64,000 bases of DNA from Candidatus Krumholzibacteriota bacterium (GTDB lineage Bacteria; Krumholzibacteriota; Krumholzibacteriia; JAJRXK01): positions 64,001-128,000 of the forward strand of contig CAVSGG010000012.1 of assembly GCA_963727455.1 (NCBI GenBank), read 5' to 3'. The translations under genes and the position numbers were made by a program. Under the pieces are notes generated by a model. The model was not told where the DNA came from and did no database searches. It saw only the letters and a program-made list of their open reading frames with translations. This document shows positions 1-64,000 of this stretch, in pieces; position 1 is the stretch's first letter; the number at the start of each line of letters is the position of its first letter.

Positions 1-1188
1 GATGGCCAGAGTCGCCATGCCCATGGTGATGAACGTGATCGGCATCTTGCCCTTCAGGCCGCCCATGTGACGCATGTCCTGCTGGTGATGCAAGGCGGTA
101 ATCACCGAGCCTGCGCCAAGGAAGAGCAGCGCCTTGAAAAAGGCGTGGGTCATCACGTGGAAGATGCCAGATGCGTAAGCACCCACCCCGCAGGCCAGGA
201 ACATGTAGCCCAGCTGGGAAACGGTGGAATACGCCAGCACCTTTTTGATGTCGTTCTGGGTGAGGGCGATCGTCGCCGCCACGAGAGCGGTCAAGGCGCC
301 GATGACCGCCACCACTCCCATCGCAACCGAGGAAAGAGCGAACAGGAAGTTGAGCCGCGCCACCATGTACACACCGGCCGTAACCATGGTGGCCGCGTGG
401 ATCAGAGCCGAGACCGGAGTGGGACCGGCCATGGCGTCGGGCAGCCAGACGAAGAGCGGGATCTGCGCACTCTTGCCGGTGGCACCCATGAAGAGCAGCA
501 AGCCCACCGCGGTGGCCACCGGCGCGAGCAAGGCAGTGTGCTGCGCCAGAACCGTGAACGAAAAGAGGTTGGCCCCTCCGACATGTCCCCCCAGAGTGCG
601 CGCGATGAGCAGCATCCCCAACAGGAACCCGAAATCGCCCACGCGATTCACGAGGAAGGCCTTCTTTCCCGCGGCGCTGTTCATGAGATCCTCGAACCAG
701 AATCCGATGAGGAGATAGGAACAGAGCCCCACTCCTTCCCAACCCACGAACAAGAGCGGCAGATTGTCGGCCAGAACCAATATCAGCATCATCCCCACGA
801 AGAGATTCAGGTAGGAGAAGTACCGCTGAACGCCACGATCTCCCTTCATGTAACCGATGCTGTAGATGTGAATGAGGAAGGCTACTCCGGTGACGAAGAG
901 GATCATGACCACCGTGAGTTCATCCACCATGAACGAGACGTCGATCCGCAGATCGCCCACCGGAATCCACGCGTACACGAAATCGCTCAGCAGCCTCTCT
1001 CCGACGGGCAGGGCTCTGAGGTCGAAGAAAGCCTTGAGCGAGAGCAGGAAAGAACCCAGCACGGTCAGAGAGGCGATGCTGCCCGCGAAGACCCGCGGCA
1101 GTCGCCGGTTCAAGACACCGTTGATCGCCGCACCCGCTAGGGGCAGGAGCACGATGAAGCGCAAATACTCGGCCATGGTGGCGTGCAT
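1..1188 (-). CDS. nuoL: NADH-quinone oxidoreductase subunit L (3' end outside window)
   Basis: Manual translation from ATG 1188 gives MHATMAEYLRFIVLLPL...IHIYSIGYM...AFLVNRVGD...GKSAQIPLFVWLPDAMAGPTPVSALIHAATMVTAGVY; follows nuoK. Confidence 0.96.
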   Translation of the reverse strand, partial: MHATMAEYLRFIVLLPLAGAAINGVLNRRLPRVFAGSIASLTVLGSFLLSLKAFFDLRALPVGERLLSDFVYAWIPVGDLRIDVSFMVDELTVVMILFVTGVAFLIHIYSIGYMKGDRGVQRYFSYLNLFVGMMLILVLADNLPLLFVGWEGVGLCSYLLIGFWFEDLMNSAAGKKAFLVNRVGDFGFLLGMLLIARTLGGHVGGANLFSFTVLAQHTALLAPVATAVGLLLFMGATGKSAQIPLFVWLPDAMAGPTPVSALIHAATMVTAGVYMVARLNFLFALSSVAMGVVAVIGALTALVAATIALTQNDIKKVLAYSTVSQLGYMFLACGVGAYASGIFHVMTHAFFKALLFLGAGSVITALHHQQDMRHMGGLKGKMPITFITMGMATLAI

Positions 1189-1191
1189 GCT

Positions 1192-1497
1192 CTACTCCAT
1201 CAGTTGGCGGAAGTGATCGACGTCCACCGTGTCACGTTTGCGGAAGATCTCGACGAGGATCGCCAGTCCCACCGCTGCTTCGGCCGCCGCGACGGCAAGA
1301 ACGAAGAGCACCAGCACGTGCCCAGTGTGATCGCCCAGATAACGGCTAAAAGCCAGAATGCTGATGTTGGCCCCGGTGAGCATCAACTCGATCGACAGGA
1401 ACATCACCAGTGCGTTGCGCCGGAAGATCACCCCGGCCACGCCGATCGCGAACAAGAGTGCGGAGAGGATCAGGTAGTGATTCAGTCCGATCTGCAT
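1192..1497 (-). CDS. nuoK: NADH-quinone oxidoreductase subunit K
   Basis: LFAIGVAGVIFRRNALVMFLSIELML...VAAAEAAVGLA; start chosen at MQIGLNHY. Confidence 0.95.
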   Translation of the reverse strand: MQIGLNHYLILSALLFAIGVAGVIFRRNALVMFLSIELMLTGANISILAFSRYLGDHTGHVLVLFVLAVAAAEAAVGLAILVEIFRKRDTVDVDHFRQLME

Positions 1498-1498
1498 C

Positions 1499-2029
1499 TC
1501 AGGACTCCCCTCCCTTTCGCTGAGCTTTACCGGCCTTCGGATTCGACCCCTTGCGCGCGATGTAGACCGCACCAACGACCGCCACCAGGAGAAGTAAACC
1601 CGTCACCTCGAAGAGAAAGAGGTAGTCGACGAGTAGCTTTTGGCTGACCGCGTTCACTGTGCCATAGCTGGCCGCGACCGTGCCCATCTGCCGAGGGTCC
1701 CCCCCCACCAACTTCGCGAGAAGCGCGGTGAAGGCGAGCACTGTGACCACTGCCAAGATCGGCACCAGCTTACCGCGCGAGACCTTGATGCGACTGGAGT
1801 CTCCCAGGAACATGGTGACGAAGAGAAAGAACACCATGATCGCCCCGGCGTAGATCAGAACCTGGAGCACCGCGAGGAAGTGAGCCGTGAGGGTGGCAAA
1901 GATTCCGGCCACGTTCAAAAAGCACGCGATGAGCCAAAACACCGAGCTTACGGCGTCGCGCCGGGTAACCATGGCCAGAGCGCAGATCACTGACAGCGTG
2001 GCGAAAATGTAGAACATGACGGCATGCAT
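1499..2029 (-). CDS. nuoJ: NADH-quinone oxidoreductase subunit J
   Basis: AHFLAVLQVLIYAGAIMVFFLFVTM motif; operon position. Confidence 0.95.
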   Translation of the reverse strand: MHAVMFYIFATLSVICALAMVTRRDAVSSVFWLIACFLNVAGIFATLTAHFLAVLQVLIYAGAIMVFFLFVTMFLGDSSRIKVSRGKLVPILAVVTVLAFTALLAKLVGGDPRQMGTVAASYGTVNAVSQKLLVDYLFLFEVTGLLLLVAVVGAVYIARKGSNPKAGKAQRKGGES

Positions 2030-2550
2030 CAGGACTTCACCCCATCAGTGGTGTTGTTGAGCAGGAAGTCCAAATCGACCACGAACTTCTCGCGCGAGTC
2101 GGCGGCAATTTCGAAGATTCCGGTATCCATTCGAATCGCGTCGCATGGACACGCCTCCACGCACATGGCGCAGTAGACGCAGCGAAGGAGATCGATGTCA
2201 AAGGACTTGGGCCGTTTCTCCACGTCGTTGCGGTCGTCGGCCATGGCCACGATGTCGATGCAGTCGGCGGGGCACACCGTGGAACACATCTGGCAGGCCA
2301 CGCAACGCGGCGAACCATCTTCCCTCTTCATCAAGCGGTGCCGGCTGCGCAGCCACGGACCGTAGTTGGGTTTCTCATCGGGGTACTGCAGCGTGGGCAT
2401 CTCGCTCATGTGGAAAATGTTCGTCACGAGATGCCGTGCGGTGATGTACATCCCCTTCAGGATTTCCTTCAGGTACCAGATTTCCGCGCCGCGCATCTTC
2501 GCGCCGCGCCCTCCGGTCTTCGCTTCTGGTCCGTGGATCGAGTACGGCAT
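2029..2550 (-). CDS. nuoI: NADH-quinone oxidoreductase subunit I
   Basis: Two 4Fe-4S motifs, CVACQMCSTVCP and CVYCAMCVEACP; TLQYPDE. Confidence 0.95.
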   Translation of the reverse strand: MPYSIHGPEAKTGGRGAKMRGAEIWYLKEILKGMYITARHLVTNIFHMSEMPTLQYPDEKPNYGPWLRSRHRLMKREDGSPRCVACQMCSTVCPADCIDIVAMADDRNDVEKRPKSFDIDLLRCVYCAMCVEACPCDAIRMDTGIFEIAADSREKFVVDLDFLLNNTTDGVKS

Positions 2551-2562
2551 TGAGTCGGCCCC

Positions 2563-3846
2563 CTAAGAGTGACTCAGCAGCACGACGGCCGCGGTCACGA
2601 AGAAGTTCAAGAGGCCCAAAGGAAGCATGATCTTCCAACCGAGTTTCATGAGCTGATCGTAGCGGAAGCGGGGAAGCGTCCAGCGAACCCAGATGAAAAG
2701 CCAGGAGAAGAAGAGGGTCTTCACGATGAAGCTCCCCACCTGGACCACGGTGGCGAAGTTCGCCGCACCTTGGGCGCCCAGTTGCCAGGGAGAGGCCAAA
2801 AGCAAAAAGCCCAGGCACAACAGCCCCAGAAGGAAGAAGATCACTCCCAGAATCAGAGGCTCCAGCTCACGGCGATCCCCCAAGAGACCGCGCTCTCTCT
2901 CGAAGCGGCGCCACAAGAGAGCCGCGAAGAGAAAATTGAACGCGACTCCGAGGGAGAGAATCACCGTGAGCAGAATTCCCGCGTGTTCCCGCAGGGTGGC
3001 AGTACCCATCCAGGGAATCTGCCAACCTCCGAAATAGAGGCTCGCGATGAATCCAGCGGCGATGATCATGCTCGCGTATTCCGCCATGTAGAAGAGCGCG
3101 AACTTGAGGCTGCTATACTCCAGATGATAGCCCGCCACAAGCTCGCTCTCCCCCTCGGCCAAATCGAAGGGAGTGCGGTTCGCCTCGGCAAAGATCGAGA
3201 CCAAGAAGATGATGAAACCCAAAGGCTGCAGGACCACTCCCCAGCGAGGCAAGAAACCCCAGAGAAGTTGCCCCTGCTCCACGACCATGGCATCGACGCG
3301 GGTGGAGCCGTAGACCAGGAACAGGGCCAAAACGGCCAGCCCCATGTTGAGCTCGTAGGAAATCATCTGCGCGGTCGCGCGAATCCCGCCCAGGAAGGTG
3401 TACTTGTTGTTGGATGCCCAGCCGGCCAGCACGATGCCGTAGACCGACAAACTCGTGATGGCGAGTAGGTAGAGAATTCCCACGTCGAGATTCGCGATGC
3501 GCAGGGGAATCACCTTGTCGCCCAGATATAGAGCATCCCCAAAGGGAAGAATGGCGAAGGTGCACAGCGGAATCACCATCACCAAAAATGGAGCCAGGGC
3601 GAAGAAGAAACGATTCACTCCGGCCGGAATCAGATCTTCCTTGAAGATCAGCTTCAAGACGTCGGCCAGAGGATGGATGAGGCCCCCCAAGCGGATGACA
3701 CCGCCCAGACTCGCGCGGTTGGGTCCGATACGATCCTGGATGAAGGCCGACCCCTTGCGTTCGCCCCAGATCATGACCCCCAGAAGGCCCATGACAAAGG
3801 CCAGCATGAATCCAATCTTGGCCAGAGTCCAACCCAGATCAGCCAC
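2563..3846 (-). CDS. nuoH: NADH-quinone oxidoreductase subunit H (long form, 427 aa)
   Basis: ERKGSAFIQDRIGPNR, AEANRTPFDLAEGESELVAGY, WVRWTLPRFRYDQLM. Confidence 0.96.
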   Translation of the reverse strand: MADLGWTLAKIGFMLAFVMGLLGVMIWGERKGSAFIQDRIGPNRASLGGVIRLGGLIHPLADVLKLIFKEDLIPAGVNRFFFALAPFLVMVIPLCTFAILPFGDALYLGDKVIPLRIANLDVGILYLLAITSLSVYGIVLAGWASNNKYTFLGGIRATAQMISYELNMGLAVLALFLVYGSTRVDAMVVEQGQLLWGFLPRWGVVLQPLGFIIFLVSIFAEANRTPFDLAEGESELVAGYHLEYSSLKFALFYMAEYASMIIAAGFIASLYFGGWQIPWMGTATLREHAGILLTVILSLGVAFNFLFAALLWRRFERERGLLGDRRELEPLILGVIFFLLGLLCLGFLLLASPWQLGAQGAANFATVVQVGSFIVKTLFFSWLFIWVRWTLPRFRYDQLMKLGWKIMLPLGLLNFFVTAAVVLLSHS

Positions 3847-5431
3847 GCTCCACCTCCTCTACTCCGGCACCTTCGGTGAGCGAGACACCCTCTGGGGGAA
3901 TTCCCCCCGCGATCGCGGCGAACTCGGCCAATCGCGCCGACAGTTCGCTCAGCAGATCGTGTTGTGCGCGCCAGGTGGGAGCATGCCCAAAGACCTCAGC
4001 CATCCGCGCGATCAAGAGCCAGTCTTCCTCGGACTGTGGGGGACCGTCGATGGCCTTGTGCAGAGACTGCGCGCGCCGGTCCTTGTTGACGATCGTCCCC
4101 TCCTTCTCCGCGTAGGATCTGCCCGCCAGAACGAAGTCGGCAAGTTCGGAGGTGAGATTCTCGCGGCAACCCAGGTAGACCACCAGGCCGAAGTTCTGAA
4201 GAGCTTCCACAGCCGCCGGATCGAGAGCGACCAGGTCGTTCTCCAGGACGACGAGCAGGGTCTCCTTCGACGCAGCCTGAGCCAGATCCTGTGCGCTGAA
4301 ATCCGAATAGCCCAAGAGGCGCGCGCCGGCGTCGTTGGGGGTACGGTCGGCCGAGAGCAGGAACTCGTCGCCTCTGTCCATCTCGCTGCCCACCAGGCGA
4401 TGTCCCAGGATGGTCCCCCCCACCGCGTCCTGGAGCAGGGACTTTAGCGCATGAAGTTCCTCCAGGGTCGCGTGTGGACTTCCCACCAACACCAGTTTCT
4501 TGCCTTCACCCAGCGCCTCGGCGCGCCCCTTCAACTGATTCCACAGATGGTCCCAGCCCACCGGCAGCTGCTGATCCCCATCCTTGAGCTTCGGTTCGAG
4601 CAAACGGTCTTCGCCCTGAACGCTGCGATAGAGGAGCCGGCCGTGGTCACACATCCAGTAGTCGTTGACTTCAAGGTTCTCGCGCGGCTGCTGCCGGTAG
4701 AGACGGCCCTCGGCGTGACCGATGATCATGTTGCAACCAGTCGCGCAACCGGGGCAGACACTCTCGGTGTTCTTCAGCCAGTACACGCGCTTTTCGAAAC
4801 GGAAATCGCGGCTGGTCAAAGCACCCACGGGACAGATGTCGACGACGTTCAAACTGTAGTCGTTGTCCAGGGTCAGACCGGGCGCAAGACCGATCTCGCT
4901 GTGATCGCCCCGGTTGAAGATTCCCATTTCGTCGGTCTTGGTGAGATGATGGGTAAACCTGGTACAGCGCGCGCAGAGTACGCAACGCTCCGCGTCCAGC
5001 ATCACCAAGGGACCGATGGGCTGCACCTTGCGCTTGGCCAGCTTGTCCCCCACCTCGATGTCCGCCTCGTAGAGGCCGTACTTCATGTACTGATTCTGCA
5101 GCGCGCACTCGCCAACCTGATCGCAGATGGGACAGTCGACGGGATGGTGTAAGAGGTGGAAACCCAGGATCTGGCGTACGGTGTTCTGTACGCGTTCGGT
5201 GCGTGTGTTCACCACCATGCCGTCGCGCACGGTGGAGTTGCAGGCGATCTGCAATTTGGGCACGCCCTCGATTTCCACCTGGCACATGCGGCAGACTCCG
5301 ACCACGGGGAGTCCGGGGTGGTAACAGAAATGAGGCAGCTTCTCTCCGCCCCGGGCGATGGTGCAGGCTTCGAAGAGGTTCATCCCCTCCTCGAATTCCC
5401 ATTCCTTGCCGTCGATGGTGATCTTCGCCAC
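3839..5431 (-). CDS. nuoG: NADH-quinone oxidoreductase subunit G (short form, 530 aa)
   Basis: FCYH..GVCRMC, HPVDCPICDQVGEC, CVLCARC, CPGCATGC Fe-S motifs. Confidence 0.93.
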   Translation of the reverse strand: MAKITIDGKEWEFEEGMNLFEACTIARGGEKLPHFCYHPGLPVVGVCRMCQVEIEGVPKLQIACNSTVRDGMVVNTRTERVQNTVRQILGFHLLHHPVDCPICDQVGECALQNQYMKYGLYEADIEVGDKLAKRKVQPIGPLVMLDAERCVLCARCTRFTHHLTKTDEMGIFNRGDHSEIGLAPGLTLDNDYSLNVVDICPVGALTSRDFRFEKRVYWLKNTESVCPGCATGCNMIIGHAEGRLYRQQPRENLEVNDYWMCDHGRLLYRSVQGEDRLLEPKLKDGDQQLPVGWDHLWNQLKGRAEALGEGKKLVLVGSPHATLEELHALKSLLQDAVGGTILGHRLVGSEMDRGDEFLLSADRTPNDAGARLLGYSDFSAQDLAQAASKETLLVVLENDLVALDPAAVEALQNFGLVVYLGCRENLTSELADFVLAGRSYAEKEGTIVNKDRRAQSLHKAIDGPPQSEEDWLLIARMAEVFGHAPTWRAQHDLLSELSARLAEFAAIAGGIPPEGVSLTEGAGVEEVERG

Positions 5432-5440
5432 GTGCTTCTC

Positions 5441-6757
5441 CTAGCCCCGGTCCTCTGCGGCCCGAGCGGTGGGCACGAAATCCTCCGGCTCCTCCCCCTT
5501 GGGGAGAAGCGCCTCGAATTCGTCGCGGAACTTGCTGATGAAACTGCGCGCGGGCATGACCGCGGCATCCGAGAGAACGCAGATCGTCGTGCCCATCATG
5601 TTTCCACAGAGTCTCTCGATGAGCTCGAGATCCTTGGGCCGACCCTGACCTTCGAGCATTCGCTTTAGAATCATGTCGAGCCAGCCAGTTCCCTCCCGGC
5701 AGGGTGTGCACTGCCCACAGCTTTCGTGGTGGTAGAACTGGAGCACGACTTTCAAAATTTCGGGCATCTTGGCGTCATCGCCGATCACGATGCACCCTCC
5801 GGAACCGAGCATGGTACCCAACTGTGAGAGCGACTCGTAGTCGAGCATCGCCGCCATCGTCTCTTCTGCATTGAGTATGGGGACCGAGGAACCACCAGGG
5901 ATGCAGGCCTTCAGTTCGACGCCGGGCAACATTCCCTGGCCGAAGTCCTGCCCGAAAATGAGCTCGCGCAAGGGCAGACCCAAGGGAACTTCGTAGACCC
6001 CGGGACGTTTCACCGGCCCACTCAAGCTGAACAACTTGGTTCCGGGACTCTTTTCGGTCCCGATGGCTCGGTAAGCGTCCGCGCCGTTCTGGAGGATCCA
6101 CGGAACCGAGGCCAGGGTTTCCACGTTGTTCACCACGGTCGGTGAATCCAGAAATCCCACCACGGCCGGGAAGGGTGGCTTGATGCGCGGTTGCCCCTTC
6201 TTCCCTTCGAGACTGTTGATGAGACCGGTTTCCTCACCGCAAATGTAGGCGCCCGCGCCCTTGTGCACGATGACTTCCAGCTTGTAGCCGGTACCGAGAA
6301 TGTCCTCACCCAAAAGATTCGCCTCGTAGGCCTCGTCCACTGCCTTCTGCACGCGATCGACGAGCCAGCCATACTCGCCACGAATGTAGATGAAGGCATC
6401 GTGGCAATTCACCGCGTAAGACGAGATGATGATGCCTTCGATCATCTTGTGAGGATCGTAGTCGAGAATGTCGCGGTCCTTGAAAGTCCCGGGCTCGGAT
6501 TCGTCCGCGTTGACCAGCAGATAGACCGGCTTCTTGGAGTCCTTGGGAACGAATCCCCACTTGACGCCGGTGGGAAATCCCGCCCCGCCCCTCCCGCGCA
6601 GTCCGCTGTCCTTCACCACGCTCACGACTTCTTCGGCCTTCATCGTCTTGAGCGCCTTCTCGGCCGCCGCATAACCGCCACGAGAACGGTAGACCGAAAG
6701 GGTATGACTGTCCGGCACTCCCATGTTGTCCAGCAGGATTTTCGGGTAGTCACTCAC
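5441..6757 (-). CDS. nuoF: NADH-quinone oxidoreductase subunit F
   Basis: GLRGRGGAGFPTG, NADESEPGTFKDR, GAGAYICGEET, ESCGQCTPCREG. Confidence 0.97.
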   Translation of the reverse strand: MSDYPKILLDNMGVPDSHTLSVYRSRGGYAAAEKALKTMKAEEVVSVVKDSGLRGRGGAGFPTGVKWGFVPKDSKKPVYLLVNADESEPGTFKDRDILDYDPHKMIEGIIISSYAVNCHDAFIYIRGEYGWLVDRVQKAVDEAYEANLLGEDILGTGYKLEVIVHKGAGAYICGEETGLINSLEGKKGQPRIKPPFPAVVGFLDSPTVVNNVETLASVPWILQNGADAYRAIGTEKSPGTKLFSLSGPVKRPGVYEVPLGLPLRELIFGQDFGQGMLPGVELKACIPGGSSVPILNAEETMAAMLDYESLSQLGTMLGSGGCIVIGDDAKMPEILKVVLQFYHHESCGQCTPCREGTGWLDMILKRMLEGQGRPKDLELIERLCGNMMGTTICVLSDAAVMPARSFISKFRDEFEALLPKGEEPEDFVPTARAAEDRG

Positions 6758-7310
6758 TCTGATCCCACTCCTCGATGAGCGCGTCCACTTTCTCCACCGT
6801 GAGATTTTCGTAGAAATGATCTCCGACCTGCATCATGGGCCCGTAGCCGCACGCGCCGAGACACTCGACCTCTTCCATACGCCACTTTCCGTCCGCCGAA
6901 GTTTCGTTCGCCTCGACTCCCAGCCGGTCCTTGATGTGGTCGATGATCTTGCGCGCTCCCATGAGATGGCAGCTGATGTTACGGCAGACCTGGAGGTTGT
7001 GCCGACCCGGGTCCTCGGTGTAGTACATCGTGTAGAAGCTGATGAGCTCGTACACACGGGTCACCGGAACCTCCAGGCGCTGCGCCACCCACTCCGGGAT
7101 TCCCGGTCTCAGCCATCCCCACTCCGCCTGGCACAGCCAGAGCGTGGGCATGATCGCGCTGTAGGGAGTGGGATAGCGCCGCACGAGTTCCTGGAACTTC
7201 TCTTCCCGCTCCGCACTGAAGGCGAAGGGGCTCTCGCTCTGCGGCGCTTCGGGGCTCTCGAGCTCAGCCGCGCCCTCGACGCCCTCGCTCGCTTGCTGGT
7301 TCTCGTTCAT
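6750..7310 (-). CDS. nuoE: NADH-quinone oxidoreductase subunit E
   Basis: CRNISC...ECLGAC 2Fe-2S motif; start at MNENQQ overlapping the nuoD stop. Confidence 0.94.
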   Translation of the reverse strand: MNENQQASEGVEGAAELESPEAPQSESPFAFSAEREEKFQELVRRYPTPYSAIMPTLWLCQAEWGWLRPGIPEWVAQRLEVPVTRVYELISFYTMYYTEDPGRHNLQVCRNISCHLMGARKIIDHIKDRLGVEANETSADGKWRMEEVECLGACGYGPMMQVGDHFYENLTVEKVDALIEEWDQSE

Positions 7311-9059
7311 CGATCCAACTCTCCGGCGACGATATTCAATCCGCCCAGGATGGCGATGGCGTCGGGCACCATCAGGCCCTGGACGAGGGTGGGAAAGGAC
7401 GAAAAGATGGGAAAGCACGGCGGCCGGACCTTGATCCGGTAGGGATGCCCCGAACCATCACTCACGCAATAGAATCCGAGTTCGCCGTTGGCCGCCTCGG
7501 TGAAACCGTAGCCCTCGCCTGCGGGAACCTGGATACCCTCGAAGATGATCTTGAAGTGATTCATCATCCCCTCGATCGAGTTGTACACCTCGTCCTTGGG
7601 GGGCAGCACACAGCGGCGGTCATCGGCTTGAACCGGACCCTGCGGTAGCTTTTCCAAAGCCTGGCGGATGATGGAGATCGACTGGTAGATCTCCTCGACG
7701 CGCACCATGATACGGTCGTAGGCGTCGCCGTTCTCACCAATGGGGATGTCGAAATCGTAGTTCTCGTAGCCGGAATAGGGGAAGGCTTTGCGCACGTCGT
7801 AGGCCACTCCGGTGGCACGCAGACACGGTCCGGTGTAGCCCCAACTCAGAGCATCCTTCTCGCTGATCGCACCGATGCCGACAGTACGATCCATGAGAAT
7901 CCGGTTGCGCTGCACCAGACCCATCATGTCGGAGACGCCCTTCTCGACCTTGGGCAGGGCATTCAGGAGATCGTTTTCGAATCCCTCGTAGAGATCGCGG
8001 TAGAGCCCGCCGATGCGGGTGTAGCTCGTCGTGAGTCTCTCGCCGCACAGGCGCTCCACGATGTTGTTGAAGTACTCGCGCGCATTCCAGGTGTACCAGT
8101 AGTTGGTCAGTGCTCCGATGTCCACCAGGTTGGTGCCGGTGGCCACGAGATGATCCATGATGCGACCCATCTCGCTGACGATGACGCGGATGGCCTGTGC
8201 GCGCGGGGGAATCTCCACCCCCAGGAGCTTTTCCACCGCCAAGACGTAGCCCACGTTGTTCGTGAGGGCGCTCACGTAATTCAAACGATCGGTATAGGGG
8301 ATCACCTGGTGCCAGGTGTGATCTTCGGCCTCTTTCTCGAAGCAGCGGTGCAGATAGCCAATCTCCGCCTTCCCGTGCACGATCGTCTCGCCGTCCAGTA
8401 CCGCCTCGATGCGCAGAGCGCCGTGCGTGGCGGGATGACTGGGTCCGATGTTCACCGGGAGGTAGTCGGAGTGCATTTCGTCGCTGAATTCCCCTCCGAG
8501 CGTGCCTTCCCATCCTCCTTCGGTGCCCCACTGTCCTTTGTGGGAGGACTCACGGCCGGGAAGTATCTCCTCGTCGGAAAGGAGCTTCTCGACCGTGTAG
8601 CACATTTGCCCCTTTCCGATGGGGTAGTCCTTACGCAGCGCATTGCCTTTGAACTCGTGGTGGCAGAGGATGCGCCGCAAATCGGGATGATCGGAAAACT
8701 TCACCCCGTACATGTCGAAGACTTCACGCTCGTGCCAGTTGGCCGAATTGTAGAGACCGGTGGCACTGGGAACGGTTCTCGTCCTCGTTCACGCGGGTCC
8801 GCACGCGAATGCGGTGGCCCTTCTCGATACTGCGCAGGTTGTAGATCACCTCGAAGCGCTTCTCGCGCTGCGGAAAATCTACCCCGACGACATCCAGAAG
8901 GAGATTGCAGTCGCACTGTGAATCGTCACGCAAGAAGCGCAAAACTTCGGGGAGGTCCTGGGGAGCGACATCGACGCTGCTGTCTCCGAGAGCTTCGCTT
9001 TGGCCCAAGATCTTCTCGCCAAACTGCTCCTGGACGCGCTCAGACAGTCTTCTGGACAC
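7307..9059 (-). CDS. nuoCD: NADH-quinone oxidoreductase fused subunit C/D (one frameshift near 8776, probable sequencing error)
   Basis: The NuoC part (RFEVIYNL) continues after a 1-nt shift as VPSATGLYNSANWHEREVFDMYG...LRRIL, then runs without a stop into NuoD (NIGPSHPATHGALR, GYLHRCFEK, GELDR). Confidence 0.92.
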
Positions 9060-9546
9060 GGTGACGCTCCTTGGCGGCCTTTACACCTTCGCGTTCGATC
9101 TTCTTTTGGAGTTGCACCAGAGCACCCAGCAAATTCTCTGGAGTGGGCGGACATCCCGCAACGTAGAGATCGGTGGGAATCACGCGGTCGATTCCCTGCA
9201 GCGTGCCGTAATTGTTATAGAAGCCCCCCGAGCTAGCACACACCCCCATGGCGATTACCCACTTGGGTTCGGCCATCTGCTCGTAGATGCGCTTGAGAAT
9301 CGGCGCCTGCTTGTAGGAAATCGTTCCCGCCACCAGCAGGAGATCACTCTGCCTGGGACTGAAACGAATGGCTTCGGCACCGAAGCGCGACACGTCGCTC
9401 ATCGATCCCACGACACCCATGAACTCGATGGCGCAACACGCCGTGCCGAAGGGCATGGGCCACAGACTGTACTTTCTGCCCCAATTCAGCGCGTGACGAA
9501 GACTCGTGGTGATGTAGTTCGAAGGATGGTCGAGACTCACTCCCAT
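9040..9546 (-). CDS. nuoB: NADH-quinone oxidoreductase subunit B
   Basis: SLWPMPFGTACCAIE, SPRQSD, GCPPTPE. Confidence 0.96.
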   Translation of the reverse strand: MGVSLDHPSNYITTSLRHALNWGRKYSLWPMPFGTACCAIEFMGVVGSMSDVSRFGAEAIRFSPRQSDLLLVAGTISYKQAPILKRIYEQMAEPKWVIAMGVCASSGGFYNNYGTLQGIDRVIPTDLYVAGCPPTPENLLGALVQLQKKIEREGVKAAKERHRVQKTV

Positions 9547-9905
9547 TCCAAAGCCCCCTTCTTCCATTCGTAGAGAAGTCCCACCACTAGGAGTACGAAA
9601 AACGCACTCATCGCAAGAAAGAGCTTCAGGCCCACGCCCATCGCGACGAAAGAGCGAAAGTTGAGCGCCCACGGCACGAGAAATACCGTTTCCAGGTCGA
9701 AGAGCAAGAAGAGGAGGGCCACCACGTAGAAGCGCACGAAGAAGCGGACTTTGGTGGTGCCCCGGCTGGGAACCCCGCACTCGTAGGTCGTCTGTTTCCC
9801 GGGCGTGGGGTTGCTCGGGCCCAGGAGCCTGGAGAGCAAAAGGAACAACAGACTGAATCCGGTCGCGATGATCACTACCAAGAGAATCGGAAAGTAGTCG
9901 TTCAT
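9537..9905 (-). CDS. nuoA: NADH-quinone oxidoreductase subunit A
   Basis: YECG, FYVVALLFLLFDLETVFL, YEWKKGALEWE. Confidence 0.96.
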   Translation of the reverse strand: MNDYFPILLVVIIATGFSLLFLLLSRLLGPSNPTPGKQTTYECGVPSRGTTKVRFFVRFYVVALLFLLFDLETVFLVPWALNFRSFVAMGVGLKLFLAMSAFFVLLVVGLLYEWKKGALEWE

Positions 9906-10015
9906 CGAGAACACACTCCGTCAGCCGTGGGGAGGGGAGCCGGTTGCAGGGGCGCGCCCAAGCCCTTCCCCCGGCCAAAATCTACCGATGCAGCGCTAGG
10001 TGCTTGCGGGGCGCA

Positions 10016-10044
10016 AAGCTATACATCATACAGAAGGAAGTCAA
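10016..10044 (-). promoter_or_regulatory. Candidate sigma70 promoter for nuo operon
   Basis: Minus strand TTGACT-17 nt-TAGCTT about 110 nt upstream of nuoA, in a locally AT-richer spot. Confidence 0.5.
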
Positions 10045-10077
10045 CCGAAGCCCCCCGCCCCCAAAGAGCCCCCGCGC

Positions 10078-11541
10078 ATGCCCACGACCTCGTTGAACAT
10101 TCCTGTCGCGCTGGATCCTCTGCAGGTGGCGAGCGGGCTGGCCGAGCGTCCCGGCACGCTGCTCTTGCATACACAGCGGCCCTGGGGGCGCTACCGGCGT
10201 TCCGCGCTTCTCTTCGACCCACGCTGGGTGCTACGCCAACGCGCCTCAGAGACGCCGCAGTGGAGCGGAGAAGTGCCGGCAGGGGAACCCCCGGCCGAGG
10301 ACGCCGACCGCTTGATGGGAAAACTGGCAGATCTTTGGCCACTTGACCCAGCCCCTCGAGCCCACTTCACCGGGCTCGCCGGTTGCCTGAGCTTCGAACT
10401 GGGCAGCGCCCGCTATGGTCTGAGGGCAGCCCAAGCTCCCCCTTTCGACCTACCAGATGCCTGGATCGGCGCCTTCGATCTGGCGCTGGTCTTCGGCACG
10501 GACGAGCCGACCCGTCTCATCGTTTCCGATCTGTATCCACTCGTGCCGCGCCGCGGGCACACCGGAAGCGGAGACGCCACCGCGCTGCTCCACGCGCGGG
10601 TGGAACATGCACTGACGCTCATGGAAGAGGCGAATGCGCGCGCGCTCCGAAGAAACGAGGCGATGCGAGGCCGCCCACGCGCCATCAGGGGCGTGCGCGA
10701 AGCAAGCTTCTTCGACGAGCGTTGGCACGCGCGCGCGGTGGAAAGCGTGAAGCACCACTTGCGAGCGGGGGATGTCTACCAGGTCAACCTCACGGGAATG
10801 GCGACCGCACGCTCGGACATCTCGCCCTTCGATGCCTTCCTGGATCAGGCCGCGCGCAACCCGGTGCCCTTTGCCGCCTTCTTGAACACCGGTGAAGCCA
10901 CGATCTGTTCCCACTCCCCCGAGCTTCTGCTCGGCCTATCCGGCGAGCGCGCCGAAACCGCTCCCATCAAGGGCACGGCCCTCGAGGCGTTTGGAGACTG
11001 GAAGGGCCTGAGAGAGAGCGCAAAGGAGTGCGCCGAGCACCTCATGATCGTCGATCTCTGTCGCAATGATCTCGGTGCCGCGGCCCGCTATGGCACGGTG
11101 AAGGTCAAGGAGTTCATGGCGCCTCTGCGCCTCCACCATCTCGTCCATTTGGTGAGCCGAATCGAGGCGAGAGTTCCCACGGCCAACCGCCCCCGGCTGC
11201 TCAGCGATCTCTTCCCCGGCGGCAGCGTAACCGGCGCCCCCAAGCGGCGGGCGATCGAGATCATCACGCGCCTGGAGACCGGCGCGCGCGGCCCCTACAC
11301 CGGCAGTCTGGGATTCTTCGACAGAAGCGGCCGCGGCGTGTGGAACATCGCCATCCGAACGGCGGTATGGCAGGAGGGCACGGTGGCCTTCGGCTGCGGC
11401 GGAGGGATCGTGCTCGATAGCGATCCTGCAGCTGAGTACAAGGAGGCCGTGTTGAAGGCGCGCTCGTTCTTTGATACCCTGAATACCCTGAGCGCGCACG
11501 ACCGTGACGCGCGCCCCGCGGCCCAGCAAGGAGCACCATGA
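10078..11541 (+). CDS. pabB: Aminodeoxychorismate synthase component I / anthranilate synthase I family
   Basis: GDVYQVNL, SPELLL, PIKGT, AEHLMIVDLCRND, FPGGSVTGAPKRRA, NIAIRT. Confidence 0.82.
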   Translation: MPTTSLNIPVALDPLQVASGLAERPGTLLLHTQRPWGRYRRSALLFDPRWVLRQRASETPQWSGEVPAGEPPAEDADRLMGKLADLWPLDPAPRAHFTGLAGCLSFELGSARYGLRAAQAPPFDLPDAWIGAFDLALVFGTDEPTRLIVSDLYPLVPRRGHTGSGDATALLHARVEHALTLMEEANARALRRNEAMRGRPRAIRGVREASFFDERWHARAVESVKHHLRAGDVYQVNLTGMATARSDISPFDAFLDQAARNPVPFAAFLNTGEATICSHSPELLLGLSGERAETAPIKGTALEAFGDWKGLRESAKECAEHLMIVDLCRNDLGAAARYGTVKVKEFMAPLRLHHLVHLVSRIEARVPTANRPRLLSDLFPGGSVTGAPKRRAIEIITRLETGARGPYTGSLGFFDRSGRGVWNIAIRTAVWQEGTVAFGCGGGIVLDSDPAAEYKEAVLKARSFFDTLNTLSAHDRDARPAAQQGAP

Positions 11542-12422
11542 AGGTTCACCTGAACGGCGAACTCGTCGCTGCCGATGAGGCTCGGGTCTCGCCCTTTGAT
11601 GCCGGATATCTCTATGGCGACGGGCTCTTCGACACACTGAGGAGCTATCGTGGATTCAACTACTTGCTCGCCGAACACGTACAGCGTCTGGCCCGCGAAG
11701 CGGAACTCCTGCAGATCCCCTTCGATTCCTCCCCCGGAACTTGGGACCACCTCATCGGCGAGGTTTTGCAAGCGAACGATCTTCAGGACAAGGACGCCCG
11801 CGTGCGCATCCAAATCAGCCGCGGCGGAGGACCCCGCACCGATCAAGTCAGTGTCGATCCCGAGCAGATGCAGCCGGTGGTTTTCATCGTCGCCACCGAG
11901 GTGTCGGAGGAGGTGTCGTCGCTGCAGGAGCGCGGCGCGCGCATTCTTTCCATGCAGAGCGCATTCGCGCGCGGGAACTTCCCTCAGATCAAATCTCTCA
12001 ACTACTTGCCCAGCATCATGGCACTGCGTTTCGCGCGCGCCAGAGGATTTGACGAAGCCTGTCTGCTGAACCGTCAGAACAAAGTGCTCGAGTGTGCCAC
12101 CTCGAACATCTTCCTCTTGAAGGGGAAAGTCCTGCGAACCCCCTCCCGCCGCCTGGGAATTCTTCCCGGTATCACGCGCGGTAGAATCATGCAACTGGCG
12201 GAGCAGCAGGGGCTGAAAGTCGAGGAGGCCGCCAGTGAACTGCGCGATCTGGTGACGGCGGACGAGGTCTTCCTCACCGGTTCGGTAAAGGAGATCACCC
12301 CGGTGGTGGGCTTGGACGAGGGGCCCGTCGCGGGCGGGCGGGCCGGCGAGTGGACGAGGCGCCTGCAGGACGCCTATCGCGAGGACATCGAGTTGACCCG
12401 CGGCGCTCAAGCCGCGGGCTGA
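11538..12422 (+). CDS. PLP fold-type IV aminotransferase family, probably 4-amino-4-deoxychorismate lyase
   Basis: YGDGLFDT, IKSLNY, ECATSNIF, ILPGITR; overlaps the pabB-like gene by ATGA. Confidence 0.8.
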   Translation: MKVHLNGELVAADEARVSPFDAGYLYGDGLFDTLRSYRGFNYLLAEHVQRLAREAELLQIPFDSSPGTWDHLIGEVLQANDLQDKDARVRIQISRGGGPRTDQVSVDPEQMQPVVFIVATEVSEEVSSLQERGARILSMQSAFARGNFPQIKSLNYLPSIMALRFARARGFDEACLLNRQNKVLECATSNIFLLKGKVLRTPSRRLGILPGITRGRIMQLAEQQGLKVEEAASELRDLVTADEVFLTGSVKEITPVVGLDEGPVAGGRAGEWTRRLQDAYREDIELTRGAQAAG

Positions 12423-12427
12423 GAAAT

Positions 12428-12462
12428 GCCCCGGCCGCGCGCGGCGCGACCGGGGCTTCTTT
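12428..12462. terminator. Intrinsic terminator hairpin between convergent genes
   Basis: gccccggccgcgc-gcg-gcgcgaccggggc (13-bp stem, one mismatch) followed by ttcttt; a second hairpin, ttcccggc-N7-gccgggaa, lies at 12478-12500. Confidence 0.6.
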
Positions 12463-12503
12463 GGAACGAGGCTCCTCTTCCCGGCACGTTCCGCCGGGAA
12501 TTT

Positions 12504-13323
12504 CTACTTATAGCGTTTGATGATGTGGAACCCGAAAGGCGTTTCCACAATTCCACTTACCTCGCCAACCTTCAGCTTGAAAGCCGCGTCCTCGAAGGGG
12601 CCAACCATCATCCCGCGTCCGAAGGCGCCCAGGTCGCCGCCCCGCATCTTGGTCGGGCCGTCGCTGTACTCCTCCGCCACCTTCGCGAAGTCCTCCCCCG
12701 CCTTGATCTTGGCCAGCGCGGAGTCGGCGCGCGCCATGGCCTCCTCACGCGTCCGCGTGATGTTCGGCGGTTTGCGAACCGAACCGTCGTACATGACGAG
12801 GATGTGACGGCAGGAGATCTTCTCGACCTTCTTGCGCAGGATCACGTGGTAGCCGAAGGGAGTTTCCACTGGGTCGCTAATGCCGCCAATGGGCAGTTTC
12901 TCGATCGCCGCGTCGAATTGGGGAATCATGCGCCCCTTCTGCCAAATCCCCAAGTTCCCGCCGCGCTCGGCGGAGGGTCCGTCGGAGTATTCCTTCGCGA
13001 GCTCAGCGAAGTCCTCGCCCTTACGGGCGCGCTCGGCGATCTGCTTGGCCAGTGCGAGTGCCTCTTCCTTGGTCCGAGTGATTGGTGGAGTCGGCTCTCT
13101 GACTTCCCTTGTACTGGATCAAAATATGCGCGCCCGCGAACTCGACGGGCTGCGCAGGGGTCGCGTTCATGCTGTCGCCCGTTGCAGTCTGAGCCGTGGC
13201 CTCTTCCGTGCTAGTGTTCGCGCTAGCATTTTCCTCCGCCTCGGTCTTCTTGCCGGTGCAAGCGCTGAGTGCGATGAGGAGGATCGCCAGGGCGACCATG
13301 ATGTGACGGTGCTTCATTCTCAT
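12504..13323 (-). CDS. Lipoprotein peptidyl-prolyl isomerase with two parvulin domains (frameshift near 13082)
   Basis: Lipobox LSAC; two units each with HIL, EDFA..A.EYSDGP, GG(N/D)LG and VETPFG(Y/F)H. Confidence 0.88.
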
Positions 13324-13342
13324 TCCTTAGAGGGTAATGTAA

Positions 13343-14338
13343 TCAGCCGGCCATCTTGCCCAGCAAATCCACGACCCGGTTCGAGTAGCCCCATTCGTTG
13401 TCGTACCAGCTCACGACACGCGCCATTCCCACGGGATGGCTCTGTGTGCTGGGTGCATCGAAGATGCTCGAATGGGAATTGCCGATGATGTCGCTGGATA
13501 CCAGCGCCTCCTCGGAGTACAGAAGGACGGAGGCCATGGGTCCGGCTGCCGCCTCTTTCATCGCTCGATTGATGTCCTCGACGCTGGCTGGCCGTTGCAG
13601 TACGACCGTCAGGTCCACGATCGAACCGTCGGGTACGGGCACCCTCATGGCCATCCCATCGAGCTTACCATCCAGAGCAGGCAACACTTTGCCGACCGCC
13701 CGTGCTGCGCCGGTGGTGGTGGGAATGATGTTCTCCGCCGCCGCCCGGCTCCGGCGAAGATCCTTGTGAGGCACGTCGGCCAGCCTCTGGTCGTTGGTGT
13801 AGGCGTGAACCGTGGTGACCAGGCCCTTCTCGATGCCGAAGCTCTCGTGCAGGACCTTGGCCACCGGCGCCAGACAGTTGGTGGTACAGGAGGCGTTGGA
13901 AACGATGCGGTGTTCTGGTTTGAGCGTTTCATCGTTCACTCCCAGAACGATCGTCGCGTCGATCGCATCCTTGGCGGGTACCGTCAGCAAGACTTTGCCC
14001 GCCCCCGCCTTGAGGTGCGGTTCGAGGGTCTCGCGGGTACGAAAGCGCCCGGTGGATTCGATCACGAGATCCACGCCGAGTTCCTTCCAGGGCAACTCCA
14101 GGACCTCTCCGATCGCGGTCATGCGCGGACTCTGCGTTCCCGCTTTGAGTACGCTCTCCGAGAGCTCGACTTTCCCCTCGTAGGTGCCCATCACCGTGTC
14201 GTACTTGAAGAGATAGGCCAGGGCTTCGTTGGAGGCGATGTCGTTGATCGCGACGACCTTGACGTCCTCGCGCCGTGAGAGGATACGAAACACGCTGCGT
14301 CCGATGCGTCCAAATCCATTGATGGCTACCGTGATCAT
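13343..14338 (-). CDS. gap: Type I glyceraldehyde-3-phosphate dehydrogenase (canonical)
   Basis: INGFGRIGR, SNASCTTNC, TTGAARAV, GMAMRVP, WYDNEWGY. Confidence 0.95.
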   Translation of the reverse strand: MITVAINGFGRIGRSVFRILSRREDVKVVAINDIASNEALAYLFKYDTVMGTYEGKVELSESVLKAGTQSPRMTAIGEVLELPWKELGVDLVIESTGRFRTRETLEPHLKAGAGKVLLTVPAKDAIDATIVLGVNDETLKPEHRIVSNASCTTNCLAPVAKVLHESFGIEKGLVTTVHAYTNDQRLADVPHKDLRRSRAAAENIIPTTTGAARAVGKVLPALDGKLDGMAMRVPVPDGSIVDLTVVLQRPASVEDINRAMKEAAAGPMASVLLYSEEALVSSDIIGNSHSSIFDAPSTQSHPVGMARVVSWYDNEWGYSNRVVDLLGKMAG

Positions 14339-15384
14339 CGTCTACCTCCCTCCCTTCGGCGCGGTGCGCCGCCTCGCGCAGTCCCAGGATTCTCGTAATC
14401 AACTCGACCACCCGGTTGGCGTAGCCCCAACCGTTGTCGTACCAGATCACCGACTTGGCCAGGTTTCCTCCGATGACGAGAGTGCAGAGACTGTCGAAGA
14501 TCGCCGAGTGCGAATTCCCGATAATGTCGCTGCTCACCACCGCATCCTCGCTGTACTCGACGATCGAGGCGTAAGTGGTCTTGGCCGCCGATCGAATCAC
14601 CTCGTTGATCTCCTCGCGTTTCACGTCACGCTCTAGTAGGCAGGTGAGATCGATGTTCGATCCGTCGGGCACCGGCACGTTGAGCGCCATGCCATCCAGC
14701 TTGCCTTCGAGCTCCGGAAGCACGCGCCCGATCCCCGCGGGAGAGTAGGTCGAGGTGGGAATGATGTTCTCCGCCGCGGCGCGACTTCTCCTCAGATCGG
14801 CTCCGGGGACGTCGGCCAGGCGAAGGGCATTGGTGTAGGCGTGCACGGAGGTCATGACCGCGTGCGCCACTCCGAAGTTGTCGTCCAAGTAGGCGCAGGA
14901 TCGGCGCCAAGCGTTGATGGTGCAGGAGCCGTTGCTCACGATACGATGCGAAGCGTCGAGGGCATCGTCGTTCACCCCGGTCACGATCAGGGCATCCACG
15001 TCCTCGGGCGTCTTGGGCGGGTAGCACAGAATGACCGCGTGGGCGCCCCGGTCCAGATGCCGGGTGAGCATCTCGCGCGTGCGGTATTTGCCCGGTGGCC
15101 TCGATGACCACGTCCACCCCCAGCGCGCCCCAGTCCACCTCACCCGGCTCTCTGGCCGTGATCATCTGAATCTGCCGGCCCTTCACGTACATCGCGCTCC
15201 CCACGACCGAAACCGGGTCGCGGAAGCGCCCGTGGACGGTGTCGAATTTCAGCAGATATTCCAGACCCTTGGGATCGGCCACGTCGACGATGGCTCGGAC
15301 TTCGATATCGTCGCGAGGATAGACGATGCGGAAGATGTTCCGGCCGATGCGCCCGAAACCCATGATTCCGATTCGTACGTTCAT
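14335..15384 (-). CDS. Divergent GAPDH paralog (several frameshifts; end approximate)
   Basis: GIMGFGRIGR, FDTVHGRF, SNGSCTIN, HAYTN, WYDNGWGY, spread across ORF frames 14626-15732 and 13929-15143. Confidence 0.85.
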
Positions 15385-15676
15385 ATCCGCTCTCACTTCC
15401 GATTGTAGAAGACGCGGGCGAGAGTTGGTCCCCCGCGCCGTCCCGATGCGAGGCATCAAGCTAGCGCCGTTGCGCCAGATTATCCAGTCCCGCGTGCCGG
15501 CGGCCCTCTCGACGCCATCTTGCCGCCCCACCCCACAAGTGCTAGTGTGCCTTGCCGCCTCCGGGAAGACCCTGGAGGCCACAATTCCGGATCGGATCGC
15601 TCCCCCGCGGGCGGGGGACGAGAGCGGCGAGACCCGCACTTTCGGATTGCGGATCGCATTCTCCAAGGAGGACGAA

Positions 15677-16796
15677 GTGGCGAAATATCGCATCGCATGG
15701 ATGCCCGGCGACGGCGTGGGCAAGGAAGTCATGCAGGCTGCGCGAATCTGTTTGGATGCTTTGAACTTCGACGCCGAATACGCCGGACGCGGAAATTGGC
15801 TGGGAGCTGTGGATGAAGGAGGGCAATCCCCTGCCCGATCGCACCCTGGAAATTTTGCGCGGCACCGATGCCTGCCTCTTCGGCGCCATCACCTCCAAGC
15901 CCAAGGCCGAGGCCGAGGCGAGTCTGCCCGAAAATCTCAGAGGCAAGGGACACGAGTACTTCAGTCCCATCGTGCGGCTCCGCCAGGAATTCGACCTGCA
16001 CACCAATCTCAGACCCTGCAAGGCCTACCCGGGGAATCCCCTCAACTACCGGGACACCATCGATCTCGTGGTGTTCCGCGAGAACACCGAGGGACTCTAC
16101 GTCGGAATCGAGTGGAGCCCGGTGCCCGAGGAGTTGTGGAAATCGGTCCGGGCCAATCACAAGAAAGCGGCCCGCTTCGATTCCACGCCACTTGACGAAA
16201 TGGCGATGAGCGTCAGGATCATCACCGAGAAGGGAGCGCGGCGCATCGTGACCCAGGCTTTCGAATATGCCAAGAAGCACGGACGCAAGAGCGTGACCTT
16301 GGTGGAAAAGCCCAACGTTCTGCGTGAAACCAGCGGTCTCATGACGCGCGTCGCGCGTGAAGTCGCGGCTGGCTATCCGGGAATCGAGCTCTGGGAGACC
16401 AACATCGATGCCATGATGATGTGGCTGGTGAAGAACCCCGAGAGCTACGAGGTCATCGTCACTTCGAACATGTTCGGCGACATCACTAGCGACCTCTGCG
16501 CGCAGTTGGTCGGCGGTCTCGGATTCGCGTGCAGCGGTAACATTGGCGACGAGTACGCCGTCTTCGAGCCCACTCACGGCAGTGCGCCAAAATACGAGGG
16601 CCAGAACAAGGTCAATCCCATCGCGGAGATCCTCACCGCGAAAATGATGCTCGAGTGGCTCGGGGAAGGGCAGTTGGCACGACGCTTGGAAGGCGCCGTG
16701 GCCGAGGTCATCGCGGAGGCCAAGGTGCGTACCTACGACATGGGAGGCAACAGCACGACTCTGGAACTCGCTGAGGCCGTGGCTGCCAAACTCTAG
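15677..16796 (+). CDS. Isocitrate/homoisocitrate/isopropylmalate dehydrogenase family (frameshift near 15785)
   Basis: AAGGAGG RBS and GTG start; [46 protein letters not shown]. Confidence 0.9.
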
Positions 16797-16804
16797 GAGA
16801 GCGC

Positions 16805-18310
16805 GTGCTGCTTTCTCCACTCGATCTGCTCGTCGTCGCCCTCTACGCCGGGGCCGTTCTCGGCCTCGGCGTTCTCGCTTCCTTCCGGCAGAAAGGAAGC
16901 AGTGAGTTCTTCCTCGCGGGACGCTCGCTTCCCTGGCCGCTGGTCGGCGTTTCCATTCTCGCAACCGCATTTTCGGCCGCATCACTCTCTGGGAGGACCG
17001 GGCGAGGCCTTTCGAACACGGCTTGCTCTGGCTGCAACTCCAGCTCGGCGACCTGCCGCCATCCTGGTCGTGTGTTGGCTCTTCCTGCCCTTCTACCAGT
17101 CGCTGAACGCCACCACCGCCTACGAATATCTGGAGCGGCGTTTCGGTCCGCGGGCGCGCCTTCTCGCCGCGCTGCTCTTCCAACTTCAGGTGGTCTTTCG
17201 GCTGGGAGTCCTACTCTACGGCCCCGCGCTTGGCGCTCTCCGCACTCAGCGGAATCGATCTGCGCATGTCCATCGTGGCAGTTGGGCTCGTGGCGACCGC
17301 CTACACTCTGATGGGAGGGCTGGCCGCTGTGGTCTGGACCGACTTCTTGCAGTTCGTCGTCGTGATCGCGGGAGTCGTCCTCTGCGCCGCGCATCGCCGT
17401 CGGCGGCATACCGGGAGGACTCAGAGCGCCCTTCACCTCGCGCGCGAGCACGGCCGTCTGAAGTTGGTGGATCTTTCGTTCCGCTCGAGCTCCGTGCGTT
17501 CGGTAGCCGGCGCCGTACTGGGTTACGGAATCCTCTCGCTCTCGGTGGCGGGGACCAATCAACAGCCGGTGCAGCGCTATCTCGCCTGCAAGTCCACCGC
17601 GGACGCACGCCGAGCCGCTTTGACGGGCTGGGCGGTGGGACTCTTCGTCACCCTCATCACTCTGCTCTTGGGGGTGCTCTTCTTCGCCTTCTACCAAGCT
17701 CCACGCGCACGAGCTCTCCCCGGACTGGCCCCCGACGCCATCTTCCCCCGCTTCGCGGCGGACCATCTCCCGGCGGGGATTCTGGGGCTCGCAGTGGCTG
17801 CGATCTTCGCCGCCGCGATGTCCAGCCTCGACTCCGCTCTGCACTCTCTCTCCACCTCGAGCGTGGTCGATCTGTACCGCCGCTTCTTCAGCAGCAATCG
17901 AAGCGACATGCACTACTTGAAGGTCGCGCGCGGAGCCACCTTGAGCCTGGGGTCTTTTGGGAATCGCCGCCGCGCTCTACGTGGCGGGCCGCGGCTCGCT
18001 CTTGGCGATGGCGGTACGCTACGTGGGTTATTTCGCGGGACCCGTCCTCGGGCTCTTCCTTTTGGGGCTCCTGATTCGACGCAGCAACGAAACCGGCGCG
18101 GTGAGTGGAGTGTGCCTGGCCTTCCTCGCGGTTGTCCTCAGCGTCAACGCCGAGACCTTCTTCGGCCGTCCGAGCCCCGTGCACGGAATCTGGATCGCAG
18201 CCCTGGGCTGCGCGGTGACTCTGGCCGCCGGGACCCTCTCAGCCTGCTCGCGCCGGCCCCGGCGCGCGGCAGCTGCAGGGACTCGTGCGGGGAGAGGCCG
18301 CGGGCACACA
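16805..18310 (+). CDS. Sodium:solute symporter family protein (multiple frameshifts; end approximate)
   Basis: EFFLAGRSLPW, TAYEYLERRF, GGLAAVVWTDFLQ, QRYLAC, IFAAAMSSLDS across frames. Confidence 0.85.
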
Positions 18311-18352
18311 GCCCCTCGGCGCGCGGCAGAGCTGGACGGGTGGGCGGGATTC

Positions 18353-19092
18353 TCAGCGCATGCCGCGCTGGCTCTTGATTTCCTCGTAGGCCTCTTGGAT
18401 TTCCTTGAAGCGGGTCTCCGCGAGTTCGACGAATTCCTGCGGCAGTCCCTTTCCGATGATCTTGTCGGGATGATACTCGGCCACGAGATGACGGTAGCGC
18501 GACTTGATTTCCTCGGGACTGGCCGAAGGAGAGACTCCCAGAACTGCGTAGTAAGCGCTTCGGGTCGCCACCTCGGCCCGACAGCAGTCCATCCACCGCT
18601 CCCTCTCCCATCTGGAAGATCCGCGCCGCTGCACGCAGCATCTTCTCCTCATTGGGATGCACCGTGCCGTCGGCCGCGGCCAAGCCGCACCAAGAGGTCC
18701 AGCATGACTTCGCGCATGCGCGGCTCGGCCGCGAAGATGCTCGCGAACTGATGGGCGTAGTCCTCGAAGCTGTCCGGACTGTCCTTGGCCTTACGAAAGA
18801 TCTCGATGGCGTAGTTCTGGTCCTGGGCAGAGAGCCGTAATTGGTTGCGCATGAAATCGCGCACCAGAGCGATCTCCTCGTCGCTCACGTGACCGTCCGC
18901 TTTGGCCAGCTTCGCCAGCATGGAGAAGGTGGTGACGAAGAATGCCGCCTGCGCCTGTTGTCGGGCGTCGGCGATCCGGCCACTGGCACCCTCGCCCAAC
19001 TTGTGACCCACCACGGCTCCCAGGATGCCCCCGATGGGTCCTCCCAGAGAGAAGCCGATGGCACCGCCGAAAATGCTGCCGATGAGACCCAC
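18353..19092 (-). CDS. djlA: DjlA-like co-chaperone, TerB-like plus J domain (frameshift near 18675)
   Basis: Gly-rich N-terminus [32 protein letters not shown]...YHPDK. Confidence 0.85.
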
Positions 19093-19153
19093 GGAGCTTC
19101 CTCTCAGTCCTGCAGAATCTGCGCGGAGCGGCGAAGCCGTCGGAAGGGCCAGC

Positions 19154-22100
19154 TCAACCGCGACCTGCGCCCGCCACGGTGTCTTCGACCAGAGTCGCCG
19201 TGGTCGGGAGCAATACCGAGGTGAGGAAGGTGCTGACCAGGAGTCCGCCCATGATCACCAACGCGATCGAGTAGTAGTAGACTCCGCCGATCGTAGGTTT
19301 CTGTACCACGATGGGGACCAGTCCGATGAGAGTGGTCAGTGCGGTCATCAAGATGGGCCGCAGCCTCTCTCGTCCACCCTTCAGCATCGCCTCCTCGCGC
19401 GGCATGCCCGCCCTGCGGTAGGAGTTGATGTGCTCGAGCATCACGATTCCGTTGTTCACCACGATTCCGATGAGCAGGAGCAAGCCCACCGCGGCCGGTT
19501 GATCGAAATCGGTTCCGGTGAGATAGAGAGTCCACATCGCTCCCGCGAGCGCGAAGGGCAAGGCGACCATCAGGGCAATGGCCTGACGCACCGATTCGAA
19601 GAGGCCCGCCATGACCGCGAAAACCAATAGCAGCGCCAGACAGAGATTGACCAGGAACTCGCGTGACTTCTCCTTGTTGCGCTCCTGCCAGCGTCCGAAT
19701 GTCCAGCGGTAGCCATAAGGGAAATGCATAGAGTTCATGGCCGCCGCCACCTGCGGCATGTAATCCTGGCCGCGGCCTTCGCGGTAGCTTGCGCCGACCC
19801 AGAGGCTCGTGAGCCGATTGTCGCGCTGGATGCGCTGCGCTCCCGGAACTTCCTGCAGAGCCGCCATGGAGGCCAGGGGAATCCGCGCCCCGCTTTCGGT
19901 CCAAATGGGCAAATTCTTGAGCTGCGCGAAGGTCTCGACTTTCTGCTCGTCCAGGGTGAGACGCATTTCGCGTTCCCCCTCGGGCGTGCGGTAGCGCGGC
20001 AGACGACGCCCGCGGTAAGTCAGTCCCACGATCTGCGCGGTCTGAGTGGGCGAGACTCCGTAGCGCGACAAGAGTTCGCGGTCGAGCTGGACATGAATCT
20101 CCTCGCTCCCCTCGTCCATGCTGGAGAAGGGCTCGCTCAGACCGTCGATTTGCATCAGCCGCGCCTTGGCCTCCTCCGCGAGACGAGCCAACACCTCGGA
20201 GTCCTCGCCCACGATCTGGAATGCCACTCTCTTGCCCCGATCCATCCGCCACTGTTGGCGGTTCTCCTGCACCTCCACCTTCACTCCGGCGATGGGAGGA
20301 ATGATCTTGGGCAAGAGCGTTCTCACCTTGGCGAAGTTCTCGTTGGTGGCCTCACCCTTCTTCAGGTAGATGCGGGTGAGCGTGAAACGATCGCTCCAGA
20401 AAGAATAGATCGAGCGCGCGTTCATTTCCTTCTTGTGCTTTTCGAGCGCGGTTTCTACCTGGCTCACGATTTTCTCTTTGCGCGCGAGGCTCATGTCCTC
20501 GCTGAAGTCGTAGCGCATGCCCACGAAGAGCTCGGACTGCGTGGTATCGAAGTTCTTGTCAACTCTCATGAAAGGGATATAAGCGGATGCTAATATTGCA
20601 ATTCCAATGACAGGCGCCAGCCAGCGATGGCGCAAATTGAAGGCCAGAAGCGACTGGTAATGATCCTCCAGGCCCACCATCAAACGCCCTTTGGGCCCGG
20701 GGCGGCGCCGCACGAACCAGGAGGTCGCCATCGGGATGAGGGTCTGGCTCACGAAGAGCGAGGCCAGGAGCGAGATACACACCGTGATGCCCAACTCGCG
20801 CAGGTAGATGTTCATCTCGCTGGGCTTGTTGAAGATGAGCGGCAAAAAGACGATGACGGAGGTCAGAGTCGCCGCCACCACCGCGGTGGAGACCTCCTTC
20901 GCGCCCAGGAGCGAAGCCTTCTTCTGGTCCTCGCCCATCTCGCGGTGTCGGAAGATGTTCTCCATCACCACCACCGCATTGTCCACCAGCATGCCCACCC
21001 CCACGATCAACCCCAAGAGGGTGAGGGTGTTCAGGGTGTGACCCTGACTCCAGAGAACCCCGCAGGTCACCACCAGGGAGAAGGGAATGCACATCACCGC
21101 GATGAGGGTGATCCCCACCCGCCGCAAGAAGAGAAGGAGCACCAGCCCGGCCAAGATGGTGCCGAACACTCCGCTGAACGCCAAGTCGCGCAGGGTATGT
21201 TCGATTTCCTCTCCCTGGTCGAACCAGACCAGAAAGTTGACACCCTCCAGCTCGGGATCGGAGTTCATCTCCGCGATGCGTTTCTTGAGCGCGCGGCCGA
21301 CCTCCACGGTATTCGCCTTGGCCTCCTGGGTGACTTCGATACCCACCGCGAAGCGCCCGTCCAGATGGCGCCCGTATTCCAGTGGAGGCTCCGCGTACTG
21401 CACGTCGGCCACGTCGGAGAGTTTCAAACCGTCTTCGCGCAGCGGCAGATCTTTGATTTCTTCCACGCTGCCCAGGGTGGAGAGAGTGCGCACCGAGTAA
21501 CGCCGTTCGCCCTCTTCGATCTTGCCCAGACTCATGTCGAAGTTCGACCCCTGCAGCACGCGCAGCACCTGGCGCACGTCCATGTCGTAGAACTGCAGAG
21601 CGTCGACTTTCAGATTGACCCTGACTTCCTTGGGCGCCACTCCGTCCATCCGCACTTGCGCCACTCCGGGAATCCGCTCCAAGGGCCGCACGATGCGGCG
21701 GTCCAAGAGGTCGTAGCTCGCGCTGAGATCGCGCTCGCTGGAGAGCCGTCCCTCGAGAATCGGCGCGTCGGCGTCGCGATCGTCCCAGTTGTTCGAAACG
21801 CGAATGTCACCCAGATCTTCGGGAAGATCGCGGCGCACGCGGTCCACTTTTTCCCAGATCTCCGTACGCGCCACGTTGAGATCGGTGCTCCAGGAGAAAC
21901 CCAGGCGAATTCTGCCCCCGTCGCTGCTGCACATGGACCACATGTTGTTCAGACCCTTGACCGAGCCCACTGCGTCCTCGACCGGGCGCACCACCATCCG
22001 CTCCACCTGTTCGGGAGAAGCGTTCGCGTAGGGAAGCGTGATGAAGAGCTGGGGACGCTCGAACTCGGGCATGAAGGCCAAAGGAAGCCGCACCAGGGCG

Positions 22101-22180
22101 ACGAGCCCCAACACCAAGAGACTCACCAGAACCATCAGAGTCGTGACGTGACGGCGAATGGCGATCTCGGGAAGGGTCAT
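19154..22180 (-). CDS. RND efflux permease (AcrB/AcrD/AcrF family)
   Basis: 1008 aa; GMLVDNAVVVMENI, GIVVNNGIV, RLRPILMTALTT. Confidence 0.95.
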   Translation of the reverse strand: MTLPEIAIRRHVTTLMVLVSLLVLGLVALVRLPLAFMPEFERPQLFITLPYANASPEQVERMVVRPVEDAVGSVKGLNNMWSMCSSDGGRIRLGFSWSTDLNVARTEIWEKVDRVRRDLPEDLGDIRVSNNWDDRDADAPILEGRLSSERDLSASYDLLDRRIVRPLERIPGVAQVRMDGVAPKEVRVNLKVDALQFYDMDVRQVLRVLQGSNFDMSLGKIEEGERRYSVRTLSTLGSVEEIKDLPLREDGLKLSDVADVQYAEPPLEYGRHLDGRFAVGIEVTQEAKANTVEVGRALKKRIAEMNSDPELEGVNFLVWFDQGEEIEHTLRDLAFSGVFGTILAGLVLLLFLRRVGITLIAVMCIPFSLVVTCGVLWSQGHTLNTLTLLGLIVGVGMLVDNAVVVMENIFRHREMGEDQKKASLLGAKEVSTAVVAATLTSVIVFLPLIFNKPSEMNIYLRELGITVCISLLASLFVSQTLIPMATSWFVRRRPGPKGRLMVGLEDHYQSLLAFNLRHRWLAPVIGIAILASAYIPFMRVDKNFDTTQSELFVGMRYDFSEDMSLARKEKIVSQVETALEKHKKEMNARSIYSFWSDRFTLTRIYLKKGEATNENFAKVRTLLPKIIPPIAGVKVEVQENRQQWRMDRGKRVAFQIVGEDSEVLARLAEEAKARLMQIDGLSEPFSSMDEGSEEIHVQLDRELLSRYGVSPTQTAQIVGLTYRGRRLPRYRTPEGEREMRLTLDEQKVETFAQLKNLPIWTESGARIPLASMAALQEVPGAQRIQRDNRLTSLWVGASYREGRGQDYMPQVAAAMNSMHFPYGYRWTFGRWQERNKEKSREFLVNLCLALLLVFAVMAGLFESVRQAIALMVALPFALAGAMWTLYLTGTDFDQPAAVGLLLLIGIVVNNGIVMLEHINSYRRAGMPREEAMLKGGRERLRPILMTALTTLIGLVPIVVQKPTIGGVYYYSIALVIMGGLLVSTFLTSVLLPTTATLVEDTVAGAGRG

Positions 22181-25100
22181 TCCGAGACCTCCGTGCTCTC
22201 GCTCGCCTTGACCCGCGAAGGAACGATGACATAGGCGGCAGGGATCACGACCAGAGTCAGCAGTGTGCTCAATGCCAGACCCGAAGCCACCGTGATCGCC
22301 AGCGGCGCGCGCAGTTCCGAGCCTTCTCCGAAAGCGAGTGCCATGGGCAGAAGGCCCAAAACGGTGGTGATCGTGGTCATGAGAATGGGCCGCAGGCGCA
22401 GGTGTGCGGCCTCGATCACGGCCGCCCGCTTCTCGACTCCGGCCCGGCGGCGGCGGTTGATGGCATCGATGAGAACGATGGCGTTGTTCACCACGATGCC
22501 GACCAGCATGATGACTCCGATCAACACGATCACGCTCACGTCCGTGTGGGTCGCGAAGAGACCGGCCACCACTCCGACCAGAGCCAAAGGAATGGTGAAG
22601 AGCACCAGGAAGGGATGCAGGAAACTCTCGAAGGTCGCGGCCATGACGATGTAGACCAAGAACACGGCCAAGAGCAGTGCGAAGCGCAGACTCGAGAAGC
22701 TGCGCGCCATCTCCTCCTCCTGCCCGCCCATGTCCACCGTCGTGCCTGCCGGGGAGGGCACTTTCGCCAGCACTCGCTTCACGGATTTCACCGCGTCACC
22801 CAGGCTGTGCCCCTTCAGGCCAGCGCTGATGACGGCCGCGCGCTGTTGTTGTACGCGGTGAATTTCGGAGGGTCCCGTTCCCAAACGAACCTGCGCCACG
22901 GTGAGAAGGCGGATGGGTTCGCCGTCGGGCCCGGGCAACACGAGATTCCGCACGTCCTTCACCGAGTGGCGCTCCTGCTCGAGATTGCGAACGCGGATAT
23001 CGATCTGCCGGTCCCCTTCCTTGAAGCGCGTGGGCACGGTGCCCTGGATTCGGTCGCGCAGAGTCTGCGAGAGTTGTCCGAGGTCCAGCCCCAAGGACGC
23101 GACGCGGTCCCGGTCGAAGATGACTTCGACCTCCGGGCTCCCCGCTTCCAGGGAAGAGCGGACGTCGACCAGCCCGTCGATCTGAGAGAGAGCGCTCGCG
23201 ACCCGCAGCGACCAGTCGCGCAGCTCATCCAGGTCCTCGCCGAAGAGATAGACCTCGATCGGCGTCTGCAGACTGAAGTAGGTGGGCCTCCCGCTGTGGA
23301 TCTCCACGCCGGGTGCACTCTCGTACTCCTGCCGCAAGGTGGACATGACCCGCGCCTCGGCCTTGTCGTCCCCGCGATTCTTGAGCACCACGTTGAGCTG
23401 GGCGAGGTTCTCCGCTTTGGTGTTCAGGCTCATCCCCCCTGCCACCAGGCGGCTGCCCACCGTGGAGTAGATGGTTCCCACCTCTTCCTGCGCGGCAGCC
23501 TCGGCCTCCATCTTCTTCATCTGGCGGTCCGTCGCGGCCAGCGAGGTCCCTTCCGGCATCTTCAACTCGAAGAAGAACTCGCCCTCGGTGAGGGAAGGCA
23601 GAAGCTGCGTGCCCAGCCGGTTCACGGACGCAATCGAAACTCCAAAAAGAACCAGCGCGATCAACAGAGTCATCGCGGGGCGTCGGGTCGCGCCACGCAG
23701 GAGACGGTCGTAGTAGCGCTCGAAGGCACCCAGTTGCATTCCGGCCGGCGCGATTTCCGATGCCGTCGCCGATGCCGATGTCTTGTCCTCGCCCAACCCG
23801 CTCAGCATGGGGATGACGGTGAGCGCCACCGCCAGAGAGGCCAAGAGACTGAAGGTTACGGTGAGGGCCTGATCGCGGAAGAGCTGGCCCGAAATTCCCT
23901 GCACGAAAACCAGGGGCAAGAAGACTGCGACGGTGGTGAGCGTGGAAGCGGTGACCGCCGCCGCCACCTCGAGGGTTCCCTCGATGGCGGCCTTGCTCCG
24001 CGACATACCGAGCTGGCGCTGCCGATCGATCGATTCCAACACCACGATCGAATTGTCCACCAGCATGCCGATCCCCAGGGTGAGCCCCCCCAGGGACATC
24101 ACGTTGAGCGTAATGTTCGCCCGGTACATGAGCAGGAACGCCGCGACCACCGACAGCGGAATCGAGGTGGCGATGACCAGGGTCGCACGCCAGTCTCTGA
24201 GAAAGGCCAGGAGCACGAGTACGGCCAGAATTCCGCCGATCACCGCGGCGGAACGTACTTCGTCGACGGCCTGCTTGATGAATTCGGATTGATCGAAGAG
24301 CCCGGTGAGCTTGTAGTTCTTGGGCAGTTTTGTCGCGTTCCATTCGTCGATGCGTTTGTGAAGGCGTCGCGCCAGCTCCACCGTATTGGCATCGCCCTCC
24401 TTGAAGATGTCGATTTCGACCGATTCCTTGCCATTGACGCGGGTGATCTCCTCGCGTTCCTTGGTGCCGCGCTTCACCTCGGCGACGTCACCGAGCCGCA
24501 CCACCCCACTCTCTCCGCGGAAGACGATGAGGTTGGCGATCTCGTCGACGCTGTCGAACTCGTTGATGGTGCGAATGAGATAGTGATTCTGCGCGCCGCG
24601 AAGCGATCCCCCAGGCAGGTTGACGTTCGAGACGCCGACTGTCTGCGCGACTCGGCTCAGCGGAATGCCCAGCGCGGCGAGCCGCTCCTGGTCCACGTTG
24701 ATCTGGATCTCGTCCTCGAGACCGCCCTTGACCGCCGCCGAGGCGACGCCAGGGATGGACTCCAGGTCCTGCTTGAGCTGCTTGTCGGCGAGCCGCCTCA
24801 GAGCGGCCAGATCATCGCTGCCGGAGAGGGCCAGGCGCACGATCGGATCGAGCGAGGGATCGTAGCGGAGCACGATGGGGTCCTCGGCTTCCTCCGGGAG
24901 CACGATGCGATCCAGTTTCTCGCGCACGTCCATGGACAGCATGTCCATATCCGTGTTCCAGTCGAAGTTCAGGGTGACTTCGCTCACCCCCGAGCGGCTG
25001 ACGGAGTGAATTTCGCGCAGACCGCGCAGGACCCCAACCGCCTCCTCCACGGGACGGGTCACCAGGGTCTCGACCTCTTCGGGAGCGGTATCGGGGAACT

Positions 25101-25251
25101 CCGTCTGCACGGTGAGGCTGGGATAGGAAATGTTGGGAAAGAGCTCCAATGCGAGCCGTTGGTAGCCGACGAGGCCGAAGGCGGTGATGGCCAAGGCCAC
25201 CATCACCACGGTGACCCGCCGACGCACAGCCGTGGCGACGAGGGCGCGCAT
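22177..25251 (-). CDS. RND efflux permease (AcrB/AcrD/AcrF family)
   Basis: 1024 aa; GMLVDNSIVVLESI, GIVVNNAIV, RLRPILMTT. Confidence 0.95.
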   Translation of the reverse strand: MRALVATAVRRRVTVVMVALAITAFGLVGYQRLALELFPNISYPSLTVQTEFPDTAPEEVETLVTRPVEEAVGVLRGLREIHSVSRSGVSEVTLNFDWNTDMDMLSMDVREKLDRIVLPEEAEDPIVLRYDPSLDPIVRLALSGSDDLAALRRLADKQLKQDLESIPGVASAAVKGGLEDEIQINVDQERLAALGIPLSRVAQTVGVSNVNLPGGSLRGAQNHYLIRTINEFDSVDEIANLIVFRGESGVVRLGDVAEVKRGTKEREEITRVNGKESVEIDIFKEGDANTVELARRLHKRIDEWNATKLPKNYKLTGLFDQSEFIKQAVDEVRSAAVIGGILAVLVLLAFLRDWRATLVIATSIPLSVVAAFLLMYRANITLNVMSLGGLTLGIGMLVDNSIVVLESIDRQRQLGMSRSKAAIEGTLEVAAAVTASTLTTVAVFLPLVFVQGISGQLFRDQALTVTFSLLASLAVALTVIPMLSGLGEDKTSASATASEIAPAGMQLGAFERYYDRLLRGATRRPAMTLLIALVLFGVSIASVNRLGTQLLPSLTEGEFFFELKMPEGTSLAATDRQMKKMEAEAAAQEEVGTIYSTVGSRLVAGGMSLNTKAENLAQLNVVLKNRGDDKAEARVMSTLRQEYESAPGVEIHSGRPTYFSLQTPIEVYLFGEDLDELRDWSLRVASALSQIDGLVDVRSSLEAGSPEVEVIFDRDRVASLGLDLGQLSQTLRDRIQGTVPTRFKEGDRQIDIRVRNLEQERHSVKDVRNLVLPGPDGEPIRLLTVAQVRLGTGPSEIHRVQQQRAAVISAGLKGHSLGDAVKSVKRVLAKVPSPAGTTVDMGGQEEEMARSFSSLRFALLLAVFLVYIVMAATFESFLHPFLVLFTIPLALVGVVAGLFATHTDVSVIVLIGVIMLVGIVVNNAIVLIDAINRRRRAGVEKRAAVIEAAHLRLRPILMTTITTVLGLLPMALAFGEGSELRAPLAITVASGLALSTLLTLVVIPAAYVIVPSRVKASESTEVSE

Positions 25252-26426
25252 CAGGAGGAGGACCGCTTCTGAGACCGGCCGCTCTCGTTTTGCGGCACAA
25301 GCGTGACCCCGTCGTCCTCGATGATGTGCAGGGGCTGCGCCGGTTTCAGATTGCCCTGCCCCTTCACCACGACTTTCTCACCGTCCTGAACACCGCTGAG
25401 GATCTCGGCCGAATCGTCGTCCTCGAACCCGACTTCTACCACTCGCCTCTCGGCCAAGGAATCCACCGCGACGTAGACCACGTCTTCGCCCTTCTCGTTC
25501 ACTACTGCGGCCCGCGCTACCAGCACGTTTCCCTCGCGCCGTTGCGTCTGGACTCTCACCTGGGCGAAATCACCGGGCCGCACCTGGCGGGGGAACTTGT
25601 CGATCTCGATCGTCACTTTGATGGTACCGGTTGTGGCGTCGATGACCGGACTGATCAGGGTGATGTGCCCCTGTAGCTTCAGACCATCGCTGTCGAGGGT
25701 GAGTTCCACCGGTTGCTGGACACTCAGGTTCCGAAACTCCCGCGCGGGCACGTGCAATTTGGCCAGCATGGGATGGAAGTCGGCGATGGTGAAGAGCGGG
25801 GTCCCCACGTTCACCGTCTGTCCCAACTCGATGGAGCGCTGGATCACGTCGCCCGCGAAGGGTGCCCGGACCTTGGTGTAGGACAGATTCAGACGCGCGA
25901 GATCCTCCTGGGCCTTCGCGCTGGCGAGATCGCTCTTCGCCGTCTCGAATTCTTCGACCGAAACCAGATGCTGGTCGACCATATTCTTCAAACGGTCGAA
26001 GTTCGATTCCAGTTTAGCTCGATTCGCTTCCGCTTCGCGCAAGCGATACAGGTACTCGTTGTTGTCGATCTCCATCAACACCTGGTCGGCCTTTACCCTG
26101 TCGCCCTCCTCGCACTTCAGGGACTCCACCACGCCCTGCACCCTCGCGAGGATCTGAGCCTGTTTTTGCGCCTCGAGAGTGGCGGTGGCGGAATAGTAGC
26201 TGGCGATCGATCCGCGGTGGGCCGACTCGACCGCGACGTTCGCGGCCGGTAGGGTTGGAGCGCCGGCTCCCTTGGACTGGGGCGGAGTTTTTCCCTGCGG
26301 TGGTCCCTCAGAGTTCTTGGCACCCTGGCACGACAGGAGCACCGTCGCGGCGAGAGTGACGAGTCCGAGCATGAGCGTCCGTCGAGTCCGAAGAGACGCC
26401 GTAGAATGGTGCGAACGGGAAGGCAT
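25251..26426 (-). CDS. RND periplasmic adaptor (membrane fusion protein)
   Basis: Lipobox LLSC; GVVESLKCEEGDRVK, coiled hairpin, VRAPFAG, ISPVIDATTGT. Confidence 0.92.
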   Translation of the reverse strand: MPSRSHHSTASLRTRRTLMLGLVTLAATVLLSCQGAKNSEGPPQGKTPPQSKGAGAPTLPAANVAVESAHRGSIASYYSATATLEAQKQAQILARVQGVVESLKCEEGDRVKADQVLMEIDNNEYLYRLREAEANRAKLESNFDRLKNMVDQHLVSVEEFETAKSDLASAKAQEDLARLNLSYTKVRAPFAGDVIQRSIELGQTVNVGTPLFTIADFHPMLAKLHVPAREFRNLSVQQPVELTLDSDGLKLQGHITLISPVIDATTGTIKVTIEIDKFPRQVRPGDFAQVRVQTQRREGNVLVARAAVVNEKGEDVVYVAVDSLAERRVVEVGFEDDDSAEILSGVQDGEKVVVKGQGNLKPAQPLHIIEDDGVTLVPQNESGRSQKRSSS

Positions 26427-26677
26427 TGAGTGTCCTCTTGAGGGGGGTCTGAGGGGTGGTAACTCGCCGAAGCATCGCTATCTCACCAGATTGTAGCCAA
26501 AACTAAGCACGGCGGAGCAGCCTGCCACTCTACGTCGGTCCTTGGCGGAAGGTTGCTCCCCAATCCGGATCGGGACAGGTATAGTACGCTCATTGTCGCC
26601 AAGATGCGATAGGGAGAAGGCCCACGGTCGTCTCGCGGCCGGGGACGGGGTCCCATCCACCCCAAGCGAGCGTGGCC

Positions 26678-27925
26678 ATGTTCGTCAAATTCTGCCTCTA
26701 TTCGGTATTCAAGAACCTGCGCTTCTTCGAGCCCTTCTTCGTGCTGTATCTTCTCGCTCCCATGGACCGGGGCGGGGCTCAGCTCAGCTACCTGGCGATC
26801 GGCACCCTGGTCGGCTACCAGAAGCTGCTCACGGGAATTCTCGAGATCCCCCTCGGCGTGGCCACCGATCGTTTCGGGCGGCGCAGCGCCCTGATTTTAT
26901 GCTTCAGCCTCTACACTCTGGCCTTCCCCTGCTTCGCATTCGCGAGCCAGCTGCACGGCGGCGCCCTGCACGGCATGCTCTATCTTGCGCAGACTCTCTT
27001 CGGCATCGGTGAAGCCGTGCGCACCGGCAGTCACAAGGCCATCATGCTCGATTGGGTGACCCGCGAGGGAGAGATGAGCGAGGTCACGAGACTCATCGCT
27101 CGCACGCGATTTTTCTCCAAGCTCTCCTCGGGTCTGGCAGCGCTCGTGGGTGGCTTGGTGGTCTGGCGCATGGCGTCCTTCACCCCCCTCTTTCTCGCGA
27201 CCACCGTTCCCGCCTTTTGCGGGATTCTCCTCATGTTGAGTTATCCGAGCTGGCTCGAGGGAGAGCAGCGGCGAGACGGACAGCGCCGCGTTTCTCTGCG
27301 GCAGGGGCTGAGCCGTCTCTTGGCCCGCAAGGGCCTCTGGCCCGTCTTCGTCGCCTCCCTCCTCTTCGAGAGCCAAGTGAAGCTGGCGCAACATTATCTG
27401 CAGCCTTTCCTCGCGGCAGATCTGAAGGCGCGCGAACTCGCTCTGGTGGGAGGAATCGGAGCCGTGCTCGTGGGTGCCTTCTACCTGGTGCAAGGAGCGG
27501 TGGGAGCCGTCGCCGCGCGCCTCTCTGCCCACGCGGAGGAGACGCTTGGAGGAGTAACGAGCGGTCTGTCCGGCATCTACTTCAGCTTGCTTCTGGCCAG
27601 CGGATTCATGGCGCTGTGCTTCAGCCTGGGCTGGCTCTCCTTGGGCTTGCTCGGCTTCTTCGTGGTGGCAGCTCTGCAGAATTTGCGTCGCCCCATTTTC
27701 GTCTCGGGACTGAACCAGGTCATGGACCCCGCGCAACGAGCGACCACCCTTTCTCTGGAAAGCCAGGCGCGCTCGTGGTCCGTCGCCCTGCTCTCACCTC
27801 CGGTGGGCTATCTGGCCGACCGCATGGGGATCGCGGCCGCGTTCGCCGCCATCACCCTTCTTCTGGCCGTGGGCTTGCCGCTGCACTTGCGGCGCTTCAA
27901 CCCGAAGCTGGACGCCACGAGTTGA
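26678..27925 (+). CDS. MFS transporter
   Basis: Motif A EIPLGVATDRFGRR; multiple TM segments; GYLADRMG. Confidence 0.9.
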   Translation: MFVKFCLYSVFKNLRFFEPFFVLYLLAPMDRGGAQLSYLAIGTLVGYQKLLTGILEIPLGVATDRFGRRSALILCFSLYTLAFPCFAFASQLHGGALHGMLYLAQTLFGIGEAVRTGSHKAIMLDWVTREGEMSEVTRLIARTRFFSKLSSGLAALVGGLVVWRMASFTPLFLATTVPAFCGILLMLSYPSWLEGEQRRDGQRRVSLRQGLSRLLARKGLWPVFVASLLFESQVKLAQHYLQPFLAADLKARELALVGGIGAVLVGAFYLVQGAVGAVAARLSAHAEETLGGVTSGLSGIYFSLLLASGFMALCFSLGWLSLGLLGFFVVAALQNLRRPIFVSGLNQVMDPAQRATTLSLESQARSWSVALLSPPVGYLADRMGIAAAFAAITLLLAVGLPLHLRRFNPKLDATS

Positions 27926-27934
27926 GCTCTCCCT

Positions 27935-28813
27935 TTACTGAGACGCCGGGAGCTTGGGCAGGATGACTCCGTCACCACCATAGACGGCTTCGTCCTTGTC
28001 GCTGTAGGCCGATTCGATCCAGCTCGATCGTTTGGCGACCTCCTCCAGAATCGCCTTCACTTGCGTGGCCGCGAAAGCCGCCACCAACTCGTCGGGGATC
28101 CATCCTCCCACCGAGGTCGCGACGGTCCAGGCCAAAAGCGTTCGCTTGTCGTCGAGTTTGCAACAAACATAGGCCCCGTAGTTGGTCGGAACCCAGACTG
28201 CCTCCTGCATCATCTTTTTCGTCACCTCGGGATGCTTGCCGGAGTCCACGAGTTCGGCCGCGATGCGTTTCTCGTTCGGCGCGATGTCCCAGGTCTGGGT
28301 CCAGATGTATCCCTCCGAGGCCTTGGCCAACGCCAGCTCGTTGCGAGCCGTCACTACGGTCTGCCGATCCTTTACTGGCCAGGGGGCATGGATGTACACG
28401 TAGTCGGTGCTGCCCCCCTTCCCATCCTCCGCGTAACGCTGCAGGGTGTAGGTGTCGTTGTGCGCATAGTCCGGATCGATCCCCGCGAGCCACACCGAAC
28501 GCATCGGCATCGCCACGATCTTGTAACCGAACACCCGGTGGTTCACCTGGTCCCTGTCGCCCTGTCTCCCCTCCTTGCGCCGGATCACCACCACCTCCCC
28601 TGCCAGCAGCTGCTGCATCTGATCAGGACTCAAGCCCACCAGCGAGTCCTTGGCGTGCGAGCTGTAGAATTCGATGGCACCCGCCACGGTGCGCGCCAGC
28701 AGGGAATCCGCGCTGGCCGAGGTCTCGGCCGAAGAGGCCTCTGCCTTCGCGCGGGCACCAGGCAGCGCGGCGAGCGCGAGCAGGAGGATCGCAAACGGGC
28801 GAGAGAGGCGCAT
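27935..28813 (-). CDS. Secreted protein with START/SRPBCC-like C-terminal domain
   Basis: Signal peptide MRLSRPFAILLLALAALPGARA; YVYIHAPWPVKDR and GGWIPDELV resemble START-domain signatures. Confidence 0.55.
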   Translation of the reverse strand: MRLSRPFAILLLALAALPGARAKAEASSAETSASADSLLARTVAGAIEFYSSHAKDSLVGLSPDQMQQLLAGEVVVIRRKEGRQGDRDQVNHRVFGYKIVAMPMRSVWLAGIDPDYAHNDTYTLQRYAEDGKGGSTDYVYIHAPWPVKDRQTVVTARNELALAKASEGYIWTQTWDIAPNEKRIAAELVDSGKHPEVTKKMMQEAVWVPTNYGAYVCCKLDDKRTLLAWTVATSVGGWIPDELVAAFAATQVKAILEEVAKRSSWIESAYSDKDEAVYGGDGVILPKLPASQ

Positions 28814-29004
28814 GGTGCTCACTTGATCGGGTGCTCTTGGAAACGATACCCAGGCAGTGGGAAAAGAGTAGCCAGAAGGCACCAGGGCCGAAAGGGCGCC
28901 GCCTGCTCTTGATCCAAGCTGGCGCGAGGATCTAGCTTGGCGGCGTTCCTGTAGCGATCGCGACGCGATCTTTTGCCCGCCCTTCTTGGAAAGGACCTGC
29001 CGGC

Positions 29005-30207
29005 ATGAAGCTGGTCGAACACCTCGGCAAGCGCCTCCTTGCCCGATCTGGAATTTCGACGCCGAAGAGTGAGCTCGCGAGCTCTTCCGCCGACGCGCTG
29101 CGCGCTGCGGAGAAAGCTCGAGGGGCCCGTGGTCGTCAAGGCTCAGATCTTGGCTCCCGGCCGTGGGAAGCACGGCGGAATTCTCTTCGCTGAAAACGCC
29201 AAGGAGGCGGCCGAAGCGGCCGAGCTCCCTACTGAACAAGAACTTCGGTCCGGAGTTGTGCAGTAGCGTCCTGATCGAGGAACGCTTGAACATCGCCGAG
29301 GAACTCTACCTGGCGTTCACGGTGGACGCTCCGAGTCGCCGACTGAATCTGATCCTCACCCGACACGGCGGCGGAGATGTCGAGAAGATCTTCCGCGAGC
29401 AACCGCAAGATGTGATCGTGGAGCCCATCGGCGCTTTCGAAACCTTCCATCCCTTCAAGGGAAGAGAGCTCGCGCTGAGAATGGGGCTGCGCGGCAAGGC
29501 GGTGTTGAAAGTCGGCGATGCCATCACCAAACTCGTCGCCTGCGGACGCGCGAACGATTGTCGTCTCGCCGAAATCAACCCGCTGGTTCTCACCGAGGAC
29601 GGGCAGGTCGTCGCGGCCGACGCAGTGATGAACGTGGACGAGGACGCCCACTTTCGTCTGCGCTGGATGAACGAGTTCGGATTGTCCATGGAGGAGGAAC
29701 GCCCCCGGCAAGCCACACCGCGCGAGCTCTTGGCGGCGGAGATCGACCGGGTGGATTACCGCGGTTCGGTCCATTATCAGGACATCAACGAGAACGGCGA
29801 CGTGGGAACGGTAACGGTGGGAAGCGGATTCTCCATCACCATGCTCGACGTCCTGGGCAATTACGGACTGAAGCCGGCCAACTTCTGCGACTGCTCGGGA
29901 AGCCCGCCCGCCGAAAAGGTCCGCAAGAGTTGCGAGATCGTTCTGAGCATCCCCAAGATCAAGGCCTTCCTGTTTCTGAGCGGGATCATGACCCAGGACC
30001 TCACCGTCACCGCCCAGGGGATCATCGAAGCCTACCGGGAACTGTCGCCCACCATTCCCTTCATGGTGAAGTTGGCGGGCAATCGCGATCGCGAGGCCTA
30101 CCAGATGATGGTCGATGCCGGTCTGCCCCACGTGTACCAGACGGGAGGATCCGGTGGAGTCGATCGTCGAAGACTGCGTCCGTCTTCTGGAAGAGGGGAA
30201 GAGCTGA
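29005..30207 (+). CDS. Succinyl-CoA synthetase beta-like ATP-grasp subunit, possibly citryl-CoA synthetase large subunit (frameshifts near 29120, 29225, 30143)
   Basis: MKLVEHLGK, VVVKAQI..GRGKHGG, LAEINPL, PANFCD; corrected C-terminus ...VRLLEEGKS* whose TGA overlaps the next ATG. Confidence 0.82.
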
Positions 30208-31121
30208 TGGCCATCCTCGTGAATCAAGACACGCGCTGCGTCATCCAGGGAGCCACCGGTCAGGGCGGCAAGCGCTTCATCCAACGCATGATCGACTTCG
30301 GCTCGCCACCGGTGGCGGGCGTCACCCCGGGCAAGGGCGGGGAAGAAGTGGCGGGGGTGCCCGTCTTCGACACCGTCAAGGAAGCGGTGGCCGCAACTAG
30401 CTGTGACTTTTCCTCCATCAACGTGCCTCCCGCGCTGGTGAAGGACGCTGCCTTCGAGGCCTTCGACGCCGGCATCCGCAAGATCTTCATGTACGCCGAG
30501 CGAGTTCCCTTGCACGACGCGATGCAGATCATGGCCTACGGCGACGAAGTCGGCGCCACCATGGTCGGCCCCAACAGCCCCGGCATCGTCAGCCCGGGCA
30601 AGTACCGCCTGGGAGGACTCGGCGGTGACAGAGAGTACGTGGCCGAGATCTTCAAGAAAGGTGAAGTGGGGCTGTGCAGCCGCAGCGGAGGCATGACCTC
30701 GACTTTGGGCTACACCATCAGTCAGGGCGGCCTGGGCCTCACTACCGCGGTGGGCTTGGGCGGGGACGCGATCATCGGCTCGCCCTTCACCAAAGTGCTG
30801 CCGCTCTTCGAAGCCGATCCCGAGACCAAGGCCATCTGCATGTTCTGCGAGATTGGCGGTAGCATGGAAGAGGAAGCGGCCGAGCTCATCAGGAGCGGAG
30901 CCATCAAGAAGCCGATCGTCGCCTTCATCGCCGGCCGCGAGGCGCGCGCCGGCTTCCGTTTCGGACACGCCGGCGCGCTGGTGGAGCGTGGTCGCGGTAC
31001 CTACGAGAGCAAGGTCGAAGCTCTGTCTTCGGCAAAGGTGGCCATCGCCAAGAATCTCAGAGACATTCCGGTTCTCTTGCGCGAAGCCCTGGGCATGCCC
31101 TCGGGCAAGGAGCAGTCATGA
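30207..31121 (+). CDS. Succinyl-CoA synthetase alpha-like CoA-binding subunit, possibly citryl-CoA synthetase small subunit
   Basis: IQGATG, GVTPGKGG, GPNSPG, SRSGGMT, phospho-His motif FGHAGA. Confidence 0.88.
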   Translation: MAILVNQDTRCVIQGATGQGGKRFIQRMIDFGSPPVAGVTPGKGGEEVAGVPVFDTVKEAVAATSCDFSSINVPPALVKDAAFEAFDAGIRKIFMYAERVPLHDAMQIMAYGDEVGATMVGPNSPGIVSPGKYRLGGLGGDREYVAEIFKKGEVGLCSRSGGMTSTLGYTISQGGLGLTTAVGLGGDAIIGSPFTKVLPLFEADPETKAICMFCEIGGSMEEEAAELIRSGAIKKPIVAFIAGREARAGFRFGHAGALVERGRGTYESKVEALSSAKVAIAKNLRDIPVLLREALGMPSGKEQS

Positions 31122-31900
31122 CCGACTACAGCTGGAAGACGAGTCTGAGCAAAGTCCTGCCCAACCTCATCCGAGTGCGGGGTTACGACATCAACGAGCT
31201 CATGGAGAAGCTGAGCTTTCCCGGCGCGCTCTACCTCTTGTGGACGGGCAAGGTGCCGGAGAAACCAACCGAGAAACTCATCTCTGCCATCATGGTCTCG
31301 AGCATGGATCACGGGGCTTCTCCCCCTTCGGTGAACGCGGCGCGAATCGTGGCCTCCACCGGAGGAACCCACAACGCGGCCATCGCGGCCGGCGTGCTGG
31401 CTCTGAACAGGTACCACGGCGCCGCGGTCGAAGACTGTATGCAGATGCTCGTGGACTTTTGCCAAGAGAAAGAGGAGAACGGCCAGGAAAACGCGCAAGT
31501 CGCCCATGCCATCCTCGCCCGCCTGAAGGAACGTGGCGAACGCGCCTGGGGCATCGGGCACCGCCTGCACACCGCGGACCCACGGCGCGAGACTCTCTTT
31601 CGCCTGTGCCGCAAATGCGGAGTAGACGGCAAGTACATCGAGGCGGTCGAGGCCATCGCCGCCGCGGTGACCGAGAAGGCCGGCCGGCCCATGCCGGTGA
31701 ACATCGACGGCTGCGTCGCGGCCTGCCTGTGCGAGATCGGATTTCCCAAGACCATGGCAAATGCGCTGTTCATTCTCTCGCGTTCGGCCGGGATCGCGAT
31801 TCAAGCGCGCGAAGAGATGGACACCCAAAAACCCATGCGCAAGATTCACCCTGCGGGTTTCATTTACGATGGACCGGAAGACCGCAAGCTCGAGCTGTAG
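31118..31900 (+). CDS. Citryl-CoA lyase (short citrate-synthase-fold protein)
   Basis: 260 aa; IRVRGYDI.EL, DHG..PPS, HGAA, GIGHRLH..DPR, VNIDG. Confidence 0.82.
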   Translation: MTDYSWKTSLSKVLPNLIRVRGYDINELMEKLSFPGALYLLWTGKVPEKPTEKLISAIMVSSMDHGASPPSVNAARIVASTGGTHNAAIAAGVLALNRYHGAAVEDCMQMLVDFCQEKEENGQENAQVAHAILARLKERGERAWGIGHRLHTADPRRETLFRLCRKCGVDGKYIEAVEAIAAAVTEKAGRPMPVNIDGCVAACLCEIGFPKTMANALFILSRSAGIAIQAREEMDTQKPMRKIHPAGFIYDGPEDRKLEL

Positions 31901-31949
31901 TAGACTGGGGCGGAGGTTTCCAGCTCCCCGAACCCCTTGGGTGAATCCG

Positions 31950-33807
31950 ATGCACATGCTCCAATCTGCCGGCCAATCGCCCAAGCGGCGCGCCGCCTTT
32001 TTTGTGCTCTTGCTCCTGCCCCTGCTCGCTCTTTGGCCCTGCTTCGCTCGCGCGAGTTCACAGCTGAAACAGATCCTGCCTCCGGCCCTCCCCTGGCACG
32101 GCAAGAGCGAGGAGCTCATCGCGTCCGAAGGACGACCCCTGGATCACCCCGGCCGAGGAAATGCACCTGCGCGACAGCCCCGACTACGATCTGACTCACG
32201 ACTGGCTCATGCAGCTGGTGGATGCGGCGCCGCAGCTGAAACTCGTCTCTCTAGGGAAGAGCTACGAGCAACGCGACATCTGGATGGTCATCGCGAGCAA
32301 GGAGGGTGTGTGCACGCCCGAAGCCCTCGAGGCCAACGGGCGCCCCACGCTCTTGGCGCAGGCCGGGATCCACAGCGGGGAGATCGATGGCAAGGATGCC
32401 GGGCTCATGCTCTTGCGCGACATGACGGTGGATGCGCGCTGCCCCGAACTGCTCGATGGCGCCAACTTTCTCTTCATTCCCATCCTGAGCGTGGATGCCC
32501 ACGAACGTCGTTCCACGACAAACCGCATCAACCAACGCGGACCGCGCACCCAGGGTTGGCGCAGCAATGCGCGCAACCTGAACCTCAATCGCGATTACAC
32601 CAAGCTGGATACCCCCGAGATCCGGGCGGTGGTGAAGGCTCTCAACCGTTGGCCGGTTGATCTCTACCTGGATATCCACGTCACCGACGGTGCCGACTAC
32701 CAGTACGACATCACCTACGGCTTCAACGGGAGTTTCGCCTGGTCTCCCTCCATCGGGGGCTGGCTCGAAAGTACCTTCCGCCCCGCTCTGGATCACGAGC
32801 TGAAAGCAATGGGACACGTTCCCGGCGATTTGATCTTCGCGGCAAACGGCAAGGACATGCGTGGCGGGGTCTACTCCTTCACCGCGGGGCCACGCTTTTC
32901 CACCGGTTACGGGGACGCACGCCACTTGCCGACGGTGCTGGTGGAAAACCACTCTCTGAAGGACTACCGCCGGCGCGTCTTGGGAACGCGGGTATTTCTG
33001 GAGGGGACCCTGCGGCTTTTGGCCAAGGAAGGCGAGAGCCTGCGCGATTCGACGGCGCGCGATCGCATCCGTCGCCGCAAGGAGATCCCCAGCGAGTTCG
33101 AGGTGCCCGAGACGAAGCCCGAGCTCGTCGACTTTCTGGGGGTGAAGTCGCGCCGCGTGTTCTCAGAGATCTCGGGCGACAGCGTGGTGCAGTGGCTCGG
33201 CGAGCCCGAGACGATTCGCATCCCGCGCATCGTGGCCAACCAGCCCGCCGGTATGCTCACCCGTCCCAAGGCCTACTGGATCCCCGCCGCCTGGCCTGAG
33301 GTGATCGAACGCCTGAAGCTGCACGGCATCAAAGTGGAAAAAGTCGGGGAGCCCGAGGGACAGTCGGCGCAACTCGAATTCTACCGGCTGCAGGATCCGA
33401 AGCTGGCCAAGGAGCCCTACGAGGGTCACGCGCGCGTCAGCGCCGAAATCGAACCCGTGCAGAGGAGCGTCAACTTCGCGATGGGCTCCGCCAGGGTTCC
33501 CACCGACCAGCCGCTGGGCGATCTGGCCATGCTGCTCTTGGAACCACAGAGCCCGGACTCCTTCTTCCAATGGGGCTTCTTTCTCTCGAGCCTGCAGCGC
33601 ACCGAGTATTTCGAGAGTTACGTGATGGAACCCATGGCGCGCGCAATGCTTGCAGAGAATGACAGTTTACGCGTTCAGTTCGAGCAAAAGTTGAAGAATG
33701 ACGAGGACTTCGCGAAGGACCCGAACGCGCGGCTGGAGTGGTTCTACGAGAAGACGCCCTACTTCGACAAGCGCTACCGCATCTATCCGGTGGGCATCGA
33801 GCGCTGA
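31950..33807 (+). CDS. Secreted M14 family zinc carboxypeptidase (frameshift near 32128)
   Basis: Signal peptide; GIHSGE, NLNRD, DIHVTDG zinc and substrate motifs. Confidence 0.88.
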
Positions 33808-33925
33808 CTGGCGCTCGATGCCTTCGTTCTGCTAGGATCGCCGAGGCCCTTCCCCATCGGCCGTGCCTTCCCCCCATGCCGCATCGTCGACCTGCCTGCC
33901 TCTCGCGTCCACTCGGAGGCTGCCC

Positions 33926-36341
33926 ATGGATCTTCAGCGTCGTCCCTACTCTTCTCGCACCTCTTTCGCACGCGATCTGCTGGTCATCAACGCGCTGATC
34001 TGGCTGCTCGCCCCACTTCCCGCGCGGGCGGGCGTCGAGCCCGTCCCTTTCCATGGCTGGCTCGTGGCGCCTTTGGGAAATGCTGTCCTGGGCGACACCT
34101 CTCTGCCGAACTATCTGGTCGTCAACAACATCGGGAGCAGCGGACAGGACGGCGTGCGCTTCGACCTAGGCGCCACCCGCGGACGCATCGGCCCCGTACG
34201 TTGGATGGCGCCCGAGAGTCTTTCCGGTCGAAAGTACCGGGTGGTATCCGAGGGAAGCGATGCGGCGGGAACTCTGTGGTGGGCCACGGATGCAGTGGAC
34301 CGCGGTGGGGTGTTCGATTTCAGCATTGATCCCGGCAACCTGGTAGTCCAGGGAACCATGGTGGCGATCACCCTGACCAACGATGGCGATGTGGTCGCTA
34401 CCCTCGAGCTGGACAACAGTACGAGTCCTCTCTTCAGCTCCAGCGCTCCTTTTGTCGGTGTGAGTGAAGGACTCGGCGAGATCGCGGCGGACTTCGAGGC
34501 AAGCGCCGCGGGCAAGGCCATCGTTCCGCCGATCCTGGACGACCGCAATTTCGAATTCGAACCCGGAAACCAGATTAGCATCGACGGCGTGGGAACTTTC
34601 CCCGCCGACGGGGTGCACATCTCCCACCGGCTGCGCCATCGCGACCGGCTGGTGCTCCACTACCTGGATCTGCTCTTCACCGAGCCGGCGGGTTCGACCG
34701 GAACGCAGAGGCTGCGCGATCTGGCCATGGGACCCTTCTTCGGGACGACGCGCGGGCGAGGAGGAGTGCTGCTCGAGAGCGCTTCGGTGGGGTCTCAGGA
34801 TCGCCTCACAGTCAGCAACATCGGCAGCAGCGGTGAGGATGGAGTCGCCTGCGACTTCGAGGAGGATGAAGTGGGAATCGCCCTGTTGTGGGATCCCTCG
34901 ACCCTCGCTCCTCTGAGCGAAGGGGCCAGGATCCTCATCGCGGCGGACGCGGCGCAGGGGACCGCGCCGGAGGATCCCGTCGTCTCGTGTTCCGCCCTCT
35001 ACGAGAATCGGCAGCTCTCGATCGTCCGCGATCCCGCCACCACCGGCTCACCGCTGGAGGTGGCCTTCTACCTGGATGACGTCATGGTGAGCGCAGCTTC
35101 CGACCCCAGCGCCGCGCTGCAGGTGAGCGCGAGCCAATGGCCCAGCAGCGCCGGAGTCGAGAACGGCGATGCCCCGGGCGAATCCATCGTCTCCTGGGGC
35201 TTTGACCAGCCGGTCTCCATGCAAGCGGGGACCGACTCTCCCGTCTTGGCCGACCAGGTGCGCCTGCTCGTACCCAGTCTGGTTGCGCCGACCAAATCGA
35301 CCCGGCGTGTCGTCCTCACTCCCCCGAGCAGCGCGAGCCCGTACGACTGGACAGTTCTGGGACGCCGAAACACGATCCACCCGCCGGATCCCATCACGCC
35401 CTACGCCGCACTGCGTGGCCTTCACGCCGCGGGGATCGTGCACCGGGACATCGCCGCTCGCGTCGCCAACATAGGGAGTAGCGGTGAGGACGGCGTCAGG
35501 GTGGAATTCGAGCCCGCATCCAACTTGGGACTCAAGTGGCACTCGTCGTGGACCGGCGCCGGGTCTCCCGGCGAGCGCATCATGATGCCGACCTACGGCA
35601 CCACGAACAGCGACCCCGATCGGCCGATCATCGTCGGCCAGCTTTGGAACGAGAGCACGGGCAGTGAGGTGCAGGTGGGAGGAGATCTGAGCCCGCTGGG
35701 CGCCGGTGGACTGGTCTTCGAGCTCTATGACGATGGCGTATTGGTGAACAGCATCACCGCGCTGAACGATGCACCGGCGTTGAGCCTGCCCTCACCGCCC
35801 GACAGGGATGAGCGTGCGGGCTGGCGCAAACGGCCCGGTATTCTACCTGCAGCTCGTCGCAAACACCCAGGTCTCGACCCTCAGCTCACCGACCAAGACG
35901 ACGAGCCAGGCCGATTTCATCGTGGCAAAACCCAGCGAGTCACCAGCTGTGGTTCCCACCGAACTGGTCGCGCTCTCTCTTCGTGCGAGCTCTGTCGCCT
36001 GGGTCGTGATCGACGATACCAGCCCCCACTACGCGGTCGACGCGCCGCCGGCGCGGGCGGCTGCCGCTCTGACTCTGTATCCCAACGTGCCCAATCCCTT
36101 CAATCCACGCACCAGCATCGCCTTCGATCTGGACCGCTCCGGTCCCGTGAGTCTGCGCATCTACGATGTGCGGGGACAACTGGTGGACGTGCTTCAGGAC
36201 GGCTATCTGAGAGCAGGTCACTACGTGAAGATCTGGGAGGGCTTGGACGCCCGAGGCAAGGACGTGGCATCAGGGATCTACTATTTGCAGCTGGATACAG
36301 ATGGCAGACGCAGGACGAGCAAGATGAGTCTGGTGCGCTAG
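33926..36341 (+). CDS. Secreted three-repeat protein with C-terminal FlgD-Ig/T9SS-like sorting domain (frameshift near 35798)
   Basis: Signal peptide ending ARA; three NIGSSG[EQ]DGV repeats; C-terminus LYPNVPNPFNPRTSIAFDL...IYDVRGQLV...WEG...VASGIYY...KMSLVR. Confidence 0.85.
34127..35497 (+). repeat. Three protein-level repeats marked by NIGSSG[EQ]DGV at 34127, 34817 and 35468
   Basis: Motif spacing 690 and 651 nt (230 and 217 aa); downstream Trp and the ITLTNDGDVV/VAFYLDDVMV/FELYDDGVLV hairpin also recur. Confidence 0.9.
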
Positions 36342-37102
36342 GCGTTTTCTTCATCGAGCAGGACGCGTGCGACCTCCTCGGCCACGATGCGGGCCAGGCG
36401 CTGAGTATCGTCAGCCCATTTCCCCCGCGGCACGACACGAGCGCCGCGCGCTGCGGGATCAGGGCCACCTCCACTACTGGCCACGAGCGCGCTCACCTCG
36501 TCACGGCTCAACGCGCGGGCGCCGCCGGCCAATTCGGCTAGAAGGGTGATCTGCGCCAGGTGCTCCACCGTCTCCAGGGTCTGAAACGCGGTCATGGGAT
36601 CGGGCCCGCAGGCCACCACCCCGTGGTTGGGCATGAGCACCGCGTCGTGACGGGTGATGTGCTCACAAACCGCTCCAGCCACCTCATCCGTCCCCGGGGT
36701 CGCGTAGCGGCTCAGCGGAACCTTCCCCAGACCGAGCACCACCTCGGGCAGAAGACAGTCCTCAAGACCGCGCCCGGCCGTGGCCAGCGCGGTAGCCCAG
36801 CTGGGGTGCCCGTGCACCACCGCGCCCACCTCGCCCCGCGCACGGAAGATGGCCAGGTGCATCTGAATCTCGGTCGAGGGCTTGCCCTGGGCAGCGCGAC
36901 CATCCATCCCCACCTCGACCAGATCCTCCGGCTTCAAGAATCCCTTGGCCGCTCCGGAGCGGGTCGCCAAGACCGTCTTCTCGTCGAGGCGCGCCGATAG
37001 GTTGCCCTCGCAGGCCACGATGAGCCGCTGCTGGTACATCAGCGCGCCCACGCGGATGAGTTCGCGGGTAGCATCTTCGCGGGTAAGTCTGAGCTTTGTC
37101 AC
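36338..37102 (-). CDS. Class II aldolase/adducin family protein
   Basis: EGNLSAR, PSTEIQMH, VVHGHP, MPNHG. Confidence 0.9.
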   Translation of the reverse strand: MTKLRLTREDATRELIRVGALMYQQRLIVACEGNLSARLDEKTVLATRSGAAKGFLKPEDLVEVGMDGRAAQGKPSTEIQMHLAIFRARGEVGAVVHGHPSWATALATAGRGLEDCLLPEVVLGLGKVPLSRYATPGTDEVAGAVCEHITRHDAVLMPNHGVVACGPDPMTAFQTLETVEHLAQITLLAELAGGARALSRDEVSALVASSGGGPDPAARGARVVPRGKWADDTQRLARIVAEEVARVLLDEENA

Positions 37103-37142
37103 GGCAACTCCCAGTTCTCCGATACCGCGCACTCGAAGCGCC

Positions 37143-37637
37143 TCAGAGCTTCGCCAGCTCGGCCAGCGCCTCCACCCCATTGCGCTTCAAGTAGGCCACG
37201 ATGCCGCCCTCATCACGCAGCTTGAGCATCAGAGGCGAAAGTTCGACGGGAATCTTTGTGCCCTGCGTCTCGTTCACCAGGCACTTCGCCTCGATGTCCA
37301 ACTCCAGCTCGTCCTTCTCCTTGATTCCATCGGTATCCGCGATCAACAGGAGCAGACCCTGGTTCATGCAGTTGCGGTAGAAAATGCGCGCGAAGCTCTT
37401 GGCAATGATGGCTTCGATTCCGGTGTGGGCGAGCGAAGTGACCGCGGTCTCGCGACTACTGCCACAGCCGAAGTTGCGACCGGCCACCACGAAGTCCCCC
37501 TTCTTCACATTGGGCGCGAACTCGGGCCGGTACTCGATGAAGCAGATCTTGGCCAGCTCCTCGGGGTCGGTGGTTTGGTTGTAGCGACCGGGGGTGATGA
37601 GGTCGGTGTTGATGTTGTCGCCGAAGAGCCAGTTCAT
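37143..37637 (-). CDS. 3-isopropylmalate dehydratase/homoaconitase small subunit (LeuD/HacB type)
   Basis: DNINTDLITP, NFGCGSSRE, SFARIFYRN. Confidence 0.9.
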   Translation of the reverse strand: MNWLFGDNINTDLITPGRYNQTTDPEELAKICFIEYRPEFAPNVKKGDFVVAGRNFGCGSSRETAVTSLAHTGIEAIIAKSFARIFYRNCMNQGLLLLIADTDGIKEKDELELDIEAKCLVNETQGTKIPVELSPLMLKLRDEGGIVAYLKRNGVEALAELAKL

Positions 37638-37638
37638 C

Positions 37639-38901
37639 TCAACCTCGCACCGTCTGGGGGAGATACTGCCGCGGATCGCTGATCACGCCGGTCAGCGCGG
37701 TGGCGGCCGCGGTGGCGGGGCTCGCCAGATAGATCTGGGCGGTGGGGCTTCCCATGCGGCCCTTGAAATTGCGGTTCGAGGTGGAGACGCACACCTCGTC
37801 ATCGTCCAGAACTCCTCCCTGCCGTCCCAGGCAGGCCCCGCAGCCGGGGTTGGTAATGGCGGCGCCCATGTTCAGGAAGAACTCCACGAGCCCCTCCTTC
37901 ATCGCCTGCAAATACACGCTGCGGCTGGCCGGGGTGATCACCACGCGCGTATTGGGATCGAGCTCACGGCCCTCCCAGATCGACTTCACGATGCGCAGAT
38001 CCTCGATGCGGCAATTGGTACACGAACCGATGAAGACCTGATCCACGGGACGCCCTGCCACTTCCTCCACCTTGGCCTCCTGATCGATGTCGTGAGGACA
38101 GGCCACGGTGGGCACCAGCTCTTCGACATCGATCTCGATCGTCTCGCAATATTGCGCATCCGGGTCGCTGCCGTTGGACGCCCAGTCCCCTTCGCGACCC
38201 TGCCCTTTCAAGTACTCACGAGTGCGTTCGTCACTGGGCACGATCGCGGTCTTGGCGCCCAGCTCGGCGCACATGTTGGTCAAAGTCAGACGGTCGGGGA
38301 CCGGCCAGTTCCGAACCCTCGATCCCCCGAACTCGATGATCTTGTAGGTGCAGTGCTCGGTGCCGAGTTTCCCCGCGATATGCAGGATGACGTCCTTGGC
38401 GAAGACCCCGTGCGGAAGCTCGCCCTCGATGAGGATTCGAATGACCTCCGGCACGCGAAACCACAGCTTGCCGCTGGCCAACGCCACCGCAGCGTCGGTG
38501 CTTCCTACGCCGATGGTGAGGGCCCCGAGTCCTCCGCCGGTAGGGGTGTGACTGTCGGCGCCCAAGACCAGCATGGAGGGATGAATGTAATCTTCCGCCA
38601 GGAGCTGGTGGCACACCCCGTCGGTGCGAATTTTGATTCCCTGCTCCTTGGCGAAAGCTCGCACCTTCTTGTGGAGATGGGCCATGGCGGTGCTGGGCGC
38701 GGGATAGGCGTGGTCGAAGGGAATCACGATCCGCTGCGGATCGAAGACCTTGTCCGCAATTTCGTAGAAGGGATCCACCGCCCAAGCGCCGGTGGTATCG
38801 TGCGCCATCACCAAGTCGAGATCGCAGATCACCGTGTCGCCGGGATGGACCTCGCGTCCGCAGTGCGCGGAGAAAATCTTCTCCGGAAGATTCTGTCCCA
38901 T
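37639..38901 (-). CDS. 3-isopropylmalate dehydratase/homoaconitase large subunit (LeuC/HacA type)
   Basis: DSHT, FIGSCTN, PGCGACLG, STSNRNFKGRMG, YLASP. Confidence 0.92.
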   Translation of the reverse strand: MGQNLPEKIFSAHCGREVHPGDTVICDLDLVMAHDTTGAWAVDPFYEIADKVFDPQRIVIPFDHAYPAPSTAMAHLHKKVRAFAKEQGIKIRTDGVCHQLLAEDYIHPSMLVLGADSHTPTGGGLGALTIGVGSTDAAVALASGKLWFRVPEVIRILIEGELPHGVFAKDVILHIAGKLGTEHCTYKIIEFGGSRVRNWPVPDRLTLTNMCAELGAKTAIVPSDERTREYLKGQGREGDWASNGSDPDAQYCETIEIDVEELVPTVACPHDIDQEAKVEEVAGRPVDQVFIGSCTNCRIEDLRIVKSIWEGRELDPNTRVVITPASRSVYLQAMKEGLVEFFLNMGAAITNPGCGACLGRQGGVLDDDEVCVSTSNRNFKGRMGSPTAQIYLASPATAAATALTGVISDPRQYLPQTVRG

Positions 38902-38910
38902 GGATCTCCC

Positions 38911-39132
38911 TCAGCCGCCCGCCACCGGGCGTACGAGTTCGAGCCGGTCGCCTTCGCGCAAGACCGTGGTTGCGAAGGAATCCCGGCCGCGTGGCTCACC
39001 ATTCCACTCGACGACCAAGTAGCGCTCGTCGAGTTCCAGTCTCTCGATCAAATCCCTGAGGGTGGATCCTGCGGGGACACTCGACTCCTTGCCGTTGACC
39101 CTCAGCGAAATCACCCTCTCATCCGACGCCAT
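38911..39132 (-). CDS. thiS: Sulfur carrier protein ThiS
   Basis: 73 aa ubiquitin-like protein ending in GG; next to thiH and thiG. Confidence 0.9.
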   Translation of the reverse strand: MASDERVISLRVNGKESSVPAGSTLRDLIERLELDERYLVVEWNGEPRGRDSFATTVLREGDRLELVRPVAGG

Positions 39133-40246
39133 GCAGTGTCGCCTCCCAGTCCTTCCACACCGGCTGCAGCCCGAGTTCGCTCAAGCGCCTCGCCACCTCG
39201 GCCGGAGTACGTTGATCCGCAACCTCGAACTGTTCCGCCTGGTCGTTGGGATCCTCATAGCCTCCGGGTTCGGTACGGCTGCCCGCCGAGATCTGGGTGA
39301 TCCCCAGTCGCACCAGACCGTCGCGAAACGCGGCGCTCTCCCGGGTGGAGAGGACCAGGCCGAGGTCCGGCAGACAGATTCTCAAAGCGCACACGAGCTG
39401 CGCGAGTTCCGCGTCCTTGACCCGCACCGGGGCGTCGATGGCTTGCAGGGCGCTCTGCAGGCGCGGGACCGATACCGAGATGCGGCTGCGCCAGCAGTGT
39501 TTCTGCAGCCACTGCGCGTGAAGGAAGGTCGCCAGCGAATCCGCGCGCCAATCGCTCAAGCCCAAGAGACTGCCGATTCCGATCTGCTTCATTCCTGCCC
39601 GCGCCGCGCGCTCGGGAGTTTCCAGCCGCCAGTCGAAGTTCTTTTTCCTGCCCGCCGAGATGATAGCGCGCGTAGGCCTCGCGGTCGTAGGTCTCCTGGT
39701 ACACCGAGAGTGCGTCGACCCCGCGCCGACCAGCTCGCGGTAGCCCTTCTCGTATTGTGGCGCGACTTCGATGGCCACCGATGCGAAGCGCGGACGTAGG
39801 CGCTGCACGATATCCTTCAAATAGCCCGTGGAGACGATGCGCGGATGCTCGCCGCTGACCAGGAGAATGTGACGGAATCCCTGTTTGCGCAGGATCTCCG
39901 CCTCCCGCAGCGCCTGCTCTGCTTTCAGGGTCACCCGTTCGATTTGGTGCTCACGACTGAAGCCGCAGTAGGTGCAGGTATCGATGCACTCGTTGGAGAC
40001 GTAGAGCGGAGCGTAGAGCTGCACGATGCGCCCGAAACGCTGCACCGTGATCCTGCGGGCGAGTTGGGCCAGATCCTCCAGCCGCCTTTGGGCCGCGGGA
40101 GAAAGCAGGCGCGCGAATCGCTCCAAGACTGCCGCCCGAAGCGATTCAACGCCTGCTCGACTTGCACGTCGGTGGTGGCCAGCGAGAGTTCGCGCCAGGC
40201 GGAGAAGTCGGTCGCGTCGAAGAGTTCCTGAAAGCGTGTCGCTCAT
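39119..40246 (-). CDS. thiH: 2-iminoacetate synthase ThiH, radical SAM (compensating frameshifts)
   Basis: [24 protein letters not shown] (alternate frame), [23 protein letters not shown]. Confidence 0.9.
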
Positions 40247-41026
40247 CCCTCACTCGCCTCGAGGAAGCCGGTCAGAGGGCTGGAAGCTTCCGCCGTCATT
40301 CTCTGCGGTGGCAGACCCGCCTCGTAGGCCACACGTCCGGCATGCACCGCGTCCTTGAAGGCCGCGGCCATCGCGGCCGGATCGCGCGCCACTGCGATGG
40401 CGGTATTCACCAGCACCGCGTCCGCGCCCATTTCCATGGCACGAGCGGCGTGACTGGGAGCGCCGATGCCCGCATCGATCACCACCGGCACCGTGGCCTG
40501 TTCGATGATGATGGAGAGACTGGCTTCGGTGCGCAGACCCTGGTTGCTACCGATCGGACTCCCCAAGGGCATCACCGTGGCCGCGCCGGCTTCCTCCAGG
40601 CGCTTGGCCAGCACCGGATCGGCCGGCATGTAAGGCAGCACGGTGAAGCCGTCGGCCACGAGCAACTCGCAGGCCTTGAGGGTCTCCACCGGGTCGGGCA
40701 AGAGATAGCGCAGGTCGGGCGTCACCTCGAGTTTCACCCAGGAAGGCATGCCGCTGGCGCGCGCCAGACGCGCAAGACGCACCGCTTCCTCGGCGTCCTG
40801 CGCGCCGCTGGTGTTGGGAAGCAGCAGAACCGCTTTGGGGTCGAGGAAGTCCAGGATCTCGTCGCCCTTCGCGCTGGGGATCCACGCGGCGCAGAGCGAC
40901 CGTCACGATCTCCGTCCCGCTCGCGCGAATCGCGTCGCGCATGGAGGCGCCCGAAGGGAACTTGCCGGTACCCAGGATCAGACGGCTCGTGAAGGTTCGA
41001 TCGGCAATGGAAAGCGGTGTACTCAT
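40243..41026 (-). CDS. thiG: Thiazole synthase (frameshift near 40870)
   Basis: [46 protein letters not shown]. Confidence 0.93.
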
Positions 41027-41063
41027 GATGTTCGTCCCGCGGCTGGATGTCTCTCAGAGGGGC

Positions 41064-41091
41064 AATCTAGCAGAGCCTGGGGCCAAGTCAA
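41064..41091 (-). promoter_or_regulatory. Candidate sigma70 promoter for thiG operon
   Basis: Minus strand TTGACT-16 nt-TAGATT with TGn extended -10, about 40 nt upstream of thiG. Confidence 0.5.
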
Positions 41092-41259
41092 CGTGTCCCG
41101 CATCCCGGACGGCCTTCCGGACCGGAACACTCACTGTTCGAGCAAGCGACCCTGTCCCACTGCACATACCCTTCTTCTAAGTTCCGTAAATACAGACTAT
41201 TTTGAGCTTCCTATCAAGTTCTTTCGCAGCTTGGCGAGCTGCGTGCAGCAGGCTGCGGC

Positions 41260-42336
41260 ATGCGCGGTCTTCTCGGCATACTGCTTTTGTCCACCCTGCT
41301 TGCGAGCTGTCGCTTCGCGCCCACCGCGGCCGTCGCGCCGCCGCCAGCTCACCCCCTGCCCGGCTCCTTGCGTCCGGAGTATCTTCTTCCCCGCGACACC
41401 CTCAGCCTGGCCATCTCCGTCGTCGATCCCGATCCCACCCTTCTCGGCTTGCGCGTGCGTTGGGGAGAGCAGATCAACACCCTCAACGGGAGCGGGCCCT
41501 TCGAACTCGCGCTGCCGCGCCTCGCGCGTTCCCCGGCCGACCTGCGGATCGAGACCCTGCCGAGCGACGCAGAACTTCACCTCCATCTTCCTGCCTCTCT
41601 GCACGGACCGCCAGCGCTTTGAACTCAGTATCCTGCCGCTTTCGCTTTCGGAAAACAATGTCTACGCGCGCGACCTCGACCTGCTCACCGAGTTCGTGCG
41701 CCCCTTCGACGGCGGAGTCATCCGCCGTTGGCCCTTGGAGACTCTTGAGAATTTCCGAGCCCGCACGCCAGGCCCGATGTCGACTATCTGGGAACTCTGC
41801 GCAACGCGGTCGCGATCTGGAACCGGCTCCTGGGAGTCGAGCGTTTCGTTCTGGTGCCTCAGGGCGCCGAGGCGGAGGTAGAGTGCGAGGTTTCGAAGGA
41901 GAGCAGCCTGGGTTACACGCGCCTCGTCTCGCGCGATGAGGAGCGGCGTCCTCTGCACATGCTCGTGCACCTGAGTCCTCACTTCGCCAGCGGAGCCGAG
42001 CGTTACGTCCAGAGGGTCTGGCTGCACGAGCTGGGACATGTGCAGGGACTCTGGGGACACTCGGAGGATCCCACGCACGTCCTCTACGCGCACTTCATCG
42101 CGGTGGACGAGCCGGCGCCACAGGAACTCAAGATGGCGCGCTGGCTGTGGTCGATTCCCCAGGCCTCGCACCTCGGCTGGTACGTGCAGTCCGATTCCAA
42201 TCAGGCCGAGCGCCGGATCGTGAGCTCGAGAGCTGAGGCCGTGTTCAGTCCACTCTCAAATTCCACGGCAGACGAAACTGTGGAGTGCCGTCCATGGCCG
42301 CCAGACTCGCCTGTTCCGCGATCAGCAGACCGTTGA
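41260..42336 (+). CDS. Lipoprotein with matrixin-like zinc metalloprotease motif (several frameshifts; end uncertain)
   Basis: Lipobox LASC; LHELGHVQGLWGHS. Confidence 0.65.
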
Positions 42337-44097
42337 CCAAGGCATCGAGCGAATCGGAGACGTGGGGCATGCGCACCGCGCTGCTCCACAAGAGGCCACG
42401 CAGGAGACGATCGAAAGTGCTCATCTCGCGACGGTAGCGAACGAGAGCTCACCCTGTCATCCTGCAGGAATTCGCGCCAAGCTCTTGGCGACTTCCACCG
42501 CCTCCTTCAGGCCGCCCAACTCATCCACCAACCCGAGCTTCTCAGCGTCCCTGCCACTCCATACCCTTCCGCGTGCGATGGAGTCCGCTTGCGCGAAACT
42601 CAGGCCACGGCCTTCGGCCACCTTGTCGACGAAGCGCTCGTAGAAGCGCCTGAGTTGCGCGCGGATTTCCACTCGCTGTTCCTCGGAGAAGGGCCTCAGG
42701 TCGGTGAAGAGATCGGCATTGTCTCCGCGCGCGATCACCTCATGGTTGATTCCCACCTTCTGGTACAGCCCGGTCAGATCCGCTTTGCCCACGAAGACTC
42801 CGATGCTTCCGGTGAGGGTGAGCGGTTCGGCCACGATGGCGTCGGCGGACATCGAAATGTAGTAACCGCCGCTGGCCGCGAGATCGCCCATGCAGACCAC
42901 CAGCGGTTTCTTGGCGCGCACACGCTCCAGCTCCCGCCAGATGAGATCGCTGGCCAGGGTCGAACCTCCGGGGGAATCGACGCGCAGCACCACCGCCTTG
43001 ACACTGTCGTCTTCCCGCGCCCGACGCAGACGCTGGATCGAGGGTGTCGCTGCCCAAGAGTCCCGAGCCGGGCTTCGCGTGGCCGGGGACGATGTCGCCC
43101 GTGGCGTAGATCAAGGCCACGCGCCGGCGGCGATCCTGGCGCGGGGCATGGTAGGGCGCGTCCAGATAGTCCAGCGCATCGATGGTGACGAGGTCCTCCG
43201 CGCCGCTGCCCAGCTGCGCATCGAGATCGACCGAATCCACCAGCCGGTCCACCAAGCCCTCCTCCATCGCGCTGCGGGCATCGAAGTAGCCGCGATCGAC
43301 GAGGTCCTCCATGTGACGCTCGGAGAAACCGCGCGCGCGCGCCATGGCCTTGATCCAGGTGTCGAAGACCGCGTCCACGTAGACTTCGACCTGTTGGCGC
43401 GCGGGATCGCTCGGTCCCTGGCGGGTCCAGGTTTCCGGAGCAGACTTGTACGCTCCAATCGCCACGAAATCAGCCTGTACTCCAACTTTGTTGAGAAGTC
43501 CCTTGAAGTAGGTCATCTTGGCCTGAAGGCCCAGGATGAGTAGATTGCCCTCCGGTGCCAGAGCGATCGAATCGGCGGCGGTGGCCAAAAAATACGCGCG
43601 CGTGCTGGCCACGCTCAAATAGGCCCAGACCGGTTTGTGCGCCTCGTGGACGCGCTCGAGCAGGGTCCGAAGCTCCTGGGCCTGTGCCCATCCGCCGGAG
43701 TACAGGTCGGGCTTCAGGATCACTCCCTTGATCCGCGGGTCCTCGCAGGCGCGGTTCAGAGCGCGCACGAAGTCCTCGTGACTGGGCTCCTCGGGGCGCA
43801 GCAGCGAGCGCAGCCCTCCGTCCTCGCGAGCCTGCTTCGGGATACTCCGCGCCAAAGGAGAGCTCGAGCCAGCTGCCGTCCTCCACGCTGGGGCGCCCCC
43901 CCATCAGAAGGAAGCGAACTCCCAGGTAGCCCAGCCCCAGCAGAACGAAGGAGGATCAGGGGACCAATCCACCAGCGGGAACGCCGGCGCGAGGGCCTCC
44001 GCGGCCGGCGCGGCGCCCTTCGCTCGGAGCGGGAGTCGAGGGACGAAGGGCTGAAATTGCTCCTTCCGCCGGGAGGCGGAGGCGGGGCTTGAGTCAT
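42245..44097 (-). CDS. sppA: Signal peptide peptidase SppA, two-domain form (multiple frameshifts)
   Basis: DPRIKGV, YFLATAAD, GAYKSAPE, LRVDSPGGS, AASGGYY, TGSIGV, GRVWSG; corrected end ...LPWNLRVD* at 42245. Confidence 0.9.
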
Positions 44098-44242
44098 GGG
44101 AGTTCTCCTGCGGTAATCGGATCCGCTGAGAAGTATGGAGCAAGAGCCGACGATCCGCAGCCAGCAATCGACGAGCCAGTTGTCTGCTTGTCGACGATGG
44201 TGCAGCCGTGCTTAGTTCTTTGGCAGCCAAGAGGAGGAGAAT

Positions 44243-44668
44243 GTGGCTCATCATCAAACTCGGTTCCGGGTTCCTTTCGCGGATGTCGATCACGCGGGCA
44301 TTGTCTACTATCCGCGCCTCTTTCACTACTTCCATCTCGCCTATGAGAGTTGGTTCCACGACGCCCTTCAACGTCCCTTTTCGGAACTTTTCTCCTCGGA
44401 AGGAATCAGCACGCCCGTAGTCAGGGCTGAAGGAAATTTCTTGGCCCCGCTCCGCCATGGTGACGAAGTGACGGTGGAGACCTGGATTGGCGCGCTCGGG
44501 CAGAAATCGTGGACCTTCAGCTTTCTGCTCAACGCCAGAGGGGGGCTCTGCGCGAAGGGGTCGGTAGTCCATGCCTTCGTTCGCGTCCCCGAAATGAAAT
44601 CCATCGAGATTCCCTCAGGCTGGCGAGAAACCGCCCAGAAGTGGCTCGAGGAAACGAGCGCACCCTGA
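44243..44668 (+). CDS. Acyl-CoA thioesterase (4HBT/YbgC hotdog family)
   Basis: VPFADVDHAGIVYYPR; GAGGAG RBS. Confidence 0.88.
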   Translation: MAHHQTRFRVPFADVDHAGIVYYPRLFHYFHLAYESWFHDALQRPFSELFSSEGISTPVVRAEGNFLAPLRHGDEVTVETWIGALGQKSWTFSFLLNARGGLCAKGSVVHAFVRVPEMKSIEIPSGWRETAQKWLEETSAP

Positions 44669-44792
44669 CCGGACGCCTCCAATTGCGCATGAGCGCCTTG
44701 GTCTCAGCATTCTCTTACGTGGAGAGTGCACGGAGGCTATAGTGGACGTCGTCTTCGATTGTTTCAGGATCCTTTCAGCGGGGGGTCATTTC

Positions 44793-46316
44793 ATGAGGTG
44801 CTGGCGACGCTCGGCCACACTCAATCTGATCCCGGGCGTTCTCTTGCTCACGGCTCTCATGAGCTGCGCCACGAGTTCCCAAACTGTAAGCACGGCGCCG
44901 GCGGTTTCTCCTGCGCCCGTGGAAACCAAGAGCCTCCCTCCACAAGCGCAAGCTACAAACAGCGCCAACTTCGCTGGCATCTGGCAGGGCACCTTAGAGT
45001 TTTCCGGCGCAAAACTCCGGGTGGTCTTCAAGATCATGCGACAAGAGGACGGAACTCTGAGTGCAGTGATGGACAGTCCCGATCAAGGCGCAACCGGGAT
45101 TCCCGTCGAGAGCGTCACTGTCCGAGATCACAGCGTGCGCATCGAGGTGAAGGTTGCTCAGGGTATTTTCGAGGGCGCGATTGCAAAGGACTCTTCCACG
45201 ATCGATGGAAGCTGGAAACAAAGTGGGCTACAGCTTCCCCTCCTGCTCGAACGCATCCAGAAAGAAATTACTATTGAGCGCCCTCAGGATCCAAAGAAAC
45301 CCTATCCCTATCGGGAGGAAGAGGTCAGCTATCGCAACACGAGCGCGGGGGTCACTTTGGCGGGAACCCTGACCTTACCGGCGAGCGGATCTCCCTTTCC
45401 CGCCGTGCTCCTGATCTCAGGCTCGGGTCCGGAGGATCGTAATGAGACCGTATTCGGACATCATCCTTTCTGGGTACTGGCAGATTATCTGACCCGCCGC
45501 GGAATCGCCGTTCTCAGAGTCGATGATCGTGGCGTGGGTGGATCGACGGGAAGTAGTTCGCGATCGACTACCGAGGACTTCGCCGAGGATGTTCTCGCCG
45601 GAGTGAATTTTCTGTTGAACCGTCACGAAATCGATTCCAGGCATATTGGGCTCATCGGCCACAGTGAGGGAGGCATGATCGCGCCGATGGCAGCCGTGCG
45701 CTCCAGTGATGTGGACTTCATCGTCCTCTTGGCCGCCCCGGGCTTGCCAGGTGACGAAATTCTGTACCTCCAAGCAGCAGCCATCGCGCGGGCCGATGGT
45801 GCCAGCGATGAGGCGATCGCGAAGAACAGAGCGAATCAGGAGCGAATTTTTGCGGTGCTGAAATCCGAAGCCGACAGTACGACTGCGGCCGACGAGCTTC
45901 ATACGATTCTAGAGGAATCCGTTGACTCATCGAGGGCGGATGACAAGAAGAGCACGGACGACTCCGAGACCGCGATCAAGATGCAGATCGAGCAAGTACT
46001 AACTCCGTGGTTCCGTTTCTTCTTGCGCTACGACCCGCTGCCGACGTTGGAGAAAGTTACCTGTCCCGTACTCGCCCTCAACGGTGAAAAGGACCTTCAA
46101 GTGCTACCCGAGGAGAACCTGTCCGCCGTCCGCAGCGCCCTGAAGGCCGGCGCAAACCCACACTTCTCAGTGAAGGAGCTTCCTGGCTTGAATCATCTTT
46201 TCCAGACCGCCGGCACCGGCGCCATTACCGAATACGCCACCATCGAAGAGACGATCGCGCCAAGCGCGCTGCGTGAAATCGGTGATTGGATCCAGGAAGA
46301 GGTTCAACGAAACTGA
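44793..46316 (+). CDS. Lipoprotein alpha/beta hydrolase
   Basis: Lipobox LMSC; SGSGPEDR, DDRGVG, nucleophile GHSEGG, GEKDLQV, LNHLFQ. Confidence 0.9.
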   Translation: MRCWRRSATLNLIPGVLLLTALMSCATSSQTVSTAPAVSPAPVETKSLPPQAQATNSANFAGIWQGTLEFSGAKLRVVFKIMRQEDGTLSAVMDSPDQGATGIPVESVTVRDHSVRIEVKVAQGIFEGAIAKDSSTIDGSWKQSGLQLPLLLERIQKEITIERPQDPKKPYPYREEEVSYRNTSAGVTLAGTLTLPASGSPFPAVLLISGSGPEDRNETVFGHHPFWVLADYLTRRGIAVLRVDDRGVGGSTGSSSRSTTEDFAEDVLAGVNFLLNRHEIDSRHIGLIGHSEGGMIAPMAAVRSSDVDFIVLLAAPGLPGDEILYLQAAAIARADGASDEAIAKNRANQERIFAVLKSEADSTTAADELHTILEESVDSSRADDKKSTDDSETAIKMQIEQVLTPWFRFFLRYDPLPTLEKVTCPVLALNGEKDLQVLPEENLSAVRSALKAGANPHFSVKELPGLNHLFQTAGTGAITEYATIEETIAPSALREIGDWIQEEVQRN

Positions 46317-46435
46317 CGAAACTCTCGGCGCGATCGAGGGAGCGCCTCCTGGCTCATGAGCTCGATCTCATCGGTTTCGGCGCGGTGATCACGTGATGAT
46401 GCTTCAGGTCACTCGTCATGCGATGGCAATGGCCT

Positions 46436-47209
46436 TCAGTCAATCTTGAAGGTGACGGGAATGATGACCCAGACTTCGACGGGTCGATGCTGGAGAAGAG
46501 CCGGCCGAAAGATGGCCGTCTTGGCGCACGCGACGGCGGCATCGTTGAGCATGGCTTGGCCCTCCAGAATAACGCAGTCTTTGACTTTGCCGTCCGTTCC
46601 GACGAGGGCGCGAACCTGCACTGTCCCTTCGACGCCGGCCTCGCGCGCAACATCTGGATAGACCGGGGGATCGATACTGATTCTGACGGGCTCCTCCTCC
46701 ACCGCGACGAATTCATCGGGCTTTGGCTCGACTTTGACATCCAAATCGACGACAAAGGGGTCCCCCGCCTCGATGCCTAGGTCTTCCATGGTGATAGGAG
46801 CTAGAAACTCCGACATCTCGGCGGTGGTGGCGATCGTCGTACTTTGTGCCATTTCGTCGGGAACCGGTTCCGGGACGCCGATCGAAGGGGGTTTCACCGC
46901 CTTCGCAACTGCTTCAGCCACATTGACCTGGGGAGCCTTCGGGGTGGAGAGGGAAGGCGGAACGCCCAATTCCGTATAGCGTACGATGTGCACTTCTCGT
47001 TCGACCGGAGCCTTGTTGCTCTCCAAATGGCGGACGACGTACCAGCCTGCGAAGAGGAGGATTCCCAGCAGAATCGCCGAGGCATTTCCCCAACACAGCC
47101 ATCGCCCAAACTCCCGTCTGAGAGGATGAGCCTCGCCCGTCAGAGGAAGGCGAGGTGCTTCATCGAGGGAAAAAGCCCAAGGGATGTGCATCGAGTTCCG
47201 GGAACTCAT
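46436..47209 (-). CDS. tonB: Energy transducer TonB
   Basis: N-terminal TM, Pro-rich linker, YPDVAREAGVEGTV C-terminal domain. Confidence 0.88.
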   Translation of the reverse strand: MSSRNSMHIPWAFSLDEAPRLPLTGEAHPLRREFGRWLCWGNASAILLGILLFAGWYVVRHLESNKAPVEREVHIVRYTELGVPPSLSTPKAPQVNVAEAVAKAVKPPSIGVPEPVPDEMAQSTTIATTAEMSEFLAPITMEDLGIEAGDPFVVDLDVKVEPKPDEFVAVEEEPVRISIDPPVYPDVAREAGVEGTVQVRALVGTDGKVKDCVILEGQAMLNDAAVACAKTAIFRPALLQHRPVEVWVIIPVTFKID

Positions 47210-47706
47210 TTGTCCCCCTCCAAGATCTCCGCATCGTGCTCACTCATGGGAACCAGGCTGAATCGCTCCATGTGGGCATCGTCCAGAGTATCCATCATAT
47301 CTACCATGCTCTCATAACGCGCGGCGCGGTTGATCTTCACCAGGACAATGAGAGCTGGATTGTCCGTTAGGCTCCTTCTGAACAGAGGGTCGAGGTCTTC
47401 CCAGGAAACCGAACTGAGCTCGCTGGCTCCTACCTTGTAGAAGAGAGACTCATCGGCGTTGACATAGAGGGTCATGACGTTCGACTCGGGTACCATGACC
47501 GTGGCTCCGGACTCCGGCAGGTTGACTTCCATGGCCAGAGGCCGGCGAAAAACCGTGGTAACCATGAAGAAGATCAAGAGTAAGAACGCGATATCGACCA
47601 TTGGCGTCATATCGATCCTGATTCCGACCCTCTTCTTCTTGCGGCCCAATCCGGAATCTTCCGGGGAATTCGCTCGTTGGCGATCTGCTACCTGGATCTC
47701 TGCCAT
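47206..47706 (-). CDS. exbD: Biopolymer transport protein ExbD
   Basis: IDMTPMVDIAFLLLIFFMVTT. Confidence 0.92.
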   Translation of the reverse strand: MAEIQVADRQRANSPEDSGLGRKKKRVGIRIDMTPMVDIAFLLLIFFMVTTVFRRPLAMEVNLPESGATVMVPESNVMTLYVNADESLFYKVGASELSSVSWEDLDPLFRRSLTDNPALIVLVKINRAARYESMVDMMDTLDDAHMERFSLVPMSEHDAEILEGDK

Positions 47707-47715
47707 CGAGACTCC

Positions 47716-48153
47716 CTATTTCTCCTGATCGGGCGAATCTTGATCGCGCTTCAGATCGGTCATCAGATTGAAGCGAAGGGTCTTCGACTCGGCCAACGCA
47801 TCCATGAGGTCGGCGATGGGTCCGAAGGCGGCATCGCGATCTCCTTTGAGAATCACGACCGCAGTGGGATTCCGACTGCGCCATGCCATGATGGCACTCT
47901 GGAGATCGTCGGGAGCAACTTCTTGGGTGTCCGCGGCATTCTCACTCGAAATATAGAAACCACCCTCCTGCGTGACGGTCAGGATGATCGTATCGGTTTC
48001 GGGAACCAGGAGCTTGGAAGTCGAAGCGGGCAAGCGAACCGCGATCTGCTCAGGGGGCTTGAATTGCGTGGTGGACATGAAGAAAATCAGAAGCAGGAAC
48101 GCTACGTCCACCATGGGAGTCATGTCGATTCGTACTGGAATGCGTCGCGCCAC
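47716..48153 (-). CDS. exbD: Biopolymer transport protein ExbD
   Basis: IDMTPMVDVAFLLLIFFM; LKGD. Confidence 0.92.
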   Translation of the reverse strand: MARRIPVRIDMTPMVDVAFLLLIFFMSTTQFKPPEQIAVRLPASTSKLLVPETDTIILTVTQEGGFYISSENAADTQEVAPDDLQSAIMAWRSRNPTAVVILKGDRDAAFGPIADLMDALAESKTLRFNLMTDLKRDQDSPDQEK

Positions 48154-48156
48154 GAC

Positions 48157-48873
48157 CTAGGATTCCTCCCTCAGCTCCAGCAACTGGAGGACCTCGTAGG
48201 AAGTTTCCTCCATGGTGTTGTTGAAATCATCCACTCGGGTAGTGAAGTAATTGAAGAGGACCGTCCCGATGATGGCGGTGACCAAACCCAGAGCTGTATT
48301 CACGAGAGCTTCGGAGATTCCCAAGGCAAGCTGCGTGGCATCGGGAGCGCCTGCGTGGGACATGGCCTGGAAGGCACGGATCATCCCGATCGTGGTTCCC
48401 AAGAGACCCAAGAGTGTTGCGATGGACGCTATAGTGGAGAGTGCAGTCAGGTTTCGTTCGAGATGAGGGCTCTCCAACGCGTTTGCCTCGCGAATGGCAC
48501 GCCGAGTCTCGATCAGAGTTTCCTTGGGCTTGTTTCCACTACCAGCTGACCTCTGGTATCGATCCAGCCCCGCGCCTACGACGTTGGCCAGGCTTCCCCC
48601 TTGCTTCTTACAGGCCTCAATGGCGTCCCCGACCTTCCCCGAATGCACGGATTCCTTGAGATTGCGAATGAAATCCTGAACTCCTCCCCTGCCACCGGCT
48701 CGCCACAGAACGATGAACCGCTCCACCGCGAAGGTCAGCACCAGGAATAGGCAGGATAGGCCCAGGATGAGAAGTGGGCCGCCCTGTTTGATGTAGGCGG
48801 GAGTATTGGTCCAAATGTACCAAGACACCACGAGGGAGACGATGAAGATGGGTACGAGTACGTAGTTCTTCAT
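48157..48873 (-). CDS. exbB: MotA/TolQ/ExbB proton channel
   Basis: TLLGLLGTTIGMIRAF, GISEALVNTALG; start at MKNYVL. Confidence 0.92.
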   Translation of the reverse strand: MKNYVLVPIFIVSLVVSWYIWTNTPAYIKQGGPLLILGLSCLFLVLTFAVERFIVLWRAGGRGGVQDFIRNLKESVHSGKVGDAIEACKKQGGSLANVVGAGLDRYQRSAGSGNKPKETLIETRRAIREANALESPHLERNLTALSTIASIATLLGLLGTTIGMIRAFQAMSHAGAPDATQLALGISEALVNTALGLVTAIIGTVLFNYFTTRVDDFNNTMEETSYEVLQLLELREES

Positions 48874-49069
48874 TCCAGGTATCTTGCCTTTCGTTGACGG
48901 CGCCCGCTTTCGAGTCTGGTGCCGGTTCCTGACGATCCCGTGGTGCCGATCGCTCTCCTGAGCTGGAGTCGGCCACCCTTCCCCCTTAGAACCGAGAATG
49001 TAACCGTATTCTTTCTGCGTCAACCCCGTCTCGCCCGGGAACGACAGGATAGTCCTGAAGTGAATGGGC

Positions 49070-50941
49070 TCAGTTCTTCTTGGGGTGCGCTTCGGTCAAC
49101 AGTTCCATTCCCTTGAGCATCGTGGCGTTCCGCGGGTCCAACTTCCGTGCCTTCTCGAAGGCCGCTTCCGCCGCATCCCAGTGCTGGGCACTGAGATGGG
49201 CGTTGCCGAGGCCGGCCCAGCCATCCGCGTTCTTGGGGTCGGCCCGGGTAGCGCTCTCGTAAGTGGCGATGGCACCTTCGATGTCCTTCGCGCGGATCTG
49301 GCAATATCCCAGACCGCGTAGGGCCTTCGGATTCTTCGGTTCATCCTGAAGCACCTGCCTGAACTCCACCTGTGCCGCCCCCAGAGAATCGCTGGCGGCA
49401 AGGGCCTGAGCGAGCAACAAACGCCCGACGGTGATGCTGCCGTTCAAGGCGAGAGCTCTCCGGATGGGTGGAATGGCGGCCTGGAGTTGCTTCGCCTGAA
49501 AGTAGGCGATCCCCAGATTCAGGTGATAGATCGGCTGCTTGGGCTGGCTCTCGATCGCGGCCTCGAATTGGGTGATCGCATCTTGTGGTTTGTGAGTTTT
49601 GAGAGCAAGCACTCCCAACTGGAAGTGGGCATCCGCCCGTTGGGGCTCCGCGGTCAAGACGGATTCCAATGTGTTCCTCGCTTCCGCGAACCGTCCCATC
49701 TGCAGCTGATAGGTGCCCAGAGCAACCAGAACGGTCGCATCTGGCTTCGAAGTTCTGCTCATCTCCGGCCACAGTTTCGCCGCCCGCGCTCTCGTGTCGG
49801 GATCCCGACTCTGGATCCCCGATTTGAAGAAAGCGTATTTGGCCTTCTGGTCCTGAGGATCCAGTTTCAAAGCGGTCTTGGCCGCCTCTGCGGCCTGGTC
49901 GAAACGAGCCGTCAGATAGCAAGCCTCCGAGAGAGTCAAGAGTGCCTCCCGGTCGTCGTGTTCCAGCATCACATACCTGAGATAAGTCTTGGCGGCGTTG
50001 TCGTATTGTTTCGCGGAAAAGAACAACCCGGCCAGGTCTTTCAGGGCAGGAGCGTAAGTAGAATCGACTTGAACGGCCTCGAGGTAGCTGTTTCGCGCAT
50101 CGGCGTACCGTCCCACACTTTGGTAGAGATCACCCAGTGTGTAGAGCATCGGCGCAGTCTTGTGAGCCCCCGGACTCTTAAGAACCCTTTCGAAAGCCGA
50201 AATCGCGAGCGTGGGTGCTTCCCTCTTCTGGTATATCTCACCCACCAATACCCCGTACTCTGGATCAGCGGGATTCAGGTGGAACGCGGCAAGGGCCTCT
50301 TTCTCCGCCGAGTCCAGATCCTTCTTCGCCATCGAGTAGAGGGCCATCCCAAAGTGGTACTTGTCCTCGCCTTCCTGAACACCCTTGAGCGCCGCGCCCT
50401 TTTTCAGCTCTTTCAGCGCCTTGTCCCATTCCTTGCGTTCGAGATGGAGGCGCGCCAGGCAGTACTGCGCGTCCCAGAGATCGGCTTTCGATTTCAGGGC
50501 CGTCTTCAGTTCGTTCTCTGCTTCCGCGTCTCGACCAAAACGCAGAAGCAGCAGGGCAAGGGCCGCCCGCGCCTCGGGGTAGTCCCCGTGTTCATCGATC
50601 TGATGCGCCTCCAAGGCCATCCGCAGCTCAGGCTCGGCATCCTTGTAGCGCCCCTGCCAAACTGCGATCTTCGCCAAGCCGTAGTGAGCCCGATCGGGGT
50701 GATATTCGGCCTTCAACGCGGCTTCGAAGTACTCCTTGGCCTTCTGGAGTTCACCCTGTTGAAGGGCCTTGCCGCCCAAACGCACCGGGTCCTCATCGAG
50801 AGTGTAGTTGCGCTTCTGAGCGGCCACGTTGGTGGGTAGAATCCAACACAGGATTGCCAGGATCAGAATCGCATGGAGGGGGTTCTTCACTTGGAGGAGA
50901 ACCCTTGATACGGGAAAAACATTTCGCGTCGACACCTGCAT
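49070..50941 (-). CDS. Secreted tetratricopeptide repeat protein
   Basis: Signal peptide ending AAQ; many TPR-like helical repeats such as AHYGLA, AHFQLG, YHLNLG, GWAGLG. Confidence 0.88.
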   Translation of the reverse strand: MQVSTRNVFPVSRVLLQVKNPLHAILILAILCWILPTNVAAQKRNYTLDEDPVRLGGKALQQGELQKAKEYFEAALKAEYHPDRAHYGLAKIAVWQGRYKDAEPELRMALEAHQIDEHGDYPEARAALALLLLRFGRDAEAENELKTALKSKADLWDAQYCLARLHLERKEWDKALKELKKGAALKGVQEGEDKYHFGMALYSMAKKDLDSAEKEALAAFHLNPADPEYGVLVGEIYQKREAPTLAISAFERVLKSPGAHKTAPMLYTLGDLYQSVGRYADARNSYLEAVQVDSTYAPALKDLAGLFFSAKQYDNAAKTYLRYVMLEHDDREALLTLSEACYLTARFDQAAEAAKTALKLDPQDQKAKYAFFKSGIQSRDPDTRARAAKLWPEMSRTSKPDATVLVALGTYQLQMGRFAEARNTLESVLTAEPQRADAHFQLGVLALKTHKPQDAITQFEAAIESQPKQPIYHLNLGIAYFQAKQLQAAIPPIRRALALNGSITVGRLLLAQALAASDSLGAAQVEFRQVLQDEPKNPKALRGLGYCQIRAKDIEGAIATYESATRADPKNADGWAGLGNAHLSAQHWDAAEAAFEKARKLDPRNATMLKGMELLTEAHPKKN

Positions 50942-50978
50942 GGCCTTCCTGTCCGTTGGTTCACAATGGCCCTTTCCA

Positions 50979-51914
50979 TCACTTTTCGCCGATAGACTTC
51001 TTGGAAAGATGGACCTCACGCAGTACGCGGCGTTGAGGTAGAAACCCCGCCCTCTCGATAACACGTTGCCCCGAGTCGCTGCTGAGATAGGTGAGAAATT
51101 TCCTCGCCTGAGCATTGCCCCCCCCGCAGATACTGGCGTACAAGTGATGATAGAATGGATATCGTCCCTCCGCGATCTCTTCGCGTAGTGGCCTTCGGTC
51201 CGGCCCCTCTGCGTCGACACGCAGGGCGATGCTCTCGACCCCATCAGGTAGGTCTGCAAGGGGTGTGCTGAGCGTGCTCACTACGCCCACCGCCTCCGAG
51301 TCATTGAGGATTGCCTGGATCACCTGCGCTTCATTGGCGAGGTATACCACTTTCTCCTCAACTTCGGGGACCTTGCGGTCCGCCCAGAGTTGATCCATGA
51401 ACGCAAACCAGAGCCCCGAATTAGGGTCGGGCGCGTAGATGCTCTGGAAGGATCCGGGATCACTTTTAGCGCGAAGAAGTGCTTGGAGTTCCTGCGGTCG
51501 AATGTATGTACGGAGGGATTTGGTGTTCCTCAGCAAGGCGATTCCGCCCAGCGCTATGGTCTGGTAGTAAACACTGTCCCCGGTCGCGGCGCGGAAGATC
51601 TCCTGCTCGCGAGGAAGAGGGGAACGGATGAGGAATGCGACATCGCATTCTCCACGGAGAAGATCTTCCAACGCTTGCGCGGTCCCTCCGTCTCGAAATT
51701 CCAGATTGGTTTGAGGATAATCTCGACGATAGACCATCGTAACTCGCTGAATCAGTTCGGGTGCCAATTCAGTGCCCGACAGTACCAGATCGTTATCTAC
51801 GGGCCCGAAAAGGTGGCTTTTCCAAACATCCAAATGACGAGTTCCCTTCACGAGGAACAGAACAGCGATCACGAGCACATAGATCGCGTAGCGGATGAGT
51901 CGAAATCGTTTCAT
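50979..51914 (-). CDS. PstS-like substrate-binding protein (start uncertain)
   Basis: N-terminal TM; GGTAQALEDL, IALGGIA, GRYPFYHHLY, FLTYLSSDSGQRVIERAGF. Confidence 0.75.
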   Translation of the reverse strand: MKRFRLIRYAIYVLVIAVLFLVKGTRHLDVWKSHLFGPVDNDLVLSGTELAPELIQRVTMVYRRDYPQTNLEFRDGGTAQALEDLLRGECDVAFLIRSPLPREQEIFRAATGDSVYYQTIALGGIALLRNTKSLRTYIRPQELQALLRAKSDPGSFQSIYAPDPNSGLWFAFMDQLWADRKVPEVEEKVVYLANEAQVIQAILNDSEAVGVVSTLSTPLADLPDGVESIALRVDAEGPDRRPLREEIAEGRYPFYHHLYASICGGGNAQARKFLTYLSSDSGQRVIERAGFLPQRRVLREVHLSKKSIGEK

Positions 51915-52056
51915 GAGTCCGGGAGATAGCATAGGGGGGTTGGGTTCTCCCATCAAGCTTGCCTCGCGGGTGCGGCGCGAGAGGTATACACCGCGACAAG
52001 AAACCTCTACCCTTCCCATAGTCACGAATCCGATTCTCGCGGAGAAGGAGCCCGCT

Positions 52057-53547
52057 ATGTCGTCCGGGAAATCGCAGCGCAAGCCAGCGTTCTGGGCAGC
52101 GATGGCCCTCTTGGCACTGCTCCTCGGATCCATCCTCAGTGCCTGCTCGAGAGAAAACGGAAAGAGTGCATCCTTTGCAAATGAGGCCGCCCCGAAGGGT
52201 GAGACCGCCATTTCCACCGAGAGCGCCGCATTTCTGGATTCTCTGGAGGAGCGGACCTTCCGCTATTTCTGGGAACTCAGCGACTCCAGAACCGGACTGA
52301 CTCCGGATCGCTCGCCGACGCGCTCCTTTGCCAGCGTGGCCGCCACCGGCTTCGCGTTGACCGCCTATCCAATCGGGGTCTATCGAGGATACGTGTCACG
52401 CGAAGACGCCGCGCGGAGAGTCCTGAAAACCCTCAGCTTTTTTTGGCAATCCCCTCAAGATTCATCGAGTTCCAGTACGGGCACCCATGGTTTCTACTAC
52501 CACTTCCTGAATGCCGGCACCGGTACTCGTTTCGAGACCGTGGAGCTCTCGACGATAGATACTGCCATTCTCGTTGCCGGTGCCCTGACCTGCCAGGCCT
52601 ACTTCGACGAAAACAGGGCAGTGGAGGACAGTATTCGAACCCTCGCCACTCGGCTCTATGAACGCGTGGATTGGCAGTGGGCTTCCATTCGTCCTCCCAC
52701 CATCGGGCACGGATGGACGCCTGAGAACGGGTTCCTTCCCTATGACTGGCGTGGCTACAACGAAGCTATGCTGCTCTATATCCTTGCGTTGGGCTCCCCA
52801 ACCCACCCCGTCTCGCCTCAGGCCTGGTCGGCCTGGACATCCGGCTATCGCTGGGGAGAATTCCAAGGTGAGGAATATATCGGATTTGCTCCACTCTTTG
52901 GACATCAGTACACCCAGTGTTGGGTTGATCTCAGAGTCATCCAGGACGAGTACACGAATGCGCGGGGAATCGACTATTTCGAAAATTCGCGACGAGCCAC
53001 CCTTGCTCAGCAGAAGTACGGTATCGAGAATCCAGCAGCTTGGGACGGGTACGGCGCCCACCGCTGGGGCTGGACAGCGTGCGACGGTCCGCTGGAATTC
53101 AAGGGGTATGCGGCCGGACGGGAGAGGCAATTCCACACCTACTGGGCGCGCGGTGCCTCATTCACGAAGATTCTCGACGACGGCACGATCTGTCCCGCGG
53201 CTGCCGCGGCCTCCATTGCCTTCGCGCCGGAGATCGTCATCCCCACTCTGTTGGATATGAGAAACGCCCACGGTGGAGCCTTGTTCTCGGAGTACGGGTT
53301 TCTGGATGCATTCAATCCGAGTTTCCGCTTCGAGACCACAGTTCAGCACGGGCGAGTCGATTCACGATATGGTTGGATCGACGTCGACTACCTGGGCATC
53401 GATCAAGGACCAATCTTGATCATGGTGGAAAACTATCGCAGCGGCATGATCTGGCGCCTGATGCGCAACAACCCCCACCTGATTCGCGGTCTGCGAGTGG
53501 CGGGATTTCACGGGGGTTGGTTGGAAGAGCAGGCTCGCGATCGGTGA
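52057..53547 (+). CDS. GH144-type (glucoamylase-like) lipoprotein, probable endo-beta-1,2-glucanase
   Basis: AAGGAG RBS; lipobox LSAC; TFRYFW, GLTPDR, SVAATGF, GFYYHF, ELSTIDTA, GYNE, LFGHQY, YGFLDAFN, GIDQG. Confidence 0.85.
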   Translation: MSSGKSQRKPAFWAAMALLALLLGSILSACSRENGKSASFANEAAPKGETAISTESAAFLDSLEERTFRYFWELSDSRTGLTPDRSPTRSFASVAATGFALTAYPIGVYRGYVSREDAARRVLKTLSFFWQSPQDSSSSSTGTHGFYYHFLNAGTGTRFETVELSTIDTAILVAGALTCQAYFDENRAVEDSIRTLATRLYERVDWQWASIRPPTIGHGWTPENGFLPYDWRGYNEAMLLYILALGSPTHPVSPQAWSAWTSGYRWGEFQGEEYIGFAPLFGHQYTQCWVDLRVIQDEYTNARGIDYFENSRRATLAQQKYGIENPAAWDGYGAHRWGWTACDGPLEFKGYAAGRERQFHTYWARGASFTKILDDGTICPAAAAASIAFAPEIVIPTLLDMRNAHGGALFSEYGFLDAFNPSFRFETTVQHGRVDSRYGWIDVDYLGIDQGPILIMVENYRSGMIWRLMRNNPHLIRGLRVAGFHGGWLEEQARDR

Positions 53548-53594
53548 CCAATCCACGATCCGTGTTTCCTGAATGGGCCGCGAAATCAGAAATT

Positions 53595-54950
53595 TCACGT
53601 CCCCCTGGAGCAGAGAATCTGATCGCGGTAGAACAAAGCACTCGACTTGAGCGTACGCCGTTGGCTCTGAAAATCGACATGGACGAGCCCGAATCGCTTC
53701 GAGTAGCCCTCTGTCCACTCGAAGTTGTCCAGTAGCGACCAGACAAAATATCCCCGGAGATCGACGCCACGCTCCATCGCGATTCTGGCGGCACGAATGT
53801 GGTCGCGCAGATACTCGACTCGCCGAGGGTCGGCAAGGGTATCAGAGCTAACCGAGCTAGGCTCCTCGAAAGCGGCGCCGTTCTCGGTGATGTAGAGGGG
53901 CAGTTCGGTGTATTCGTTCTTCACCCTTTGCAGGGTACGCGTGAGCGATACGGGATGGATCTCCCAGCCTAGAGCCGTGGAGCTCTCTGGCTCAGGCGCG
54001 ACCGCCGAGTACCCGAACGGGTAGGCCTCGGGGTCATGCCGCACGATGCCCCTCGTGTAGTAGTTCACCCCCAAGAAATCGATCGGGGCGGAAATGAGAT
54101 CAAAATCTCGCTCTGGAAACTCGGGCCAAGCACTCCTGTAGAGAGAAGACATCTCCTCGGGGTATCGGCCTTTGAACAGTGGATCGAGGAACTGACGGTT
54201 CATATAAGCGTCGGAGAGTCGCGTGGCCCGCACATCTTCCCTCTTGTCGGACGCGGGATCTTTGGGCTCCAAATTCAACACGAGACCGATGCTGCCGTTG
54301 GCTTCAGCTCGGAAACTCTGAACCGCGGCTCCGTGAGCGCGAAGCAGATTATGGGAGACGTAGGGGGCTTCGAGGGTACTACGATGTCCAGGTGCATGCG
54401 TGCCGTGGAGGTATCCCGCGTCACTGACCACCCAGGGCTCGTTGATCGTTGCCCATCGGGTGACACGGTCCGCCAGGCTGAGGTAGAGAACCCTGGCGTA
54501 ATCGGCGAACCATTCGGCAACATCGCGGTTCAACCAACCACCCTTATCATCCAAAGCCCCGGGAAGATCCCAGTGATACAGCGTCACGAAAGGCTCTATG
54601 TCGTACTCCAGAAGCGCATCCACTAGACGATCGTAGAAGCCGATGCCTGCGTGGTTGATCGGAACGTGGCCGTCCGGAAGCACACGCGACCATGAGACAC
54701 TGAAGCGGTAGGCGCTTAGACCCAACTCTCGCATGAGTGCGAGGTCTTCACCGTGACGCGCGTAGTGATCGCAAGCAAGATCGCCAGTTTGATCGCCCTT
54801 GATCCTGTCCGGGCAGTGAGAGAATCGATCCCAGATGCTGGACCCTGCTCCGTCGGCGAGTGGCGAACCCTCTATCTGATAGGCGGAGGTGGCACACCCC
54901 CAAAGGAACTGCGACGGAAACTCAGACTTGTCTCGAATCGAGCTGCTCAC
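53595..54950 (-). CDS. GH1 beta-glucosidase
   Basis: WGCATSAYQIEG, TLYHWDLP, INEP, ITENG, DNFEW. Confidence 0.95.
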   Translation of the reverse strand: MSSSIRDKSEFPSQFLWGCATSAYQIEGSPLADGAGSSIWDRFSHCPDRIKGDQTGDLACDHYARHGEDLALMRELGLSAYRFSVSWSRVLPDGHVPINHAGIGFYDRLVDALLEYDIEPFVTLYHWDLPGALDDKGGWLNRDVAEWFADYARVLYLSLADRVTRWATINEPWVVSDAGYLHGTHAPGHRSTLEAPYVSHNLLRAHGAAVQSFRAEANGSIGLVLNLEPKDPASDKREDVRATRLSDAYMNRQFLDPLFKGRYPEEMSSLYRSAWPEFPERDFDLISAPIDFLGVNYYTRGIVRHDPEAYPFGYSAVAPEPESSTALGWEIHPVSLTRTLQRVKNEYTELPLYITENGAAFEEPSSVSSDTLADPRRVEYLRDHIRAARIAMERGVDLRGYFVWSLLDNFEWTEGYSKRFGLVHVDFQSQRRTLKSSALFYRDQILCSRGT

Positions 54951-57900
54951 GCCGATTCCCCCAATCCCGCGGACGAGGTCCGAAAGCTGGCAGGCCCCAT
55001 CTTGACACGCACCGAATGCCGTCTGCGGTCGCTCAGCAGGGAGATCTGGCAGGACTCTACCGATTGGTAGATGAGGGCCTCATCCATCCAGACCTCGCGG
55101 AGAATTTCCGCCACACCCGCAGGATTCTCCACTTCGATCGAGTAACTCGTGGCAGCTCCCAAAGGACGGTACTCGACGCTGAATCCCGGCCAGTCGTCGG
55201 GAATGCAGGGTTCCAGGTGCAGAGTATCGCCTCCGATGATTCGCAGTCCCAAGAGCGACTCCAGCGTCACCCGCGACATCCAACCCGACGAACCCGTGTA
55301 CCAGCTCCACCCTCCCCTACCAACATGAGGCGAGGTGCCGTAGATGTCGGCGGCCACGACATAGGGCTCCAGGCGGTACAAGTCAACCTGCTCGGAGGTG
55401 AGCGCGTGCTGGATTGGATTGAGGAGATCGAGAAGACGAGCGACACGGTCTCGTTTCTTGAGACGTGCCATGGCACTCACCAACCAGAGAGCTGCATGGG
55501 TGTACTGTCCCCCGTTCTCGCGAACTCCAGGGACATAGCCCTTGATGTACCCAGGATCATGCGGAGTCTCGGCGAAGGGCGGAGTCAACAGCCGGATTAA
55601 TCCATCTTCCTCGGATACGAGCATCGCATCCGCCGCTTGGAGAGCTTGCTCCGCCCGCTCGGGTGGAGCCACCCCAGAGAGAACTGACCACGCTTGCGCC
55701 AGACCATCGATCCGGCATTCTTCGCTCTCTGCCGACCCCAGCGGAGTGCCATCGTCGTAGAATCCACGGCGATACCATTCTCCATCCCAACCCCCCTCGT
55801 TGAGGGCTCCCAGTAGTTGATCCCGGTGCCGGCGATACTCGCGTACGCGGGTCGTGTCCCCTCTCTGCTCACAGTAGCGAAGGAACTGACCAAGAGTGAG
55901 GTAGAGGAAGAACCCCATCCAGGTACTTTCACCTCGCCCAAGCCGGCCCACGCGGTTCATTCCATCGTTCCAATCCCCCGTCCCGAACAGAGGAAGTCCG
56001 TGTGAACCGGTTGCCAGGGATCGATCCAGTGCACGACAACAGTGTTCGTACAGATCCGCGCTGCTGTCCGAGGGCTGGGAACTGATGTAAATCTCATCCT
56101 CTCCCTCCGATACGGCGGGGCCGCTAAGAAAGGGGATATCCTCGGCCAGGATTCCCGCGTCGCCAGTGGTTTCGACATAGTGCGCGGTCAGGTGAGGGAG
56201 CCAGATCAGATCGTCTACAAAATGGGTACGGATGCCTCGATTGTGAGGCGGATGCCACCAATGCAGCACATCTCCCTCGAGAAACTGGTGGGCCGCGTGC
56301 AGCAGAATTTGCGCCCTCGAGACTTCCGGCGCGACATGCGTCAGTGACGAGGCGTCCTGCAGCTGGTCTCGGAAACCGAACGCACCTCCCGATTGATAGA
56401 GCGCGGAACGAGCCCACAGTCTGCAGCTCAGAGTCTGGTAGGGAAGCCAACCGTTGATCATGAGGTCGAGTTCGGGTGAGGGAGTGGAGATACGGACCGT
56501 TGAGAGTTGCTGTTTCCAGAACGATCGAACCTCCTCTTGTGCAGCGTCCACTTCATTCAATGTGGAATACCGATCACTCAGATCATAGAGTTCCTTCTTG
56601 CCTGCGCCTCCGCCCAGAATGAAAACTACTGTGGCACTTGCCCCCTTCTCGAGCTCGAGGGAGACCTGCTGTGCAAAGCAGGCCTGATCACCCTTCCCAT
56701 TCTCAGGCTCCAGCGTTAGTGGAGGTTCGGGGCAAGAAACGGAGCCGGGTGTCGCGCCCTCCGCCAGGAGTGCCTGACGGTTCCCGGTGGCACTGATCTT
56801 CACATCGGGAGAATCCACGACGAGATCAGCGAAGGCATAGAACGGGAGCTCGTCTGCATCGCAGGCGCCTCGAGCAAAGAGTCGACCCGCAACACCACTG
56901 GTTTCGACCGATACATGACGACCTTGTCCAGCAAGCGTATCACCCATGACGAGCTGGCAGTATCCGAGCAGGGAGAGATGCCTCGTGCGTTCAGCCCCAT
57001 TACTCACCCGGATTCGCACAAAGCGCACTGGATCCTTCCTGGCCACGAACGCAGTCGTCTCGTACTGCATCCCATCGTGTCGCACGCGGCAGAGGGTGTA
57101 GCCGAATCCGTGGCGCACCTCGTAAGAAGCTGGAAACGGCACGGGACCGGGAAATGGCGATCCATACGATCCGTCGTCCTCGTCCCGAACATAGAAGGCT
57201 TCGCTGTGGGGATCTACGACCGGGTCGTTCCGCCAAGGGGTTAGCCTTCGAAGACGGCTGTTGCCTGCCCAGGTATATCCCGCTCCAGATTCGCTGACTA
57301 GTGAACCAAAGTTCTCGTTCGACAGGATGTTGATCCAAGGCTGAGGTGGATGCAGCAGACCCTCCCCGTTCCGCCATGGGAGTCGAATCACATATTCGCT
57401 TCCATTCTCGCTGAATCCACCGTAACCGTTGAAGAAGAGGAGGGACTCTTCATTTTCGCTGTTGTCTTTCGCATCTGGCTGATGGGTTCCCACGGAGGAT
57501 GCCAGGTGGCCCTTTCCTGAACTCAACTCCCCAGATGGCGCACTGATGTCGATCAGGATCTCTCTCACCACCGGCTCGGAGCGCGCTTGCTTGAAGATCG
57601 CCTCGCGGATTTGGGTCGAGGCAAGGGTATCCCGGAGAATCAGCGCGTCCTCCCTCTTCGACGCGGCGCCCAGCATCAGACAGATCTCAATACTCTCTCC
57701 CGCTCTCAACTTGAACCGCGTTCGCAGAGCTACGATGGGATCGAGAACATTGCCCGTGCTCGCCGACAGAACCTCGGATTCTCGAAGGGCGGAGGCTTCA
57801 GCCGGGTAACGACGGCGCCCCAAGAAGCGCGCGCGATCCGATTCATATTCGTGTACCACGCTGCCGAAAAGTGAGTGTATCAAATACGGATAATTCTCAT

Positions 57901-58435
57901 TGGGTGACCGCGGGCGACGACGAACGAGCAGCGCTGCTTGTTCAGATACGAACTCGGTCTGGAGAAAAAGCTTCGAGAACGTCGGGTGAGATTCATGGTT
58001 CGCGGGAGACTGGAGCACAACTTCGTCATAGGAGGTCAATTCCAACGATCTGGTTTGAGCACTGTTGTTCGTAATGCAAAGATTTCGAAGTTCGGCGTCG
58101 TACTTCGGAACAACACAGAGCTCCATGCGAGAGTGGATTGCACTGTCAATACGCGAAATCGCGAACAGCTTCGAACTTCTCTCGATCTCGTACTTGGAAG
58201 GGAAAGCGGGCACTGGCTCGAGCCCGGCAGACCAGACCCGATGCTGGTCGAGATCTCGCAGATACAGGAAAAGTCCCTTGGGATAGACTTCCGTCCCGCT
58301 TGAACTTCCGCTGAGACACAGATCCCCCAAGGACGAGCAGCCCGCGCCGCGAAAGTCGATCTCGACTCGATATCGCCCGTTGCTCAAGCGGGAGACCGTT
58401 GGACCTCTCGAGAATCCAGGGAAACGGAAAGCCAT
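54947..58435 (-). CDS. GH94 glycoside phosphorylase with two N-terminal domains (NdvB C-terminal / 1,2-beta-oligoglucan phosphorylase type)
   Basis: FFNGYGGF, PWINIL, YQSGGAFGFRDQLQD, GDWNDG, ENGGQYTH, WYTGS. Confidence 0.88.
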   Translation of the reverse strand: MAFRFPGFSRGPTVSRLSNGRYRVEIDFRGAGCSSLGDLCLSGSSSGTEVYPKGLFLYLRDLDQHRVWSAGLEPVPAFPSKYEIERSSKLFAISRIDSAIHSRMELCVVPKYDAELRNLCITNNSAQTRSLELTSYDEVVLQSPANHESHPTFSKLFLQTEFVSEQAALLVRRRPRSPNENYPYLIHSLFGSVVHEYESDRARFLGRRRYPAEASALRESEVLSASTGNVLDPIVALRTRFKLRAGESIEICLMLGAASKREDALILRDTLASTQIREAIFKQARSEPVVREILIDISAPSGELSSGKGHLASSVGTHQPDAKDNSENEESLLFFNGYGGFSENGSEYVIRLPWRNGEGLLHPPQPWINILSNENFGSLVSESGAGYTWAGNSRLRRLTPWRNDPVVDPHSEAFYVRDEDDGSYGSPFPGPVPFPASYEVRHGFGYTLCRVRHDGMQYETTAFVARKDPVRFVRIRVSNGAERTRHLSLLGYCQLVMGDTLAGQGRHVSVETSGVAGRLFARGACDADELPFYAFADLVVDSPDVKISATGNRQALLAEGATPGSVSCPEPPLTLEPENGKGDQACFAQQVSLELEKGASATVVFILGGGAGKKELYDLSDRYSTLNEVDAAQEEVRSFWKQQLSTVRISTPSPELDLMINGWLPYQTLSCRLWARSALYQSGGAFGFRDQLQDASSLTHVAPEVSRAQILLHAAHQFLEGDVLHWWHPPHNRGIRTHFVDDLIWLPHLTAHYVETTGDAGILAEDIPFLSGPAVSEGEDEIYISSQPSDSSADLYEHCCRALDRSLATGSHGLPLFGTGDWNDGMNRVGRLGRGESTWMGFFLYLTLGQFLRYCEQRGDTTRVREYRRHRDQLLGALNEGGWDGEWYRRGFYDDGTPLGSAESEECRIDGLAQAWSVLSGVAPPERAEQALQAADAMLVSEEDGLIRLLTPPFAETPHDPGYIKGYVPGVRENGGQYTHAALWLVSAMARLKKRDRVARLLDLLNPIQHALTSEQVDLYRLEPYVVAADIYGTSPHVGRGGWSWYTGSSGWMSRVTLESLLGLRIIGGDTLHLEPCIPDDWPGFSVEYRPLGAATSYSIEVENPAGVAEILREVWMDEALIYQSVESCQISLLSDRRRHSVRVKMGPASFRTSSAGLGESA

Positions 58436-58504
58436 CCAGTTCTCCCGCCATGATTCGATCCAGGGACACCGAGCTCGCCGTCGTCTTGACAAGCAACTGC
58501 AGTA

Positions 58505-58520
58505 GTGTAACTGTTTACAC
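58505..58520. promoter_or_regulatory. Palindromic operator candidate (LacI-family-like) in divergent GH94/ABC intergenic region
   Basis: GTGTAA-ctgt-TTACAC inverted repeat, 13 nt downstream of TTGACA at 58486-58491. Confidence 0.5.
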
Positions 58521-58620
58521 GCGCCTCTGGCAGTCATTAGTTCTGTCGGCCATCGTCGGTATTGCCCTCGGTTGAGCCGTTCTAGTAGCTGTCATCCTCG
58601 CTTTGGGCCCGCAGGGCTCG

Positions 58621-59979
58621 GTGATTTTCTTGCCTGAATTGCCCTCAACCGGGTACAGGAAGATCGGCTCGCTCTGCCGATTCCTCTCCCTGGGGCTGTC
58701 CGTCATAGTACTGTATCTGGCACTCGGGTGCGGCAGCTCCGAGTCGCTGCCCACGACCAAGCTCCGCTTCTGGGTGATGGGGCGTGAGGGCGAACTGGTC
58801 GAGGAATTGGTCGCAATCTTCGAGAAGGAAAACCCGGGGATCGAGGTGGAAGTTCAACAGATTCCGTGGTCTGCAGCGCATGAGAAACTTCTCACCGCCT
58901 ATGTAGGCCGTTCGACCCCTGATCTGGCGCAGCTCGGAAATACGTGGATTGCCGAGTTCGCCGCCCTGGGCGCTTTGGAAGAATTGGACTCGCAGATCGC
59001 CACGACGCCCGGGATCGCTCCCCAGGACTACTTCGAAGGCATCTGGCGCACGAACGTCATCGATGGAGTGACATGGGGAGTTCCATGGTACGTGGATACC
59101 AGGCTTATTTTCTACCGAAAGGACGTCCTGGCACAGGCTGGTTTTGATTCCATGCCAGGTGATTGGGCCGGATGGATCAAGGCGATGGAAGCGGTCAACC
59201 GCTCAGTGGGACCTGATCGCTACCCGATCTTCCTCCCGCTGAACGAGTGGACACAGCCCGTGATCTTCGGTCTGCAAGAGGGCTCACCGCTCTTGGTCGA
59301 TGACTTCACCCGGGGAGCTTTTTCCGCCCCGCGTTTCCGCGATGCCTTCCACTTCTACTACGATATTTTCGAAAGAGGGCTCGCCCCACCAGTCGGTAAC
59401 AATGAGATCGCGAATCTCTACCAGGAATTCGCGAAGGGTCTCTTCGCCATGTACATCACTGGACCTTGGAATCTAGTCGAGTTCCAACGTCGATTACCCG
59501 AGGAGCTGCTTGACGCCTGGGGTACAGCCCCCCTACCAGGTCCAGGACCCGGTCGGCCAGGAGTTTCTTTGGCCGGCGGTTCTAGTCTCGTTCTCTTCAA
59601 GAGATCTGGTCATGGCGATGCCTCGTGGAGGCTCGTGGAATTCCTCTCGAGGGCCGAAAACCAGCTGCGCTTCTATGAGCTCACCGGTGATCTTCCGGCG
59701 AAACTGGATGCATGGACTGACGGCGGCCTGGCCGAAGGACAGAGAACCAGAGCCTTTTGGGTCCAACTCCATAGAGTTGTCCCCCTGCCGGCGGTGCCCG
59801 AATGGGAGCTGATTGCGGCTCGGGTACAGGAATACAGCGAGGAAGCGATCCGCGGAGTGACCGCACGGGATTCGGCACTGACGGAACTCGACCGAGAGGT
59901 GGATCGTATCCTGCAGAAGCGACGATGGTTGCGAAAGCGACGAGTCCCATCTTCTCCCCATGTACTCCAGGAGAGATGA
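58621..59979 (+). CDS. Sugar ABC transporter substrate-binding lipoprotein (start uncertain)
   Basis: ALGC lipobox; FEKENPGIEV, PDLAQLG, VPWYVDTR, AMYITGPW. Confidence 0.92.
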   Translation: MIFLPELPSTGYRKIGSLCRFLSLGLSVIVLYLALGCGSSESLPTTKLRFWVMGREGELVEELVAIFEKENPGIEVEVQQIPWSAAHEKLLTAYVGRSTPDLAQLGNTWIAEFAALGALEELDSQIATTPGIAPQDYFEGIWRTNVIDGVTWGVPWYVDTRLIFYRKDVLAQAGFDSMPGDWAGWIKAMEAVNRSVGPDRYPIFLPLNEWTQPVIFGLQEGSPLLVDDFTRGAFSAPRFRDAFHFYYDIFERGLAPPVGNNEIANLYQEFAKGLFAMYITGPWNLVEFQRRLPEELLDAWGTAPLPGPGPGRPGVSLAGGSSLVLFKRSGHGDASWRLVEFLSRAENQLRFYELTGDLPAKLDAWTDGGLAEGQRTRAFWVQLHRVVPLPAVPEWELIAARVQEYSEEAIRGVTARDSALTELDREVDRILQKRRWLRKRRVPSSPHVLQER

Positions 59980-60869
59980 TGGCGGGCTACCTCCAGAAAC
60001 AGCAGTCTCGTTCCGCCTGGCTCTTCCTCGCACCGGCCATTTTGCTAATCAGTGCCTTTTTCGTGTTGCCGGTGGCTTTCGGTCTCTTACTGAGCCTCAC
60101 CGATTTCGACATCTACGCGCTGGCTTCCATCGCTAATGCGAGATTCGTTGGCCTGCAGAACTACATCGAGATGCTGCAGAATCATGACTTCTGGCAGGCA
60201 CTGCGAAATACCCTCTACTTCGTCGTGGTGGGGGGACCATTGGCGGTCTCAGTGTCGCTTGCTGCGGCGCTGATGTTGCATTCAAAACTGGTGCGCGTGA
60301 GATGGTTGTTTCGGACGATCTACTTCGCTCCGGTGGTGACCTCCCTGGTCGCAGTCTCCATCATCTGGAGATACCTCTATCATCCGCACTATGGGCTTCT
60401 TAACCAGGCTCTGCAGTGGCTGGGAATTGGAGCCATCGACTGGCTGGGCGATCCCCACTGGGCAATGCCTGCCATCATCCTCTTGGCAGTATGGAAGAAC
60501 TTCGGCTACAACATGCTCATCTTCCTGGCCGGGTTGCAGACCATCCCCGAAGATCTCTATGAAGCGGCCTCCATCGATGGGGCCGGTCCCTGGTGGTGCT
60601 TTCGTTACGTGACTTTGCCCAGTCTGCGGCCGACCCTCCTCTTCGTCGGGGTGACGACGATGATCGGCTTTTTCCAACTCTTCGCTGAACCCTATGTCAT
60701 GACCCAGGGTGGCCCATTGGGTGCGACTCGGAGCGTCGTTCTTTTGATGTATGAAGAGGGATTCCGTTGGTGGCGTATGGGTATCTCCTCCACCATCGCG
60801 GTTCTCCTCCTCATCGTCACGCTCTTGGCCACCTTGATTCATCTCAGGCTGCAGAGGGCGCGACCGTGA
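59976..60869 (+). CDS. Sugar ABC transporter permease
   Basis: FVGLQNY; EAA motif LYEAASIDGA. Confidence 0.94.
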   Translation: MMAGYLQKQQSRSAWLFLAPAILLISAFFVLPVAFGLLLSLTDFDIYALASIANARFVGLQNYIEMLQNHDFWQALRNTLYFVVVGGPLAVSVSLAAALMLHSKLVRVRWLFRTIYFAPVVTSLVAVSIIWRYLYHPHYGLLNQALQWLGIGAIDWLGDPHWAMPAIILLAVWKNFGYNMLIFLAGLQTIPEDLYEAASIDGAGPWWCFRYVTLPSLRPTLLFVGVTTMIGFFQLFAEPYVMTQGGPLGATRSVVLLMYEEGFRWWRMGISSTIAVLLLIVTLLATLIHLRLQRARP

Positions 60870-61690
60870 TACCGAGACGCTTCCACTCCCTCGTGATCAA
60901 CTCGAGCCTTGTTCTGGGTGCGGCAGTCACGATGACACCTCTGCTGTGGATGCTGTCCGCTTCACTCATGTCGCCCGGTGAAGCCAATAGCATCCCTCCG
61001 CACTTCCTGCCCGTGACTCCCACTCTAGAGAACTACCATGTGCTCTTCACACGTTTGAACATCACCCGCAGCCTTCTCAACAGCACTTTTATCACAACGA
61101 TGGCCACGGTGATCTCGCTGCTCATAAATTCAATGGCCGGGTACGCCTTTGCCAAACTGAGCTTCAGAGGCCGTGATCCGCTCTTCCGCTCCCTCATTTC
61201 CGCCCTGGTGATCCCGGCGCAAGTCGGCATGTTGCCGCTCTTCCTCGCGCTGCGGGAGATGGGGCTCGTCAACACCTACATGGGCGTTCTCATCCCCTAC
61301 ATGGCGAACATCTTCGGAATTTTCCTCATACGGCAGTACATGTTGAGTGTCCCCGATGAGCTGCTCGATGCAGCTCGCATCGATGGCGCAGGGGAAATCA
61401 GGATTTTCTGGACGATCGTAGTGCCGATCATTCGACCCGTCATTGTAACCCTCGCCACTTTCACTTTTCTCAACACCTGGAACGACTTCATGTGGCCGCT
61501 CATCGTACTCAGTGACAACTCGAAGTTCACGCTGCCCGTGGCGTTGGCCAGTCTCGCTGGTGAGCACGTTCAAGACACCGAATTGATGATGGCGGGCTCG
61601 GTCGTTGCCATTCTCCCCGCTCTCATCATCTTCCTTCTCTTTCAGCGAACCTATGTGCGGAGCATTCTCTCGGGCAGTCTGAAGGGTTGA
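60866..61690 (+). CDS. Sugar ABC transporter permease
   Basis: AGYAFAKL; ELLDAARIDGA; WNDFMWP. Confidence 0.94.
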   Translation: MIPRRFHSLVINSSLVLGAAVTMTPLLWMLSASLMSPGEANSIPPHFLPVTPTLENYHVLFTRLNITRSLLNSTFITTMATVISLLINSMAGYAFAKLSFRGRDPLFRSLISALVIPAQVGMLPLFLALREMGLVNTYMGVLIPYMANIFGIFLIRQYMLSVPDELLDAARIDGAGEIRIFWTIVVPIIRPVIVTLATFTFLNTWNDFMWPLIVLSDNSKFTLPVALASLAGEHVQDTELMMAGSVVAILPALIIFLLFQRTYVRSILSGSLKG

Positions 61691-61693
61691 GGA

Positions 61694-64000
61694 ATGAGGC
61701 ACTTGATCATCGGATGCATGATGAGCCTTCCCCTCGCGCTGGGCGTGGGTACTGCCCATGGCGTGCTCCTGGATGATTTCGAGTCCCTTGATTCCTGGAG
61801 CGCACATCCCGCGGACGGCGTTCAGCTCGAGCTCGTCTCAGACGAGGGAATGATCGGTAAGGCGATGCGCCTCGATTTCCATTTCAACGGTGGGGGCTAT
61901 GCAATCGCCAGGCGTGAGCTCGACCTCCCCTTGAGTGGTAACTACGAATTCCGTTTCTGGATGAAGGGAGAAGCTCCTAGCAACAACCTCGAGTTCAAGT
62001 TGATCGATGCAAGTAATGAGAATGTTTGGTGGAAGGTACGCCGGGACATGGTGTTCTCTAAAGAGTGGAAGCAAGTCAGAATCAAGAAACGACAGATCAG
62101 TTTCGCCTGGGGGCCTCGCGGAAGCGGAGATCTCGACCATGCCGCTGCGTTGGAGTTCGCCATCAGCGCTGGTTCCGGCGGCGAGGGACGGATCTGGATC
62201 GACCAACTCGAGCTCGTACCTCTTCCCCCCGAGAATTCCCCGCCCGCGGATCCTATCGTCACCTCATCTTCATCACGGCGGGGACACGAGGCCTTTCTGT
62301 CCGTGGATGGTGATCGCGATTCCTACTGGTCTCCACGCAAAGAAGATCTCTCACCTTGGCTTTTGGTCGACTTCTCCCGAACCAGAGAATTCAGCGCCCT
62401 GATCCTGGACTGGAAGCTACGATCCGGGGCGAGTGAGTATCGGGTAGAAGCGTCACTTGATTCCCTGAACTTCAGCGAGCTGCGGGTGGTCGTTGACGGC
62501 GCCGGTCACAGAGACCTCCTGTATCTACCCGAATCCGAAGCCCGCTACCTCCGCTTCCGATTCGAAGAGGGCAACGCCCCGACAGAGATGCAGCTTGCGG
62601 AGCTGAGGATCCAGGCGGTGGATTGGGCCCAATCGCGGGAGCAATTCTTCGAGCACATTGCGTCCGGGAGTTCCCGCGGCCTTTATCCCCGTGGATTCTG
62701 CGGTGAGCAGAGCTACTGGACCTTGGTTGGCCTGGACGGTGGCGCGGATGAAGGCTTGTTGAGCGAGGATGGAGCCTTGGAGTTTCGGCAAGGGTCGTTT
62801 TCGGTAGAGGCATTCCTGTTCTTCGGTGGTCGACTGATCAGCTGGGCCGACGTAGAGACCGAACAGAGTCTGGCGGAGGAGGGTGTCCCCATCCCATCGG
62901 TAAGTTGGACCGTGGGAGATCTGAGTCTGCGCACCCAGGCTTTCGCGGTGGGCCGTCCTGATTCATCCGCTCTCTTGGCGCGGTACAGCGTATACAATCG
63001 GGGCGACAAAGATCGCGTTCTGACCCTCTATCTCACGATTCGACCCTTCCAGGTAGATCCTCCCTCGCAGACCCTCAATCGGGCTGGCGGAACGGCGACC
63101 ATCGTTTCCCTGGAACAACGTTTGCCCACCGTCTTCGTCAATGAGCGGGATCGGGTGATCTCTCTCACTCCCGGCTGCGCGTTTGGATGTCTTGGATTCG
63201 ATGCCGGTGATATCGTCGTCGATTTCCTTCGACACGGATCGCTACCAAGCGCGCAACGGGTGGAAGACTCCTTCCAAGCTGCATCAGGAGCTCTCTCCTA
63301 CGCCCTTGAAGTTCCCGCGGGTAGGTCGGTGCAAGTACAGATTCTGATTCCACAGTCCCCTTCCTACAAGGCTCCGAGTCTGGAGAGCGATGACGCTTCG
63401 TTGGCCAGGTCTGAATCGAACTGGACCTCAACCCAATTCGAGGCCTCGCTTGCCAGCTGGCGAAAAGCCACGCGAACCGTGAGGGTAGATTTGCCCGAAT
63501 CCGCCAAATCGATCCAGCAGAGCCTCTACGCCCAACTTGCGTACATACTGGTGAACCGTGACGGCCCCGCCATTCAACCGGGTTCGCGTTCGTACGCCCG
63601 ATCCTGGATCCGGGACGGTACGCTCACCTCTAGCTCATTGCTTCGCCTCGGCCGAGCCGATGTCGTGCGCACATATCTTCGATGGTATGCGAAATTCCAG
63701 TACGAGAACGGCAAGGTGCCGTGCGCTGTTGATCATCGCGGCGCCGATCCGGTTCCAGAACACGACAGCAACGGTGAGTTCATCCATCTAGTCGCGGAGT
63801 ACTATCGTCATACACAGGACCTGGATCTCGCCCGCGAAATGTGGCCTCGGGTCCGCTCCGCCGTCGCCTATTTGGACTCCCTGCGCCAAGAAAACCTCGG
63901 CCCACAATCCACCACCGAAGCCGACAAGGCCATGAGGGGCATCCTCCCCCCATCCATCAGTCACGAAGGCTATTCGGCAAAGCCCATGCACTCCTACTGG
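61694..64000 (+). CDS. Secreted carbohydrate-binding/discoidin (F5/8 type C) protein with probable (alpha/alpha)6 glycosidase-like domain (3' end outside window)
   Basis: Manual translation of segments: signal peptide, LLDDFE...NNLEFKLID..NVWW, VDGDRDSYW, then ILVNRDGPAIQPGSRSYARSWIRDG...EHDSNGE...SISHEGY. Confidence 0.75.
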   Translation, partial: MRHLIIGCMMSLPLALGVGTAHGVLLDDFESLDSWSAHPADGVQLELVSDEGMIGKAMRLDFHFNGGGYAIARRELDLPLSGNYEFRFWMKGEAPSNNLEFKLIDASNENVWWKVRRDMVFSKEWKQVRIKKRQISFAWGPRGSGDLDHAAALEFAISAGSGGEGRIWIDQLELVPLPPENSPPADPIVTSSSSRRGHEAFLSVDGDRDSYWSPRKEDLSPWLLVDFSRTREFSALILDWKLRSGASEYRVEASLDSLNFSELRVVVDGAGHRDLLYLPESEARYLRFRFEEGNAPTEMQLAELRIQAVDWAQSREQFFEHIASGSSRGLYPRGFCGEQSYWTLVGLDGGADEGLLSEDGALEFRQGSFSVEAFLFFGGRLISWADVETEQSLAEEGVPIPSVSWTVGDLSLRTQAFAVGRPDSSALLARYSVYNRGDKDRVLTLYLTIRPFQVDPPSQTLNRAGGTATIVSLEQRLPTVFVNERDRVISLTPGCAFGCLGFDAGDIVVDFLRHGSLPSAQRVEDSFQAASGALSYALEVPAGRSVQVQILIPQSPSYKAPSLESDDASLARSESNWTSTQFEASLASWRKATRTVRVDLPESAKSIQQSLYAQLAYILVNRDGPAIQPGSRSYARSWIRDGTLTSSSLLRLGRADVVRTYLRWYAKFQYENGKVPCAVDHRGADPVPEHDSNGEFIHLVAEYYRHTQDLDLAREMWPRVRSAVAYLDSLRQENLGPQSTTEADKAMRGILPPSISHEGYSAKPMHSYW

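Follow-up and report, generated by a model that had tools for sequence, protein, structure and literature searches.

Diversity-generating retroelements (DGRs) carry out a templated rewriting of segments in exported or ligand-binding proteins, while Rickettsia palindromic elements and similar in-frame coding repeats are inserted, each genome having numerous palindromic DNA copies that resemble one another. Both resemble in part what we found in an exported-protein gene at 33926–36341 on the + strand of the 64,000-nt stretch of Candidatus Krumholzibacteriota DNA analysed here (the window). In contrast to DGR targets, no linked reverse transcriptase or template repeat was found at this locus, and its patches are foreign conserved motifs spread along the protein instead of one variable region. 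The likeness to Rickettsia palindromic elements lies in a short peptide that turns up repeatedly in proteins with no relation to each other; the differences are that each genome has one matching copy, which is codon-scrambled, non-palindromic and derived from a protein motif, and that host sequence has been replaced. The nearest described process is SPDIR, in which patches of 3–100 bp from intra- or extragenomic DNA are introduced through ectopic single strands, very rarely in wild type (10.1101/2023.11.22.568220). Patch size and replacement by ectopic DNA are alike, the 42-bp patch discussed below fitting the range of 3–~100 bp; however, SPDIR is rare and has highly variable donors, whereas the patches seen here come from a small, fixed stock that is met again in one phylum after another and always in frame. 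A search covering mainly the open literature found no description of such short patches shared by unrelated exported proteins.

If intact, the gene encodes 804 residues, comprising a probable signal peptide (residues ~1–35, 33926–34030(+), judged by eye from the sequence), three beta-sandwich repeats and a C-terminal FlgD-Ig/T9SS-like sorting domain. Comparison with P0002, an intact 804-aa twin, suggests a start at ATG 33926; the true end is TAG 36341, and the 892-aa ORF in the window is a frameshifted reading of the same gene. The host gene has one extra C in a C run at ~35798–35800(+) relative to its ortholog on L028, a locus labelled Ca. Krumholzibacteriota whose gene order matches that of the window here, in keeping with an origin of the window in that phylum; the extra base is probably a read error. 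Four other window ORFs (29163–31121(+), 39119–40246(−), 42740–43855(−) and 14626–15732(−)) also read as fused or truncated, among them a GAPDH-like ORF that matches profile positions 1–104 only and others that we take to be succinyl-CoA synthetase-, ThiH- and SppA-like, which suggests that the assembly contains more frameshifts of this kind. The sorting-like domain occupies 36090–36338(+), in the reading frame that follows the extra base (E-values of 3.8e-7 for PF13860 and 2.7e-5 for PF18962); the PF13860 score is above cutoff, as is a match of P0002 to TIGR04183. The neighbours of the gene encode a zinc carboxypeptidase and a class II aldolase.

Direct-repeat comparison placed the three repeat cores at 34127–34156(+), 34817–34846(+) and 35468–35497(+); they form one 51-nt direct-repeat family (73% identity to the reference copy, spacing 690 and 651 nt), and the core is found in 127 of 137 collected proteins. 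The host protein and its relatives end in sorting domains of the FlgD-Ig/T9SS-like, GC-dockerin and PEP-CTERM kinds, like other exported proteins anchored in this way. The repeat domain matched no Pfam, NCBIfam or PHROGs family. A PDB sequence search returned only weak FlgD and kinase matches (E-values of 0.07 or worse), plasmid and phage collections gave sorting-domain or weak matches at most, an Rfam search gave 0 matches, and searches of the ESM Atlas gave nothing informative.

The original prediction read the stretch at 35411–35461(+) as a tyrosine-kinase subdomain VIb (HRD-loop) motif fused to the core of repeat 3, and translation gave exactly this: the motif is in frame with the long ORF, with all three repeat cores and with the subdomain VIII motif upstream, and repeat core 3 follows it directly at 35468. 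The patch itself comprises 14 codons (35420–35461(+)). The VIb pattern matched once in the window and in 0 of 100 shuffles; a 37-aa piece around the motif scored only E = 0.3 against Pfam kinase models, so that the case rests on recurrence and not on the score of the host-gene copy. Upstream lies a second patch, from tyrosine-kinase subdomain VIII (the APE-loop) and an older gain, at 34190–34231(+) (PF07714 positions 163–185, E-values of 0.014–0.02). With this patch starting at 34190 and the VIb motif at 35411, the claimed distance of 407 codons and the reversal of kinase order both hold. The catalytic Asn is missing from the translated motif, as had been claimed; it is kept in 19 of 31 non-kinase VIb copies, and its lack here is most simply read as the patch ending at that point. 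A third, non-kinase patch resembling a VgrG/baseplate OB-fold is placed at 35612–35650(+) indirectly, via locus L031: 8–11 of 14 residues are identical to an L031 stretch that falls within VgrG matches (E-values of 1e-8 to 2e-11), and the host-gene piece has no direct Pfam match. Two further long stretches, 34619–34660(+) and 35552–35602(+), are invariant in four close orthologs and missing from the sister clade, and their cores have a pN of 0 against L028; no donor was found, and they may be additional patches.

An AlphaFold2 model of residues 36–626, built from a 74-sequence alignment (pLDDT 88, pTM 0.86), consists of strands only; helices as long as four residues are absent. In it the VIb patch makes up strands 468–472 and 475–479, a hairpin leading into core 3, and the VIII patch makes up strand 52–59 plus a loop. 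The best fold matches of the repeat domain were lectin/jelly-roll-type sandwiches of middling quality (best Z 10.0, rmsd 3.3, 155 aligned, to 3mep). We take the VIb patch in this protein to be structural or surface sequence and not catalytic.

A search over 1.84 billion representatives identified 133 relatives of the host protein, and a tree was built from 11 of 13 aligned proteins with the patch columns left out. All four proteins with VIb fall together on the same side of a branch with support of 100/100, which shows a single gain of VIb on the tree with vertical inheritance from there on, and the VIII patch is found in all eight wider-clade members having that region (the P0005 protein lacks the region, yet its DNA has the patch). 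The two kinase patches were thus acquired at different times, which bears out the claim that they are independent fragments. At the aligned site the sister proteins have an ordinary hairpin 1–4 residues longer; VIb is therefore a replacement and not an insertion. Among 136 repeat proteins VIb occurs in seven and VIII in ten, versus 0 in shuffles, with the qualification that the query contained both patches and so favoured such matches; in three of the seven VIb carriers the distance between patch and core is different (−31, −37 and +19, versus −16 in the host protein). Relatives also contain patches absent from the query, e.g., HU in P0060 (E-value of 4e-5), baseplate pieces in P0045 and P0070 (E-values of ~1e-3), and presumably RRM in P0006, P0007 and P0070. 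Aligned slots are occupied by different patches in different orthologs, and the VIII patch stays near-invariant at host identities of 25–30%. When look-alike landing sites were scored at the peptide level, with four offsets per site, the host-gene offset ranked 46 of 101, and only three of eight ortholog sites were in the top 5%, a mixed outcome.

A scan of GTDB with a single 14-codon pattern identified 33 loci, each in a different assembly, versus 0.6–1.6 expected from base composition, in agreement with the claim that the motif exceeds chance. Three of these (L005, L019 and L032) are true kinases and the other 30 are patches in non-kinase proteins, so that the count of non-kinase carriers is likewise above chance. 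As labelled, the latter include 13 Planctomycetota, six Bacteroidota, two Balneolaceae and four Verrucomicrobia, plus one each from Nitrospirales, Gemmatimonadales, Krumholzibacteriota, a proteobacterium and an archaeon; by our grouping they represent ~12 host families, among them beta-helix, RHS, HEAT, PEP-CTERM and SdrD-B-type proteins, and most start with a signal peptide or carry a sorting tail. Domain profiles, run on 30 of the 33 proteins, showed that the same carriers also hold pieces of VgrG, gp19, Hcp, HU and an integrin tail (E-value of 3e-6 for the last). From these matches the stock appears to comprise kinase, VgrG, Hcp, gp19, HU and integrin-tail segments and several without a known donor, in mostly exported, beta-rich proteins. 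The original attribution to a kinase donor family is supported and widened: the host gene does carry two kinase patches, donors also include non-kinase proteins, and the pattern spans phyla.

Several of the loci are unusual in themselves. L032 (4650–5900(−)) is an intron-containing tyrosine-kinase gene that looks eukaryotic within a bacterial contig and bin, and L005 (1–1305(−)), from a bacterial bin and lying on a contig of 1.3 kb, is another true kinase; both are probable eukaryotic contamination or misjoins, and both show the same motif variants as the patches. L019 (4633–10380(−)) is a bacterial kinase-AAA-GAF-GGDEF-EAL protein whose catalytic loop fits the tyrosine-kinase-like pattern, and a further set of true kinases (P0176–P0205) was left out of all analyses. 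The C-terminal part of an RHS protein (L010, 122–826(+)) has kinase-like patches, three in all, whose order is reversed, together with a stretch that we take to resemble EF-Tu. Tails dense in patches, which read as strings of the common stock, occur in L012 (9820–10722(−)), L031 (10–2397(+)), L006 (4178–7258(+)), L033 (2863–5547(−)) and P0206, with identical peptides repeated on scrambled codons; the low-complexity tail of L012, for instance, has three copies of one 11-residue segment with identical peptides and many synonymous differences. A protein named from Marinifilum breve has stock in common with the archaeal tail.

One PEP-CTERM family has several kinase patches at once. Its members are L029 (9692–10318(+)), L026, L007, L002, L008 and L013, with 38 further proteins (P0138–P0175), and they carry 3–4 kinase patches in kinase order; the HRD loop is kept in 37 of the 38 relatives and the N-terminal patch in 24. 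The model of this family is a beta-barrel, all-beta between terminal helices (pLDDT 89.5, with two of five models at ~62), and its best fold match is DynF (Z 10.2). A segment that is helical in kinases appears there as a strand, and the donor shape has thus not been kept.

At the DNA level the near-identity that the original prediction had proposed to look for among motif copies did not materialize: over 561 pairs of 42-nt copies the mean was 27.9 identical positions and the maximum 38, and the host-gene copy reached 35 at best. Patch GC3 tracks that of the host gene (rho 0.81; 30 of 34 rows, two kinases and two short ORFs being left out). Codons for the same residue are identical in 40% of comparisons between host families, versus 37% expected from host usage, and in 53% within families, versus 42% expected, the pairs in both cases not being independent. 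Between the host gene and L028 the three patches have a pS of 0.48 and a pN of 0.041, compared with 0.42 and 0.167 for the rest of the repeats; three neighbouring genes have pS values of 0.42–0.52, similar to that of the patches, and the pN/pS of the signal-peptide region is 0.71. A second 14-codon copy was found in none of the 33 assemblies, including the 3.8-Mb chromosome record L002; with one match per assembly no resident donor or 14-codon template is seen, and a resident donor gene is not supported. No template repeat of the VIb patch was found in 32000–38000 (templates shorter than 14 codons would escape the GTDB pattern), nor an internal inverted repeat over the patch.

The VIb patch of the host gene is of foreign origin beyond chance, replaced host sequence in frame, was gained separately from the VIII patch, and was inherited vertically with host codon usage; the model gives it a beta-strand role. 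As to how it arrived, we tentatively favour, at slightly less than even confidence, a 14-codon in-frame replacement that ultimately derives from a tyrosine-kinase gene of a eukaryote and that came by short-tract recombination out of a pool of patch-bearing genes shared by horizontal transfer. Incoming DNA would supply the patch, and recombination over short tracts of microhomology type, either SPDIR-like or as gene conversion, would copy it in. Other patch-bearing exported-protein genes could act as secondary donors, which would keep the stock small and common, and patches fitting the host fold would be retained under ordinary purifying selection, with codons drifting toward the usage of the host. 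No near-identical donor DNA was found that would document the recombination step. SPDIR, being very rare and without sequence specificity, fails on its own to explain why the patches that recur across phyla are so few, and it leaves the long intactness of some patches unexplained as well. Nor does plain structural selection obviously explain the near-invariance of VIII, the retention of the HRD loop in the PEP-CTERM family, or the identical L012 peptides with scrambled codons.

A rival reading is a dedicated trans-acting editor with DGR-like logic, unlinked to its targets, that would write and refresh patches in exported-protein genes, drawing on short templates kept in an inherited library. 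We consider this unlikely, if still a serious contender. It would fit a stock that is small and common to phyla and domains (203 7-mers are common to different protein groups versus 14–25 in shuffles, a count inflated because loci were chosen by the VIb pattern), the alternation of patches in the same slots, the patch-dense tails, and a PEP-CTERM family with 3–4 kinase patches in kinase order on a modelled beta-barrel. It would also fit copies that are either intact or absent, as no decayed VIb copies were seen (scores were 27–47 or at most 3). However, the 33 matches in 33 assemblies include no second copy that could serve as a 14-codon template, the 10-kb flanks of the carriers have no mobility gene in common, and the 94 ORFs scanned beside 29 loci gave no reverse transcriptase, integrase or transposase (E-value threshold 1e-6; some of these ORFs are probably spurious); nor was a reverse transcriptase found among the window ORFs scanned, 18 of them in one scan with a second scan besides. 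In addition, synonymous divergence of the patches equals that of the genome, and codon identity between host families is close to that expected from host usage. In its general form, i.e., an undescribed widespread system, unlinked to its targets, that writes short segments from an ancient common library (tyrosine-kinase, VgrG, Hcp, tail-tube, HU and integrin-tail motifs) into genes for exported proteins of bacteria and archaea and keeps them intact, we would put the idea marginally lower still; its strongest form, in which the peptide is conserved rather than the DNA, would agree with peptides that are identical although their codons are scrambled and with the lack of a resident template, and is at best very improbable.

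A reading that concerns retention, and is compatible with either arrival route, is that patches persist because they are recognised, as mimics, decoys or tags directed toward eukaryotic predators or hosts or toward the injection systems of competitors. The donors, eukaryotic signalling proteins and injection-system parts, and the signal peptides or sorting tails of most carriers would suit such a role, as would the residue identity between the host protein and L028 (40/44 in patches versus 403/566 elsewhere, p = 0.004). Yet a comparison with the remaining beta-strands of three orthologs gives no significant excess (35/44 versus 197/283, p = 0.21), the VIb patch alone (12/14) gives p = 0.37, and across four orthologs 9 of its 14 positions do not vary, much as in other strands (127/208). 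Conservation among the GTDB matches is no evidence of selection, since the scan pattern itself demands conserved residues. The loss of donor shape in the PEP-CTERM model also speaks against this reading, and overall we regard recognition as improbable.

That the host protein is a permuted or decayed kinase with remnant motifs is rejected as having a negligible probability. Two stretches do match the catalytic-loop and APE-loop regions of protein tyrosine kinases (PF07714), in variants resembling those of L005 and L032, and an unrelated PEP-CTERM family with patches in kinase order is automatically annotated as a kinase. Unlike tyrosine kinases, however, the host protein is exported and all-beta, with the order reversed and without the Asn, DFG or glycine loop, and searches of the host gene found no glycine-loop, DFG or subdomain IX pattern. 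It therefore fails on the bilobed fold with a helical C-lobe, on VIb-VII-VIII order within ~50 residues and on catalytic residues, and the original assertion that no kinase domain can form agrees with the helix-free model. The VIb patch was moreover gained late on the tree, and the PEP-CTERM family is itself modelled as all-beta between terminal helices. Among the matches listed by the fold searches there was no kinase, which in itself excludes nothing; the third repeat was barely covered in one search. Chance, an assembly chimera or synthetic sequence we likewise discount almost entirely. There is at least one frameshift in the window, L005 and L032 among the 33 matches look like eukaryotic DNA in bacterial bins, and the carriers are nearly all metagenome-assembled; against this, the orthologs come from ENA, JGI and NCBI with synteny and normal synonymous divergence, chance would give about one match, and the stock also occurs in the protein named from M. 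breve, which we take to be a cultured species.

The pattern stands whichever mechanism is right: segments of 10–30 residues from conserved proteins, including eukaryotic kinases, sit in unrelated folds (beta-sandwich, beta-barrel, beta-helix, RHS and HEAT proteins share the stock) in distant lineages. A practical consequence is that annotation is corrupted, as the PEP-CTERM carriers are labelled protein kinases in databases. Should a dedicated editor prove true, it would be a new diversification system. The finding means gene transfer below the scale of domains, recent enough to be mapped on trees, and with it the old question of whether proteins were built from common peptide segments becomes testable on living lineages.
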